A stretch of DNA of 59,831 nucleotides, counting the filler. It is 5 parts of 5 records of this genome, joined end to end, with 100 filler letters (N's around TTAATTAATTAA, not from the genome) between each part and the next. Parts side by side here need not be neighbours in the genome. Positions count along the whole stretch, not along the records: positions 48,199 to 53,235 come from SRR31156797_1184; 4 more parts are not named here. One strand, written 5' to 3'. The notes under the pieces were generated by a model that had not been told where the DNA came from, ran no database searches, and saw nothing but the letters and a program-made list of their open reading frames with translations. Shown here piece after piece: positions 1 through 59,831 of this stretch; the stretch's first letter is position 1; every line of letters starts with the position of its first letter. Made by a program: the position numbers and the translations under genes.

Positions 1-153
1 AGCTCCAAACATGTTACCATGGTCTGTCATAGCAACACTTTTCATCCCCATCTCTTTAACTTTTTTGGCTAAAGGTTTAATTTTATTTGCACCATCTAAA
101 AGTGAATATTCTGTATGTAAATGTAAGTGTGTAAATTCTGGTGTTTGTGACAT
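1..153 (-). CDS. dnaE: DNA polymerase III alpha subunit, 5' part (runs off window start)
   Basis: Manual translation from ATG at 153: [28 protein letters not shown]...[11 protein letters not shown], the PHP-domain N-terminus of DnaE. Confidence 0.95.
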
Positions 154-257
154 AATTTTAACTTTTTTTATTGGTTTATTTTAAAAAGGATTATATCTAA
201 TACCAATTAAAATCTAATGAAAAATATTAACTATAATTGCTATATTTAAGAGTTAGT

Positions 258-1016
258 TTATTTCTTAGAAAAATGGCTCTTTGCTTCTTTGTATCCAAGA
301 CTAAAACATTCGTCTAGTTCTTTAAATGTAAACATTGAAAAGTCTCTTATTTCAAGGGTTGTTAGATAAAAGTTTGAGTTAGAGATTGTATAGTTATGGT
401 TATCATAAAGTTGTGTGAAAAGTTTTCTTTTTAAAACTTTCATGGGGTTTAGTTTTAGTTTTTTTCTACTTATACCTTTAGGGAATAAATCAATAGCCAT
501 AACCTCATAAGATTTTTTATCAAAAGGTTTTATTGGAACTGAATCAAAAAGTCCCCCATCTATCAGATACATATCTTTATATTTGATTGGTTTAAAAAGT
601 GGAATCAGTGCACTTGATGCCATACATAAAGTATGAGTATCACCTTTATCAAAATAGTGAAGTTTTCTTTTTTTTAAATCATATGCTGTAATAAATACTT
701 TTTTAGGGATATCTTCTAGTTTTTTTATTGGAAGTAGTGAGTTTAAAATCCTCTCATCTCTTTCTATTCTTATTAAACCATTTTTGAAATAGTTGAATTT
801 CAAAATCTTCTTTAAGTCTTTTGAAGAGAATATTTTTAATTGCTCTTTTGCTTTTATTCCACTTGCATGTGAAGCTGATATTATGGCACCAATTGAACTT
901 CCTGAATAGGCATCTATTTCTATTTTGTTCTCTTCCATAAAATCTAAAACACCAAGATGAAAAGCTCCTCTTGCAGCTCCTCCACCTAATGATATTGCAA
1001 AGCTTTTATCACTCAT
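258..1016 (-). CDS. Patatin-like phospholipase
   Basis: GGGAARG oxyanion loop, GSSIG nucleophile elbow, DGG motif; probable start MSDKS at 1016 overlapping the upstream stop. Confidence 0.9.
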   Translation of the reverse strand: MSDKSFAISLGGGAARGAFHLGVLDFMEENKIEIDAYSGSSIGAIISASHASGIKAKEQLKIFSSKDLKKILKFNYFKNGLIRIERDERILNSLLPIKKLEDIPKKVFITAYDLKKRKLHYFDKGDTHTLCMASSALIPLFKPIKYKDMYLIDGGLFDSVPIKPFDKKSYEVMAIDLFPKGISRKKLKLNPMKVLKRKLFTQLYDNHNYTISNSNFYLTTLEIRDFSMFTFKELDECFSLGYKEAKSHFSKK

Positions 1017-1750
1017 TTTTCTAACCAATTTATAATTTTAAAATCCCCATCGTATGTTTCTACTAAAGCTGTGCAAGACTCAACCCAATCTCCACAATTA
1101 AGGTATTCAATTGTATCAATATCTTTTATTTCAGCTTTATGTATATGTCCACATATTATGCCATCATAACCTTTATATTTTGCATGTTTCGCGAGGGTGT
1201 CTTCAAAATCAGTTATAAATGAAACAGAGGTTTTTACATTGTCTTTTACATATTTTGATAAAGACCATCTTGATTTTATACCAAGTTTACCTCTTAAAAG
1301 ATTTAATATTTGATTTACATTTAATAAAAGTTCATATCCATAGTCACCTAAGATTGCCAACCATTTTTTTGTCATAGTGATTGAGTCAAAAAAGTCTCCA
1401 TGTGTTATTAGATATTTTTTACCACTTAAAGAAGTGTATTCATACTCATTTTTTACTTCAAGCGAATTCCCTAGTATCAAAGGAACAAAGGGTCTTATAA
1501 ACTCATCATGGTTACCAGTTATGTACATTACTGAGGAACCTTTTCTTGCTCTTTTTAAAATCTTTTGAATTACATCTGAGTGTGTTTGTGGCCATACAAA
1601 TTTTCTTTTTATTGCCCAACCATCTATAATATCTCCTACTAAAAATAGATTTTCAGATTCATGGTTTTTTAAAAAGTCCAATAACTGTTTTGTATTTGAA
1701 AATTTTGTTCCTAGGTGAACATCCGATATAAATATACTTTTAAATTTCAT
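1013..1750 (-). CDS. Metallophosphoesterase of the LpxH/PlcP family (probable phospholipase C, PlcP-like)
   Basis: FISDVHLG, VGDIIDGW, WPQTHSDVIQKILKRARKG, GNHDE, HGD, CGHIH, NCGDWVES motifs. Confidence 0.85.
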   Translation of the reverse strand: MKFKSIFISDVHLGTKFSNTKQLLDFLKNHESENLFLVGDIIDGWAIKRKFVWPQTHSDVIQKILKRARKGSSVMYITGNHDEFIRPFVPLILGNSLEVKNEYEYTSLSGKKYLITHGDFFDSITMTKKWLAILGDYGYELLLNVNQILNLLRGKLGIKSRWSLSKYVKDNVKTSVSFITDFEDTLAKHAKYKGYDGIICGHIHKAEIKDIDTIEYLNCGDWVESCTALVETYDGDFKIINWLEK

Positions 1751-1761
1751 GTGGAAATTCT

Positions 1762-1817
1762 ATTACAGCAAGATTACAAATTAATGACATGTAATAGTGC
1801 TGTAATTTATGTGTAAT
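1762..1817. promoter_or_regulatory. Bidirectional array of 11-bp-period hexamer repeats (Pho-box-like, OmpR/PhoB-family site)
   Basis: Minus strand TGTCAT/TGTAAT/TGTAAT at 1784-1789, 1773-1778, 1762-1767; plus strand TGTAAT at 1790, 1801, 1812; exact 11-bp spacing in both sets. Confidence 0.7.
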
Positions 1818-1828
1818 AAAATCCTCAA

Positions 1829-2971
1829 ATGAAAAATTTAAAAATTTGCTTAGTTAGTGATACAGTTTTTGATGTTAATGGAGTATCTAGGTTTATTCAA
1901 GATTTCTCAAAAGAGGCAATAAAACATAATAGAGATTTTTCTATTGTAACTTCAACAAAAAAGAAAGCAGATGAGGAGTTTTCTAATATAATAAATATTG
2001 AGCCTATTTTTAGAATGAAGATGCCTTTTTATCAATCTTTGGATTTGGTATTACCTAATTTTTTTAAAATAAGAAAAGAGATAAAGAGAATAAACCCAGA
2101 TTTACTTCATGTCTCTACACCTGGGACTGTAGGGCTTTGTGCACTAATTTGTGCAAAATTAATGAAAATACCAGTTGTTGGAATCTATCATACTGATTTT
2201 CCAGCTTATTTGTATAAAAATACTAAAAATAGATTTGTTAGATGGGGAACAATAAAGTTTTTAAAAATTTTTTACTCTTCCTATAAAGCTTTATTTTCAA
2301 GGTCACAAGAGTATTTTAAAACTATGCAAGAGCAATTAGGTTTTGAACTTGATGATTTGTATTTATTAAAAGCAGGAATAAATATTGAGAGTTTTAACAA
2401 AACTTACGAAAACCAAACTATTTGGGATAATTACAAAGTTGATAAAAAAAAGTTTAAATTTTTATATGTTGGAAGAGTTTCTGTTGAGAAAAATGTTCAT
2501 AAACTTTTGGATATTTGGGAGAAAGCAAATTTAGAAAACTGTGAACTTTTATTGGTTGGAGATAAAGAGTTAAAAAGAGATTTGAATATAAAAGGGATTA
2601 CCCATTTAGGTAGGAAAAGAGGAAAAGAGTTATCCCAAATTTATGCTTCTAGTGATTGTTTTATTTTCCCTTCTACAACTGATACTTTAGGACAAGTTGT
2701 TATGGAAGCTCTCTCTTCAGCTTTACCTGTAGTGGTAAGCACTAAAGGTGGACCAAAAACTTTTGTAAAGAAGAGTTTTGGTTATATTATTGATATTAAC
2801 AATTACGATGAGGTTATTGAAGTTTTAAAAGAGTTATCAAAAAAAGATGATAAGTACTACAAGAAAAAAGATATGGCATATAGTTTTATGAGAGATATGT
2901 CTATCTCTCATAGTTTTTTAGATTTTTGGGAAAAAAATGAGCAAATCTATAAAAAGATTAAAGATTTGTAG
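1829..2971 (+). CDS. GT4 glycosyltransferase (diacylglycerol glycosyltransferase, Agt/MGS-like)
   Basis: DVNGVS, STPGTVG, YHTDFPAY, YVGRVSVEKN, FPSTTDTLGQVVMEA motifs. Confidence 0.85.
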   Translation: MKNLKICLVSDTVFDVNGVSRFIQDFSKEAIKHNRDFSIVTSTKKKADEEFSNIINIEPIFRMKMPFYQSLDLVLPNFFKIRKEIKRINPDLLHVSTPGTVGLCALICAKLMKIPVVGIYHTDFPAYLYKNTKNRFVRWGTIKFLKIFYSSYKALFSRSQEYFKTMQEQLGFELDDLYLLKAGINIESFNKTYENQTIWDNYKVDKKKFKFLYVGRVSVEKNVHKLLDIWEKANLENCELLLVGDKELKRDLNIKGITHLGRKRGKELSQIYASSDCFIFPSTTDTLGQVVMEALSSALPVVVSTKGGPKTFVKKSFGYIIDINNYDEVIEVLKELSKKDDKYYKKKDMAYSFMRDMSISHSFLDFWEKNEQIYKKIKDL

Positions 2972-3512
2972 CTAAAAGCCCATTTTTTACATCAGTATAA
3001 ATCTTTTCACCTTCTAGTATTTTAACTAGTTCAAGGGCAAACTTCATTGCAGTTGCTGGACCTTGTGATGTGATTACTTTGTCATCTATTACCACTAACT
3101 CTTCTTTTGTGTATGTAGAAGAATCAATTTTTTCTTCAAAACTTGGATAACAAGTATATTTATCATTTAAAACATCTGCTTTGTGTAAAGCATAAGGTGC
3201 AGCACAAATTGCCCCTACATATTTTCCTTTATCTTTCATCTGTTTTAATGTTTGTTTTACTAAAGAAGAATCTGCAAGGTTTTGTGTGTTTTCACCACCT
3301 CCTGGAAGTACAACCATATCAAAAACATCTAAATTTTCAATCTCTTCCAACTTTTTATCTGCTTGGATAAGCATTGAGTGGGCACCTTTTGTTAGAAGTT
3401 CATTTATAGTTGCTACCGCCACATCTATTTCTGCTCTTCTTAAAATATCAATGATAGAAACAGCTTCAATCTCTTCAAAACCTGTTGATAAAATTATAAG
3501 TACTTTTTTCAT
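2958..3512 (-). CDS. DJ-1/ThiJ/YajL family glyoxalase/deglycase
   Basis: GFEEIEA, VLPGG, AICAAP, TSQGPATA motifs; likely start MKKVLII at 3512. Confidence 0.92.
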   Translation of the reverse strand: MKKVLIILSTGFEEIEAVSIIDILRRAEIDVAVATINELLTKGAHSMLIQADKKLEEIENLDVFDMVVLPGGGENTQNLADSSLVKQTLKQMKDKGKYVGAICAAPYALHKADVLNDKYTCYPSFEEKIDSSTYTKEELVVIDDKVITSQGPATAMKFALELVKILEGEKIYTDVKNGLLATNL

Positions 3513-3646
3513 ATTTTTATCCTTTATATTTTTTGTATATATTTTATCATAACAAATGTTGTAATTATGCCTAAAAATCAATGTGTTTTAAGAATTTATA
3601 AGTTATTTTTAAATAAAATTTAAGCAATTATAATAAGGGGATTTAT

Positions 3647-4381
3647 ATGATAAAAACAGTTTCTAAGGTAATCCTTTTGGGTGTGTTGTCTTTAGCATAT
3701 ACAGGATGTGAGTTAAAACAAACTGTTACACCTCAAAAAGATGGGTCTTATGATATCAAAACATCATTAGTTGGACCACAAAGTGAAAAAGAGAAAAAAG
3801 AGTCAAGTTATATGACTCCTGATGTACAAAAAACTAACTCAGATGTTCAAGTAACAAAAGAGTATATGAAAATTGCTAGAGATTCAGAGTATAATATTAC
3901 TACACAAGACACCTTAGAAGGAACAATTAGTTCACTTGCTACTCAAATGATGAGAAACAATAAAATGATTACTAGAAAGCCTGTGTTAATCACTTCTTTT
4001 GTAAGACTTGATAATTTTAAAAAAACTACTGAATTTGGTAGAATTGTAAGTGAAAGTTTAATCAATGAGATGTCAAACAGAGGTTTCAACATAATTGAGT
4101 ATAGAGGTCAAATGGCTGTTTCAATTAATGAAAAAGGTGAGTATTTTATTACTAGAAATCCTTATAAACTAAAAGATAAAGTTCCAAATACTTATATTGT
4201 GGTGGGTACTTATTCAAGACAGTATAAAAAGATTATGTTAAATGCAAGAGTTATAGATAATGTTACTGGTAAGATTATCTCTAGTGCTAGAGCAACTTTT
4301 GCGCATAACAAAAGAAATGATTGTATTCTTTTCAAAGACTGCAAACCTGCAAGAACAATTAGAATCATCGAAGAAAAATAG
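3647..4381 (+). CDS. FlgO-like outer-membrane lipoprotein
   Basis: Lipobox-like YTGC; ITSFVRLD..TTEFGRIVSESL, VVGTYS, NARVID pattern of the FlgO domain. Confidence 0.75.
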   Translation: MIKTVSKVILLGVLSLAYTGCELKQTVTPQKDGSYDIKTSLVGPQSEKEKKESSYMTPDVQKTNSDVQVTKEYMKIARDSEYNITTQDTLEGTISSLATQMMRNNKMITRKPVLITSFVRLDNFKKTTEFGRIVSESLINEMSNRGFNIIEYRGQMAVSINEKGEYFITRNPYKLKDKVPNTYIVVGTYSRQYKKIMLNARVIDNVTGKIISSARATFAHNKRNDCILFKDCKPARTIRIIEEK

Positions 4382-4386
4382 TCTAA

Positions 4387-5010
4387 ATGAAAAACCAATT
4401 GTTTAAAGTGTTGAAGTATTTTTTCACTTCAATGCTTTTAATTGTAACTTTTACTTCTTGTAGCAATATTGCAAAAGAGGTTGCAAATAAATCACCCTTT
4501 AATCATAAATATTTTTCTGGTTCTACAAACTTCAATTCTTTGGTTGATGATTTAGTTCAAGAACAGTATTCTAGAATAGTTAGACATTTGGAAACTGATG
4601 AGGTTGTACTTGTATCAGATTTTGTAAATGTTGATAAATTAAGAAATCATTCAAAACTTGGGTTTTTATTATCAGAACAGTTAAAGAACTCTTTATCAAA
4701 AAGAGGAATAATAATAAGAGCTGTAGAGTTAGGTAGAGACTTCCAACTTGGAACTCATGGTTTTAATTTATTAACAAGAAAACCTAAAGATATAAAAGAT
4801 GATAGTGTTGTAAATAAATATGCTTTTGTGGGAACATATAGTGTGACAACAGAGAGTTTGATTTTATTTACTAAGTTGATTGATATAGAAACAGGGAATA
4901 TTTTAAGTTCTGCTAGTACAGAGACACCTATAAGTACTGAGTTATTACAACTTGAAAGAAGTCCTCAACTTGGTCAAAACTCAGGTATCGTTACCCCTTT
5001 AGTCTTATAA
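4387..5010 (+). CDS. Second FlgO-like lipoprotein
   Basis: Lipobox FTSC; VSDFVNVD..SKLGFLLSEQL, FVGTYS, KLIDIETGNILSSA pattern. Confidence 0.7.
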   Translation: MKNQLFKVLKYFFTSMLLIVTFTSCSNIAKEVANKSPFNHKYFSGSTNFNSLVDDLVQEQYSRIVRHLETDEVVLVSDFVNVDKLRNHSKLGFLLSEQLKNSLSKRGIIIRAVELGRDFQLGTHGFNLLTRKPKDIKDDSVVNKYAFVGTYSVTTESLILFTKLIDIETGNILSSASTETPISTELLQLERSPQLGQNSGIVTPLVL

Positions 5011-6570
5011 GATATCTTGTATTAAAAATTGGGGAGATATTTCTCCTCTAAACTCATTTTTATTTACTGAAATTATTAAATCTATACTTGTATCTAAAAT
5101 CTTATTTTCAGTGTGAAATTGTAAAGCTTCAAAAACAAATCCATTGTTATTTAAAGTTAATTTCAAATGGTTTTTATCTTTTCCAAAAAGTTGAGATTTT
5201 AAAACTTTTGAGTTAGAAACTTTGAAAATAGGTTTTACATTTTCAAGTCCATAAGGCTCAAAGCTTTCAATAATATCTAAAAACTCAATATCAACACTAG
5301 ATACATCAAGTTCCCCTAATACATCGTATTCAATATGCAAGTCTTCAGGTTCAATATCTAAGATTGTGTTTATTCTTTTTCTAAACTCTTCTAGATTTTC
5401 TGCTTTCATAGAGAGTCCAGCTGCATTTTTGTGCCCACCAAAACCTATTAGTAAATCAGAAGTTTCTGTAATAATAGTATGAAGATTTATGTTTGCATTT
5501 GCTCTTGCGCTTCCTTTTGCAATACCATCTTTTATAGAAAAAATAAATGCAGGTTTTTTGTGCAGGTTTGACATCTTTGAAGCTACAATACCTATAACAC
5601 CCTCGTGCCAATTTTCTCCCCAAACAACAACTGCATTATCTTGGGGATTTGTTGCAGCATTTGCTTTTTGAGATATTTGCTCTTGCAAGTTTTTTCTATA
5701 GCAGTTTAATTCTTCTAACATTTGTAAAGAATCATTTGCTTCATAAATAGTTTTTGACAAAAGAAATGACAAAGCAATTGAGGCATCATCCATTCTTCCT
5801 GCACTATTTATTTTTGGCGCAATTGTAAAACCTATATCATCTGAAACATAAAGTTGTTTTTGCATAACTTCATTTAGTTTTAAAAATGCAGGTCTTTGTG
5901 AAGATTTTATCTGCTTTAGACCATGTTTAACCATTATATAGTTTAAACTTGTCATTGGCATGATATCTGCAACAATTGCAACACAAAGAAGGTCAAAAAA
6001 GCCTTGAAGATTTACTTCTGCATTAAGTTCTTTCTTTATAGCGGCACAAAGATACCAAGCAACTTGTGCTCCACATATATCTTTAAAAGGAAAAGTACAA
6101 TCTTCTTGTTTTGGATTTATAATAGCAAGGGCATATGGTAACTCTTCCCCAACTGTATGGTGATCAGTGATAATTAAGTCAATATTTTTTTCATGAAGTT
6201 TTTTTGCTGCATTAACTGCTGAGATTCCATTATCAACAGTGATAACCAAACCTTCATTTATCATATCAACAATTTTTGGTGAAAGTCCATAGCCATGAGC
6301 AAAACGATTAGGGATTATATAATCCACTTTTACTCCAAGTTTTTCAAAAAAATCAACAATAATTGTAGTTGAAACAACACCATCAACATCATAATCACCA
6401 ACAATAGTAATCTTTTCTTGATTTAGTATGGCTTGTTTTATTCTATTAGTTGCTTTTTGAATATCTTTAAAACTATCAGGAGTTGGGATTTGTGCAAGAC
6501 GAGAATATTGACTATTCTCGTGTCTTGACTTTAATAGGTTAAAAAGCTTCTGTTTATCGATTCTTTCCAT
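5005..6570 (-). CDS. recJ: Single-stranded-DNA exonuclease RecJ
   Basis: GDYDVDG, TVDNG, TDHH, GGH motifs of the DHH/DHHA1 family. Confidence 0.95.
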   Translation of the reverse strand: MERIDKQKLFNLLKSRHENSQYSRLAQIPTPDSFKDIQKATNRIKQAILNQEKITIVGDYDVDGVVSTTIIVDFFEKLGVKVDYIIPNRFAHGYGLSPKIVDMINEGLVITVDNGISAVNAAKKLHEKNIDLIITDHHTVGEELPYALAIINPKQEDCTFPFKDICGAQVAWYLCAAIKKELNAEVNLQGFFDLLCVAIVADIMPMTSLNYIMVKHGLKQIKSSQRPAFLKLNEVMQKQLYVSDDIGFTIAPKINSAGRMDDASIALSFLLSKTIYEANDSLQMLEELNCYRKNLQEQISQKANAATNPQDNAVVVWGENWHEGVIGIVASKMSNLHKKPAFIFSIKDGIAKGSARANANINLHTIITETSDLLIGFGGHKNAAGLSMKAENLEEFRKRINTILDIEPEDLHIEYDVLGELDVSSVDIEFLDIIESFEPYGLENVKPIFKVSNSKVLKSQLFGKDKNHLKLTLNNNGFVFEALQFHTENKILDTSIDLIISVNKNEFRGEISPQFLIQDIL

Positions 6571-8186
6571 TACTTATTAGTGTTAGCATTCTTTACAAAT
6601 TCTAAAACTATTGGGTTTGGTGTTTCTAAGTGAGAAGTAAACTCTGGGTGGAATTGAACACCAACAAACCATGGATGATCTTTGATTTCAACTGCTTCAA
6701 TAAGACCATTTGATTGACCAGTAACTGTCATACCAGCTTCTTCTAATCTTTCTTTATAAGCAGGGTTTGCTTCATATCTATGTCTATGTCTTTCGTAATA
6801 GATTTTTTCATTTCCATAAGCTTTTTGAAGTCTACTTCCTTTTAATGGTTCAAAAGGATATTCTCCAAGTCTCATAGTCCCACCCATTGGTGATTTATGA
6901 GTTCTAACTTGTTTGTTTCCACTTTGGTCAATGAATTCATCAATTAGATAGATTAATGGCTCTTTAGTATCTGCATCAAACTCAATAGAGTTTGCATCTT
7001 CAATTTCAAGTACATTTCTTGCATATTCAATTACTGCAAGTTGCATACCTAAACAAATACCAAGGTAAGGGATTTTATTCTCTCTTGCGTATTTAATAGC
7101 TGCAAGTTTTCCTTCAACACCTCTGTGTCCAAATCCACCAGCAACTAAGATACCATCTGCGTTTCCAATGATTTCATATGCACCATTATCTTCAATTCTT
7201 TGCGAATCACACCAGTGGATATTTACTTTTGTATTTAAGTGTGCTCCAGCGTGGATTAATGATTCGATTAAAGATTTATATGATTCTTTTAAGTCAAGAT
7301 ATTTACCTACAAATGCAATTGTAACTTCATCTTGTGGAACTAGGATGTTTTTAACTAACATATCCCATTTTTCCATGTTTGGTTTTAATTTAATATTTAG
7401 GTGCTCTGATAAAGGATTTAAAATTCCCTCTTTGATAAAGTGAAGAGGAACTTGATAAATAGATTGTGCATCACCAGCTTCAATTACGGCATTTCTATCA
7501 ATATCACATGATAATGCTAGTTTATCTTTTAAGTTTTTAGGAAGAGGTTTTTCTGTTCTACATACTAACATATGTGGAGTGATACCAATTCTTCTTAATT
7601 CTTGTACAGAGTGTTGTGTAGGTTTTGTTTTAAGCTCACCTGCAGCTTTAATATATGGAACTAAACTCACATGAATATTCATTGTGTTGTTTTTTGGAAG
7701 TTCGTGTTTCATAGCTCTGATTGATTCCATGAAAGGTAAACCTTCGATATCTCCAACAGTTCCACCCAGTTCGATAATTAGGAAGTCATTATCTTCAGCA
7801 GCAGCATAGATTCTATCTTTGATCTCATCTACAACGTGAGGAATAACTTGAATAGTTTTACCTAAATATCCACCTTCTCTTTCTCTTCTGATTACACTTT
7901 GGTAAACTTGACCAGTAGTGAAAGAGTTTTTTCCTGTTAATGTTTTATCTATGAATCTTTCATAGTTACCCAAATCTAAATCTGTTTCTGCACCATCTGC
8001 TGTAACAAAAACTTCCCCATGCTCTAATGGACTCATAGTCCCTGGGTCTACATTTAAATATGGATCAATTTTAAGCATTGAAACATTATAACCTGATTGC
8101 TTTAAAATTGTAGCAATAGAAGCGGAAGTTATCCCTTTACCAAGGGAACTTAACACACCACCTGTGACAAATATGAATTTAGTCAT
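6570..8186 (-). CDS. pyrG: CTP synthase
   Basis: [47 protein letters not shown]. Confidence 0.98.
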
Positions 8187-8261
8187 TATAGAAAACTCCG
8201 TAAAAATTAATTAAAAATATTTCGCGATTATAACTTAATTGAAGTAAATATTGAGTTAAGT

Positions 8262-8285
8262 AAAAAAGGAGTTTTAAAACTCCTT
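8262..8285 (-). terminator. Intrinsic terminator after ccoG
   Basis: Perfect palindrome AAGGAGTTTT/AAAACTCCTT (8266-8285) followed by a T-run on the minus strand. Confidence 0.6.
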
Positions 8286-8292
8286 CTTTATT

Positions 8293-9678
8293 TTAGTTTT
8301 TTAGCTTGTCTGCTCTTGGATAGATAAATACTGCTTTTCTAAATACAGTGATTTTTTCTGGCTCATCAACTGCAAATGCTTTGATAGTTACAGTGATAGG
8401 TGTATCTTTTGTTTTGTCATTTACTAATATTTTGTCAGTTTCAAGAATCACAACTTTTTTTGCCATTTTTTTAGGACTTAATTTAAAAGGTTTGAATCTT
8501 TTTATTTTAATATCTGGATGGTCAACAACTTCTAAATCATAAGTATGTGTTTTAGAATCTGTATTTTGGAATAAGAATAAGAAGTTATTTGCAACCACAT
8601 TATTTTCTTTGATTTTGTAAAGTTGAGTTGTTTTATTTACATTTAAAAGCATATGCTCTTTTTCTCCACCCATTACAAATAATAAAGCAATAACTAAAAG
8701 TAATGCAATTGAATACATAATTGTAGATTTTCTTACAACTTTTGTTGGCTTATTTTCTACAATATCTCTTGTACTTGTCCATTGAACTAAAGATTCTTTT
8801 CCAAGTTTTCCCATAACAGTAGTACAGGCATCAACGCACTCTAAACAGTTTATACATTCAAGTTGTAAACCTTTTCTAATATCAATATGAGTTGGACAAA
8901 CAGTTACACATGATTCGCATGCTGTACATTCATTGTTTGGGTCAGGTAAATCTTTTTGTTTGAAGATGATTTTTTCTCTGCTGTCATTATAGATTTTACC
9001 ACCTCTGTTATTTGAATAGATTGCTTGGTAAGTATCATTGTCATAAAGTACTGATTGAACTCTTGAATAAGGACAAACATATACACAAAAGTTTTCTTTA
9101 ATCCAAACAACATCATAAACTAAAAATGCTGCAATAATTAAAACAAAACCTATTAAAAACCAGTGCTCAGCAGGATTTTGAAGATATTGAAAAAAATCTT
9201 CTGGAGGAACAAAATACCACATAAAGTCAGCTGCTGCAATAATTGAAAGTAAAGACCAAATGATAATTGCTATCACTCTTTTTGATGCATTTTCTGCTTT
9301 CTTCCAGTTTGGTTCTTTTTGTTTATTTTTAATTCTTCTTAAACCTAATAGTTTTGATTCTATTAAATCTCTATATATTACCCTAAAAATTGTTTGTGGA
9401 CAGGCCCATCCACACCATGCTCTTCCCCCGATTGCAGTAACAGCAAAAATACCTAAGAAAAGCAACATAAGTAAAAATGGCATAAGGTAAAGTTCTTGCA
9501 TATCAAATGCAACACCCATTAAATGAAGTTGCTTTTTATCAAATGATAATAAAAATATGTGGTTTCCGTTAATTGTTATAAATGGAACAACTAAGGCAAC
9601 TATTGTAGCAACTACATATGCATAATATCTTTTAATTCTATATGGCGTCTGTTTAAGACTTGCAGTTTGTGCTTCCAT
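8293..9678 (-). CDS. ccoG: Cytochrome c oxidase accessory protein CcoG/FixG
   Basis: GRAWCGWACPQT, FCVYVCPYSRVQS, two CxxCxxCxxxC 4Fe-4S motifs, C-terminal Ig-like part. Confidence 0.93.
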   Translation of the reverse strand: MEAQTASLKQTPYRIKRYYAYVVATIVALVVPFITINGNHIFLLSFDKKQLHLMGVAFDMQELYLMPFLLMLLFLGIFAVTAIGGRAWCGWACPQTIFRVIYRDLIESKLLGLRRIKNKQKEPNWKKAENASKRVIAIIIWSLLSIIAAADFMWYFVPPEDFFQYLQNPAEHWFLIGFVLIIAAFLVYDVVWIKENFCVYVCPYSRVQSVLYDNDTYQAIYSNNRGGKIYNDSREKIIFKQKDLPDPNNECTACESCVTVCPTHIDIRKGLQLECINCLECVDACTTVMGKLGKESLVQWTSTRDIVENKPTKVVRKSTIMYSIALLLVIALLFVMGGEKEHMLLNVNKTTQLYKIKENNVVANNFLFLFQNTDSKTHTYDLEVVDHPDIKIKRFKPFKLSPKKMAKKVVILETDKILVNDKTKDTPITVTIKAFAVDEPEKITVFRKAVFIYPRADKLKN

Positions 9679-9761
9679 TTTAATGTCCTATAGTTTTTTT
9701 TGTATTATATATAAAAGTTTCTTATGTAAAACATAAACAAGCATAAGTTTAAATTATAATT

Positions 9762-10598
9762 CTATACTGTAAGCTTTCTGTAAGTTTCAATTCTAATAAA
9801 AATATTTCTGATTATTTGAGTTATATCAAAGTTCTCAAGTATCTGAACTTTAGGGTAGTTTGATATGATATATTCAAACTTCAAAATATCTGCTTCTAAG
9901 GTACTTTCTACAATAGTTGGTAAATTTATAGATTTAATAAATTTTTCATCATAGGTTTTGTCTTTTCTTTTTAGTAGTACAGGTTTACCTCCTGAGAAAA
10001 TAGACTCAATACATGTATATAATGAACCAGATAATAAGTAATTCGAATTTTTAATACAACTTGCATAATTATTTTCATTAATAATATTACTAAAAATTGA
10101 TTTGAGTTTTTGTCTGTTTATTTGTGTAAAATCATAGCCTAAAAGAAAAGGAATCTTACAAATATATTTTTCAAACTCTTTTAACAGAACTTCATTTTTG
10201 TCGTCATCTCCATAAAAGAATAGTTTTTCAATTTTGCGTTTATTTTGTCTATTAAACTCTAATCTATCTATAACTGAAAAGGGAATATCATCAGGAATCT
10301 TGTAGCTTAAAGTACATAAATGAAGAATCTCATTTTCAATAAAGTCATTTTCTTCATGTGCTTCATATATAAGAATATCTCCTTTTTTTATGTATTTCTT
10401 GAGTTCATTTTTGTTATTCAAATGATGATATTTATTTATTCCAAGTCTATTTTTTGCATATAATCCAACTTTTAAATTATTTGTTAAAAGAGTGTTTTCA
10501 CAGTATTGTTTTTGTAAAAGTTTTGAAATAATTGATAGTCTTCTAACTGAATCATAACCAATGTTTAAATCAGAATAAGCATATAGAAAAACTTGCAT
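9762..10598 (-). CDS. Hypothetical protein (possibly GT-B/PseG-like fold)
   Basis: 278-aa ORF with RBS-like GGAG; only weak resemblance to PseG-like N-termini. Confidence 0.5.
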   Translation of the reverse strand: MQVFLYAYSDLNIGYDSVRRLSIISKLLQKQYCENTLLTNNLKVGLYAKNRLGINKYHHLNNKNELKKYIKKGDILIYEAHEENDFIENEILHLCTLSYKIPDDIPFSVIDRLEFNRQNKRKIEKLFFYGDDDKNEVLLKEFEKYICKIPFLLGYDFTQINRQKLKSIFSNIINENNYASCIKNSNYLLSGSLYTCIESIFSGGKPVLLKRKDKTYDEKFIKSINLPTIVESTLEADILKFEYIISNYPKVQILENFDITQIIRNIFIRIETYRKLTV

Positions 10599-10668
10599 AG
10601 AAATTCTCCAAAAATAATCTAATAATTAATTTTTTGAATTCTATTACAAGTTTGATTAAAGATTAGAA

Positions 10669-12393
10669 TTATTTACTTATTAATTCATCTACATTTCTAT
10701 GGAGCTTTCTTATTGTTTCATAATCATCTTTTCTAAAAAATGTTAACAAATCAATAACTTCTTCTCTTGTTCTGCCTAAACTTAATAATGCTTCAGCACC
10801 TAATCTTAAGCTTCCCTCTGATGATTCTGGCATTGCCCATGATGCTCCATGTGCAAGAAGTAAATCTCTTGTTTTCATATTTTTAGTTCTAGCAAGAATT
10901 CTTAAGTTTGCACATCTTGTTCTTATATGGGAAACTATTTTTGAAGAGGTGTGATGGTTATCTACAGTGACAATAACTGCACTAGCTTTATCTAGTCCAA
11001 TGTGTGATAAAAAATCTAAATTGCTAAGTTCTCCAAAATAAACAGGTCTTCCCTCTTTTTGTCCTAATTCAACTCTTTCCAAATCTACATCAAAAGCAAC
11101 AAAAGGAACATTTGCATGATTTAGCATTGTAGCAACAAGTCTCCCCACTCTTCCGTAACCAGCTATAATAACACCTTTCCACTCTTCATCTGGGACATAA
11201 GCAGATTTTATTTCTACAGGAGTAGTATCAAACTTAGCAGATATCTTTTCACTTAAATTCACAACAAGTGGAGTTAAAAGCATACTAAATGATATGATTG
11301 TAACAGCAGCAACAAACATCTCATCCCCAATTACACCTAAAGCTTTTGCTGCTCCAAATAATACAAATCCAAATTCACCACTTTGAGCTAGAAGAAAAGA
11401 AACTGAAACTGCAGTTGATTTTTTATATCCAAGAAAAACCATAAGAACAAAAAGTGCAACAATCTTGATCCCCATAATTACAACTAGATGTTGAACTAAT
11501 AGAAGTGGATCATTCATCATCGCTTCTAAATCAATAGACATACCAACAGCAACAAAGAAAAGAGTCATAAGTAGACCTTTATATGGTTCAACTGTTGCTT
11601 GTATTTGATAGTGATATTTTGAACTTGATAAAATCATACCAATAATAAATGCACCTAAAGCCATAGATAATCCTGCATGCTCCATTGCCCAAGCAGCAAA
11701 AACAACAGCAGATATTACTGTGAAAAAAAATGCATCTTTATTTTGATGTTTTGCCAGATAATCAAGCACTTTTGGAATAAGATACTTACCAAATGCAAAA
11801 ACAGCAAGGATAAGACTTATTGCTATAAGAACTTGTTGCCATATAGGATGCCCTTCTGTAAGGTTACCTTTCTCTGCTAAAATTGGAACTAATGCCAAAA
11901 GAGGAACAACTGCCAAATCTTGCATAAGAAGGATTGAGAAACTGCTTTTTCCCATTGGTGTGTAAAGACCACCTTTTTCTTGAAGAATTTGCATTACAAA
12001 CGCTGTTGATGATAGTGCAAAAGTTAAACCCACTAACATAGCAACTTGCCAAGATGGTGAATAAAAGTATGAATATAGAAATATCAAGAATCCAGAAAAA
12101 AGGATTTGCCCACTTCCTAACCCAAAAACCTCTTTTCTCATACTCCAAAGTTTTTTTGGTTGCATCTCTAGCCCGATTACAAATAGAAGTAAAACTACTC
12201 CAAACTCTGTGATATGTCTAACAGATTCTACTTCTTTTGTTAAAATTGGTCCAGGAGAGTAGGGTCCTACAATAACCCCTGCAACTAATAAACCTAAAAT
12301 ACTTCCTAAACCTAGTCTTTTAGAAAGGGTAACTAATACAGTTGCCACAAGAAAAAGATAAAGAGTAGAGTTTAGCAAATGTGCATTTGACAT
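10669..12393 (-). CDS. KefB/KefC-type CPA2 K+/H+ antiporter with KTN domain
   Basis: EFGVVLLLFVIGLE, ALSSTAFV, QDLAVVP, QSGEFGFVLF, GYGRVG KTN motif. Confidence 0.9.
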   Translation of the reverse strand: MSNAHLLNSTLYLFLVATVLVTLSKRLGLGSILGLLVAGVIVGPYSPGPILTKEVESVRHITEFGVVLLLFVIGLEMQPKKLWSMRKEVFGLGSGQILFSGFLIFLYSYFYSPSWQVAMLVGLTFALSSTAFVMQILQEKGGLYTPMGKSSFSILLMQDLAVVPLLALVPILAEKGNLTEGHPIWQQVLIAISLILAVFAFGKYLIPKVLDYLAKHQNKDAFFFTVISAVVFAAWAMEHAGLSMALGAFIIGMILSSSKYHYQIQATVEPYKGLLMTLFFVAVGMSIDLEAMMNDPLLLVQHLVVIMGIKIVALFVLMVFLGYKKSTAVSVSFLLAQSGEFGFVLFGAAKALGVIGDEMFVAAVTIISFSMLLTPLVVNLSEKISAKFDTTPVEIKSAYVPDEEWKGVIIAGYGRVGRLVATMLNHANVPFVAFDVDLERVELGQKEGRPVYFGELSNLDFLSHIGLDKASAVIVTVDNHHTSSKIVSHIRTRCANLRILARTKNMKTRDLLLAHGASWAMPESSEGSLRLGAEALLSLGRTREEVIDLLTFFRKDDYETIRKLHRNVDELISK

Positions 12394-12610
12394 AGCAGTC
12401 CTTATTATTTTTTATTTACGAATATATTAAGAAGCATATTTTACTAAATAAAATTGAAGAGAATATTATATTTTTATAAAAGAGTTATATTTGCTTTGAA
12501 GCTTTGCTTTTAATATCACATTAATAATCATTTTTTCATTTATAAATATTTTTGAGTAATTAAGATATACTAAAATTGAGAAAAGTAATCACTATTAAAA
12601 TAGAGGATTC

Positions 12611-13288
12611 GTGGAAAAACTTAAAAATTTAAATTTACTTTATGTAGAAGATGAATTAAGAACAAAAGACAACTACACAAAAACTTTTAATATCATATTT
12701 AATCAAGTGTTTTCAACAGATAATTATGAAGATGCAATTGAAATATTTTTATCTAATTCAATAGATTTTATTTTGCTTGATATAGAATTAAAAAATGAAA
12801 AGGGTGGTTTTGATATCTCAAAAAAAATCAGAGAATACAATCCTACTATCCCAATTGTTTTTTTAACAGGACTAGATGAAAAAGATGTAATATTAGATGC
12901 AATAAATTCAAATATCAATGGATATATAATAAAGCCATTAAGTATTAATAAGTTTATCGAAATCACAAAGTCACTTTTCGATAAAAAAAGTATTTCTAGC
13001 AATTTGATTAGTTTTAAAGAATACAAATATAATTTTGATACTTATGAACTTTTTGACAAAAATGATGAATTGATAAAATTAGGGAAAAAAGAAACAAAAT
13101 TGTTATCTACATTTTTAAGAAATAAAGAAAAAATTCTAAGTAGAGAATTTTTAGAGTTTGAAGTTTGGGATGAACCTTTAGACTCAGATACTACATTAAA
13201 AAACTTAATATCAAGTCTAAGAAAAAAGATTGGTAAAAAGATGATAGTAAATATATCTAAACTTGGTTGGAAAATTGAAACTTGCTAA
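12611..13288 (+). CDS. OmpR-family response regulator
   Basis: YVEDE, LLDIEL phosphoacceptor, IKP, C-terminal winged helix; GTG start with GAGGA RBS. Confidence 0.9.
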   Translation: MEKLKNLNLLYVEDELRTKDNYTKTFNIIFNQVFSTDNYEDAIEIFLSNSIDFILLDIELKNEKGGFDISKKIREYNPTIPIVFLTGLDEKDVILDAINSNINGYIIKPLSINKFIEITKSLFDKKSISSNLISFKEYKYNFDTYELFDKNDELIKLGKKETKLLSTFLRNKEKILSREFLEFEVWDEPLDSDTTLKNLISSLRKKIGKKMIVNISKLGWKIETC

Positions 13289-15644
13289 AATATTTTTATT
13301 ATTACTAATTTTATTGACAAGTAGTTATGCAAAAGATTCAAGTGGTACAGAAGAAGGTGTTTTAGCTCTTCACCCTTTAGCAATGCTTTTACTAAAAAAA
13401 ACAGATACTTTACCATTAACAAAAAAAGAAAAGATTTTTTTGAAAAAAAAGAAAAAAATTATATTAGGTATTAATCCAACATGCTTACCTTATATTTATG
13501 AGACAAAAGATAAAAGAAATATTGGTTTTTTAGTAGATTTTTTAAATAAAATAAATAAGTTAAGTGGCATAGAATTTGAGCTAAAAGCAGGGAAATATGG
13601 CAATCTAATAAAAAACTCAAAAGATAAAGATATTGATGGATTAGTTACAAGTTTTAAAAGCAATAAGAATAAAAAAGATTTTAATTCTTCAATTTCTTTT
13701 TTAAAGCAACCCTTGAATATAGTTGTAAAGCACGGCAATCCTTTAAATATAAAAGAGATTAAAGACTTAAAAAACAAGACTATTGTTCTTCTAAAAGGGA
13801 ACCAATTTTTAAAAAGAGTAGTTAAAAAAAACTTTCCTGATTCAAAAATTATTTACAGAAATTTTTATGAAGATGTATTTGAAGAAGTTGTTTTTGGAAA
13901 AGCAGATGCAACAATAAATGAGGCTCCATTAAAGTATTTAAAAAATGAAAAGGGTCTTCCTTATTTAAACAAAGCCTTTACTCTTAATGAACAATCTGAG
14001 ATGTTTTTTTTATTGAAAAAAGATATGCCTGAAGCTATTAGTATTTTAAATAAAGCAATAAAAGCAATTCCAAATACTGAGATTAAAAATCTTTATTATA
14101 AATGGTTTGGAAGTTTTAGTTTTCACTCGAATGTTTTATCTCAAATAGATAAGGAATTTATTAAAAAAATAAAAAAAGTTAAAGTATGTACTGATTCTAC
14201 TTGGTATGCTTTTAATAAAGAAAATAGTAATCAAGAAAGTATTACTACTAAGTTTTTAGATATTGTTTTAGAAAGAGTAGGTTTAGAAAAAGATTTAATT
14301 CATACATCTACATGGGAACAATCACTATACTTATTAAAAAAAGGTGATTGTGATTTTATTTCAACAATTGCCAAAAGTGATGAAAATAGTAAATCAATAA
14401 AGTTTACAAAACCTTATACAAGTTATCCACTTATGCTAGCGACTCATATTGATAGTTCTTATTTATACAATTTAGATGATTTAAAAGATAAAAAAATTGC
14501 AATTATAAAAGATAAAGCTCTTTTGAAAAATTATAAATATAATAAAGAAAATTTAATTTATGTATCGACACCTTATGAAGGTCTCAAACTAGTTCAAGAA
14601 AAAAAAGTTTTTGCTTATGTTGATTTATTGCCAAAATTTATATCCATAATTGATGAATTTAATTACATAAAAATTAATAGAGAATTAGATTTAAGTGTAA
14701 ATATTCATATGGGATTTAGAACTACAGATAATCACTTATTTCATATAATTGAAAATTCATTATCAAGTATCAGTGATGTTGAAAAAACTAAAATATTTAG
14801 TAAAATTTTAAAAGAAAATCTAAGAAAAAAAGGAAACAAGGAGCTTATTGTTCAGGTATTTCTTGTTTTACTAGGAATAGTTTTTTTAGTTTTAATTTGG
14901 AATAGGCAACTAAATAGAAGTGTAAAAAAAGAGGTACAGAAAAATAAAGAACAGGAGAGTTTACTTTATTTCTACTCAAACCAAGATTCAATGAAAGATT
15001 TAGTTGGAAATATTTCACATCAGTGGAGACAACCTGTAAATGAACTTTCTTCATTACTTTTTTTTCTTGAAACAAAATTACATTTAAATCAAGATATTTC
15101 AATTGATGAAATTAAAGAAAATACTTTAAAATCGAGAGCAATTATTGATTATCTTTCAAATACAGTAAGTACTTTTTCAAATTATTATATAAATAAGAAT
15201 CCCGAAAGCAGAAGTAATATCTTGACCTTAGTAGAACAATCAATTTTTATTACAGATGGGTCTTTTAAAAAATTAAACACACAAATACAACTTGATATTA
15301 TAAATAGTGACCTGGAAGTTAAAGGACAGTTTTTACAGCAAGTAATTTTGGCAATACTAAATAATGCAAGAAATATAATTGTAGAAAGAAAAATAAGCAA
15401 TTCATTGATAAAAATAAAGCTTTATAAAAAAGAAAATAATGCAATTTTAGAGATTGAAGATAATTTTGGTGGAGTTGAAAAAATTGAAAATGTTTTTGAA
15501 TTAGGTACATCTAATACAAAAGAAGGAACAGGTTTAGGGTTATTTATCTCAAAGCGGATAATAGAAGATAAGTATGGTGGTAAAATAGATATTACAAATG
15601 TCAAAAATGGAGCATTATTCAAAATTCAAATACCGCTATTTTAA
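13263..15644 (+). CDS. Sensor histidine kinase with two periplasmic substrate-binding (PBPb) domains
   Basis: Signal-like N-terminus, duplicated PBPb-like repeats, TM helix, ISHQWRQP H-box, EDNFGG and GTGLGL boxes. Confidence 0.9.
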   Translation: MVGKLKLAKIFLLLLILLTSSYAKDSSGTEEGVLALHPLAMLLLKKTDTLPLTKKEKIFLKKKKKIILGINPTCLPYIYETKDKRNIGFLVDFLNKINKLSGIEFELKAGKYGNLIKNSKDKDIDGLVTSFKSNKNKKDFNSSISFLKQPLNIVVKHGNPLNIKEIKDLKNKTIVLLKGNQFLKRVVKKNFPDSKIIYRNFYEDVFEEVVFGKADATINEAPLKYLKNEKGLPYLNKAFTLNEQSEMFFLLKKDMPEAISILNKAIKAIPNTEIKNLYYKWFGSFSFHSNVLSQIDKEFIKKIKKVKVCTDSTWYAFNKENSNQESITTKFLDIVLERVGLEKDLIHTSTWEQSLYLLKKGDCDFISTIAKSDENSKSIKFTKPYTSYPLMLATHIDSSYLYNLDDLKDKKIAIIKDKALLKNYKYNKENLIYVSTPYEGLKLVQEKKVFAYVDLLPKFISIIDEFNYIKINRELDLSVNIHMGFRTTDNHLFHIIENSLSSISDVEKTKIFSKILKENLRKKGNKELIVQVFLVLLGIVFLVLIWNRQLNRSVKKEVQKNKEQESLLYFYSNQDSMKDLVGNISHQWRQPVNELSSLLFFLETKLHLNQDISIDEIKENTLKSRAIIDYLSNTVSTFSNYYINKNPESRSNILTLVEQSIFITDGSFKKLNTQIQLDIINSDLEVKGQFLQQVILAILNNARNIIVERKISNSLIKIKLYKKENNAILEIEDNFGGVEKIENVFELGTSNTKEGTGLGLFISKRIIEDKYGGKIDITNVKNGALFKIQIPLF

Positions 15645-15650
15645 TAAAAA

Positions 15651-15701
15651 TGAAATTAACTATCAAAATCAGTCTGAAAACATACTTTTTTTCCTTATAA
15701 T
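15651..15701 (+). promoter_or_regulatory. Possible Fur-family box and -10 element upstream of the porin/nik operon
   Basis: TGAAATT-A-ACTATCA (15651-15665), 3 mismatches to the 7-1-7 Fur consensus TGATAAT-N-ATTATCA; TATAAT at 15696-15701; AT-rich background weakens the call. Confidence 0.35.
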
Positions 15702-15730
15702 TTTTTTATAATTTTTACATAAGGAAAAAA

Positions 15731-16885
15731 ATGAAGAAAAAATATTTAAGTTTGCCTTTTGCTCTTTTATCTTTGATAACAGCATCTAATGCATCATCTC
15801 TTCAAGATGCATTATCTAATGGAAAAGTAAGTGGTGCATTACAAGCATACTACTTTGCAAGAGACAAAGAAAATGGTACTGATAATGATATTTTAACTTT
15901 AGGTTTAGATATTAGTTATGAAACACAAAAATATAATGGCTTTGGAGCAAAAGTAACTTTTCAAAGTGCAAGTTCACCTTGGGTTGATGAAGATGGTAAA
16001 ACTGCAAGAAAAAGTAATATGTGGGGTTCAGGGGCACGACTTTCTGAAGCTTATTTTTCTTATGATATAGCAAATACAACTGCAAAAGTTGGTAGAATGT
16101 ATTTTTGGTCTCCTGTATTAGGAGGAAGTGGTTCAAGAGTTAATAAAGAAGCTTTTGAAGGAATAACATTCTCAAATAAAGATATTCCTGATACTACAGT
16201 TACTTTTGCATATATGAATAAATTTCAAGCAAGAACTGATGGTGAAGGTAATATTGGTAAATTTACAAAAATATTTAAAACTGCTGCTGCCCCATGGTCT
16301 TTTGAATTAGATGATGGAGCATATACTATAGCTTTAAAGAACAATTCTATTGAAAACTTAACTTTATCTGCTGCATATGTTGATGCAATAGATGCCTTTG
16401 AAACTACATATTTAGAGGCTTCATATAAGTTTTCTAACTATTCTATTTCAACTCAACATTATGATAGTCAAGAAGATGGAGAAAAAAGTGGAGATTTATT
16501 TGGTATTCAAGGAACTGCTGAGTTTGGACCTCTAAGTTTTACTGCTGCATATACTACAACAGGAGATGATGCTGATGTTATTCCTGGACTTGGAAATGGT
16601 GCAGACTTGGCTTATACTTGGTCTGAAGCACTAGCTTATCAATATGCTGCAGATCTTGATTCTACAAAAGTATTAGCTAAATATAAAATTAATAAAGCAG
16701 CTTATGTAAGTGTTGCTTACTTAGAAGAAGATGGTGCAGATTATAAGAATGGTTATACAAACCTTGTAACTGGATACAAGTTTTCAGGAGATTTAAAAGG
16801 ATTAGATTTAAAAGTTGCTTATGAAATTGCAAGTAAAGATGCAGAAGATGATGAGTTAAGAGTTAGATTAAATTATAAGTTTTAA
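15731..16885 (+). CDS. OprD/Occ-family outer membrane porin
   Basis: Signal peptide, SLQDALSNGKVSG start typical of Campylobacterota porins, LSEAY, terminal ELRVRLNYKF. Confidence 0.85.
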   Translation: MKKKYLSLPFALLSLITASNASSLQDALSNGKVSGALQAYYFARDKENGTDNDILTLGLDISYETQKYNGFGAKVTFQSASSPWVDEDGKTARKSNMWGSGARLSEAYFSYDIANTTAKVGRMYFWSPVLGGSGSRVNKEAFEGITFSNKDIPDTTVTFAYMNKFQARTDGEGNIGKFTKIFKTAAAPWSFELDDGAYTIALKNNSIENLTLSAAYVDAIDAFETTYLEASYKFSNYSISTQHYDSQEDGEKSGDLFGIQGTAEFGPLSFTAAYTTTGDDADVIPGLGNGADLAYTWSEALAYQYAADLDSTKVLAKYKINKAAYVSVAYLEEDGADYKNGYTNLVTGYKFSGDLKGLDLKVAYEIASKDAEDDELRVRLNYKF

Positions 16886-16902
16886 TATATAGGAGAAGTA
16901 AA

Positions 16903-18513
16903 ATGTTATTAAAAAATAAATTTATTGCAAGTTCTTTACTTGCAGTTTCTTTGTTTGTAGGTGGAACAAATCTTACAGCAAAAGAAGAAACAATAAAAAA
17001 CCAATTAACTTATGTTAACTATAGAGATTTAAGAGATTTAAATCCTCACCTTTATGGAGGAGAACTTTTTGCACAAAATCTATTATTTGAATCTCTAATA
17101 AAAATTGAAAATGATGGTTCTTATGTTCCTTGGCTTGCAAAAAGCTGGGAGATAAAAGATAGTGGAAAAACATATGTATTTAAATTAAGAGATGATGTGT
17201 TTTTTCATGATGGAGAAAAGTTTAATGCAAAAGCAGCAAAAGCAAACTTTGATGCTCTACTAGATAATAGTAAAAGACATGGTTGGCTTGAGTCAATAAG
17301 GTTAATGCTTGAAGTTCAAAAATCAGGTAGAGAAGCTATTGAGGCAAGTGGAGAATATGAGCTTACATTGCATCTGTCATCACCATATTATCCGTTGTTA
17401 ACAGAACTTGGAGTTACTAGACCATTTAGATTTATCTCTCCAAAATCATTTAAAAATGGAACAACAAAAAATGGTGTTACAAAAATGAGTGGGACAGGTT
17501 CTTATCTTTTAGAAAGTAATAAAGTAGATGAATATTCTGTATTTGTTAGAAACGATAATTATTGGGGTAAAAAACCTAATATCCAAAGAATTGTAGCAAA
17601 AGTTATTCCTGACCCACAAACAAGACTTTTAGCTTTACAAAGTGGAGAAATTGATTTGATTTTTGGACCAAATATGATTAGTGCTGATGCTTATAATACT
17701 TATAGTAATAGCCCAGGCTTTAAAGGTCTTATGTCTGAGCCTATTTCAACAAGAATGATGCTTTTAAATACAACTCATCCTATTTTAAAAGATGTAAGAG
17801 TTAGACAAGCTTTATCTCATGCAACTGATAAAGTGAAAATTTCAAAAGGTTTATTTGATGGGATTGAAGCTCCTGCAGATACACTTATGTCAAAAAATAC
17901 TCCATACTCTGATATTGGATTAAAACCTTATTCATTTAGTTTTGAGAAAGCAAGAAAACTTTTAGATGATGCAGGTTGGAAAAAAGTTGAAGGTAAAAAA
18001 TACAGACAAAAAGATGGTAAAGATTTAGAGATTATATTAAATTATGATTCAAATAAAGTAACTGATAACAATATTGCAGAGTTTTTACAAAGTCAGTATG
18101 GAAAGATTGGTGTTCATTTAAATATAAAAGGTGAAGAGGAACAAGCTTATAGAGATAGAATGAAAACAGGTGATTTTGTAATTACTTTTAATATTGGTTG
18201 GGGTGTTCCTTATGATCCACAATCATTTTTAGGTGGAATGAGAAAGCCAGTTTATGGTGATTATATGGCACAACAAGGTTTAAAAAACAAAAAAGAACTT
18301 GATAATCAAATCTTAGCAGCACTTAAAAGTACTGATGAAACAAAAAGGCAAGAACATTATAAATATGTATTAGAAACATTACATAATCAAGCTGTTTATT
18401 TACCTCTAACATATAAAAGAAATAGAGCAATTTTTAGTGAAAAAGTAAAAGGCGTGAGTTTTAATATTTCACAATATGAAGTACCTATGGAAAAAATGAG
18501 TATAGAGAAATAG
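16903..18513 (+). CDS. nikA: Nickel/metallophore ABC substrate-binding protein (NikA/CntA-like), copy 1
   Basis: RDLNPHLY, PWLAKSW, FHDGEKFNA, ELGVTRPFRFISP, WGVPYDPQSF. Confidence 0.85.
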   Translation: MLLKNKFIASSLLAVSLFVGGTNLTAKEETIKNQLTYVNYRDLRDLNPHLYGGELFAQNLLFESLIKIENDGSYVPWLAKSWEIKDSGKTYVFKLRDDVFFHDGEKFNAKAAKANFDALLDNSKRHGWLESIRLMLEVQKSGREAIEASGEYELTLHLSSPYYPLLTELGVTRPFRFISPKSFKNGTTKNGVTKMSGTGSYLLESNKVDEYSVFVRNDNYWGKKPNIQRIVAKVIPDPQTRLLALQSGEIDLIFGPNMISADAYNTYSNSPGFKGLMSEPISTRMMLLNTTHPILKDVRVRQALSHATDKVKISKGLFDGIEAPADTLMSKNTPYSDIGLKPYSFSFEKARKLLDDAGWKKVEGKKYRQKDGKDLEIILNYDSNKVTDNNIAEFLQSQYGKIGVHLNIKGEEEQAYRDRMKTGDFVITFNIGWGVPYDPQSFLGGMRKPVYGDYMAQQGLKNKKELDNQILAALKSTDETKRQEHYKYVLETLHNQAVYLPLTYKRNRAIFSEKVKGVSFNISQYEVPMEKMSIEK

Positions 18514-18630
18514 TTATACTATAAACAAAATGTAATCCTAAAATATGAAGATAAGGGAAGATTAAGAAAATTACTTTATAATCCAACTTTTGCGACGAAG
18601 TTGCATTTATATTTTAAGTAGGATTATTAC

Positions 18631-20238
18631 ATGAAAAAACCATTTTCAGTTTTATTGTTGGCTTTTTATTTACTAACAATAGCATCAAGTGAAGTTTTTG
18701 CTTCAACAAAAAAAGAGGAGTTTAAGTCAACTTTGATTTATGTAAACTTTAGAGATATTAGAGATTTAAACCCTCATTTGTATGGTGGAGAATTATATGC
18801 ACAAAACCTTTTATATGAGGGGTTAGTAAAAAATGCTGAGGATGGAACAATAAAGCCTTGGCTAGCAAAAAGTTGGAAACTTTTAGCTGATGGTTCAACA
18901 TATGTTTTTCAGTTAAGAGAAGATGTTTTTTTTCATGATGGAGAAAAGTTCAATGCAAAAGCAGCAAAAGCAAATTTTGATGCTATTTTAGATAATTACA
19001 AAAGACACGCATGGCTTGAGTCTATGAAACTTTTAAAAGCAGTTTTAGATAAAGGGCAAGAACCTTTTGAAGTAACAGGAGAATATGAACTTACGATAAG
19101 ATTAGGTAAGCCATATTATCCATTTCTTTCTGAACTTGGAATGACTAGACCCCTTCGTTTTATTTCACCAAAAGCATTTAAAAATGGTGGAACAAAAAAG
19201 GGTGTTACTAAGTTTAGTGGTACGGGAAGTTATTTTTTAGCTGAAAATCATATTGATGAGTATGCAGTATTTAAAGCAAATACAAACTATTGGGGTGAAA
19301 AACCAAAAATAGAAAAAGTAATTGTTAAGGTTATCCCAGATAATCAAACAAGAGTTTTAGCTCTTAAAAATGGAGAAATTGACTTAATCTATGGTGCAAA
19401 TATGATTGATGCTGAAACAGTTGAACAGTTTAAAAATACTTCAGGGTTTAAAGTACATATGTCTAATCCTGTCTCAAGTAGAATGCTTATGTTAAACACA
19501 GCAAATGGAGTTTTAAAAGATATAAAAGTAAGACAAGCATTATCTCATGCCATAAATAAAGTTGCAATTTCAAAAGGTTTATTTAATGGTATTGAAACAC
19601 CTGCAGATACTTTATTTGCTAAAAATATACCTTATGCCAATATAGATTTAAAACCTTATGAATATGATATTCAAAAAGCAAAAAAAATACTTAAAGAAGC
19701 TGGTTGGGAAAAAGTAGATAACAGTAAATATGTAATGAAAGATGGTAAAGAATTAGCAGTTAAATTTAACTATGATACAAACAAAATTATAGATAAAAGA
19801 ATTGCGGAATATTTACAACAAGAATTAAGTAAAATTGGTGTTAAGATACAGATTTTTGGTGAAGAAAAACAAGCTTTTCAAGATAGACAAAAATCGGGCG
19901 ATTTTCAAATTATGACTGGATATACTTGGGGAACACCATATGACCCACAATCATATATAAGTTCAATGAGAGCATCTATTCACGGTGATTATATGGCTCA
20001 GCTTGGACTTGAAGAAAAACCTAAAATTGATGAAACAATTTTAAAAATTCTTGAAACAAGTGATGAAAATAAAAGGCAAGATTATTATAATTATGTGCTA
20101 AGAACTCTTCATGAAAAAGCAGTTTATATACCACTTACATATTCAAGAAATATAGCAATTAACAGCAATAGAATAGAAAATATCAAATTTAATAATTCTA
20201 AATTTGAAGTACCAATTGAAAAAATAAAGATTAAATAA
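18631..20238 (+). CDS. nikA: Nickel/metallophore ABC substrate-binding protein, tandem copy 2
   Basis: Same motifs as copy 1 (RDLNPHLYGGE, ELGMTRPLRFISP, WGTPYDPQSY). Confidence 0.85.
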   Translation: MKKPFSVLLLAFYLLTIASSEVFASTKKEEFKSTLIYVNFRDIRDLNPHLYGGELYAQNLLYEGLVKNAEDGTIKPWLAKSWKLLADGSTYVFQLREDVFFHDGEKFNAKAAKANFDAILDNYKRHAWLESMKLLKAVLDKGQEPFEVTGEYELTIRLGKPYYPFLSELGMTRPLRFISPKAFKNGGTKKGVTKFSGTGSYFLAENHIDEYAVFKANTNYWGEKPKIEKVIVKVIPDNQTRVLALKNGEIDLIYGANMIDAETVEQFKNTSGFKVHMSNPVSSRMLMLNTANGVLKDIKVRQALSHAINKVAISKGLFNGIETPADTLFAKNIPYANIDLKPYEYDIQKAKKILKEAGWEKVDNSKYVMKDGKELAVKFNYDTNKIIDKRIAEYLQQELSKIGVKIQIFGEEKQAFQDRQKSGDFQIMTGYTWGTPYDPQSYISSMRASIHGDYMAQLGLEEKPKIDETILKILETSDENKRQDYYNYVLRTLHEKAVYIPLTYSRNIAINSNRIENIKFNNSKFEVPIEKIKIK

Positions 20239-20259
20239 AAAGCCTAAAAGGCTTTTTAT
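20235..20259 (+). terminator. Stem-loop between nikA2 and nikB
   Basis: ATAAAAAGCCT-AAA-AGGCTTTTTAT perfect inverted repeat. Confidence 0.6.
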
Positions 20260-20275
20260 AAGTAAAGGATTATTT

Positions 20276-21220
20276 ATAAAAAACTATATAATAAAAAGAC
20301 TATTTTTAACAATCCCAATGCTATTTGCAATAAGTTTTATTGCATTTGGATTGACTACATTTATCCCTTCAGATCCAGCAGAAGTTGCCTTAAGAATAAA
20401 TGAGATTATACCGACAGCAGAAGCTATTGAAGAGATGATAATAGAACTTGGTATGGATAAACCTTTTTTAGTTAGATACGCTTATTGGTTAGTTGACCTT
20501 TTTCATTTAGATTTGGGAAATTCTTATATCAATAATAATAGAACAGTAATAGGCGAGATAGCAAGAAGTTTACCTGCAACTTTGACTTTAGCTTTTTTTG
20601 CTTTTGTTATTGTTATTGTTATAAGTATTCCAATTGGTGTTTTAAGTGCAATTTATAAAGATAGTTTATTTGATAGAATTGTAAGACTTATTGTGTTTAT
20701 TGCTACTGCTATGCCAAATTACTGGATGGGATTACTTTTAATATGGCTTTTTGCATTAGAATTTAGATTACTTCCTACAAGTGGCGCTACATCCTTGACA
20801 CATTTTATTTTACCTGCTGTTACACTTAGTTTAAATTATATTGCAATGTATGTAAGACTTATACGGAATAGTATGCTTGATAAGATGAAAGAAGATTTTG
20901 TTTTTTATTTAAATGTTAGAGGAATCAAACAAATAAGTATTGTACTGAAACATTTAGTTAAAAACTCTTTGCAAACTTCTGTGAATGCATTGGGAATTAG
21001 TATTGTTTTACTAATTGCAGGAACATTTGTAATTGAAAATATATTTGCTATTCCTGGAATAGGAAGATTGTGTATTACATCAATTTTTAATAGAGACTAC
21101 CCAATGATTCAGGGTTATATTTTGATGATGGGATTTTTATTTGTGTTTGTGAATTTAATAATTGATATAGTTCAGGTATATCTAGACCCAAGACTAAAAA
21201 AAGGAGTAAAAGGCGCATGA
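20276..21220 (+). CDS. nikB: ABC transporter permease NikB/DppB-like (probable ATA start)
   Basis: In-frame ATA at 20276, 6 nt after AAGGA, restores (M)KNYIIKRLF; DPAEVAL, DLGNSY, ENIFAIPGIG, RDYPMIQG, LDPRL. Confidence 0.85.
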   Translation: MKNYIIKRLFLTIPMLFAISFIAFGLTTFIPSDPAEVALRINEIIPTAEAIEEMIIELGMDKPFLVRYAYWLVDLFHLDLGNSYINNNRTVIGEIARSLPATLTLAFFAFVIVIVISIPIGVLSAIYKDSLFDRIVRLIVFIATAMPNYWMGLLLIWLFALEFRLLPTSGATSLTHFILPAVTLSLNYIAMYVRLIRNSMLDKMKEDFVFYLNVRGIKQISIVLKHLVKNSLQTSVNALGISIVLLIAGTFVIENIFAIPGIGRLCITSIFNRDYPMIQGYILMMGFLFVFVNLIIDIVQVYLDPRLKKGVKGA

Positions 21221-22041
21221 TAACTAAAATATTAAAAGATAAAGTAACAGTTTCTGCACTATTTATTGTTTTTATGCTGGTTATTATGGGAGTATTTCCT
21301 GAATTTTTTAGTACAAACGATCCTTATGAACAAGATATTATGAATAAATATGCAGATTATTCTTTAAAATACCCATTTGGTACTGATAATCTTGGAAGAT
21401 GTATATATTCAAGATTAGTATATGGAATACAAACAACACTGTTTTTATCATTTTTAATTATGATTTGTACTTTAGCTATTGGTACAATTGTTGGAGTAAC
21501 AGCTGGTTTTTTTGAAGGTGTTGTTGATGAAATAATCATGAGAATTGTAGATGTAATGTTATCTTTCCCTGCGCAAGTAATGATACTTGCAATTGTTGGT
21601 ATCTTAGGTGTTGGTATGGAAAATGTAATAATCGCAAGTATTGCTATTACTTGGGCTTGGTATGCTAGGATGATTAGAGGTATTACTTTAAAATATCGCC
21701 ATAAAAACTATATGCTTTATTCTAGTGCAATTGGTTCTAGTAACCGTTTTATGATGTATAAACATCTTTTACCTAATATCTTTTCTGAAATAATAGTGCT
21801 TGCTACACTAGATATTGGTTGGGTTATTATTAGTATATCTACTTTATCATTTTTAGGTCTTGGTGTTCAAGCTCCAACTCCTGAATGGGGAGCAATGCTT
21901 AGTGAAGCAAAATCTGTAATGATTTCCCATCCTGAACAAATGCTACCTGCTGGTTTTGCTATTTTGATTTTAGTTTCATGCTTTAATCTTTTAGGAGATA
22001 GTTTAAGGGACATTATGGATCCTAAGGAGTCAATTAGATGA
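21217..22041 (+). CDS. nikC: ABC transporter permease NikC/DppC-like
   Basis: PFGTDNLGRCIYSRL, HLLPN, LSFLGLGVQAPTPEWG, FNLLGDSLRD. Confidence 0.88.
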   Translation: MITKILKDKVTVSALFIVFMLVIMGVFPEFFSTNDPYEQDIMNKYADYSLKYPFGTDNLGRCIYSRLVYGIQTTLFLSFLIMICTLAIGTIVGVTAGFFEGVVDEIIMRIVDVMLSFPAQVMILAIVGILGVGMENVIIASIAITWAWYARMIRGITLKYRHKNYMLYSSAIGSSNRFMMYKHLLPNIFSEIIVLATLDIGWVIISISTLSFLGLGVQAPTPEWGAMLSEAKSVMISHPEQMLPAGFAILILVSCFNLLGDSLRDIMDPKESIR

Positions 22042-22871
22042 TACTTGAAGTTAAAAACTTAAATCTTTTTTTCAAAGATAAAAAGCAAGATATACAAATC
22101 TTAAAAGATATATCTTTTAAAATTGAGAAAAATCAATGCTTGGGAATTTTAGGTGAATCAGGAAGCGGTAAGTCTATGCTTTGGAAGTCTATTATGGGAC
22201 TTTTGGATGATAACTTTAAAATTGAAGGGGAAGTTAATTTTCAAGGAATATCATTACTTGATATGAGTAAAGAAGAAAAAAGATTGATAAGGGGCGATAA
22301 AGTAACTATTATAGTTCAAAATCCAATGACTGCTTTTGATCCTTTATTTACTTTAGGAAATCAAATCTTAGAAACTTTTCAAACTCATACAAATAAAACT
22401 AAAAAAGAAGCAGAAATTTTAGCACTTGATATTTTAAAAAAGATGAATATTTTAGAGCCATTAGAGGTTTTAAAAAAATATCCACATGAGTTAAGTGGTG
22501 GAATGCTTCAAAGAATTATGATAGGTCTTTCAATTGCATTAAATCCTTCTTTAATAATTGCTGATGAACCTACAACTGCAATCGATTCTCTAAATCAAGT
22601 TGAAATTATAAAAGAGTTGAAAGAATTAAGGGAAAAGCTTGAACTTTCAATGATATTTATAACTCATGACTTGCATGTTTTATCTCAAGTTGCAGATAAA
22701 ATAATTGTTATGAGTGAAGGGGTTATTGTAGAAGAGGGTGATAAAAATGACATTATAAATAATCCACAAAATGAACAAAGCAAATATTTAGTACAAACAC
22801 AAAAGCAACTTTTTAAAAGATTTGATAGTTGTGTAAAAGGGGAGTGTGAACATGTTATTAAAAATAAATAA
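22038..22871 (+). CDS. nikD: ABC ATP-binding protein NikD/DppD-like
   Basis: GESGSGKS, YPHELSGGMLQR, IADEPTTA, ITHD. Confidence 0.88.
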   Translation: MILEVKNLNLFFKDKKQDIQILKDISFKIEKNQCLGILGESGSGKSMLWKSIMGLLDDNFKIEGEVNFQGISLLDMSKEEKRLIRGDKVTIIVQNPMTAFDPLFTLGNQILETFQTHTNKTKKEAEILALDILKKMNILEPLEVLKKYPHELSGGMLQRIMIGLSIALNPSLIIADEPTTAIDSLNQVEIIKELKELREKLELSMIFITHDLHVLSQVADKIIVMSEGVIVEEGDKNDIINNPQNEQSKYLVQTQKQLFKRFDSCVKGECEHVIKNK

Positions 22872-23595
22872 TGTGAAAAAAACATATCCTATTCCAGATG
22901 GAATTTTTACAAAGGGAAAACAAGAAGTTCTTAAAGGTGTTTCTTTTTTTGTTAAGCAAGGAGAATGCTTAGGAGTAATAGGTGAATCAGGAAGTGGTAA
23001 AAGTACACTTGGAAGACTGATTCTAGGTTTAGAAAAAGCTGATAGTGGAACAATAGAATTTTTAGGAAACCAAAATCCAAAATCTTTTAGAAAAAATACA
23101 AGTGTTGTTTTTCAAGACTATACATCAAGTGTAAATCCAAGGTTTAGAGTTCTCTCAACTATTTCAGAACCCTTATTACAAATAAAGTTATCAAAAAAAC
23201 AAAGATATAAAAAAGTAGTAGAACTTCTAGAAAAAGTTGGTTTGAGTGAAAAATTTATAAATAGATTTCCCCATGAACTTAGTGGAGGACAACTACAAAG
23301 GATTTGTATAGCAAGAGCAATTGCAACTAACCCAAAGTTTTTATTGCTTGATGAAGCTGTTAGTTCTCTTGATATTTCTGTTCAGGTGCAAGTATTAGAT
23401 TTACTTAAAGAACTAAAAGAAAGTGAGGGGCTTTCTTATGTATTTATTACCCATGATTTATTAACAGTAACATATCTTTGCGATAGAGTTTTATTTTTTA
23501 AAGAGGGTGAAGTTGTAGAACAAGTAGATGATATCCATGATTTAAAAAATGTTAAAAATGAATATTCGAAAGCATTACTAAAGGTGTATAAATGA
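22852..23595 (+). CDS. nikE: ABC ATP-binding protein NikE/DppF-like
   Basis: GESGSGKST, VFQDYTSSVNP, FPHELSGGQLQR, LDEAVSSLD. Confidence 0.88.
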   Translation: MLLKINNVKKTYPIPDGIFTKGKQEVLKGVSFFVKQGECLGVIGESGSGKSTLGRLILGLEKADSGTIEFLGNQNPKSFRKNTSVVFQDYTSSVNPRFRVLSTISEPLLQIKLSKKQRYKKVVELLEKVGLSEKFINRFPHELSGGQLQRICIARAIATNPKFLLLDEAVSSLDISVQVQVLDLLKELKESEGLSYVFITHDLLTVTYLCDRVLFFKEGEVVEQVDDIHDLKNVKNEYSKALLKVYK

Positions 23596-24917
23596 ATACA
23601 AAAATAACATATAAGGAATATTTAGCAATTGCCATTCCTTTTGTAGTTTCAACTGTAACACAACCATTATTAGGTGCAGTTGATACAGCAGTTTTAGGAA
23701 GGCTTGATGATTCTGCTTTTATGGCAGGTGTTGCTATATCTGCTGTAATATTCAACACACTATATTGGTTGTTAGGTTTTCTAAGGGTTAGTACTTCAGG
23801 CTTCGCTGCACAATCTCTTGGAACACAAAAAGATGAAGATAAGTTTTTCGCACTATTAAGACCACTGTTAATTGCAGGTTTAATTAGTTTATTTTTTATT
23901 TTATTTCAAATACCTATAAAAGAGGGTGCTAAAATATTATTTGATGCAGAGAATGAAGTGTGGCAATCTGCTGTAATATATTATGATATATTAATTTGGG
24001 GTGCACCTTTTGTACTTATTGGATATGTAAATCTTGGTTGGCTTATGGGAAGAAAGCTCATAAAAGAGACACTGTATTTACAAGTATCAATGAATGTAAT
24101 AAATATTGTACTTGATATTATTTTAGTGTTATATCTTGATATGGGAGTATATGGTGTTGCTTATGCTACACTTTTTTCTCAAGCCTTTGGTTTTTTTGTA
24201 GGGGGATATCTTATATCTCAACAACTTACATTTAAAACATTTTTTTCTAAATATTCTAATATTTTTGAAAAGGATGCATTTAGTAAAATTATGGGAGTAA
24301 ATACTAACTTTTTAATAAGAACAATTTGTTTACTTATTATGACTAATATGTTTATTGCTAAAGGAACATCTTTTGGAAAAGAGACTTTAGCAGCAAATGC
24401 AGTATTGTTTCAACTTCAATATATTATCGCATATTTGTATGATGGATTTGCAAATGCCTCAAGTGTGTTTGCTGGAAAAGCTTTGGGTGAAAAAAACTTA
24501 AAACTTTTTAAAAATCTTATAACTGTTTCTAATATTTCTACATTTGGCTTGACAGTGTTATGTGTAAGTGTTATTGCACTTTTTTCTACTGAATTGATAT
24601 TGTTATTTACTACTCTTGATGAAGTAATTAAAATTGCGCAATTGCATAGTTTTTGGTTAATACTATTTCCACTTGCTATTGGACATGGACTAACTTTTGC
24701 AGGATTATACAATGGAACAACTTTTACAGCTCCAGTTAGAGATAGTATGATAATATCATTATTTGTATTTATTCTTGCGTATTACTATGCCATACCTATT
24801 TGGGGTAATCATGGATTATGGTTAGCTTTTATTTTGTTTAGTTTCTCAAGAAGTATCACTTTTATTCTTTATTTAAAAAAGATTGAAAAAAGTTTATTTA
24901 AAGCAGATAAAAACTAG
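23592..24917 (+). CDS. MATE family efflux transporter (DinF-like)
   Basis: PLLGAVDTAVLGRL, GFLRVSTSG, NIVLD, about 12 hydrophobic segments; overlaps nikE stop. Confidence 0.9.
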   Translation: MNTKITYKEYLAIAIPFVVSTVTQPLLGAVDTAVLGRLDDSAFMAGVAISAVIFNTLYWLLGFLRVSTSGFAAQSLGTQKDEDKFFALLRPLLIAGLISLFFILFQIPIKEGAKILFDAENEVWQSAVIYYDILIWGAPFVLIGYVNLGWLMGRKLIKETLYLQVSMNVINIVLDIILVLYLDMGVYGVAYATLFSQAFGFFVGGYLISQQLTFKTFFSKYSNIFEKDAFSKIMGVNTNFLIRTICLLIMTNMFIAKGTSFGKETLAANAVLFQLQYIIAYLYDGFANASSVFAGKALGEKNLKLFKNLITVSNISTFGLTVLCVSVIALFSTELILLFTTLDEVIKIAQLHSFWLILFPLAIGHGLTFAGLYNGTTFTAPVRDSMIISLFVFILAYYYAIPIWGNHGLWLAFILFSFSRSITFILYLKKIEKSLFKADKN

Positions 24918-24960
24918 AAGTTGCCTCTTTGTTATTTATAAAATAAAGGGGCATTTCTAG
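24914..24960 (+). terminator. Long hairpin ending the nik-MATE operon
   Basis: CTAGAA..TGCCTCTTTGTT / AATAAAGGGGCA..TTCTAG imperfect inverted repeat. Confidence 0.55.
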
Positions 24961-25125
24961 TTGAAGTTTGTTTATTTTTGTGTTTTGTTTTTCATGTAAG
25001 ATACATTAGTTATTGAGAATTTTTTATATTTTTAAAATTACAATCTTAAATCTAACATATTAAAATAATAATTAAGTATATTATTGATAATATACTTCTA
25101 AAAAATAATATAAAAGTAGATTTAA

Positions 25126-25338
25126 GTGTTTGAAGATTTTAAAATAAAAAAAGCAAGTGATATAAACTTTAATGATTTAGAAAGTATTGTATCTGAGTTT
25201 TTTGGTAAAAGCGATTTAGAATATTTTTTAAATATTCATTCATCTGAAAAAGTATCAATGCAATTAAATGAAAATAGTCATTACATTAAAGAATATTGGC
25301 TAAAAGAATATGAACATGGAAATATTATTTGTTCTTAA
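25126..25338 (+). CDS. Small hypothetical protein (possibly a split N-terminus of the next ORF)
   Basis: 70-aa GTG ORF overlapping the next ORF by 29 nt. Confidence 0.4.
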   Translation: MFEDFKIKKASDINFNDLESIVSEFFGKSDLEYFLNIHSSEKVSMQLNENSHYIKEYWLKEYEHGNIICS

Positions 25339-26104
25339 ATATAATACTAGACATCCAACCTTAACTTATACAAATGATGGTTACAAGATTATTCGTTCAA
25401 GTAGCCATTTTTTTAATAGAAGTTTAGAATGGCTTATTCAATCACTTAGACCTACTACAGCTCCTGTGCCAAGAGTTCAGATTAAAAAAGTAGTTGAAGA
25501 AATTTTTGAACCAATTGTAGAAAAAGAAACTAAGAAAGAAACAGTAAAAGAAGATGACAAATTTGTTGGTTTAATTGTTAGAGATGATTTACAAAAAATT
25601 CACCTTCTCACAGATAAAGATATAAAAAAATATAAAATACAAAAAAGAAACCCTGTAACTAGAGCTTTACAAAATCAACATCCAATGATTCAAGGATCAG
25701 GTTCAATTTTTGCTGGATTATATGGATTTGGAGATTGGGCAGCTAGAATTTCAGGTTTTAGAGATTGGCAATTAGATAATATTGATGACATAGAACAAGA
25801 CATGGCTACAGATGAAACAAAATATATTTTAAAACTTATAAAGTATATCGTTTCTAATGAGAATGGTTCTTTTGAAATATTTGCTAAATCTGTTAAAAAA
25901 TATATCGAAAAAAATCCTAAATATGTAATAAGTAGATTTTTAACAAGTACTGCATTAGGTTTTGCTGTACAGCCTAAAAAAACTACTACTAAGGTACCCG
26001 TTGGACTTGTTGGAATAACAACTCCAGCATTATGGGGAGATATTACATTTTCTGCTAAAGAGATAGATGAATTTGCAAAAAGTATTATTTTGGGAGAACA
26101 ATAA
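25310..26104 (+). CDS. Hypothetical protein, toxin-like architecture
   Basis: 264 aa; charged linker and Gly/Ala-rich hydrophobic C-terminal segments. Confidence 0.5.
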   Translation: MNMEILFVLKYNTRHPTLTYTNDGYKIIRSSSHFFNRSLEWLIQSLRPTTAPVPRVQIKKVVEEIFEPIVEKETKKETVKEDDKFVGLIVRDDLQKIHLLTDKDIKKYKIQKRNPVTRALQNQHPMIQGSGSIFAGLYGFGDWAARISGFRDWQLDNIDDIEQDMATDETKYILKLIKYIVSNENGSFEIFAKSVKKYIEKNPKYVISRFLTSTALGFAVQPKKTTTKVPVGLVGITTPALWGDITFSAKEIDEFAKSIILGEQ

Positions 26105-26105
26105 A

Positions 26106-26405
26106 ATGAAGAAAACATTAAAAAATACTTTTGATTTAATTTTTCAAAGAGAAATTATTATTGATAATACAACATATAGGTTGCCTTATTATATATCTTT
26201 TTTTAAAGCTCTTTTAAATACTATTTATGTAATGGGGGGATTTTTAATGGTTGCTGGTTCAATCAGTATGTTTTTTCAATCTTTAAATATTAAACCAAAC
26301 TTATGGATAGTTGTTCCCTTAACAATTCTCATACCATTGTTGATTAATTTTTTAATTGTTTATTTCTCACCATTAGTTGAAGTACAAGAAAAAAGCAATG
26401 AATAA
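26106..26405 (+). CDS. Small two-TM membrane protein (immunity-like)
   Basis: ATG 1 nt after upstream stop, GGGAG RBS, two hydrophobic helices. Confidence 0.55.
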   Translation: MKKTLKNTFDLIFQREIIIDNTTYRLPYYISFFKALLNTIYVMGGFLMVAGSISMFFQSLNIKPNLWIVVPLTILIPLLINFLIVYFSPLVEVQEKSNE

Positions 26406-26614
26406 AAAGATAATGTATACATTATCTTTAATTGAAATAATATCTATTCTTCATCGAGTATTAGTTTTAAAGGAAATAAAAATTTAAAAGTATCATCTGG
26501 ATTATCTGACATGAAATCTGGAATGATACTTTTACCTTTAGACATATTAAATTAAACTTCCATTATCAAAGTTTATTTTACATATTATCACTCTTTATTT
26601 CCTATTATCATTTT

Positions 26615-26827
26615 TTATTTTTTCTGACATTTCACATTTAAATACATATGAATAATATCAAGTGCAGCTGGAGTAACTCCTGATATTTCACCTGCATTAA
26701 ATAGTGTAGGTGGTCTAAACTTTTCTAGTTTTTCAATAACTTCATTTGATAATCCAGGGATTTTAGAGTAATCAAAATCTTCTGGTATTTTCATTTGAAG
26801 CATTTTTTTCATTTTTTCTATTTGTTT
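26615..26827 (-). CDS. mnmG: tRNA modification enzyme MnmG/GidA, 3' end
   Basis: [21 protein letters not shown]...[18 protein letters not shown]-terminal signature; cut by contig end. Confidence 0.92.
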
Positions 26828-26927
26828 NNNNNNNNNNNNNNNNNNNNNNNNNNNNNNNNNNNNNNNNNNNNTTAATTAATTAANNNNNNNNNNNNNNNNN
26901 NNNNNNNNNNNNNNNNNNNNNNNNNNN
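26828..26927. other. Artificial contig linker
   Basis: N run - TTAATTAATTAA (stops in all six frames) - N run. Confidence 0.98.
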
Positions 26928-26928
26928 G

Positions 26929-27957
26929 TTTGATTATTTAGTTTATGAACGTCAGCTCAACAATTTAATTTGGGTACTGTGTTTTTACCCCGATATTCAG
27001 GCTGAATGGTTCCCTGGCAAAAACTATGTTGATATTAGCGGAATAAGTTCTTATGAAAAAAAAGGCAATTCGTTCCCAGAACTTTTCAAGGTTAACCAGG
27101 AATATAGCGGTAGTCTATTCACTCCACTATCATTTCAAAAGTGTTCAAACATACCACATCCAGATGATTGCCGGAAAGATGAAGCCATGTGGAACTGGTG
27201 GATTCAACATCAGGATCCGCACATGAGTAATCAAGGTAAGGATTTTTTAACCGAGGTGTATTTACATGATTTGGTTATTACACAAGACGAATTACCCAAA
27301 ATATCTATGGATTTCGGAAAAGAAGCTGTATTGCGACAATATAAAACCGGGTCTACTATTCCATTCACAGATTTAAAAGCATATTCACTTGGAACCAAGG
27401 CACAAACTCTTTTATTAAGTCCTAACCGAATAGTTATCGAATCAAATGGAAAAGGAATAGATGGGAAAAAAGACGAATGTTATCTTCTTTTTCAACTAAT
27501 GGAAGGAGATTTTGATGTAAGTGTTCAGGTTCCTGCCCTAAAAGCCACTCATTTATACACCATGGCCGGTATTATGGCACGAACCGACTTAAGTAAAGGT
27601 TCGCAACATGTATTCTTCCATATTTACCCCAACAACACTCCTAAAGGTGAAAATACCGGAGGATTCGAGTTTAAATATCGTTTAAAAAAATCACGCGAAA
27701 CCTTCTCTGTTTTTCCTGATCCGGGAATACCGGGAGGGCATTACAATATCCATTTTCCAAATGTTTGGATTAGGCTAAAAAGAAGGGGCAACCAATTTAA
27801 ATCATACATTAGTACGAATAACACCCATTGGAGATTATATGCAGTTCACCAACAGCAGTTACCTAAAAAGTTACTTGTTGGTTTGGCAGTATCATCGCAT
27901 AACGAAACAGCAAAAACTACCGCAGAATTTAAGCACATGGAAGTAACCTGGGAATAA
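26929..27957 (+). CDS. GH26 mannanase-like protein (5' truncated) with C-terminal beta-sandwich (DUF1349-like) domain
   Basis: Frame open from contig start: QLNNLIWV, WFPGKNYVDISG, KCSNIPHPD, WNWW; C-terminal GDFDVSV..AGIMAR..WIRLKRRGNQF..VGLAVSSH. Confidence 0.7.
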   Translation, partial: FDYLVYERQLNNLIWVLCFYPDIQAEWFPGKNYVDISGISSYEKKGNSFPELFKVNQEYSGSLFTPLSFQKCSNIPHPDDCRKDEAMWNWWIQHQDPHMSNQGKDFLTEVYLHDLVITQDELPKISMDFGKEAVLRQYKTGSTIPFTDLKAYSLGTKAQTLLLSPNRIVIESNGKGIDGKKDECYLLFQLMEGDFDVSVQVPALKATHLYTMAGIMARTDLSKGSQHVFFHIYPNNTPKGENTGGFEFKYRLKKSRETFSVFPDPGIPGGHYNIHFPNVWIRLKRRGNQFKSYISTNNTHWRLYAVHQQQLPKKLLVGLAVSSHNETAKTTAEFKHMEVTWE

Positions 27958-27969
27958 TCCGAAAACTTT

Positions 27970-28132
27970 AGAAATTGTTTTGATTTTGTTTTTTAGAATT
28001 ATTACGATGTCGTTTTTTGTATAGATAAGGTGGTTTTGACGCAAATAGCCTTAGCTATATACGGAAAATTCAACGCAGTATAAACGAAAAAAACGCACAA
28101 TAAAATGAATGGATAAATTCAAAACAGTCTCT
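27970..28132. repeat. 163-bp imperfect palindromic element (MITE-like)
   Basis: Terminal inverted repeats match 16/21; nested CGTTTTTT/AAAAAACG arms; central ATAGC-CTTA-GCTAT hairpin at the midpoint. Confidence 0.65.
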
Positions 28133-28139
28133 TAATTCT

Positions 28140-28631
28140 TTACCCAATTTGTTTACTTCTTCTTTCCAACAACGCCACATCGCGCCACGTTCCATTCATC
28201 TGTCCGATCTTCTCTCGTAAACCTACTTCTCTGAAGCCGTGCTTTTTGTGCAGTTGAATACTAGCCTCATTTTCAGGAAATATTCCAGCCTGAAGTGTCC
28301 AAATGCCTTGCTCTTCTGAATCAATAATGAGTTTTTCCAAAAGCAGTTTACCAACTCCTTTTCCCCTGGCATCAAGGGCAACGTAAACACTAACCTCGGC
28401 AACACCAGCATAAACACAGCGTCCCGATACCGGCGATAAAGCCGCCCATCCAAGCACAACATCATTCTCCACTGCAACAAACCTACAATCAGTGCGATGG
28501 CCTGCATCCCACTCTTCCCAGTCAGGGCTGGTTTGCTGAAAAGTTGCATTTCCGGTAGCGATTCCTTCAGCATAAATTCGGCTAACTTCATCCCAATTCA
28601 ATTGGGACATTTTTTCGATTATGATGGTCAT
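28140..28631 (-). CDS. GNAT N-acetyltransferase, phosphinothricin acetyltransferase (Pat/YwnH/ArsN-like) family
   Basis: IYAEGIATGNATF, RCVYAGVAEVSVYV, RGKGVG, IFPENEASIQLH, WRDV. Confidence 0.9.
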   Translation of the reverse strand: MTIIIEKMSQLNWDEVSRIYAEGIATGNATFQQTSPDWEEWDAGHRTDCRFVAVENDVVLGWAALSPVSGRCVYAGVAEVSVYVALDARGKGVGKLLLEKLIIDSEEQGIWTLQAGIFPENEASIQLHKKHGFREVGLREKIGQMNGTWRDVALLERRSKQIG

Positions 28632-28720
28632 GTTTAATGTTTATGCTAAAACTAAACAATAAAATATGCCCTTTTTCCAAAAAGAACAGCATTGCCTGCC
28701 CAAGGTGTTTAAATTAAGAT

Positions 28721-29437
28721 TTAACTAACTTGCATTGGCAAATCCATTAATAATACTTTTGAGTTTTGTACTGCTGTAAGCTCAAATCTGTTCATTTCCC
28801 ACATCCCGTAAGCATCGCGCTTACCAAGCTGCTGACCGTTAATTTCCACTTTTCCATCAAGCACCATTAGATAAACACCGTTACCGCTTTTTTTAAGTTC
28901 GTAGCTCCCTACTTTGCCTTTCTCAAAATTTCCTAAACTAAACCATGCATCCTGGTGGATCCACACCCCCTGATCATTTTCATAGGGCGAAAGAATTTGG
29001 TAAAAGCTGTTTTCTTGTTCTACATCTCGTATAGAAATCTGATCGTAGCTGGGTTTTACATTTCTTTTGTTGGGAAAAACCCAGATCTGAAACAAGCGTA
29101 GATCTTTGTTGGGATTATAATTAAACTCGCTGTGGTAAATACCGGTACCTGCACTCATCACCTGCACATCGCCCTGCCTGATTACAGATTGGGTTCCCAT
29201 ATTATCCTTATGTTCCAGGTCGCCTTCCAAGGGGATGGTAATAATTTCCATATTGTCGTGTGGATGAGTATTAAAGCCTTGCCCACCCGCTATAGTGTCG
29301 TCGTTTAGAACGCGCAACACACCAAAGTGCATTTTATTCCGATCGAAATAATTGGCAAAACTAAATGAATAACGTGCCTTTAGCCAACCGTAATTTGCAT
29401 GTCCCCGGTTGTCTGCTAAGTGTAAAATTGTTTTCAT
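28721..29437 (-). CDS. Pirin family protein (YhhW-like)
   Basis: RGHANYGWL, FGVLRVLNDD, HPHDNMEI, MSAGTGIYHSE. Confidence 0.93.
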   Translation of the reverse strand: MKTILHLADNRGHANYGWLKARYSFSFANYFDRNKMHFGVLRVLNDDTIAGGQGFNTHPHDNMEIITIPLEGDLEHKDNMGTQSVIRQGDVQVMSAGTGIYHSEFNYNPNKDLRLFQIWVFPNKRNVKPSYDQISIRDVEQENSFYQILSPYENDQGVWIHQDAWFSLGNFEKGKVGSYELKKSGNGVYLMVLDGKVEINGQQLGKRDAYGMWEMNRFELTAVQNSKVLLMDLPMQVS

Positions 29438-29588
29438 GATATTTTCATTTTTTTCTAAAGAGAAGACCGGTTTGGTATTTCTTTATCAAAAACCCACAAC
29501 CGGTCTCGCCTCTCTTCTCCATCCATTCTCAGAAAAAAAAGTTTAATATTTTTCTGAACAATTACATTGGCTATTTCCTGGCATATTA

Positions 29589-30173
29589 TTATTCTGCCTT
29601 AGCAACCAGGTCGAATTTAATTTCGAACTCGTCGTGAATCATTTTGTCTCCAAGGTCGCTAAAGAATTTCCCTGAACCGTATTTAATATCCCACTTAGTA
29701 CGGTCGATCGCAGCTGTACCCGATGCTTTAACAACGCTGCCATCCACACTTACTTCTGCTGGAAAAGATATGCTATGTGTAATTCCTTTTATCGTTAAAT
29801 CGCCAACCACTTTACCTTCTTTAATCGATTTGATTTCAAAAACAGCGTTGGGATGTTTTTCAACGGAAAAGAAATCGTCTGATTTAAGGTGACCAATCAA
29901 TTTATCTTTCCACTCTCCCGACAGATCAGTACATTCAATACTATTTAAATCCAGTTTTACCACGGCACCAATCACTTTGGCACCTTCTACAAATACTTTA
30001 CCTTCACCAATCGATAAATATCCCGTGTGTTCACCAGTCACTTTTTTACCAGTCCAGTAAACTTTGCTTTCTTTCGTATCAACTTCGAATGAAGATTTTG
30101 GGCTGTCGCTGTTGCCTGCAAAAGCAGAGATTGCAATTACAATAGCTGTTAAAATTCCTGTTAATTTTTTCAT
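29589..30173 (-). CDS. YceI family protein
   Basis: Signal peptide, WTGKKVTGEHTG, HLKSDDFF, GDLTIKGIT, IDRTKWDIKYGS. Confidence 0.92.
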   Translation of the reverse strand: MKKLTGILTAIVIAISAFAGNSDSPKSSFEVDTKESKVYWTGKKVTGEHTGYLSIGEGKVFVEGAKVIGAVVKLDLNSIECTDLSGEWKDKLIGHLKSDDFFSVEKHPNAVFEIKSIKEGKVVGDLTIKGITHSISFPAEVSVDGSVVKASGTAAIDRTKWDIKYGSGKFFSDLGDKMIHDEFEIKFDLVAKAE

Positions 30174-30279
30174 TTTTCTGAGATTTTAAAATAATCAATA
30201 TGATTATGAGTTAATTACCGTACAAACATACGGGATCAACAACTCAGAAAAAATAAACTAGTTTAAGAAAAATACTTTT

Positions 30280-30852
30280 TTATCTCTTTTTTGCTTTTTT
30301 TGCCAAAATTTTACTTAGAAATACCGGCGTAACACCAAGGTAAGACGAGATATGATATTGCGGAAGTCGTTGTAGCAGTTCCGGATTCTGTTGCACTAGA
30401 TCATCGTAATTTTCTTCAGCAGTTTTGGAAAGAATGGAAACAAATCGCTTCTGCAAAAAAACATACGATTTGCGGATATTCTTTGATAGTTCCACATAAT
30501 GCACAGAGATTTTTGAAAATCCCTCCTCATCAATAGAAAATACTGTTGTATTCTCTAAAGCATCAATAAAATAGGAGGTTGGAACAGGCGTTCCCAGATC
30601 ACCCAACCACTGGCACTCTTTGGCAAATAAAACATTAAATTCTTTACCATTCTGATCGATGATATACATTCTAAGCAAACCTTTTTCAATGTAATAATGC
30701 CGTGTATTGGCTTCACCGGCACGCATCAGAACTTCTTTTTTCTTAAAAGTTTCTTTTCTGAAAGCAATACTTAATTCGTCTTTTTCAACCTCAGATAAAG
30801 TGCGCTTGTTTATTTTTTCAAAATAGGAATATAATATTGAATAATCTTCCAT
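30280..30852 (-). CDS. Crp/Fnr family transcriptional regulator
   Basis: cNMP-like domain YYIEKGLLRMY; C-terminal LPQYHISSYLGVTPVFLSKI; likely start MEDYS. Confidence 0.88.
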   Translation of the reverse strand: MEDYSILYSYFEKINKRTLSEVEKDELSIAFRKETFKKKEVLMRAGEANTRHYYIEKGLLRMYIIDQNGKEFNVLFAKECQWLGDLGTPVPTSYFIDALENTTVFSIDEEGFSKISVHYVELSKNIRKSYVFLQKRFVSILSKTAEENYDDLVQQNPELLQRLPQYHISSYLGVTPVFLSKILAKKAKKR

Positions 30853-30903
30853 GCCCAAAATGGTTTTATTATAAAAATAGCAATATTTTGAGTTTTGAAA
30901 CAA

Positions 30904-32103
30904 TTAATAAAGCGCTTCCTCATAAATAGCATCAAGCAAACTATCCTCTTCTTTTGTATCGTTCCCTAATTCCCAAAACATAATACCTCCGAGTTGATGC
31001 TCTATCGAATAACGAGTTTTTAATTTTACGGATAAGGTATCATCGTATGAAATCCAGATACCTTCCGTTGGATTAAATAAGAAGGGAGCTTTGGCCTTTT
31101 CGTCCCAAAAACGGATAAAGCCATTTTTACTTTCGTATTCTTCTCTGATTTTATGGTAGGCGCACCATCCGATGTGCACCCCTCCGTTAAGCTGATATAA
31201 ACCATTATTTTCAGGTCCAACACCTTTCCATGCGCGGCCATAAAATGCAGCTCCCACAACCAATTGTTCTGGTTTGGCACCTTGTAAAATACAATACTCC
31301 ACAATACTTTCTACAGAGCGGGGAGCTACCTTCTCCCCAATACTTACCAACTCTTCTCTCTGTTCTTCCATTATTTTACCCATCGGGGTATCGGCAATTT
31401 CCTCAAATGTTACCTTTCCCAAGGCCGTATGGTGTGCTGTTGTTGGATAATCTGCCGTTACCAGATCATAGGTCATAATATTCATAAAATCGGCATACTT
31501 TAACACTTCATTCATTTCAATAAAATTGTAATATCGCTCCCAACCGGCCGAAGCAAAAGTTAAAGTTTGCGGGCGATCCAGGTTATCCAGCTCTTCGCGC
31601 AACAATTTCATAATTGCGGTAAAATTTTCTTTATCAGCCTCGGGCCTGGCTTTAGTTCCTGCTCCCGAAATACCCGGATATTCCCAGTCCATATCCATGC
31701 CATCTAGCTCATATTTTTCAATAAAAGCAACAGCACTTTTGGCAAACTTCATCCGGCTTTCTTCTGTTAAAGCCATATCCGAGAAGCCATCAGCCCCCCA
31801 ACCACCACAGGCAATCATAACTTTCAAATGCTGATGATTTTTTCTTTGGGCCACCAGCTGCTCCAGTTTTTTACCAGATTCCTCATTCCTGAACTTCATT
31901 TCACCATCAATCACATTCGTAAAGCTAAAGATAATATGGGTTAATTTATCCAGTGGAAGTTGTTCGGGTTTATAATCTTTTTCAGCAACATAATAGGCCA
32001 ACACATTCACAGGCAGATTATTATTTCCATTTTTTGCAAACTCATGATTGGAACAAGCCCCGGTTAATAAACTCAATAAAACGATAGCAAGTAACTTATT
32101 CAT
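30904..32103 (-). CDS. GH18 chitinase-family lipoprotein
   Basis: Lipobox LTGAC, LTHIIFSF, GGWG, DGMDMDWEYP catalytic DxDxE, IMTYD, GIMFWE. Confidence 0.92.
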   Translation of the reverse strand: MNKLLAIVLLSLLTGACSNHEFAKNGNNNLPVNVLAYYVAEKDYKPEQLPLDKLTHIIFSFTNVIDGEMKFRNEESGKKLEQLVAQRKNHQHLKVMIACGGWGADGFSDMALTEESRMKFAKSAVAFIEKYELDGMDMDWEYPGISGAGTKARPEADKENFTAIMKLLREELDNLDRPQTLTFASAGWERYYNFIEMNEVLKYADFMNIMTYDLVTADYPTTAHHTALGKVTFEEIADTPMGKIMEEQREELVSIGEKVAPRSVESIVEYCILQGAKPEQLVVGAAFYGRAWKGVGPENNGLYQLNGGVHIGWCAYHKIREEYESKNGFIRFWDEKAKAPFLFNPTEGIWISYDDTLSVKLKTRYSIEHQLGGIMFWELGNDTKEEDSLLDAIYEEALY

Positions 32104-32189
32104 TGTAAAATAATTTGTGTTAGTTTTCCTTCAGTAAATATATATTTATATTTGCACTTTATAAAATTTTTAAAAACACCATTTTAAAA

Positions 32190-33490
32190 ATGAATAAACT
32201 AAAAAAGAATCATTTACTTCATAGTGGGTTTATCCTTCTATTTCTCGTTTCTAATTATAACTTCTGTATAGCACAATCGCCAGCTGATTGGGTCAATCCG
32301 TTTATTGGATCGACCAATTATGGGACAACAAATCCGGGAGCTGTTGTACCTCGTGGAATGGTATCGGTAGTTCCGTTTAATGTTAGTGGCAACTCCCCTT
32401 TAAATAAACGCGATAAAGATGATGGTTGGTGGTCAACTCCCTATTGCTGGGATAATAAATATTTTACAGGTTATTCTCATGTAAACCTGAGTGGTGTAGG
32501 TTGTCCGGAATTAGGAGTAATTCTGGTAATGCCAACATCAGGGGAAATAAATGGAGATCATTGTTACTACGGATCGGAAATGAGTAAACAGGAAGCACAC
32601 CCGGGATATTTCTCTACATTTCTGAATAAGTACAACATCAACACCGAGGTTTCGGCTACAGAGCGAACAGGAATTAGTCGCTTTACTTTCCCTGCAGGAC
32701 AATCAAATATATTAATTGATTTGGGAAATGGATTAACCAACGAAAGTGGAGCTTCAATTAAAATTATAAATAACCAGGAGATTGAGGGCTGGCGAATGAC
32801 CGGTACTTTTTGTTACAATGATGGCACAGAGCGCCCGGTGTATTTTGTAGCCCGTTTTAGTAAGCCTGCCAAAAGTTTTGGCGTATGGAAAAAGATGCCC
32901 AAAATGGGTCCCGAGGCAGCCTGGTCATCAACAAGTGATAAAATAAAATACTACAAAAATTTTAAAGCTGAGATGTCGGGCGATAGCATTGGAAGTTGGT
33001 TTACATTCAACACTAAAGCCAATGAGGAGATTTTGGTTGAGGTGGGAATCTCTTATGTAAGCATCGATAATGCCCGTTTGAACCTTAACCACGAATCGAA
33101 TAATTTCGATTTTGAAACGACGCGTAAAAAAGCGGAAGATAAATGGAATGAGGCCTTATCTACCATTACAGTAAAAGGTGGCACCAATGATCAGAAAACT
33201 GTTTTTTATACGGGTTTGTATCACATACAAATTCACCCAAATATTTTGAGTGATATAAACGGAGAATATCCGGCAATGGAATCGTTTGAAACAAAGGTAC
33301 ATCCAAATGGAGAACGTTACACCGTTTTTTCGTTGTGGGATACCTACCGTAACCTTCACCCGTTTTTAAGTCTGGCCTTTCCGCAACAACAATTAAATGT
33401 GGTGCAATCAATGATAGAAATGTATGAAGAAAGCGGCTGGTTGCCCAAATGGGAATTGAACAGCACCGAAACACATGTTATGGAAGGCGA
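32190..33490 (+). CDS. GH92 alpha-1,2-mannosidase (3' truncated)
   Basis: WVNPFIG, GYSHVNLSGVGC, FYTGLYH, FSLWDTYRNLHP, GWLPKW. Confidence 0.92.
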
Positions 33491-33590
33491 NNNNNNNNNN
33501 NNNNNNNNNNNNNNNNNNNNNNNNNNNNNNNNNNTTAATTAATTAANNNNNNNNNNNNNNNNNNNNNNNNNNNNNNNNNNNNNNNNNNNN
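33491..33590. other. Artificial contig linker
   Basis: N run - TTAATTAATTAA - N run. Confidence 0.98.
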
Positions 33591-33655
33591 GGTTTGCGCC
33601 GCAGTTATTTACCGATTTTTCCCTTTTTAACTGCCTTTGAGCTGGTGACTGGTGT

Positions 33656-34804
33656 TCATCTGCTCAATTTTGAAACAAACAAACGCAGGATGCAACTAAT
33701 AATTCTCTCTTTATCACTGATTGTGAGGTTGGAGCCGGAAGGCAAGCACAATCCGTTTTTGAATAATTCGTCTGAAATGCCGGAGCCGTAAAAGGGATAA
33801 CCTTTAAATACCGGCTGCAGGTGCATGGGTTTCCATAAGGGGCGCGACTCAATATTTTCTGCTTCCATAGTCTGCCGAATGGTTTCGCGTGAAACGCCAT
33901 GGGTCTTTTTAGGATCAACAGTTATGCAGGTTAGCCAGTAATTAGAAATGAAATTTTTATCCGGTTCTTCAAGAAAACGGATTCCATCAATTCCTTCCAG
34001 GTGTTTTTTATAAAATTTGAAATTGTCTCTGCGTAAGGCAATGTGTTTATCCAGTACTTCCATTTGACCGCGGCCAATACCAGCTGCGACATTACTCATC
34101 CGGTAGTTATATCCTATCTCGCTGTGTTCGTAGTGAGGTGCTTTGTCCCGGGCCTGTGTGGCAAGAAACCTTGATTTTTCAATTAATTTTTCGTTGTCGG
34201 AAATTAGAGCACCGCCGCCCGATGTTGTTATAATTTTATTTCCGTTAAACGAAAGAATGCCCATCAATCCAAATGAGCCCAGTGACCTCCCTTTATATTT
34301 ACTTCCCAACGCTTCGGCGGCATCTTCAATTACAGGAATATCATAACGATTGGCTATTTCAATTAGCTTATCCATTTTAGCAGGCATACCATAAAGGTGA
34401 ACGGGTATAATAGCCTTGGGCTTTGTGCCTTTAGCTATGCTGTCTGTTATTGCTTTTTCCAGCAGTTCTGGGTTCATGTTCCAGGTATCGGGCTCGCTGT
34501 CGATAAAAACAGGAGTAGCTCCCTGGTAGATGATTGGATTTACAGATGCAGAAAAAGTAAACGACGATACCATTACTTTATCTCCCGGTTTTACACCAAG
34601 CATGATAAGCGCCAAATGAATGGCTGCCGTTCCCGAGCTTAATACCGATGCTGCTTTTACTCCGGTGTATTCTGCCAGGTCCTGTTCAAACCCGTTTACA
34701 TTGGGGCCCAGAGGGGCTATCCAGTTGGTGTCGAATGCTTCCTGAACATAGTTGCGTTCGGCGCCACCCATGTGCGGGCAGGAGAGGTAGATTTTATTTT
34801 GCAT
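33656..34804 (-). CDS. DegT/DnrJ family sugar aminotransferase (PglE/EpsN-like)
   Basis: NWIAPLGPNV, SSGTAAIHLAL, EDAAEALGS, SFNGNKIITTSGGG, ESRPLWKPMH. Confidence 0.92.
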   Translation of the reverse strand: MQNKIYLSCPHMGGAERNYVQEAFDTNWIAPLGPNVNGFEQDLAEYTGVKAASVLSSGTAAIHLALIMLGVKPGDKVMVSSFTFSASVNPIIYQGATPVFIDSEPDTWNMNPELLEKAITDSIAKGTKPKAIIPVHLYGMPAKMDKLIEIANRYDIPVIEDAAEALGSKYKGRSLGSFGLMGILSFNGNKIITTSGGGALISDNEKLIEKSRFLATQARDKAPHYEHSEIGYNYRMSNVAAGIGRGQMEVLDKHIALRRDNFKFYKKHLEGIDGIRFLEEPDKNFISNYWLTCITVDPKKTHGVSRETIRQTMEAENIESRPLWKPMHLQPVFKGYPFYGSGISDELFKNGLCLPSGSNLTISDKERIISCILRLFVSKLSR

Positions 34805-34812
34805 GGAAAGGA

Positions 34813-34875
34813 AATTGTTAAATGGAGAAATTGTTAGAATTGTTAAATTGAGAAATTGTTAGAATTGTTAAATTG
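34813..34875. repeat. Degenerate tandem repeats built on AATTGTTA
   Basis: GAGAAATTGTTAGAATTGTTAAATT occurs twice in tandem, plus partial units. Confidence 0.7.
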
Positions 34876-35008
34876 GAAAAAGAAAAAGGGTAAAATTGAA
34901 AAACGGTAAAAATGTAAGAGAGAAATTATTGAATCGATAAGTTGAATTGAAATGGTTTTAAATTTTAGGTTGTCACTTTGAATTAAAAATTATAATCCAC
35001 AAACATTT

Positions 35009-35094
35009 CCCCTCCTGTTTTTCAGGAGGGGTGGCTAAGTCCCTGTCCTGACGTAAAATTGGGCAAAATGTATCTGGACTTAGTCGGGGTGGTT
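35009..35094 (+). repeat. REP-like element, copy A
   Basis: CCCCTCCTG-TTTTT-CAGGAGGGG hairpin, then TGG, CTAAGTCC..GGACTTAG stem, CGGGGTGGTT end. Confidence 0.7.
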
Positions 35095-35127
35095 AATTAA
35101 CCTACAAACCACTTCGACTTCCGCTGT

Positions 35128-35733
35128 TTACAGAATCCAATCTTCTTTCAACTTTCTCCCCAGCACAGTAAAAACAATAATCTTAAAATCGAACCAAAAA
35201 GTGCGATGTTTCAAGTATTCCAGGTTGATACGCACTTTATCGGGCCAGATAACTTCGTCGTTGTATTTTACAGGATCGTCCTGTTGAGCCAGTATTTCTT
35301 CTTCGTTGGCATATTTCATGCTGGCGGGGCCAGTGATGCCGGGTTTGAGCAACAATATTTTCCGGTCTTCCCCTTCCAGTTTATCGGCATAACCGGGAAC
35401 GTCGGGGCGGGGGCCTACAAAACTCATTTCGCCTTTGACGACGTTCCACAGCTCAGGAAGCTCATCGAGTTTGTATTTGCGCAAGGTTGCTCCCAGCGGC
35501 GTAATTCTGCTTTCGCCTTTTACTGAAATAGTACCGCCGCCGTGATCTACTTTCATAGTGCGGAATTTAACCAACCCAAACAGTTTGCCGTGCTGACCGA
35601 TTCTCTGCTGAATAAAAAACACCGGGCCGGGCATTTTAAGTTTAATAAGGAATATAACAACCAGCAATACCGGAGAAAGAATAATCAATCCGAGCAGGGA
35701 CACGACAAAATCAAAAACTCGTTTAATCAGCAT
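35128..35733 (-). CDS. Initiating phosphoglycosyl transferase (PglC/WcaJ C-terminal family)
   Basis: IKRVFD, KFRTM, LRKYKLDELPEL, MSFVGPRP, KPGITG. Confidence 0.93.
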   Translation of the reverse strand: MLIKRVFDFVVSLLGLIILSPVLLVVIFLIKLKMPGPVFFIQQRIGQHGKLFGLVKFRTMKVDHGGGTISVKGESRITPLGATLRKYKLDELPELWNVVKGEMSFVGPRPDVPGYADKLEGEDRKILLLKPGITGPASMKYANEEEILAQQDDPVKYNDEVIWPDKVRINLEYLKHRTFWFDFKIIVFTVLGRKLKEDWIL

Positions 35734-36346
35734 TTAAATCCGGGTTAAATTCAATTTTCTTAATATACACATTCGATACATCATTACCGTGAATGGTTAT
35801 TTGTTTGGCTACAACAAATCCATTTTTACGATAAAAATTATTGGCCTTTTCCAGCTTTTCCCCAGCTACAACTTTATAAGTCTGAATTCCTTTTTTCTGT
35901 AATTCATTTTCCAAAATCTTAATTAATTGTGTTCCGATTCCTCTTTTTTGTGCTTTGTGACTTACAGAAATGGAAAGTAATTCAGTTTGTGGAATTACAT
36001 TTTCAGTACCTGAATTTGAACCGGACCGGGTAGGTGCTTTATATGTTTCAAAAAGGGGCTTAATTAATTTGGGAAACTTTAATAATGCCAATAATAGTTT
36101 TAATAAACCTTCCGGACTTGAAAAAAGAAAACGTTTCATAATTCCTTTTGATGATAACGCACAACTGACAAATCCTAAAACATTTTTTTCTTCTATGTAA
36201 ACCAACACCAGTTCCTTTTTTACAAGGAAAGAATATAACGATTGCAAAAAGCTAACACCCAGTTTTGAAAGAAATCCTTCGTTGATGGTTTGTTGATGGA
36301 GGGTTGCAATTTGCCTTGAATATGCTGTACTTGCTTTGGTAATCAT
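35723..36346 (-). CDS. GNAT family N-acetyltransferase
   Basis: ELLSISV..AQKRGIGTQL, ANNFYRKNGF. Confidence 0.85.
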   Translation of the reverse strand: MITKASTAYSRQIATLHQQTINEGFLSKLGVSFLQSLYSFLVKKELVLVYIEEKNVLGFVSCALSSKGIMKRFLFSSPEGLLKLLLALLKFPKLIKPLFETYKAPTRSGSNSGTENVIPQTELLSISVSHKAQKRGIGTQLIKILENELQKKGIQTYKVVAGEKLEKANNFYRKNGFVVAKQITIHGNDVSNVYIKKIEFNPDLNAD

Positions 36347-36352
36347 ATTCCT

Positions 36353-37204
36353 TTAAATGGTTAAGACTGGTACTGACCTCCAATCAATAATCTTATTAGC
36401 CTCTTCCATACTTATAAAATTGAAATCAGAAAGTAATTTTGAAAACTTCATGAAATTTTTATTAAGTCCATAATAGTCTTTAAAGTATCTTATAACTGCA
36501 TGTTCATCTTGCAAGGATTCAATTTTTCTTTTTTGTTCTATGTCAAAATCCTTAATATGAAAATAGGTCATTACATAATCACTGTTTTTAATTAATGATT
36601 TTATTACAGAATAAGGAAATAATCTAAAATATCCTCCACCTGAATACGCAATATTTTTACCTAAAATGTTGGCAGTTGATATTGGAAACTCTTTAATTTC
36701 AAATCCATTATATTTAATTACTGATGGAGTCTTTTGATTATAGTTAGGGAATCCTCCAAAACTTCTGGTTGTAGGGAAAATAGAACTATCTTGCGTTATT
36801 CCATTTTTAGCTAAAATTTCAAATATCCATTTGTTCTTTTCCATAATAGAAAAGGCTGGAGCACGATATGCCGATACTTTTTCTCCTACTAAATTCTCAA
36901 TTATATCTAATGCTTTTCTGGTATCTTCTTCAACTTCTTTTGGTTTTGCATCTCCCCAGAATTTGTGACTAAAGGAATGACATCCAATATGATGTTTGTG
37001 GGCTGTAATTTTTTTAATTATTTCAGGATATTCTTTAGCAACTTCTCCAAGGCAAAAGAAAGTGGCACTAATATCTTTTTCTACCAATAAATCGAGTATA
37101 TTATCCAAGTACCCATTGATGCGGGGAATATAATCCTTTTTGTGACCGATTGAATAATTATTATAAACCCACCAGTCTTCAATGTCAAAAGTTAGTATGT
37201 TCAT
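36353..37204 (-). CDS. Polysaccharide deacetylase family protein
   Basis: LTFDIEDW, ATFFCLG, HSFSH, YRAPAFS, SGGGYFRLFPY. Confidence 0.9.
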   Translation of the reverse strand: MNILTFDIEDWWVYNNYSIGHKKDYIPRINGYLDNILDLLVEKDISATFFCLGEVAKEYPEIIKKITAHKHHIGCHSFSHKFWGDAKPKEVEEDTRKALDIIENLVGEKVSAYRAPAFSIMEKNKWIFEILAKNGITQDSSIFPTTRSFGGFPNYNQKTPSVIKYNGFEIKEFPISTANILGKNIAYSGGGYFRLFPYSVIKSLIKNSDYVMTYFHIKDFDIEQKRKIESLQDEHAVIRYFKDYYGLNKNFMKFSKLLSDFNFISMEEANKIIDWRSVPVLTI

Positions 37205-37208
37205 TTAA

Positions 37209-37802
37209 TTATTCTGGTTCATTTTTTCTTACAGGGATACTTTTTACAACTTTTGCCGGACGACCTGTAGCAATTGACCAGGCAGGAATATCTTTTGTTA
37301 CCAAAGAAAATGCACCAATAATAGAACCTTCACCTATTGTAACACCAGGCATTATCATGGAGCCCATTCCAATCAAGCATCCTTTTTTTAAATGTATTTT
37401 GCCTAACTTATATCCTAATTTGGCATAATCATCACCAACAAAATAGTTAGTCAAGTTTCGCTGATGACATAACAGGATAGATTGACCGGCGATATGCACA
37501 TGGTCTTCGAGGATGATTAAATCAGCATGACCTGAATCCACAACAACATGAGCGCCGATAAAAACATTTTTACCGACTTTACATCCAATCCAACTTAAAA
37601 CTTTAGGTCTTAATTTCCTTGGACTGATAGGCTCAAGCAAGGCAGAATTCATAAAATATTTCAAAAGGAATGCATTCCTGATCGCTGTAAAGAACCTTTT
37701 TACCACTTCGACCATTGAGACGTTACCATATTCCTCTTCAGAATAGTTTAGTCCCATTTTTTTTAATAATTTATAACAAATGCTTAATTTAACGTCTGTC
37801 AT
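37209..37802 (-). CDS. Hexapeptide-repeat acyltransferase
   Basis: Left-handed beta-helix repeats, IMPGVTIGEGSIIGAFSLVTKDIP, GRPAKVVK; likely start MTDVK. Confidence 0.88.
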   Translation of the reverse strand: MTDVKLSICYKLLKKMGLNYSEEEYGNVSMVEVVKRFFTAIRNAFLLKYFMNSALLEPISPRKLRPKVLSWIGCKVGKNVFIGAHVVVDSGHADLIILEDHVHIAGQSILLCHQRNLTNYFVGDDYAKLGYKLGKIHLKKGCLIGMGSMIMPGVTIGEGSIIGAFSLVTKDIPAWSIATGRPAKVVKSIPVRKNEPE

Positions 37803-38955
37803 TATATTCCGATAAAAAATTATATATGTATGGCCATACCTTGACATGATCATAGTTGCTAACTACCCAGTTTCTACCATTTTCGCCCAATTGATTCCTC
37901 ACAAGTTTGTTAAATAAATACTCAATACTCAAACAAATATCTAATGGGTCAATCTTTACGAAAATACCAGTTTTATTCTCTATAATAGAATCAATACAGC
38001 CTGTACTTTTAGTTGTAATAACAGGCAACTTCATTGAAGAGGCCTCCAAAACTGCAGTCGGGAATCCTTCACGATAAGAAGGAAGTATAAAAATATCCAT
38101 GATTGAATAATACAGCTCAATATTATTGCTTATAAAACCAGTTACAATAATGTCCTTACTGGAATGAATATATTGAATAAGGTCTTCCGAAATTGAATCT
38201 CTCCTTTCAATTTCCCCTACAAGCATTAATTTTACAGACTTCCATGGATATCTACTTTTTAGCAATTTGAATGCCTCAATTAATTCAGGAATACCTTTAT
38301 CTTGAACAAACCTGCCAACAAAACCAATAACCAGATCCTTCTCCAAAATTCCGAGCTGTATTTTCAGGTTTAATTTGTCTGCTGAATCAATCAAATCGGG
38401 ATTAAATTTACGCAGTGTATCAATACCTCCACATGTGCCTTTTCCCAAAATCAACTGTTTGTCTACTTTGTCAATTTTATAATTAACTCTTGCATCTGCA
38501 ACTGACTTGCTTACACATACCACCTTATGAGCCAAATACGATTCAAAACTACTTTCAAGGATTAATGCCTTTCTTCTTATTCCTTTTGAAGTCTCAAACA
38601 GAACACCATGAGCAAAAATAATTATATGCGGTACCCTCATTATCGTTCCTGCTAAGACGGTTAATAATCTAGCTTTTGCCTGATGACCTATAATAATATT
38701 AATCTTATTCTTTTTAATGTATTTACATATTTTTATCAGAGCTTTAAGATCACTTATTAATGAAACTTGTCTATTCAAAACTACTGCAAGAGATAGAATA
38801 TTTTGTTCCTTAGAAAAAGACTCCATACCTTCTGATGGGCTGCAAATCAAATGCATTTTAAATCCTTTATCTTGTAGATAAGAAAATTGTCCTCCGATAA
38901 ATATCTTTGCAGAATTAAATAAGTTTATTACTTCTAGCACATTCCTATTGTCCAT
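37789..38955 (-). CDS. GT4 glycosyltransferase (CapM-like)
   Basis: GFVGRFVQDKG, LPSYREGFPTAVLEA. Confidence 0.9.
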   Translation of the reverse strand: MDNRNVLEVINLFNSAKIFIGGQFSYLQDKGFKMHLICSPSEGMESFSKEQNILSLAVVLNRQVSLISDLKALIKICKYIKKNKINIIIGHQAKARLLTVLAGTIMRVPHIIIFAHGVLFETSKGIRRKALILESSFESYLAHKVVCVSKSVADARVNYKIDKVDKQLILGKGTCGGIDTLRKFNPDLIDSADKLNLKIQLGILEKDLVIGFVGRFVQDKGIPELIEAFKLLKSRYPWKSVKLMLVGEIERRDSISEDLIQYIHSSKDIIVTGFISNNIELYYSIMDIFILPSYREGFPTAVLEASSMKLPVITTKSTGCIDSIIENKTGIFVKIDPLDICLSIEYLFNKLVRNQLGENGRNWVVSNYDHVKVWPYIYNFLSEYNDRR

Positions 38956-38964
38956 TTACCACAA

Positions 38965-40035
38965 TTAAAAGGTTTTATTATGAAGTACTAATGATTTTAT
39001 CTCGTTATGCCACTGCTCTACTATTTTTTCCGTAGAAAATAATATCGCCAATTTACTCGCGTTATTCGCTAGAAAATTAGCAAATTCAGTATTTTGTAGT
39101 TGTTCAAACGCATCCACCAATTGATTTTCACTTCCCAAATCAATTAATATTCCGTTCTTACCATGTGATATAATGTCAATTGCGCCTGAAGTTTTCGTTG
39201 AAATTACTGGCAATCCCAAACAAAGTGCTTCAATAAGTGAATTTGACATGCCTTCGTAATTTGACGTGATTACAAAAAAAGAAGCTTTGACAAGTTCTTC
39301 TACAATATTTTCTCTTTTCCCCAACAGAAAAACCGAAGATTCTAAACTCAACGAAACTATTAAATCATTTAATTCGCTATACAATTCACCATCTCCTATA
39401 ATTTTCAATGTATAATTTGTATGTCTTTTATGAAATCTCGCAAAACCCTTAATCAACAAAGAATAATTTTTTTGCCTCGTCAAACGGCCAACAGCATATA
39501 TGGTTAGATTTTTCTTAACCTCCAATGCATGTCCCGTTTTAAAACATGATTCAACTGGATTATAAATGATTTCCACTCTCCTTTGAACGGTCATGGAATA
39601 AAACTCCTTAATGCTTTGCGTCTGAACAATAATTCTGTTTGCTCTGAATAAGACTAATCTCGCCAGGAGTCTCCTAATAAAAGAATACCTTCTTGGATCA
39701 TTTCTATCTGATATTAATATTGGTGTTTTAGTATCTAACAAACTAAATAAAGTAAATAAATAGAAAGGATTCATGAAGGCAATAACTACATCAGGATTAG
39801 CACTATTTATATATTTGCGAAACCAAAAAATCTTACCTATGACGCTTTTATATTTGATTTTGTCTTCCATGTATACAATTTCTACTCCTTTATCAACAAC
39901 ATAAAAAACTGAAGTTTTATAGTAACAAACGATAGTAATATCATAATCATACTTCAATAACTCCCTGGTTAATATTGCAACGACTCTTTCCGCTCCACCT
40001 GACTGCAGAGTACCTATCACAAAGACTAGCTTCAT
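38965..40035 (-). CDS. GT4 glycosyltransferase (PglJ/AmsD-like)
   Basis: GGAERV, VGRLTRQKN, SNYEGMSNSLIEA. Confidence 0.9.
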   Translation of the reverse strand: MKLVFVIGTLQSGGAERVVAILTRELLKYDYDITIVCYYKTSVFYVVDKGVEIVYMEDKIKYKSVIGKIFWFRKYINSANPDVVIAFMNPFYLFTLFSLLDTKTPILISDRNDPRRYSFIRRLLARLVLFRANRIIVQTQSIKEFYSMTVQRRVEIIYNPVESCFKTGHALEVKKNLTIYAVGRLTRQKNYSLLIKGFARFHKRHTNYTLKIIGDGELYSELNDLIVSLSLESSVFLLGKRENIVEELVKASFFVITSNYEGMSNSLIEALCLGLPVISTKTSGAIDIISHGKNGILIDLGSENQLVDAFEQLQNTEFANFLANNASKLAILFSTEKIVEQWHNEIKSLVLHNKTF

Positions 40036-40039
40036 TTGC

Positions 40040-41185
40040 TTACTTTAGTTTTGTCAAAAATTGGCTTGATTTTACTATCTCGTCACGATGAACCAAAACA
40101 ATTAGATTTGAAAACAAAAAAGGGAAAAATAACATTTTTTGCCTCATGGCAATTGCTAAATTGGTTAATACTGAAGATTGAAGAATCCACAAAAACAAAA
40201 AAGCAACCAAAGGGAAAATCATAATATATTTCACTTTGAATTTTCTAATAAAACTTAAAACCATGAATGCCCATACCAAATTTTCTAAAGACGCCTCTAA
40301 TTGCAATGCATTAGAAGCATCAAAGAAAAAGGGCCTGAAAATATAAGAAACGAGTCTAACTACAATGTGACTGTTAGACATATCTATCGACATGCCCCCT
40401 CCTTGATTTCTTGATAACAATTCTCTAGAATATGACACAAGAGCATCTGATTCAAATGATTTCAAATATAACCGCTCTTGCACAAGTGGCATCGCAGCTA
40501 TAATTGCAACGATTCCTACACTAATTATTATAGCTCTTGATGTCCAATTTATTTTCTTCTGTAATAATGTTGATGTCAGCAGCGAAAAGATGACTACCAA
40601 GAAAATGTGGCTTCTAGTAAACAAAAGAATACTCCCAGGGAGCAAATAATTAAATAAATGCCTTTTGTAATACCACAAATATAATATGGAACTTATGGAA
40701 AAAAAGCATAAAGAATCTTTTCCTAAAGCACAAGTCCAAAAATGCATTTGTGGTAACAAAAACACATACAACCAATTTGTCCAGCTTTTCAAGAGTACAT
40801 TACCTATGACCTCTAATAATAATTTCCATCCTATTAAACCTATAAATGAAAATACAAGCATTGCTCCAATTAATCTTAAATGAAAAAGACGTGTTAATAT
40901 TGAAGCTAGAAAAACGATAAATTCAGAGCCCTGTTTTAAAGTAAAATCATAACTCAATGATGCTAAATAGTAGGCTTTTGTATCTCCCGGATTATAAATA
41001 ATATATACAAGATAAAATATCGTAGTTAAAATATGTATCATACCCATCATCATATATAACAATGAATATTTTCTCCCAAACTTTAAACGGAAGTATGTAA
41101 CTCCATGATTTAGAACTAAAAGATATAACAGACCTACTAAAATATCTGTTATACCAAATTCAAGCAAATTATTCATTTGGTTCAT
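40040..41185 (-). CDS. wzy: Polysaccharide polymerase Wzy-like membrane protein
   Basis: About 10 hydrophobic segments, WTCALGKDSL, RPFFFDA, MRQK; position in the locus. Confidence 0.6.
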   Translation of the reverse strand: MNQMNNLLEFGITDILVGLLYLLVLNHGVTYFRLKFGRKYSLLYMMMGMIHILTTIFYLVYIIYNPGDTKAYYLASLSYDFTLKQGSEFIVFLASILTRLFHLRLIGAMLVFSFIGLIGWKLLLEVIGNVLLKSWTNWLYVFLLPQMHFWTCALGKDSLCFFSISSILYLWYYKRHLFNYLLPGSILLFTRSHIFLVVIFSLLTSTLLQKKINWTSRAIIISVGIVAIIAAMPLVQERLYLKSFESDALVSYSRELLSRNQGGGMSIDMSNSHIVVRLVSYIFRPFFFDASNALQLEASLENLVWAFMVLSFIRKFKVKYIMIFPLVAFLFLWILQSSVLTNLAIAMRQKMLFFPFLFSNLIVLVHRDEIVKSSQFLTKLK

Positions 41186-42311
41186 TTGGGCAATTGCTGC
41201 TTTTAAAAATATCGATATAACGTGCAGCCACTAAAGTAGCATCATGAAAAGCCTCGACAAATTCTCGTGATTCAATACCTACTTTCGTTATATCATTTTT
41301 ATTATTTATGAAACGTTCAAGCTTCCTTATTATATCCTCCTTGTCAGGCAATATATTAATCACTGGAATATTGTTTCGATCATACTCAATACCAAGTTCA
41401 GGTTCATTTCCACTTAACACAACTTTGCCCATTGCCATAGCAAGAATTGCATTCATTCCGTAACCATAACCAGTACATTGATCTACTAAAATATTTACCC
41501 TGCTTAAGATTGATATATATTGGTCGAAGGGCATTTTCCCATCAACAATGATTTCGACTTCAGATGGATACTTATCTTTGATAATAGATAATGCTTCATT
41601 AATTATTAAAGTTCCCTTTGATTCTTTTAGTAACCCATGAAAAATGATAATCTTATCATTAATATTGTTGCAATATTTTAATCTTTTATCTAAAAATATT
41701 GGCAATGGTAGAGTCTTACATACGCGTACTTTTTCATTCTTATTGTTATTCCGATAAGCTTCCGCATAAAGGTAACTAATTGGGATAACTCCTTTAACAT
41801 TAGTAACCACTTGATTGTAAATTTTCAATAATCTTCTTCTTGAATACATGCGGGTTGCACGTGAATTTTTAAAGTTTGGAGCATACCTTAATTGCTCATA
41901 CTGTCTAATTACAGGAAGATCTCGTCCACAAGATGATAAGAAAATCTTTCCATCCTTTTTTAAAACTTGATGAATATCGTTAAATGAGAAATAAGGAAAA
42001 AAGAATTCAAAATTCAGCCTTAAAAAAGCATAATTTATTATTAGCACTATGTCGAAATAATTTTCTATTTTTTTTTTATCTTTCTTTAACTTTAAATAAT
42101 AGTAAGGACCTTTTATTCTCCAACTACCTTTTATCTCTCGCCCGAATAATTTAATATTTTTTAGAGAATATGAGATGCTCCCTGTGTCTTGTTTAATCTC
42201 CTTCCATCCGTCACCATAGGAAAATACAACTGCATCGTGACCATTACTTTTAATTCCCAAAGCCAAATTTTTAGCAAATGAACTAAATTCTCCAATTATC
42301 AAAATTTTCAT
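41169..42311 (-). CDS. Glycosyltransferase (GT-B fold)
   Basis: MKILIIGEFS, KGT, VDQCTGYGYGMNAILAMAMGKVV. Confidence 0.8.
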   Translation of the reverse strand: MKILIIGEFSSFAKNLALGIKSNGHDAVVFSYGDGWKEIKQDTGSISYSLKNIKLFGREIKGSWRIKGPYYYLKLKKDKKKIENYFDIVLIINYAFLRLNFEFFFPYFSFNDIHQVLKKDGKIFLSSCGRDLPVIRQYEQLRYAPNFKNSRATRMYSRRRLLKIYNQVVTNVKGVIPISYLYAEAYRNNNKNEKVRVCKTLPLPIFLDKRLKYCNNINDKIIIFHGLLKESKGTLIINEALSIIKDKYPSEVEIIVDGKMPFDQYISILSRVNILVDQCTGYGYGMNAILAMAMGKVVLSGNEPELGIEYDRNNIPVINILPDKEDIIRKLERFINNKNDITKVGIESREFVEAFHDATLVAARYIDIFKSSNCPNEPNE

Positions 42312-42401
42312 TTCTACAATTATTTATAAATTAACAAACCTCAAAATATAAAGTATTCCAGTTGGTAATTCGCTTATTTCTTTTGTTCGACCAAATGTAT
42401 T

Positions 42402-43685
42402 TTAATCAGTATTGTTTCTAAAAAATATATTTCTAAATAATAGAAGAACGAAACAAGTATATAAAAAGTAGTTTGCAGCATTTGCCCAAATAATACCTTC
42501 AATTCCTCCAATATTAAAAAAGATGATACTCAATAGAATGCGAATTCCCGCAAATATTAATTGACTTATCATAAATACTTTTACCATTGCTTTTGCCAAC
42601 ATCAGATATGCAATCATAAATGAAAAAATCATTAAAAAATCACCAATTAGCTGTGGTAAAATTAATTCCTCCATCGGTAAAAATTCAACAGAAAACAACA
42701 ACTGAATTATCCATCCCTTTAAAATGTAAATCAACAACGCAATTAAAATAAACAGAGGCATTATTATTTTAATTCCCGATATGATTTCTTTTTTAAGAGC
42801 AATATTTGTTGTTAGTGATGAAAGCTTTGGCAAATAATAAGCACCAAGCGCTGTTGTTATTATCAAAACATAAAACTGGGAGAATCTTTTTGTGGCCTCC
42901 CATATTCCGGCATCAAACTCATTACTATGTGTAATTATATAATCCCGTAAAAAAAGCTGAACAAATGGTTTAAGTTGCGCTGATGTTAGTGCCATTAAAG
43001 TAAAAGCCAGTAACTTATTTAAAATGTATTTGTCGAAAAACAGATAATTAAATGAAAAATATGTGTTTCTATTCTGGAATATAAGAGCAAAAGAAATAAG
43101 AAAAACAATTGATGTGTTTACAGCTTGAGCTATCAGAGCGCCTTTAAGCAGGAAAAACCAAGCCAATGCTCCCGACATAATTAAGGACACCATACTATTG
43201 GTCACTTTTAGTTTAGCTAAAGTCTTAAACTCACGATATCCATTAACGGTTGAAATCAACAAGTTATTAAGCGCAAAAAAAGGAAGTAACAGACCGAAAA
43301 TCATAAAAACAGAAGAATACTGGCTGGATTTAAATAGTAGCTGAGATAAAGTACTTGCAAATAAAATTGATAATATGCTAATAATACTACTTACAAACAA
43401 TGTAAACAAATTGGAGGTGGCAATAACATTCCGGTTATTTATGGAAGGATCAGCAACATATTTGGTAACGCCCTGCCCAAATGAACCATTTGCCAAATTG
43501 GTAGCCAATTCTTTAAAATTGGTAAATTGTCCCATCATTGCTATTCCGCCAGGTCCAATAGTCACCGCGAGTATTTTGTTGATAACTAAACCTGCCAACA
43601 TTTGAATGGCAGTGGTGAAAGAGGTTGTTGAAAGAGCAACCGCAAATTCTGATTTAAAAAACAGCTTAATTTTAGCCTTTATCAT
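42402..43685 (-). CDS. wzx: O-antigen flippase Wzx (WzxE-like)
   Basis: NKILAVTIGPGGIAMMGQF, AGIWEA, YYLPKLS, QLIGDFL; multi-TM. Confidence 0.88.
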   Translation of the reverse strand: MIKAKIKLFFKSEFAVALSTTSFTTAIQMLAGLVINKILAVTIGPGGIAMMGQFTNFKELATNLANGSFGQGVTKYVADPSINNRNVIATSNLFTLFVSSIISILSILFASTLSQLLFKSSQYSSVFMIFGLLLPFFALNNLLISTVNGYREFKTLAKLKVTNSMVSLIMSGALAWFFLLKGALIAQAVNTSIVFLISFALIFQNRNTYFSFNYLFFDKYILNKLLAFTLMALTSAQLKPFVQLFLRDYIITHSNEFDAGIWEATKRFSQFYVLIITTALGAYYLPKLSSLTTNIALKKEIISGIKIIMPLFILIALLIYILKGWIIQLLFSVEFLPMEELILPQLIGDFLMIFSFMIAYLMLAKAMVKVFMISQLIFAGIRILLSIIFFNIGGIEGIIWANAANYFLYTCFVLLLFRNIFFRNNTD

Positions 43686-43687
43686 TA

Positions 43688-44845
43688 CTAAACTAGTTGG
43701 TTTATTATCTCAGAAATATTTACAATTTCTTCATTGGTTATTGTCGGGCTTATCGGTAAACTCAAAACCTCCTTATGAATTTTTTCTGTAATAGAAAAAC
43801 TCAACTTATTCCATTCCCTGTAGGCCATTTGTTTGTGCGGAGGAATTGGATAATGAATCAATGTTTGAACTCCTTTCTCTGTCAAATATTTTTGCAACTT
43901 GTCTCGATTTGGGTGACGGATAACAAAAAGATGCCAAACGTGTGAAAGTTTAAAGTTTAAAGTTTCGTGTTTAAAGAATTTCTTTGAAACCGGTAAAGTA
44001 ATTTCAGGATTGGTAATATTTTCACAATAGTATTGTGCGATTTCGTGGCGGCGAGAGTTATCCGCATCAAGATGTGGAAGTTTTATCCGAAGAACAGCTG
44101 CCTGAATTTCATCCAATCTTGAATTTAAGCCTTTGTAATCGTTGATGTATTTTTTGGATGAACCATAATTTGCAATAGCACGAATTACATTCGCCAGTTC
44201 TTCATCGTTTGTTGTAACAGCACCACCATCGCCCAATGCACCAAGATTTTTTCCAGGATAAAAACTATGTCCGGCGGCATCTCCCAGTGAGCCAGTTTTT
44301 TTAACTACAGAATTATGACTTCCGATTTCCGATTTCTGAAAAACTGCCCCTGTGGCCTGCGCATTGTCTTCAATTAGCTTTAAATTGTATTTCTCAACCA
44401 GACGTTGAATTTCGGGGTGCATAGCATTTTGCCCATAAAGGTGGACAATCAGAATTCCTTTTGTACGATCCGTAATTTTTTCTTCAATTTTATATGGGTC
44501 AATATTGTATGTTGAAATATCGGGTTCAACCAGCACAGACTTCAACCGATTGTCGGAAATAGCCAGGATGGATGCGATATAAGTATTGGCAGGAACAATG
44601 ATTTCGTCACCTTCCTGCATTTCCCCCAGTTCAATATATGCTTTAAAAATTAGGCGTAAAGCATCCAATCCGTTGGCAACTCCAATACAATGTTTTGTGC
44701 CAATATAATTTTCATACTCCTGTCCAAATGCTTTTACTTCGTTTCCGAGTAAGTACCAGCCTGAATCAAGTACCCTCTTCACAGCATTTGACAAATCAGG
44801 TTCAAAGCTGTCATTAATTGCTTTTAAATTAAGAAATTTAATCAT
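43688..44845 (-). CDS. fdtB: dTDP-3-amino-3,6-dideoxyhexose aminotransferase (FdtB/QdtB-like)
   Basis: [47 protein letters not shown]; next to fdtA-like genes. Confidence 0.85.
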
Positions 44846-45520
44846 TTATCTTTTTTTAATAAATTTCGCAGGTGAACCATAATATACCCCCGACGATCCT
44901 ATAGATTTAGTTATTAAAGATTTTGCACCTATTATATTATTATCCCCAATAGTAAGATTGTCTAATATTGTCACATTTGGCCCAATTAAATTGTTACTAC
45001 CGATTTGAGGTCCAACCATTTTATCTGAATAGCCTCCAACACCAAATGTCTTGTCACTTACACATGTGAATGCTGAACTAATAAAATTATTTTGCCCAAT
45101 TTTTGTTCCTGATGCAATTGATGACAATTGTATAATTCTGGTTCCATCTCCAATAATACAGTCTTTTTGAATAAAAGAATTCGTACCAATTATATTATTC
45201 CCTTCTAAAAAGCTACGTTCTCTAATTACGACGTTTTCTGCAATTAAACAATCCTCTCCAATATTTACATCAATATAAATTGTGGCTCCACAGCCAATTA
45301 TACAATTTCTTGAGATTTTGGTTGGTAAAGTATTTTCTTGAATTTTGCTATATATAGTTTTTACTCCCATTGGCTTTCTTCCTAAAACACAGTTATCCCA
45401 GATATAAACATAATCCTCAATAATTACATTTGGATAAATTGTCACATTATTTCCAATGGTCACATTATCTCCAATAATACAAGATTCATCTATATTACAA
45501 TTAACTCCTATATTATTCAT
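44846..45520 (-). CDS. Hexapeptide-repeat N-acyltransferase
   Basis: Extensive [LIV]G-x4 repeats; YGSPAKFIK end. Confidence 0.85.
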   Translation of the reverse strand: MNNIGVNCNIDESCIIGDNVTIGNNVTIYPNVIIEDYVYIWDNCVLGRKPMGVKTIYSKIQENTLPTKISRNCIIGCGATIYIDVNIGEDCLIAENVVIRERSFLEGNNIIGTNSFIQKDCIIGDGTRIIQLSSIASGTKIGQNNFISSAFTCVSDKTFGVGGYSDKMVGPQIGSNNLIGPNVTILDNLTIGDNNIIGAKSLITKSIGSSGVYYGSPAKFIKKR

Positions 45521-45525
45521 TTGGG

Positions 45526-45945
45526 CTATTTTAGAGATAAAAATTCTGAATAAATTCTTACATAATCTTTTTCATCGTATTTATGCGAAGCCAGTACCAG
45601 ACAAACAGAACCGGATGAAAAATTTAGTAACTCTCTCCAGATTTCAGGTACAACATGTAAACCAATATAAGGTCGATCAAGATGAACTATTTTTTTATTG
45701 ATTCCATCATCGATTAACACATCAAAAGCACCACCAACGGCAATAATAAATTGTTCCAGTTCTTTGTGAGCGTGTCCTCCCCGGTCTTCCCCGCCTGGAA
45801 TATCATACAAATAATACACCCTCTTTACTTCGAATGGTACAGTAATATTATTTTCAAGTGCAGTAATATTTCCTGCACGATTATGAATTTTTGGCAGCTG
45901 AACAATACTGCAATTGTATATCGTATTTTTTATTTCTCCAACCAT
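45526..45945 (-). CDS. fdtA: dTDP-6-deoxy-3,4-ketohexulose isomerase (FdtA/QdtA cupin), copy 2
   Basis: GNIT, PFEVKRVYYLYDIP, RGGHAHK, WREL, VCLVLAS. Confidence 0.88.
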   Translation of the reverse strand: MVGEIKNTIYNCSIVQLPKIHNRAGNITALENNITVPFEVKRVYYLYDIPGGEDRGGHAHKELEQFIIAVGGAFDVLIDDGINKKIVHLDRPYIGLHVVPEIWRELLNFSSGSVCLVLASHKYDEKDYVRIYSEFLSLK

Positions 45946-46325
45946 GATAAATAATCTTTTAATTCTCTTATATAATCGTCTTCGTCATAATATGTTGATG
46001 TAAGAACCATTGCTAGCGAATTTGTGGAGAAGTTATTCATTTCGCGCCACAAACCTTTGGGAATGTAAAGTCCGTAATAAGAGCGGTTCAGGGAGAAGGT
46101 ATGTTTTACTTTCCCGTCATTAATCATTACGTCAAAACTCCCGGAGAGTGCTACAATTAATTCCTGTTGTTCTTTAAATGCATGTCCGCCGCGCACCTGT
46201 CCACCAGGCACGTCATAAATCCAGTACACCCGTTTAATTTTAAATGGGATGTGGTTTTCTTCTTCGATAAAGGTCAGGTTACCGCGGGGGTCTTCAAATT
46301 TTGGAAGGGAGATAATTTTAGGCAT
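45930..46325 (-). CDS. fdtA: FdtA/QdtA cupin, copy 1
   Basis: DPRGNLTFIE, PFKIKRVYWIYDVP, RGGHAFK, WREM. Confidence 0.88.
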   Translation of the reverse strand: MPKIISLPKFEDPRGNLTFIEEENHIPFKIKRVYWIYDVPGGQVRGGHAFKEQQELIVALSGSFDVMINDGKVKHTFSLNRSYYGLYIPKGLWREMNNFSTNSLAMVLTSTYYDEDDYIRELKDYLSWLEK

Positions 46326-46401
46326 TATATTTTAGTTTTTAGAGTTCTGTGTTTGGAGTTCAGGGTGCAAAAGCAAAAGTTTAAAGGTAAAAGTCATTAG
46401 T

Positions 46402-46544
46402 CTCCGCTGGCGCAGATTTGTAATCTGCGCCATAACTTTTTCATTGTGCAAACAATACAATAATTACAATCATTTCTATTTTCAGCCTTTGTGGCTGAGG
46501 TTCGCATTGCATCCCGATAATTATCGAGACGCACCAGCGAGGGG
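46402..46544. repeat. REP/REPIN-like element
   Basis: TGGCGCAGATT-TGT-AATCTGCGCCA hairpin (46408-46432); inverted ends CGCTGGCGC / GCACCAGCG; inner TCCCGATAATTATCGAGA near-palindrome. Confidence 0.7.
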
Positions 46545-46835
46545 AACTGCCTGCACCGGGAAAAACTCGCAACTGGTAACTTGTTTTAATGCCGCTGCAT
46601 GAAAAATAAAACCGACTCCCCGCATGGCATAATCGACACTTCGTTTATCGCGTACACTACCTATATAAAATTTAATTTTTGGATTATTAAGCCGGTGCCG
46701 CATATCATCCTGCTTTTTTTCATCGCGACTAAAAATTCGAATTTCTTTAATTTCCGTATCCAGAAAACGGTTTAGAACGGCATTCCCAAAAGAGCCGGTG
46801 CCACCAGTGATAAGGAGGGTTTTATTTTTAAACAT
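46521..46835 (-). pseudogene. Truncated CapD/FnlA(WbjB)-like UDP-GlcNAc 4,6-dehydratase
   Basis: ITGGTGSFG, FSRDEKKQDDMR, FHAAALKQV.SCEFFP; family resemblance stops after codon 97 at the repeat boundary, whereas full-length members are roughly 340 aa. Confidence 0.85.
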
Positions 46836-46987
46836 TTGGGCTAATTTAATTTTGAAAAATTATCAAGGTTTAAGTTACTTCTACTTATATCGGGGTTTAT
46901 GCGGAGAATGTTTATTTATAGGCTTGCATTTTGCAAATCCAGAATTTATTTAATAGGCGAGTAGTTCTTTTATGTTTTATTGGAGAT

Positions 46988-47048
46988 AACCACCCCGTCT
47001 TTTTGTTCTCGCCTCACAAAAATCCACCCCTCCTGAAAGGTGAGGAAA
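46988..47048 (-). repeat. REP-like element, copy B (inverted relative to copy A)
   Basis: AACCACCCCG ... CCACCCCTCCTGAAA is the reverse complement of the conserved blocks of 35009-35094. Confidence 0.65.
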
Positions 47049-47184
47049 CTAAAGAAAGTGAAGTTTGAGATTTGGATTCTAGGATTTGCTGATTTTCAAA
47101 TATTTGGATGTTGTTTTTGGTTGAATAACTTATTACTAAAAATTAATGACTATTAACTAACGACTAAAAATTTATAACTCACTT

Positions 47185-47715
47185 CTATTTATCTTTCGTC
47201 CAGATGAGCAGCACAGGTTTATCTTTCAGAAAGTGAGTCATTTGTTCGTGGGTAAGTACCAGGTAAATAATTTTTCGGTTTATCAGTTTTTCGGCTTTTG
47301 TAATTAGTTCTTTAATGTATTTCTGGTCGAGGTCTTCGCCAATCAGTGCCAGTTCTATTTTATCGGAATCGCGGCCAGCAGCAAATTCACCGGTGAGATA
47401 GGCTTTATCGAGATTTCCAATCTGGCTGGTTACCCGTTCCACCACTTTGTCTATACCAATGGTTTTTCGCAAAATGCTGTTTATATCGTTATATAACGGA
47501 TGCTCGGTGTTGGCTTTATAGAAACGTTTGTTTTTTACAAATTCCGAAGTAAGCAATCCTGCATCGATAAGCCGGTTTAGTTCTTTTCGGATGGAATTAC
47601 TCGATTCGCAAAGTTCTTTTTCCATTCCTCGTAAATGACTTATGGAATTGGTATTCAAAAAAAGTTTCAGCAAAAGCTTTACCCTTGTTTTTGAGGTTAT
47701 TATCGATTCAAGCAT
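47185..47715 (-). CDS. ArsR-like winged-helix regulator with nucleotidyltransferase-like C-terminal domain
   Basis: SKTRVKLLLKLF, HLRG, NSIRKELNRL HTH; AYLTGEFAAG.DS..IELALIG. Confidence 0.8.
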   Translation of the reverse strand: MLESIITSKTRVKLLLKLFLNTNSISHLRGMEKELCESSNSIRKELNRLIDAGLLTSEFVKNKRFYKANTEHPLYNDINSILRKTIGIDKVVERVTSQIGNLDKAYLTGEFAAGRDSDKIELALIGEDLDQKYIKELITKAEKLINRKIIYLVLTHEQMTHFLKDKPVLLIWTKDK

Positions 47716-48064
47716 AATTTGATAAAGAAGGATTTAATGGTGGAAATAAATTTAAGGGGTTGAACGATTTTCAGAAATAAAACCAGTGGTAATCAGGGTT
47801 ATGTGTGTTTGGAGGGTAACATTCATTTTAATATATGAGATGCAGAGTTTTTACAGCTCCGCCTTCTCAATTACATATTGTATGTTTAAGTAGGATTGTT
47901 TTTGAGTTATTTATTTACTCAAAAATGAATAAGCAAATTAGACCATTTTTGCAGTAAATCAAACATATGTTATCTATTAATATGGCGAAATGCAACTAAA
48001 TGGGAATGAAACCCTTTATATTTTCTATGAAAGATATTAGAATTGAAATGAAGGGGTAATTGTT

Positions 48065-48098
48065 AGTCGTAAGTAGTAAGTAGTAAGTAGTAAGTAGT
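48065..48098. repeat. Heptamer tandem repeat (AGTAGTA)n at contig end
   Basis: AGTCGTA, then AGTAGTA x3 and a partial unit running into the gap. Confidence 0.9.
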
Positions 48099-48198
48099 NN
48101 NNNNNNNNNNNNNNNNNNNNNNNNNNNNNNNNNNNNNNNNNNTTAATTAATTAANNNNNNNNNNNNNNNNNNNNNNNNNNNNNNNNNNNNNNNNNNNN
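48099..48198. other. Artificial contig linker
   Basis: N run - TTAATTAATTAA - N run. Confidence 0.98.
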
Positions 48199-48199
48199 A

Positions 48200-49066
48200 G
48201 ATGATTTGATCACATTTAAAGCGGGCTCAGGTCGTGCGGGAACATTTTCTTCAGGTCTTCATACTTCAGTTCCGATAAAAATGATCGAAACAGGCTCCCA
48301 AGAAGAAGGTTTTGTGAAAAAACTTAAGAAAAGAACGTTTTCCTACAATATAGACCTTAAATTAAAAGGTAGTCAAAGCTTCTTTGTTGTGCCTCTTGGA
48401 AAACAGACTTCCGTTTCACTTTCATCGTCCTGGGCAAGTCCAAAATTCACTGGTACATTTCTTCCTGAAACAAGAAAAGTCACTGCAAAAGGGTTCAATG
48501 CAACTTGGAACATTCTATCTTACAATAGAGACTTTCCGGATCTATGGAGCGGGTCTATCAATAATGAGATGTATAGAAATATCGCGGGTGTGGAACTGTT
48601 TATGGAAATAAATACGTACAGCAAGACAGATAGAACTGTAAAGTACGGGTTTCTCTTTATACTTTTCACATTTATAGTCTTTTTCTTTGCTGAGGTTTTC
48701 AGCAAGGTGAAAATACATCCTATCCACTACACGCTGGTGGGAATATCACTTGTTATTTTTTATATCCTGCTGCTTTCATTTGCAGAACATATGAACTTTA
48801 ATACGGCCTATCTCATTGCAATGCTTTCCACCTCCGGATTGATATCATTCTATACCTTTTCTATCTACAAAAAGAAGATAGTCGGGTTCATTGCAACTTT
48901 TGAACTCCTTGTACTTTACGGCTTTGTTTTTGTAATACTTCACATGTATGAATACGCACTTCTTGCAGGAAGTATTGGAGTATTTGTTATCCTTTCAACA
49001 GTAATGTTCTTTTCAAGATCAATAGACTGGTATAATGTACTCAAAACTTCAGATCCAGATAGTTAG
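48200..49066 (+). CDS. creD: Inner membrane protein CreD (5' truncated)
   Basis: SSWASPKFTGTFLP, GFNATW, DRTVKYGFLFI, IHPIHYTLVG, LLLSFAEH, YALLAGS, RSIDWY. Confidence 0.92.
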   Translation, partial: DDLITFKAGSGRAGTFSSGLHTSVPIKMIETGSQEEGFVKKLKKRTFSYNIDLKLKGSQSFFVVPLGKQTSVSLSSSWASPKFTGTFLPETRKVTAKGFNATWNILSYNRDFPDLWSGSINNEMYRNIAGVELFMEINTYSKTDRTVKYGFLFILFTFIVFFFAEVFSKVKIHPIHYTLVGISLVIFYILLLSFAEHMNFNTAYLIAMLSTSGLISFYTFSIYKKKIVGFIATFELLVLYGFVFVILHMYEYALLAGSIGVFVILSTVMFFSRSIDWYNVLKTSDPDS

Positions 49067-49086
49067 GGCCTTGATTTAGTTTGTGT

Positions 49087-49115
49087 TTGCAAAGCGATTC
49101 TGATATGTTTATAGT
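49087..49115 (+). promoter_or_regulatory. Sigma70-type promoter for the three-gene operon
   Basis: TTGCAA (49087-49092) - 17 nt - TATAGT (49110-49115), followed by GGGGA RBS and ATG at 49138. Confidence 0.6.
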
Positions 49116-49137
49116 CACTGAAATTGGGGATATAACG

Positions 49138-50172
49138 ATGTGCTTTAAGACTCAGATAAGTGAAAAATATAAGAGCAGTTCAGGAAGAAAAGATCTCACA
49201 GAAACGTTTTGCAAACAGATTGAGAAAGTTGCAGGGATTCTTAGGAAGAAGTATAAGTATGACGTTGTGATAGCTCAATATATGGATGATCTCAGACAAT
49301 CTTTTATGATATATCTTATAGAGCATGAATCAGTGTGGGAACGTTCTTTTTCCTTTGAATCCATTTCTTCATTCTTTAAGATCGAACTTGACTATTTTAT
49401 TGGTGAGCAGACGGAGAGTTTAAGGCGAAGCGGATACAGAACACTTGCAAGATGGGTGAGAGAGGCTCTAGGTAGTGACAAAACCTTTGATGATCACAGG
49501 ATAAAGGGAAAAAAGAACAGGATTCAGTTGCTTTTTGGTTTAAGTTGCTGGGTTGATGAAAAACCTCTTTTTAAAGATCTTTATTCGTCCTTTATACAAT
49601 TTAAGAGTGAAGCCCTGGACAAGGATGCTTATCTGTCTTTTAACCCGCTTACTCAGACAAAACCTGAATTTGATCAGTTAGTTTCCACAGGCGCATATGA
49701 TAGTGGTATTGATGATCAGATAAGGACATGCTCGGAGGTTCTTCTTGATCTTAGTAAAGCATGGTGCAGTGTTTCTGAACTGATCGGTGGATTTAAAGAG
49801 TTCTGGCTTGAACTTGATGGTGCAGATGAAAGCGTTGGAGATGATATTGCGGTTCGCTCTGCTGAACTTGATCAGATACTTTATGACGAATCAGCAAACG
49901 GAATGAAGGTCTTTCTTGGGAACTGCAGTTTTTTGGAGGTATCAATACTTAAGGCGATACTTTCGGACAAAACTTCAGGGAAGGTTAAGTTCCAGGATGT
50001 CGCGAAACTGCATAATGTCAGTTCTTCGACAGTTTCAGATCATAAAAAGAAGCTCATGGAAAAGCTATCTAAAGTATTGAGCGATATGGATGAGGGATCT
50101 AGATCTTTATCAGTAAATGCTCTGACAGATCTGACGGATTCACTTGTGGAGGCAAAAAATGAAAGTTTATGA
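49138..50172 (+). CDS. Divergent sigma-factor-like protein with C-terminal sigma4-type HTH
   Basis: N-terminal helical region (MDDLRQSFMIYLI, sigma2-like); C-terminal FQDVAKLHNVSSSTVSDHKKKLMEKL HTH; long central insert. Confidence 0.55.
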   Translation: MCFKTQISEKYKSSSGRKDLTETFCKQIEKVAGILRKKYKYDVVIAQYMDDLRQSFMIYLIEHESVWERSFSFESISSFFKIELDYFIGEQTESLRRSGYRTLARWVREALGSDKTFDDHRIKGKKNRIQLLFGLSCWVDEKPLFKDLYSSFIQFKSEALDKDAYLSFNPLTQTKPEFDQLVSTGAYDSGIDDQIRTCSEVLLDLSKAWCSVSELIGGFKEFWLELDGADESVGDDIAVRSAELDQILYDESANGMKVFLGNCSFLEVSILKAILSDKTSGKVKFQDVAKLHNVSSSTVSDHKKKLMEKLSKVLSDMDEGSRSLSVNALTDLTDSLVEAKNESL

Positions 50173-50995
50173 AATATGGTCACTTGCTGAACATGGATTG
50201 TTTGAGGAATCTATCTACAGTCCCATCTTTCTTATAACGGAAATAGATGATGCAAAAATATCCGGTTATCCCGTCTTTTTCGGTGATAGCATGGCCGGCA
50301 ACAATGATGTTAAAATAAGTCTAAGTAATGATAGTTACAAAAATGTCTGGATAGATTCCACGTTTCTAACGATACATGTCTCTTCCTGTCTTAAAAAGCT
50401 ATCAGATGTAGATGACAGGGCCTTGAGTGACATTATCGGTGCTCAAAACGGCTCTGAAAGTGTTAAAAGGGGTAGAGTTTGTCTTGAGGTTGGCGATCCA
50501 CTTGCTGATATTAAGGCTCAAATGAAAGACTTTTTCCTAAATTATAGTGAAATAAGTTTTAGCAGGCATTTTGAATCGATCCCTGATATCATTAAAAAAG
50601 GTATAAAGTCTCTTCTTACCTTTGATGTGGCTGACCTTGTTACGCAACAGGCATCTGGTGGAAATAGAGTTGAAAGTAGAGTTGTTGAAAAGAACAGCAT
50701 CGAAATAAACTATTCTCTTGAAAGACGTATAGATCAGGATGGAGACCTTGTCATCTCTATCAACGGTAGGGCCAATATAAAAAGTGATGGAGATTTCAGG
50801 ATATGGCTTGTTCTTTCTAAAGATGATGCTGAACTTTTCAGAAAAGAGATAAGCATTGATAGTGAACATTTTGAGGAATATTACTACCGTGAGGAACTTG
50901 TGGCCAATGCGCTTGATCCAGAAATTGTAATGGAGCAGCTTGAAAAAGGTGATCTAAAGTGTTATCTGATCATTGATTCCGGAATTGAGGGGTGA
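50159..50995 (+). CDS. Hypothetical two-domain protein, putative anti-sigma factor / protease substrate
   Basis: ATG at 50159 with GGAGG RBS overlapping the upstream gene; N-terminal EIWSL..PIFLIT..SGYPV..AGNNDV (PemK/MazF-like pattern), QQASGG linker, acidic beta-rich C-terminus. Confidence 0.5.
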   Translation: MKVYEIWSLAEHGLFEESIYSPIFLITEIDDAKISGYPVFFGDSMAGNNDVKISLSNDSYKNVWIDSTFLTIHVSSCLKKLSDVDDRALSDIIGAQNGSESVKRGRVCLEVGDPLADIKAQMKDFFLNYSEISFSRHFESIPDIIKKGIKSLLTFDVADLVTQQASGGNRVESRVVEKNSIEINYSLERRIDQDGDLVISINGRANIKSDGDFRIWLVLSKDDAELFRKEISIDSEHFEEYYYREELVANALDPEIVMEQLEKGDLKCYLIIDSGIEG

Positions 50996-50999
50996 GGTA

Positions 51000-53235
51000 G
51001 TGAAAGATAAAAAGATATTTTTTCCTATTATCAGAAATAAAACGGTTTTTTCACATCCTGTCAGATCAGAGCTGGAAAATCCCAAAGAAGAATGGTATTT
51101 GCCGATCAGAAAGAAGATAAATGAACTTTCCTATAAAAAAACGCTCTTAAATTTCCTGCCGACCGATATTCGAATGGGAGGTTATGCTTTTCCGCAAAAG
51201 AGTGGCGATATTCCTACTAGAGATTTTGGGGAGAGTTGGACTCTTGCAGGCTTGATGGATCTTCTATGTCAGGGAATGCATCCAAGCCCCTGGCTTCCTG
51301 AAAATGTTCTTGCAACTGGCCAGATAAGGGTTGAGCTTGGAAAGGTTTATGTCGGTAGAGTTGACAGTTTTCAGGATAAATTTGAACATTTTTTAAAGGA
51401 CGGAAGATTTTCGATATTCATAGTTCCCTCAGAAAACCTGGCAGATGTCGGAAAGGCTCGAACAGGTGTAATGTTTCTAAACCTTAATGAACTTAAGAAC
51501 AGCAGGCGGAAGATAAGAAAGATAAATGAAAAAGTAGTTATTTCCGTTGGGTCTTCACCGGAAGAACTAGAGCTTCTAATTTCACTTTTCTTTAGTTACG
51601 GAAAGAAGAGTGAAAAATGGGAAATGCCGAAGATTTTTACGCCACTTCGAGTAGTTATACTTTCCCTGTTAATTTTGATCGGTTTTACTGCCGGTGGTGT
51701 TTTTTCTGTGCCGTTACCTGAATATAATCTTGAAAGAAAACAAAGCACTGTAGTTTATGATGCACATGGTGATATATTAAGAGTTTTCAGGAGCGAATAT
51801 GGTCAATTTATTATGCCATACCGCTCCAATGAAGACATTCCTGAAAAGTTGAAAAGATCAGTTCTCTTTTTTGAGGACAGACAGTTCTATAATCACTTTG
51901 GTGTAAATCCTTTTTCTGTTTTGCGTGCACTTTATCAGAATATCTCAAAGGGTCGTAAGTTTAGCGGTGCAAGTACTATTACGATGCAGTTAGCGCGTCT
52001 CATGAAGGAAAAGGACAGGTCTTTTTCTAATAAGATACTGGAAACTTTTCAAGCTCTCAAACTTGAAACAAAATACGATAAGGAAGACATTTTAAGAAAG
52101 TATCTCACTTTCTGTCCTTATGGCGGAAATATCTATGGATACAGAACAGCTTCGCTTAGGTATTTTAGAAAAGAACCTGATCAGCTTAGTTGGGCGGAAT
52201 CAGCGCTGCTTGCAATTCTTCCAAATGCACCCGGACTTATGCATCCGGAAAAGAATAGAGATAATCTTATAAAGAAAAGAGATAGGCTTTTAAAAAGGCT
52301 TTTTGAAGCCAGCATCATGGATAAAGATGCATTTGACCAGGCGGTCTCAGAAAAAGTTCCACGTATAGCTTGGCCTTTTGATACAGGAGCCTGGCATGCA
52401 ACAAGATACCTTCGTTTAAAAACAAAGAAACGTTCAATTGTTACAAGTATTTTGAAGTCTTCTCAGAATAAAACGGAAAAACTTTTAAAGAGCTCTGATG
52501 CGAAGATAAGCTTAACCAACGTAGCTGCTGTAGCAGTTGAGAATAAAACAGGAGAAGTGAGGATCTGGGTCGGTTCACAGGATTTCTTTAACGACTATAT
52601 TAACGGTCAGGTGGACGGCACGCTTGCAAGAAGACCGGCAGCTGGAATGCTTCAGCCTTTTCTTTATTCTCTTGCAATTGATAAAGGATTGCTTTCTCCG
52701 GAATCTAAGATCCTTGATGTTTCTCAAAAATATAAGAACTACAGTCCGACAAATAGAGATGGAAAATTTCTGGGAAAGGTTCTTGCAACAACAGCGCTTT
52801 CAAAACAAAGGACAGTTCCGGCTGTAAGGTTGTTAGATGTTGTCGGGGTTGAGGAGTTTTTCACCTTCTTAAAAGTTGCAGGACTTAGAACTCTCAATTA
52901 TCCTCCGCAGTGGTATAGCTACTCACTAGTTTCAGGTGGTACTGACGTAAGATTGATTGATCTAGCGAAGCTTTATAGCGGACTTGCAAGATACGGAAAG
53001 TTCTCAACGCTGAGTCTTGAAGGAAAAAGAAAACAACTGCCAACAGATGCTAAACAGCTTATTTCTGCTGAATCATCATGGAAGGTGCTTGAAAAGATGA
53101 TGTCACACGTTGAGATAGAAGGACAAAAGGCAGTTGTAAGTAGAACTTGCACAAGAACAAATAAAGATTGCTGGGTTGTAGCTATGACTCCACGCTGGAC
53201 AGTTGCGTACTGGGGAGGAGATCTAAATGGTAGTA
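51000..53235 (+). CDS. Fusion protein: Lon(S16)-like protease domain + TM + PBP1C-like transglycosylase and degenerate transpeptidase (3' truncated)
   Basis: GESWTLA...ATGQI...VGRVDSFQDK...FIVPSEN; hydrophobic helix; EDRQFYNHFGVN, GASTITMQLAR, PYGGNIYG, GQVDG; likely GTG start at 51000. Confidence 0.8.
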
Positions 53236-53335
53236 NNNNNNNNNNNNNNNNNNNNNNNNNNNNNNNNNNNNNNNNNNNNTTAATTAATTAANNNNNNNNN
53301 NNNNNNNNNNNNNNNNNNNNNNNNNNNNNNNNNNN
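53236..53335. other. Artificial contig linker
   Basis: N run - TTAATTAATTAA - N run. Confidence 0.98.
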
Positions 53336-53445
53336 CCTTTAAAATTACTCAGTATATTTGATATATTTTGTATTTTCAAATGATCTCCGCTAGCATTCAA
53401 ATCAATATTCATATTATCTCTTACTGTTATTTCAATTAAAATCAC
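53336..53445 (-). CDS. Probable baseplate wedge protein (gpW/gp25-like), 5' fragment
   Basis: Manual translation (M)ILIEITVRDNMNIDLNASGDHLKIQNISNILSNFK, open to contig edge; expected position after gpU. Confidence 0.5.
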
Positions 53446-53585
53446 CCCTTTTTATTATGAATTCCATAAATCTTAGTTTACTTCGATTTAAATCACAGAC
53501 GCTTTAACTGTTATTTTAATTGAAGTAAGCTTTAGATTTATTAATGAATAATAAATCTACATATTGATCTTTAAGCTCATTAACC

Positions 53586-54050
53586 TTAACGATGAACTAA
53601 ATTTATACTGTTATCATCTATATACTCTTTTAGATTAAGTTGAAGTTCTAATATATCAACCTTTTCTGTATTCATCACTCTAAAGGTCTCTTGCGAATCT
53701 GTTATTACAAATCTGCCTGAGTTTACGAAAGAACTCCCGATAATAAATTCAAGCACTTCACCTTTTAGAATATATTCATTTATCTTCTGACTGAGAACCA
53801 AAGGTTCTTGATTCATAAGTCCTCTAATCAGTTTCATTCTGAAACTTATCTCTCGTCCTTTTGGATTGGAGAATTCAAGGCGCGGATATGAATTTTGTGC
53901 TTTCTGTTCAGCATAATCAGCACTTGTTTTTCTTGTTAGATTATTATAAGTAAGAATATTTTTAGTACTCGTTTCAAATATTATATCTCCCAGTTTTCCT
54001 AATTTCCCTACTTTATCTGTTTTCCCACTTCTTTCAAGTTGTCCCATCAT
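53586..54050 (-). CDS. Phage tail protein, P2 GpU-like
   Basis: GKLGDIIFE..ILTYNNL.R...YAE....PRLEF, LNLKEY; gene order. Confidence 0.8.
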   Translation of the reverse strand: MMGQLERSGKTDKVGKLGKLGDIIFETSTKNILTYNNLTRKTSADYAEQKAQNSYPRLEFSNPKGREISFRMKLIRGLMNQEPLVLSQKINEYILKGEVLEFIIGSSFVNSGRFVITDSQETFRVMNTEKVDILELQLNLKEYIDDNSINLVHR

Positions 54051-54058
54051 TCTCCTTT

Positions 54059-54712
54059 CTATCCAGTTGGTGGTGTTGTTACTTTTGTTGCCGGCCCTCC
54101 ACAGAATGCATCAACATACTGATGAGCATGTTCATTTTGTGAAGCAACTGCTGGTGTTTTTAAGTCCGTATCTGTTTTTATTAATCCGCCAACATCTAGA
54201 GTTCCTGACATAATCGTATTTCCAGTTATTGTTAAAGTTGGCGTTATTATGTCAGCATTTGTTCTTGCATTTAATTCAAAAGTTTCACATTCAAAATTTA
54301 ACTTTTCTGCCGCTTCTACTCTTATATTTGTCGCACTAATCTCTATATCCCCAACACTATGCAGTTTAAACAATTTATTTTTTCTATCATAAGAGACTTC
54401 AGTTCCATCTTCAAATTTAAATGCTTTCATGTTATTCTCAGCAAAATTTCCCGGCACATTTGTAACAGTATAGATACTGCCTATCACAAAACCTGTATTT
54501 CTAGCAATTGGAAGGAATAAGCACAGTACCTGCTCATCAATGGTGAACATATCATAGTCCGTATCTTTTTCTGTTCTTCGCATGATAACTTGTAGTTCAG
54601 CAGATTGTATCCCTGACAAATCATCAAATTGAACTCGGACTGTTGCCCGCTCTGGATAAATTGTCTTAACTCTTCCTATCCTGATTATTTTACTTAATAA
54701 TTTATTTATCAT
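54059..54712 (-). CDS. Baseplate spike protein, P2 gpV-like
   Basis: IIRIGRV..ATVRVQF OB-fold, EQVLCLF..GFVIGSIY, FEDGTEVSYD, C-terminal HAH motif. Confidence 0.88.
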   Translation of the reverse strand: MINKLLSKIIRIGRVKTIYPERATVRVQFDDLSGIQSAELQVIMRRTEKDTDYDMFTIDEQVLCLFLPIARNTGFVIGSIYTVTNVPGNFAENNMKAFKFEDGTEVSYDRKNKLFKLHSVGDIEISATNIRVEAAEKLNFECETFELNARTNADIITPTLTITGNTIMSGTLDVGGLIKTDTDLKTPAVASQNEHAHQYVDAFCGGPATKVTTPPTG

Positions 54713-54713
54713 A

Positions 54714-55748
54714 TCAGTACCTCAGTACTTTCCTTAATTTCAACGAGCAGTTATAACTTCTTCCACCTGAATGAACTACCTGCTCAATTATGTATCTCCC
54801 ATCATATTTTCCAAAGTTCACTATATCGCAGGTTAATCCCGCCTGATATTTTGGATCACCGATAAGTTCAAGTGTTCCGCTTGTTTCCAGTTTATTCTTC
54901 TCACGTAATCTCTTTTGAGCTCTCTTATTTAGATACTGTATCTTCTCACTCACTGATGTTCCCGGAACGCTTGCAGATTCATTTAGTCTAATAACCCTTG
55001 GTTTTTTTGATTTATAGTACTCTCGTTTCGGTGCTGTAAATGATCCTTCGTATGTTTTTCCCCACATACCTTTTGTGTAGGTAATTACACATTTGTCATA
55101 TGTATCAACATCTTCAGAGCTAAACGAATAACTTTTTACTCCTTTTATTCTGTCGAAAACGAAAGTTGGTTCTCGCATTTCATATGTTTCCTCTTCAAAG
55201 AAAACAAAACTGCTATTTATCATTTTCAACTGAATTCCATTTTGATTAGCCAATCTGGACAGGAGTTTCAAGTCACTCTCCTCTATTTGCTCTACTCTGT
55301 CAAACTTAATCTCTTCAGCATCATATAGCAGTTCCAATCCACTAGCACTGGCTTTCTCTTTTGCTATCTGCTCCAGAGTTATGTTTTCCCAAGTCATATT
55401 TTTCTTTTCATCTTTAATATTCTTATTTATATCAATACTTACTGCCGAGACTTCGGTAACAGCAGGAGGGCCGGAAAATCTATCAGAATCAACTGTAAAT
55501 GTTCCGCAGCTTAGCATCCTGTTGTCACCGGAATAATCCCAATCAGAAGTCATAATATCTGCTTCGAGTTTTTCTCCCTTTAGGAAGTGCCACTCATTTA
55601 TAAATTTATCACCTCGAAGGGTCAATGACAGATCATCTAGTTTATCCAAATTATCAGTATATCTCCAGCTAAGTACGTATGCGCTCAGATCATTTGTTAT
55701 ATCTGTTCCTTCTGCCTTTACTTTTAGCTTTACTTGTCTCGCTAACAT
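54714..55748 (-). CDS. Baseplate hub / late control protein, P2 GpD-like
   Basis: GTDIT.DL, YTDN...DDLSL, WENITL, QIEESDLKLL, FGKYDGRYIIEQVVH. Confidence 0.88.
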   Translation of the reverse strand: MLARQVKLKVKAEGTDITNDLSAYVLSWRYTDNLDKLDDLSLTLRGDKFINEWHFLKGEKLEADIMTSDWDYSGDNRMLSCGTFTVDSDRFSGPPAVTEVSAVSIDINKNIKDEKKNMTWENITLEQIAKEKASASGLELLYDAEEIKFDRVEQIEESDLKLLSRLANQNGIQLKMINSSFVFFEEETYEMREPTFVFDRIKGVKSYSFSSEDVDTYDKCVITYTKGMWGKTYEGSFTAPKREYYKSKKPRVIRLNESASVPGTSVSEKIQYLNKRAQKRLREKNKLETSGTLELIGDPKYQAGLTCDIVNFGKYDGRYIIEQVVHSGGRSYNCSLKLRKVLRY

Positions 55749-55751
55749 AGA

Positions 55752-55952
55752 TTACCTCCAAGGTGTTGTCTTATCATTAGATTTTGCTGATATCTCAGGA
55801 CATTTTATCTCTATTCCTCCCGAAAATATCGCAACATCCGTATATTGTTTATTCGCTTGCATCAGCTCATCTATATGAAACTCACTGCCATATATTTTAT
55901 AGGAAATAAGATCCCAAGTATCTCCAGTGATGGTAGTATATATATCATACAT
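55752..55952 (-). CDS. Tail protein X (P2 GpX, LysM-like)
   Basis: YTTITGDTWDLISYKIYGSE...LMQAN...IFSGG...PWR. Confidence 0.9.
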   Translation of the reverse strand: MYDIYTTITGDTWDLISYKIYGSEFHIDELMQANKQYTDVAIFSGGIEIKCPEISAKSNDKTTPWR

Positions 55953-58089
55953 AACTCAACCTCTTCTCTTTTACTGCTATTCTTTTCGAAAGTTCTTCCA
56001 GTTTTCGCATTAACTCGTCTGCTCCTTGTTCCACGGCTTCTTTTATCTCCTGAGAATTTTTTCCTGTTACGTTTATTTCCAGATTCTGTATCACTATACT
56101 TCCCTCAGAATTATTTGCAACAGTGTTTTTATTAGTATTAATCTCTCTATTTTCAGAGTTAGCCAGTGAAGTTCCGGCTTTTTCAAGCAAGCTTTGCTCC
56201 TTTGTATCAGAGAATTTTGAACTATTTTCACTTATACTATTTGAAGAGCTCTTTTGTGCAATTTGGACATTTTCTCTAGTATTTAAAGTTGAACTCGAAT
56301 ATTTGTTATAGTTACTCTCTCTAAGCTGCGCTTCTCTTCTTTTCTTTTTCTTTCTAGTTTTTTTCTCTGTTTTCTCAGAACTAATCTCAGCTTTCAGCTC
56401 TTTTTTACTTTTTTTACCATTTAGTTTCTGCCAAATTTTATATACTTTCCCCAAACCCTTTAATACCAGTCCAATCGGATTAGTTAAATTCGCAAGAGTC
56501 GCCGCGACAGTTTTTATTGGATTTTTCATAAGTACTTTCCAAAATCCTTTGATAGAATGCCACACTTTATGAACTATCGCTCTGAACTTTTCAGATTTTT
56601 TATATGCAATTATCAAGCCCGCTCCCAGAGCCGTTATTCCGATTACAGCCAATGCAATAGGGTTCGCAGACATCACTGCATTTAGTGCAAATTGTGCACC
56701 GGTTGCAAGTTTTGTTGCGAAGGCTTGTGCTTTCAGTGCGAAAAGTTTTGCTTTCAAAACTACTGTTTCCTGAATCGTGCTAATAGTACTTTTTATAGTA
56801 AGTATCATTGACTGGTATTTTGTAATATACTGTACTTGCTCCACTCCTGTGTTTGCAGCTGTTGCAGCGGTATCTGCTCCTACAGCGACAGTTTTAGATG
56901 TGAAGAAGCTGATTACGTTTATTCCCCTTTTTATTACATCTCCATACAGAACTTTCGCTTCACCGATCACTTTATTTGCCTGAATTACTCCAGCACCAAG
57001 ATATACTGCTGCTTTAGTTGTTTTAGGATATTTTTCAGTTAATTCTGTCAGTTTATTTGATAATGCTCCTGTTAATTTAACTGATGTTTCTACTATTTTC
57101 TCATTTACTTTGTTTGAAATAGCTGTCATCTGCTGATTTATTGCGTCAGTTGCTTTTTTATATTCAGCTTGGAATTCCGAATTAAACTCATTGTATTTAT
57201 TAACCACAGGTAGCAATTGACTAATAAACTGTGTTTTCATCTCCTGACCGGAGTTTTGAAATACTTTAGCCGCATCAGTATTCATCAAAACAGAATAAAT
57301 CGTTTTTTTCTCCTCTTTTGATTCAGCAGAACTTACTTCACTAGAGTTTTCCTTTTTCTCCGTTAATTTCTTATCTTGCTGTTTAGAGTTTAATGTATTA
57401 GTTTGGCTGGATTTTTTCTCATTCGAAGTTTCAGTATTATTTACCAGTACTCCTGCTTGTCCTTGCTGAGCAATTTCAACCTCTTTTTTTAGCCATTCTA
57501 CCGGTTTTTTCCACTTCTCTTGTTGGGTTTTTCCGGATTTTTGCATTTTATCAGCATGTTTCCAGAGTTTTGCGAGTTTAGTATTATCTTTTGTAAATTG
57601 AGGTTTGTCATTATTTTTCCCTGAAAAAGAATCTTTTAAATTTCCAAAATCTGCATTAACTTTCGTTATATTTTGGTTTATCAATTCTTTTTTCTCATTT
57701 AATTCCTGAGTTAATTTTATCTCTTTGATTTTTATAGCTCTTTGTCTCACTTTATTAAGGTGCAAAGATTGCTGATTTATTTTTTTTAGTTCTTTAAACT
57801 CTTTAATAACTAAAGTGCTCAGTTTTTTAGTAGTAGTTTCTTTCTTATCAACACTTTTTTGATTATTATTATCCTTATCTTTATTCTCTTTTTGGCTATC
57901 TTCAGCTATCACATTGTCAATTAATGATTTACTCCAAATTTTATCAATAGCAGATGTTTCTTTGTTTGCTTTTATTACTTGATTAAATAAAACTTTATTG
58001 ATCTCTTTCAATAATTGTTTATTTGTTTTTGCTGTTTCTTTCGCCAGTTTTGCCATTTCTAACTCAATTTCTTTAACTATTTTTATCAC
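55945..58089 (-). CDS. Tail tape measure protein (short, atypical N-terminus)
   Basis: Position after chaperone; AQFALNAVMSANPIALAVIGITALGAGLIIAYKKSEKFR motif; helical low-complexity sequence. Confidence 0.75.
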   Translation of the reverse strand: MIKIVKEIELEMAKLAKETAKTNKQLLKEINKVLFNQVIKANKETSAIDKIWSKSLIDNVIAEDSQKENKDKDNNNQKSVDKKETTTKKLSTLVIKEFKELKKINQQSLHLNKVRQRAIKIKEIKLTQELNEKKELINQNITKVNADFGNLKDSFSGKNNDKPQFTKDNTKLAKLWKHADKMQKSGKTQQEKWKKPVEWLKKEVEIAQQGQAGVLVNNTETSNEKKSSQTNTLNSKQQDKKLTEKKENSSEVSSAESKEEKKTIYSVLMNTDAAKVFQNSGQEMKTQFISQLLPVVNKYNEFNSEFQAEYKKATDAINQQMTAISNKVNEKIVETSVKLTGALSNKLTELTEKYPKTTKAAVYLGAGVIQANKVIGEAKVLYGDVIKRGINVISFFTSKTVAVGADTAATAANTGVEQVQYITKYQSMILTIKSTISTIQETVVLKAKLFALKAQAFATKLATGAQFALNAVMSANPIALAVIGITALGAGLIIAYKKSEKFRAIVHKVWHSIKGFWKVLMKNPIKTVAATLANLTNPIGLVLKGLGKVYKIWQKLNGKKSKKELKAEISSEKTEKKTRKKKKRREAQLRESNYNKYSSSTLNTRENVQIAQKSSSNSISENSSKFSDTKEQSLLEKAGTSLANSENREINTNKNTVANNSEGSIVIQNLEINVTGKNSQEIKEAVEQGADELMRKLEELSKRIAVKEKRLSYV

Positions 58090-58158
58090 CCCCTATAAAA
58101 AAAGCTTTCTGAGTCATAAAAAATATTTAAATCTATACTGTCAAAACACTTATCACAA

Positions 58159-58317
58159 CTATTCTAATTCAAACCAGAAATGGAATAAATTTATCAGTTT
58201 TTCGTTTAGTAAAAACTCCAAACTAATTTTATTAGCTTCTGAATACTTGATTAAATATGAGATTATTTTGCTTATATCAGTCGGGTTTGACCCCAGACCG
58301 ATTAAAGCATTAAACCC
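58159..58317 (-). CDS. -1 frameshift extension of the tail assembly chaperone (gpGT/gpE' equivalent)
   Basis: 52 open codons in the -1 frame from the slippery site: GFNALIGLGSNPTDISKIISYLIKYSEANKISLEFLLNEKLINLFHFWFELE*; no ATG in this frame. Confidence 0.7.
   Translation of the reverse strand, partial: GFNALIGLGSNPTDISKIISYLIKYSEANKISLEFLLNEKLINLFHFWFELE
58276..58317 (-). promoter_or_regulatory. Programmed -1 ribosomal frameshift signal
   Basis: G GGT TTA heptamer (58317-58311) in correct phase, 8-nt spacer, hairpin ATCGGTC-T-GGG-GTCAAA-CCC-GACTGAT (58302-58276). Confidence 0.7.
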
Positions 58318-58589
58318 GATATTTCATTTATTACTTTTCTAAAATCAAGGAAGTTTAAACTTTCCACAACTTCAGTTTCCACTCCCGCTGCTTTGGCAGC
58401 AACTCTTGCCAGATACGCTTCGTCAATATACATACTAGATGTCAGTGGGATTCCCGCAAGTTTCATATCAGTTTGAATCTCAATAAGGTCTCTACCCTTA
58501 ATTCTGTTGACATCAAATGTAAGCTCTTTATACTCTTTATCTTCCCATTTAACCGGAGTTGATAGTGCTACAATCTGCTTCTTATTCAT
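58302..58589 (-). CDS. Tail assembly chaperone (Mu gp41 / P2 gpE-like)
   Basis: LSTPV..E.KEYKELTFD...KGRDL, VAAKAAGV, DF; lies between tube and tape measure. Confidence 0.85.
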   Translation of the reverse strand: MNKKQIVALSTPVKWEDKEYKELTFDVNRIKGRDLIEIQTDMKLAGIPLTSSMYIDEAYLARVAAKAAGVETEVVESLNFLDFRKVINEISGLML

Positions 58590-59126
58590 CTACACCTCTC
58601 CTAACTGACTTTTCACTTCTGCTAAATAGTTCTCACCGTCTAATTTATAAATAAAGTTGTATTGATCTATCTCTAGTTTTTCTTCTCCGTCTAAAGTTAC
58701 TTTTAAATAATGGACAGTCATCTCAGTTGAACTTCCCATTGCTTTCCCAACTTCCATTTTCCCCAATTCAGTAGCTTTTACTACACCTTTGACTCTTACA
58801 ACTACCGGAATAAATACTTTTTTTCCTGTCCCGGTATCTGTAGATTGAATTGAACCTCTAAAAGTTAAGCTAACTCCGTTTGGATTCATCATAGAAAAGC
58901 TTTTATGTGTTGTAGTTCTAAAGTTAAGTTTTGCTGACATAGCTTTTAAGTGTCCAACAATAGTTGTTTCTACTTCCCCTGCTAGTCCCGCTCCCTGAAT
59001 AGTCTCAGTCATTGGTTCAATTTTAGGCAGCTCAACATCAACTGTCCCCAATAATTTATCTGTTTCTTCATCATAACATCTATAATTTAACAACACCTCA
59101 GGCATTGTTGTATCTTTTGTTGCCAT
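58590..59126 (-). CDS. Major tail tube protein (P2 FII-like)
   Basis: VELPKI....ETIQGAGLAGE, YLKVTLDGEEKLEID..NFIY. Confidence 0.9.
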   Translation of the reverse strand: MATKDTTMPEVLLNYRCYDEETDKLLGTVDVELPKIEPMTETIQGAGLAGEVETTIVGHLKAMSAKLNFRTTTHKSFSMMNPNGVSLTFRGSIQSTDTGTGKKVFIPVVVRVKGVVKATELGKMEVGKAMGSSTEMTVHYLKVTLDGEEKLEIDQYNFIYKLDGENYLAEVKSQLGEV

Positions 59127-59166
59127 TCTTTTCCTCCTCTAGGTTAATTGATTTTTTTATATTTAA

Positions 59167-59831
59167 TTAGAATAAATTATCGTATCCGTTTGTATCCAGT
59201 TCTATTTGTGATACAATTTGTTCCGCAGGTAATGGCGGAGTAATATAGTTATGGAACTGAATCTTCCCGTTTAACAGATCAGTGATAGGATTTTCATCTG
59301 TTTGGAATTCAATTCTACCTGCTAACAGATTCTCTGCTGCAACTTCACCGTTATAGAACTCGTTTCTCGAATCAACAATTGATTCAATTAATCTCTTAGT
59401 AGTAGGTTTATCTACATCAACCCAGTAAGTAAGAATAAATGAGTTGTCATAATACTGCATAATTCTCTTGGCAGGGATAAATGAATCCTTAGGATCAGTA
59501 TTTGCAGGATAACAAGCTGTTCTATTCCCCCATGCTGTCCATCCGTTTGCGAAATTCATCGCTGTCATGATCCCGTTCTCATTTAGGTAATTTGCCTGTA
59601 CCAGATCAAGCATTACATCCTCATACTTACCATCTTTTTTTACAACAGTTCCATTCATTTTTAACTGTTTGTTAGATGGTGATTCTTTTGGTACATCGTT
59701 ATTTCCATAATCTACAAACATCATTAGTCCTGCTATCTGTAGTGATAATCTATATACATCATCACCCAATTTAACTTTTGGCCAGCAAACAATTTGATTA
59801 TCATTCATCAGGTTATTTTGATTTTTAGTAT
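59167..59831 (-). CDS. Contractile tail sheath protein, 3' part
   Basis: QANYLNENGI, GWTAWGNRTACYP..TDPKD.FIP..R, ENPITDLLNG, TPPLPAE. Confidence 0.92.
   Translation of the reverse strand, partial: TKNQNNLMNDNQIVCWPKVKLGDDVYRLSLQIAGLMMFVDYGNNDVPKESPSNKQLKMNGTVVKKDGKYEDVMLDLVQANYLNENGIMTAMNFANGWTAWGNRTACYPANTDPKDSFIPAKRIMQYYDNSFILTYWVDVDKPTTKRLIESIVDSRNEFYNGEVAAENLLAGRIEFQTDENPITDLLNGKIQFHNYITPPLPAEQIVSQIELDTNGYDNLF

Follow-up and report, generated by a model that had tools for sequence, protein, structure and literature searches.

Background

In the DegS/RseP-RseA-sigma E pathway, an envelope signal leads to cleavage of a sigma factor inhibitor. BlaR1 carries a sensor that is acylated by beta-lactams, and its protease is a zinc metalloprotease. 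Its design has been described as an outward PBP-derived module coupled through the lipid bilayer to a protease on the cytoplasmic face, which in turn governs a DNA-binding protein (PMC9834060). The type III CRISPR system CalpL-CalpT-CalpS consists of a SAVED-Lon protease, an anti-sigma and an ECF-like sigma. CalpL, an antiviral effector, is the closest earlier example of a Lon domain used in signalling; as described in a preprint, it cuts CalpT in an Ala-rich linker (LAA|A) following ligand-driven filament formation (bioRxiv 10.1101/2024.05.08.593097). DdcP/YlbL of Bacillus subtilis is reported as a membrane-anchored, ATP-independent Lon peptidase with a PDZ domain that removes one particular regulatory protein, YneA (bioRxiv 10.1101/391730).

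Here we describe an operon, located in an analysed stretch of DNA of 59,831 nucleotides (hereafter the window), that encodes a helix-turn-helix (HTH) protein (ORF1), a soluble partner (ORF2) and a membrane protein (ORF3) in which a predicted Lon-fold protease domain is joined to a PBP1C-like module. A first-pass annotation had read these genes as a sigma/anti-sigma/Lon protease cascade of the Calp type with a cell-wall sensor. The three-part logic is upheld in part: the Lon fold, the Ser and Lys residues, the PBP1C module, the HTH and the gene order are all present, and it is plausible that a receptor protease here controls a transcription factor, but ORF1, ORF2 and ORF3 all fall outside the CalpS, CalpT and CalpL families.

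Results and discussion

Organization and conservation of the locus

The window consists of concatenated contigs separated by N44-TTAATTAATTAA-N44 linkers (at 26828, 33491, 48099 and 53236), and the finding is confined to a single 5,037-bp contig (48199-53235), on whose + strand a truncated creD is followed by ORF1, ORF2 and ORF3, the last being cut at the contig end (Table 1). As initially annotated, gene 2 starts inside gene 1 and gene 3 starts just past the gene 2 stop: ORF2 overlaps the end of ORF1 by 14 nt and a 4-nt gap precedes ORF3. Both the overlap and a gap of 3-4 nt recur in two further loci, L001 and L002, and homologues of the three genes do co-occur, in the same order in all four loci for which DNA was available (the window, L001, L002 and L003). 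When homologues were paired by equal contig size, all three were placed together on a 2829024-nt contig, ORF2 with ORF3 on contigs of 7399, 19624 and 9478 nt, ORF1 with ORF3 on one of 44194 nt and ORF1 with ORF2 on one of 7971 nt; the most divergent ORF3 homologue (P0006, 12713-nt contig) had no ORF1 or ORF2 match of equal contig size.

A full-length CreD is encoded directly upstream of ORF1 in both L001 and L002, and creD, which the first-pass annotation had left out, belongs to a conserved block creD-ORF1-ORF2-ORF3. The expression of creD has been presented as a read-out of the CreBC response, which is tied to PBP inactivation and beta-lactams (PMC4689548, PMC2654508). This link, together with the conserved position of creD, gives the block a cell-wall theme.

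The 38-nt spacer between creD and ORF1 is a candidate promoter/operator of the three genes, with 37 of 42 columns invariant in a three-locus alignment versus 11 of 39 in the adjacent 3' end of creD; its 20-nt core has a single mismatch-free occurrence in the window. Ahead of ORF1 a single promoter-like match lies on the + strand (49086-49115, scoring 9/12); it is not above chance, nine such matches having been found against 12.5 +/- 3.3 in shuffled sequences.

Table 1. Features of the creD-ORF1-ORF2-ORF3 contig, in window coordinates
Feature	Position	Strand	Basis or remark
creD, inner-membrane protein CreD	48206..49066	+	Pfam PF06123 CreD, E 6.9e-93, profile positions 166-428; 5' end truncated by contig start at 48199
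Conserved creD-ORF1 spacer, candidate promoter/operator of ORF1-3	49069..49107	+	Three-locus alignment
ORF1, soluble protein, 355 aa from ATG 49105	49105..50172	+	Homologue lengths
ORF1 predicted HTH domain, residues ~240-320 (344-aa numbering)	49855..50097	+	AF2 model and VIA-align
ORF2, soluble 278-aa protein, candidate substrate/adaptor	50159..50995	+	ATG start
ORF2 small-residue linker QQASGGN, candidate cleavage site	50645..50665	+	Alignment of 9 sequences
ORF3, bitopic membrane protein	51000..53235	+	GTG start; 3' end lost at contig end
ORF3 predicted Lon-fold protease domain, cytoplasmic, without AAA+ module	51000..51614	+	AF2, Foldseek, VIA-align
Candidate nucleophile Ser79 (GESW)	51234..51236	+	Ser88 if numbered from TTG 50973
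Candidate general-base Lys127 (FQDKF)	51378..51380	+	MAFFT, hhalign
Single transmembrane helix	51651..51707	+	Kyte-Doolittle, 19-residue window, 2.38
GT51 peptidoglycan glycosyltransferase domain	51825..52301	+	Pfam Transgly, E 1.1e-49
Transpeptidase-like domain, pseudo-transpeptidase	52524..53235	+	Pfam Transpeptidase, only E 1e-08

ORF3 begins with a Lon-fold domain

The start codon of ORF3 is preceded by GAGGGG and its homologues start at the same place; the six found are 785-865 aa long and 49-83% identical over the N-domain. The N-terminal ~205 residues, for which Pfam gave no match, yielded an AF2 model with a pLDDT of 71.9 and a pTM of 0.75, and among the Foldseek matches listed Lon proteolytic domains were found throughout (best E 5.1e-5). 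In a VIA-align comparison with 48,161 chains, the best 16 (Z 13.0-10.8) were RadA, Lon, ComM, BrxL and LonC; CalpL (7qda) reached Z 9.3 at 19% identity and birnavirus VP4 Z 7.1-8.0, while non-Lon-like chains stayed at or below 3.7 and a second CalpL entry (9eyi) scored 3.9. By model comparison, the domain thus clearly folds as a Lon proteolytic domain, as the first reading of the sequence had proposed. Sequence searches did not identify the family: none of eight Pfam members matched at E<=10, and a profile of the N-domain found no Lon among PDB sequences.

A MAFFT alignment of 20 copies of the domain (7 close, 13 from 10 distant proteins) retains a G-x-S serine in all 20 and an F-x-x-K-L lysine in 18. 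When the 20-copy profile was aligned to residues 585-784 of E. coli Lon with hhalign (E 2.1e-4, 163 columns), the serine fell on Ser679 (GPSAG) and the lysine on K724, two residues after the catalytic K722. The domain therefore appears to keep Ser and Lys where Lon has its dyad, which supports its prediction as a protease. Alternatively, it could be a non-catalytic scaffold for oligomerization or partner binding, as in RadA and ComM, which share the Lon-like fold and are not known as proteases. Their Z scores (13.0 and 12.7) match the level of true Lon, the conserved lysine lies off the K722 alignment position, and the residues after the serine, SWTLAG, are unlike the SAG of Lon. Such a role is nevertheless improbable given that both residues persist among distant proteins only 22-33% identical overall, and that the lysine is lost solely in the extra first copies of two tandem-duplicated relatives, which would make sense if the functional copy depends on it.

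A PBP1C-like module outside the cell

A hydrophobic segment comes after the Lon-like domain or domains in all 17 proteins examined, and since the protease domain precedes the helix, as the corresponding part does in class A PBPs, it is expected to be cytoplasmic. Beyond the helix, ORF3 matches the PBP1C family TIGR02073 with 478.7 bits (E 3.9e-143), a score under the curated cut-off of 494.2. Its GT51 motifs (EDRQF, GASTITMQ, NKILE) align with those of E. coli PbpC and are intact, so that ORF3 is probably a working glycosyltransferase. The transpeptidase, in contrast to that of PbpC, has lost all three catalytic motifs: SVLK (SxxK) has become GMLQ, SLN (SxN) QRT and KTGT (KTG) RTCT, changes that are identical in the seven family sequences covering them. 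The loss of these motifs means no acylation by beta-lactams; on this sequence evidence beta-lactam sensing by acylation of ORF3 is excluded, and with it that route for the cell-wall antibiotic sensing first envisaged.

An active glycosyltransferase would also suit a purely local role, in which the Lon-like domain tunes glycan polymerization by trimming or removing either ORF3 itself or proteins that partner the synthase in the cytoplasm, with no transcriptional output, ORF1 and ORF2 being merely co-expressed. Lon-family proteases are, moreover, mostly quality-control enzymes. We regard this role as quite unlikely: no AAA+ unfoldase is present in ORF3, tight translational coupling to the HTH protein is kept in all four loci, and relatives fuse the same protease domain to non-enzymatic sensors (CHASE2, TPR, Lcl_C). 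The outer module of distant relatives is CHASE2 in three and, in one each, FGE-sulfatase, CsgG/LpoB-like, PEGA+Lcl_C, TPR and TPR+caspase. Different outer modules behind the same protease domain and helix are typical of a signalling output domain whose sensors can be exchanged, which lends support to the idea that the sensor has been swapped here.

Caspase domains and TPR arrays are common in conflict systems. Their presence in one and two distant relatives, respectively, and the antiviral function of CalpL would fit a conflict or abortive-infection system in which the outer module detects a wall breach by phage and the protease triggers defence. None of the three proteins, however, was matched by PADLOC (best E 0.0093), and the neighbouring genes in L002 have housekeeping or envelope functions (CreD, PAS-GGDEF, MMPL, DUF58, transglutaminase), with no CRISPR, cyclase or nuclease gene in the 14 kb of that locus. 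This is the least probable of the readings considered.

ORF1 ends in a sigma-region-4/LuxR-like HTH

Most of the six homologues of ORF1 (50-61% identity) are 355 aa long and share its N-terminal extension; an alternative start at ATG 49138 would give 344 aa. A scan for hydrophobic segments found none in ORF1 or in ORF2. Sequence matches to an HTH were sub-threshold, both for the best Pfam match (GerE, E 0.011) and for TIGR02937 (E 0.008, positions 134-164). In the AF2 model the HTH alone is confident (pLDDT 61-86), the N-terminal 240 residues falling below 50. VIA-align matched it at Z 5.3-6.8 with the region 4 domains of sigma-H, sigma-32, SigL, SigK, SigE, SigW, CnrH and others, and at least 14 of 17 rows mapping to residues 234-334 were sigma-factor region 4 chains; the LuxR-type EL222 was also among the matches (Z 5.7). 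On the model, the C-terminus of ORF1 looks like a sigma-region-4/LuxR-like HTH. The protein had been taken as sigma-like, and at the level of fold this holds for region 4. Sigma region 2 was matched by none of seven Pfam models, and an hhalign comparison with five sigma factors of E. coli was non-significant (probability 11%, E 0.0027), although its collinear alignment sets a conserved ORF1 motif, DD(F/L)xQSF, on region 2.1.

These results leave room for a variant of the BlaR1/BlaI scheme in which ORF1 is an ordinary LuxR/GerE-like repressor or activator and not a sigma factor, being either the substrate of the protease or released by it, with ORF2 as adaptor or anti-repressor. The HTH is the sole supported part of ORF1, its best Pfam match and one fold match are of the GerE/LuxR type, region 2 was not found, and the topology of ORF3, with a PBP-like module outside and a protease facing the cytoplasm, resembles that described for BlaR1 (PMC9834060). 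Yet sigma region 4 makes up the majority of the fold matches, the non-significant alignment to region 2.1 points the same way, the ORF3 sensor lacks the acylatable Ser required for BlaR1 signalling, and searches for BlaI/Penicillinase_R and M56 gave no match. We consider this variant unlikely.

ORF2 is a candidate substrate

ORF2 has GGAGG 6 nt upstream of its ATG and eight homologues (55-92% identity). It was first described as anti-sigma or CalpT-like, which found no support: the protein had no match in Pfam, NCBIfam, PADLOC or PDB sequences, and no MazF-like domain, DUF2080 or anti-sigma signature was detected. Its linker, QQA(S/A)GGN, has invariant Q, A, G, G and N in all nine aligned sequences, with S or A at the fourth position. 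By analogy, because the conserved A|(S/A)G shape fits the CalpL cut, we infer that this linker may be a protease cleavage site.

Comparison with described systems

Like CalpL, ORF3 would contain an ATP-independent Lon-fold Ser-Lys domain fused to a sensor, and its gene adjoins those for a soluble, putatively two-part protein and for an HTH protein. The differences are considerable: there is no SAVED domain, CRISPR/cyclase context or cyclic-nucleotide ligand here, the protease is membrane-anchored with its sensor outside the cell, ORF2 gave neither a MazF-like nor a DUF2080 match, an ECF sigma is half as large as ORF1, in which no region 2 was detected, and the gene order is HTH, partner, protease. 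With BlaR1/MecR1-BlaI/MecI the locus shares an outward PBP-derived module, a cytoplasm-facing protease and a DNA-binding partner, and departs from it in the Lon fold, the degenerate transpeptidase and the apparently working GT51.

The helix, GT51 and transpeptidase of ORF3 follow the order found in PBP1C-type class A PBPs such as E. coli PbpC, which has no counterpart of the ~215-residue cytoplasmic Lon-like domain before the helix; conversely, the C-terminal domain of PbpC is missing in ORF3 homologues P0001-P0004, and the alpha2-macroglobulin neighbour of E. coli yfhM-pbpC is absent. DdcP/YlbL likewise has a Lon-peptidase domain without ATP dependence tethered by one helix (N-terminal in DdcP), but in its description the protease is extracellular and paired with PDZ, whereas that of ORF3 precedes the helix and the PBP1C-like module lies outside. 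Finally, the conversion of an envelope signal into cleavage of a partner, as proposed here, recalls DegS/RseP-RseA-sigma E; RseA-type anti-sigmas, however, are membrane-spanning proteins cleaved by two distinct enzymes, a site-1 and a site-2 protease, while ORF3 would combine sensor and protease in a single chain and ORF2, as the putative inhibitor, is soluble.

A proposed route from cell wall to transcription

Our preferred reading, to which we assign somewhat less than even odds (about 0.45), is that ORF3 is a receptor-protease that reports cell-wall status and cuts a partner, probably ORF2, thereby freeing or altering ORF1. The protease activity, substrate, cleavage site, ORF1-ORF2 binding, signal and regulon in this scheme are all conjectural. 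The extracytoplasmic GT51 and dead transpeptidase module would report on peptidoglycan synthesis through lipid II, nascent glycan or stem-peptide occupancy, and this signal would shift the oligomeric state or exposure of the cytoplasmic, ATP-independent Ser-Lys domain. Once activated, the protease would cut a soluble partner encoded on the same mRNA and translationally coupled to it, most likely ORF2 at QQA|(S/A)GGN. The HTH protein, freed or altered, would then change transcription, probably including that of its own block, creD-ORF1-ORF2-ORF3. The operon thus looks like an undescribed proteolytic switch that carries cell-wall status to gene expression.

Organisation and conservation of the gene block

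The window is made up of separate contigs, at least five, joined by four N44-TTAATTAATTAA-N44 linkers, so that genes flanking a linker are not neighbours. The GC content is 0.24-0.33 in positions 1-26827 and 0.31-0.41 in the remainder, and the pieces may derive from more than one organism. The contig studied here (5,037 bp) is low in GC, about 0.35-0.38, and carries four genes on the plus strand: the 3' two-thirds of creD (Pfam CreD, E 6.9e-93), ORF1 (an HTH protein), ORF2 (a protein of no known family) and ORF3 (a Lon-like domain, a helix and a PBP1C-like module), the last of which is cut at the contig end. The tight coupling of ORF1 to ORF3 described in the first-pass annotation was correct: the ATG of ORF2, 6 nt after a GGAGG, overlaps the final 14 nt of ORF1, and the GTG of ORF3, preceded by GAGGGG, lies 4 nt past the ORF2 stop. 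Two corrections apply to that description. The start of ORF1 possibly lies 33 nt further upstream: an MF..T.IE N-terminal extension is common to its homologues, and in two of these Val stands where the window has its second Met. In addition creD, 38 nt upstream of ORF1, belongs to the conserved block.

A database of 5.8 billion clusters yielded six relatives of the ORF3 N-terminal region, six of ORF1 and eight of ORF2. Gene order was compared by tblastn between the window and three fetched metagenome loci (L001, L002 and L003). The order CreD-ORF1-ORF2-ORF3 is kept in L001 and L002, both with the same 14-nt overlap and a gap of 3 nt, and L003 carries part of ORF1, ORF2 and part of ORF3 in the same order. 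Identical lengths of the longest contig link further homologues, one length (2829024) for the three proteins together and five other lengths for pairs of them. The architecture of the block is real, conserved and unannotated.

The 38-nt spacer between creD and ORF1, with two TGATT words ~24 nt apart, is invariant in 37 of 42 columns across three loci, as against 11 of 39 in the adjoining 3' end of creD. Conservation so far above that of the adjoining coding sequence suggests a candidate cis element; a scan for consensus promoters and terminators gave match counts at or below the shuffled expectation. A 107-aa ORF whose C-terminal stretch is hydrophobic and which has no family match stands upstream of creD in both L001 and L002; the two loci diverge beyond it, and the block possibly begins with this ORF. 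In L002 the block is followed by a PAS-GGDEF diguanylate cyclase gene in convergent orientation to ORF3; further on, the locus encodes a collagen-repeat protein containing Lcl_C, a domain that is also the outer module of P0022, a distant relative of ORF3. Within the window, genes for sugar modification, one FdtA/WxcM-like (E 7.1e-53) and the other a short fragment of Polysacc_synt_2, stand at the end of the contig preceding the studied one. On the following contig are tail genes of P2-type phages, namely GpU (E 1.2e-15) and an ORF weakly resembling baseplate-hub GpD/YQBQ, which suggest a piece of a prophage or tailocin.

Coordinates of the features discussed in the window and in metagenome loci L001 and L002
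Feature	Sequence	Location	Strand
Linkers	window	26828-26927, 33491-33590, 48099-48198, 53236-53335	
Studied contig	window	48199-53235	
creD, 3' two-thirds	window	48206-49066	+
creD-ORF1 spacer	window	49069-49107	
creD-ORF1 spacer	L002	2061-2099	
creD-ORF1 spacer	L001	about 3482-3520	
ORF1	window	49105 or 49138 to 50172	+
ORF2	window	50159-50995	+
ORF3	window	51000 to contig end	+
107-aa ORF	L002	279-602	
107-aa ORF	L001	1761-2084	
PAS-GGDEF diguanylate cyclase	L002	6358-7260	-
Collagen-repeat protein with Lcl_C	L002	13107-14066	-
Sugar-modification genes	window	45930-46835	-
P2-type phage tail genes	window	53586-55748	-

A predicted Lon-like domain at the N-terminus of ORF3

All Pfam and NCBIfam matches of ORF3 are confined to its PBP part, and the first ~215 residues gave no sequence match in Pfam, NCBIfam, PADLOC or a profile comparison with PDB sequences. 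An AlphaFold2 model of this region, built with six homologues in the alignment (pLDDT 71.9, pTM 0.75), retrieved only Lon proteolytic domains among the Foldseek matches listed (best E 5.1e-5). When it was compared with 48,161 chains by VIA-align, the best 16 rows were Lon, RadA, ComM, BrxL and LonC domains (Z 13.0-10.8), followed by CalpL (7qda_A; rmsd 2.8, 127 residues aligned, 19% identity) and then by birnavirus VP4 proteases (Z 8.0-7.1). Outside the Lon-like chains no score exceeded Z 3.7, and a second CalpL entry, 9eyi, scored 3.9. The "Lon protease domain" first read from the raw sequence was therefore right at the level of the fold, which begins at about residue 10 and is followed by a membrane helix.

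Ten distant relatives of the domain were recovered by a full-library profile search (E 2.6e-9 to 9.2e-4); two scans of species-representative genomes, run with no more than two or six peptide patterns, found no relatives. When 20 domain copies were aligned with MAFFT, every one had the Ser of G-x-S-x-x-[LF]-A; the T of a T-G motif and the Lys of F-x-x-K-L-x-x-F are each kept in 18, and an [LF]-F-I-V-P-x-x-N motif is general. Both copies lacking the Lys are first copies in proteins with a doubled domain. Aligned by hhalign with residues 585-784 of E. coli Lon (E 2.1e-4, 163 columns, 46% probability), the 20-copy profile pairs the family Ser with Ser679 of GPSAG, TG with the Lon TG, VPSEN with IPFEN, and the family Lys (Lys127 in ORF3) with K724, two residues after K722. 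We take S679 and K722 to be the catalytic residues of E. coli Lon. Because the Ser falls on Ser679 and the Lys within two residues of K722, Ser79 and Lys127 of ORF3 are read as a probable Ser-Lys dyad. That the Lon-like domain is instead a non-catalytic scaffold we consider quite improbable; the Lys is missing from two copies, and the Ser from none.

The predicted outer PBP1C-like module

One strongly hydrophobic segment follows the Lon-like domain or domains in all 17 of 17 proteins. Since this helix is placed as in class A PBPs, the Lon-like domain would lie in the cytoplasm and the remainder of ORF3 outside. That remainder matches Transgly (GT51; E 1.1e-49), Transpeptidase (E 1e-08) and, over profile positions 7-520 of 728, TIGR02073 PBP_1c (E 3.9e-143), the last with 478.7 bits and thus below the curated cut-off of 494.2. 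The catalytic residues of GT51 enzymes are well established, and the motifs EDRQF, GASTITMQ and NKILE are intact when aligned with E. coli PbpC. The transpeptidase motifs, in contrast, are lost: SVLK (SxxK), SLN (SxN) and KTGT (KTG) of E. coli PbpC are replaced by GMLQ, QRT and RTCT, identically in all seven family sequences covering them. As all three are replaced, the "penicillin-binding" half cannot be acylated and is, judged by its motifs, a pseudo-enzyme, for which a function as a ligand-binding module is plausible. The C-terminal domain of PbpC is missing in four close homologues of ORF3 (P0001-P0004), which end ~40 residues past the transpeptidase-like domain, and the window copy is cut at the contig end; likeness to PBP1C is limited to the GT51 half. 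That ORF3 acts in wall synthesis only, and locally, is unlikely in our estimation.

Exchange of the outer module among distant relatives

In the ten distant relatives (P0021-P0030), the modules following the Lon-like domain(s) and helix were read by Pfam. Three proteins (P0023, P0024 and P0026) have CHASE2, all with a tandem Lon-like pair; FGE-sulfatase, a CsgG/LpoB-like domain, PEGA with a beta-propeller-like region and Lcl_C (P0022), TPR arrays, and TPR with caspase occur in one relative each; two have no recognisable module. In two of the three CHASE2 relatives the first Lon-like copy has N or A instead of the conserved Lys, and the sequences suggest a dead-plus-live pair. No CHASE2-type relatives were found in a scan of viral contigs. 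A constant N-terminal domain combined with varied outer modules is the pattern expected of a signalling output domain, and of the new results this module swap most strongly supports the earlier proposal that the SAVED sensor of a CalpL-like protease is replaced here by another sensor. No account of a fusion between a Lon-like domain and PBP1C or CHASE2 turned up in the literature outside subscription journals and supplements.

The products of ORF1 and ORF2

ORF1 is predicted to be soluble and has no hydrophobic segment. Its model shows a confident fold in residues ~240-340 only, the N-terminal part being unusable; at least 14 of the 17 VIA-align rows mapping to this region are sigma-factor region 4 chains, with Z scores (5.3-6.8) that are middling for a small helical domain. 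Sequence matches are sub-threshold and generic (GerE, E 0.011; TIGR02937, E 0.008, positions 134-164 only). In Pfam, Sigma70_r4 matches one of seven family members (E 0.011), and sigma region 2 (PF04542) matches none of the seven at E<=10. An hhalign comparison with five E. coli sigma factors paired DD(F/L)xQSF with region 2.1 and the HTH with region 4.2, a collinear but not significant alignment (E 0.0027, probability 11%); with RpoE alone the probability was 1.3%. The ESM Atlas returned look-alike clusters that serve as leads only, one set having Sigma70_r2 on 14% of its members, and profile comparison with PDB sequences gave chance-level matches only. The odds between a "sigma-like" protein and an ordinary HTH regulator are roughly even.

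ORF2, likewise predicted to be soluble, has no family, PDB sequence match or Atlas match (Pfam, NCBIfam, PADLOC, profile against PDB, ESM Atlas). Its best conserved part is the C-terminal 100 residues, and its two conserved halves are joined by LV.QQA(S/A)GGN, with five positions invariant in nine of nine sequences. A Ser-Lys endopeptidase that cuts at a specific site would require a conserved linker of small residues such as this one, which we regard as a candidate cleavage site. The birnavirus VP4 proteases prefer Ala at the cut site. CalpL is described as cleaving CalpT at LAA|A within a poorly structured linker (bioRxiv 10.1101/2024.05.08.593097). Prediction of an ORF1-ORF2 complex gave an ipSAE of 0.00 in both runs, which made no use of alignments and in which the partner fold was uncertain, so that the value speaks neither for nor against binding.

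Comparison with known systems

The Lon protease fold is common to CalpL and ORF3 (Z 9.3 to 7qda_A, about 13 to Lon proper), and the catalytic dyad given for SsCalpL is S152-K193 (bioRxiv 10.1101/2024.05.08.593097). CalpL, however, has a C-terminal SAVED sensor, whereas ORF3 has no SAVED match and carries instead the helix, GT51 and transpeptidase-like domain. CalpT has MazF-like and DUF2080 domains; both are absent from nine ORF2 family members at E<=10 in Pfam, and the ORF2 profile found no CalpT match among PDB sequences, so that ORF2 is not a CalpT by sequence. The type III CRISPR and cyclic oligoadenylate context of CalpL is present neither on the 5-kb contig nor in 14.25 kb of L002, where the sole Cas10-palm match is a sub-threshold echo of the GGDEF domain (E 8.7e-4). 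PADLOC gave no match below E 0.009 for the three proteins, and that the block is a defence system appears very improbable.

LonA and LonB carry an AAA+ module in the same chain, whereas ORF3 has no AAA match. A membrane-tethered, ATP-independent Lon peptidase can remove specific regulators, as reported for DdcP/YlbL (bioRxiv 10.1101/391730), whose protease is extracellular, whereas the Lon-like domain of ORF3 is probably cytoplasmic. In BlaR1/MecR1 the sensor Ser is acylatable and the protease is an M56 zinc metalloprotease; ORF3 has Gly in place of the SxxK Ser, and its protease domain has the Lon fold, without a Peptidase_M56 match. That the block is BlaR1/BlaI-like, with ORF1 as a plain regulator, is unlikely. 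The block would work like CalpL-CalpT-CalpS and BlaR1-BlaI but is a member of neither; SAVED, a CRISPR context, MazF/DUF2080, an acylatable Ser and M56 were all looked for and not found.

Proposed mechanism

We consider it most likely, with a probability of roughly 0.45, that ORF3 is a receptor-protease. The cytoplasmic Lon-like domain would respond to the state of the outer GT51 and pseudo-transpeptidase module, for example through oligomerisation, for which the ligand-driven filament formation described for CalpL offers a precedent (bioRxiv 10.1101/2024.05.08.593097). The activated protease would cut ORF2 at its linker, and ORF1, once freed, would alter transcription. Its own block, with creD, may be the target; in other bacteria creD is known as a read-out of an envelope response linked to PBPs and beta-lactams, as the sources describe it (PMC4689548, PMC2654508). 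The gene arrangement and Lon domain observed at first pass are confirmed, and the CalpS-CalpT-CalpL-like cascade built on them is partly supported.

More tentatively, ORF3 and its distant relatives could form an undescribed class of one-component transmembrane receptor-proteases, with a shared cytoplasmic, ATP-independent Lon-fold Ser-Lys output domain and exchangeable extracytoplasmic sensors (PBP1C-type synthase, CHASE2, FGE-sulfatase, LpoB/CsgG-like, Lcl_C), the PBP1C member being the first case of a peptidoglycan glycosyltransferase that, with a dead transpeptidase for binding a ligand, directly drives proteolytic release of a sigma-like transcription factor; taken as a whole, this is possible but doubtful.

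Conclusion

How bacteria signal failing wall synthesis to the cytoplasm is only partly understood, the known routes being kinases, two-component systems and the BlaR1 metalloprotease. The block is best called a variant of regulated-proteolysis signalling, and there is a fair chance that with ORF3 a broader class of receptor-proteases has its first member described. If the proposed mechanism is true, a wall synthase with its own cytoplasmic protease would tie gene expression directly to lipid II or to the polymerisation of glycan. Relatives bearing different outer modules point to a general output domain for signalling, one missed by current domain libraries, since no Pfam model matches it in the 18 proteins scanned. 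The principle of CalpL, a Lon-fold domain acting as a specific signalling endopeptidase, would then extend beyond CRISPR defence.
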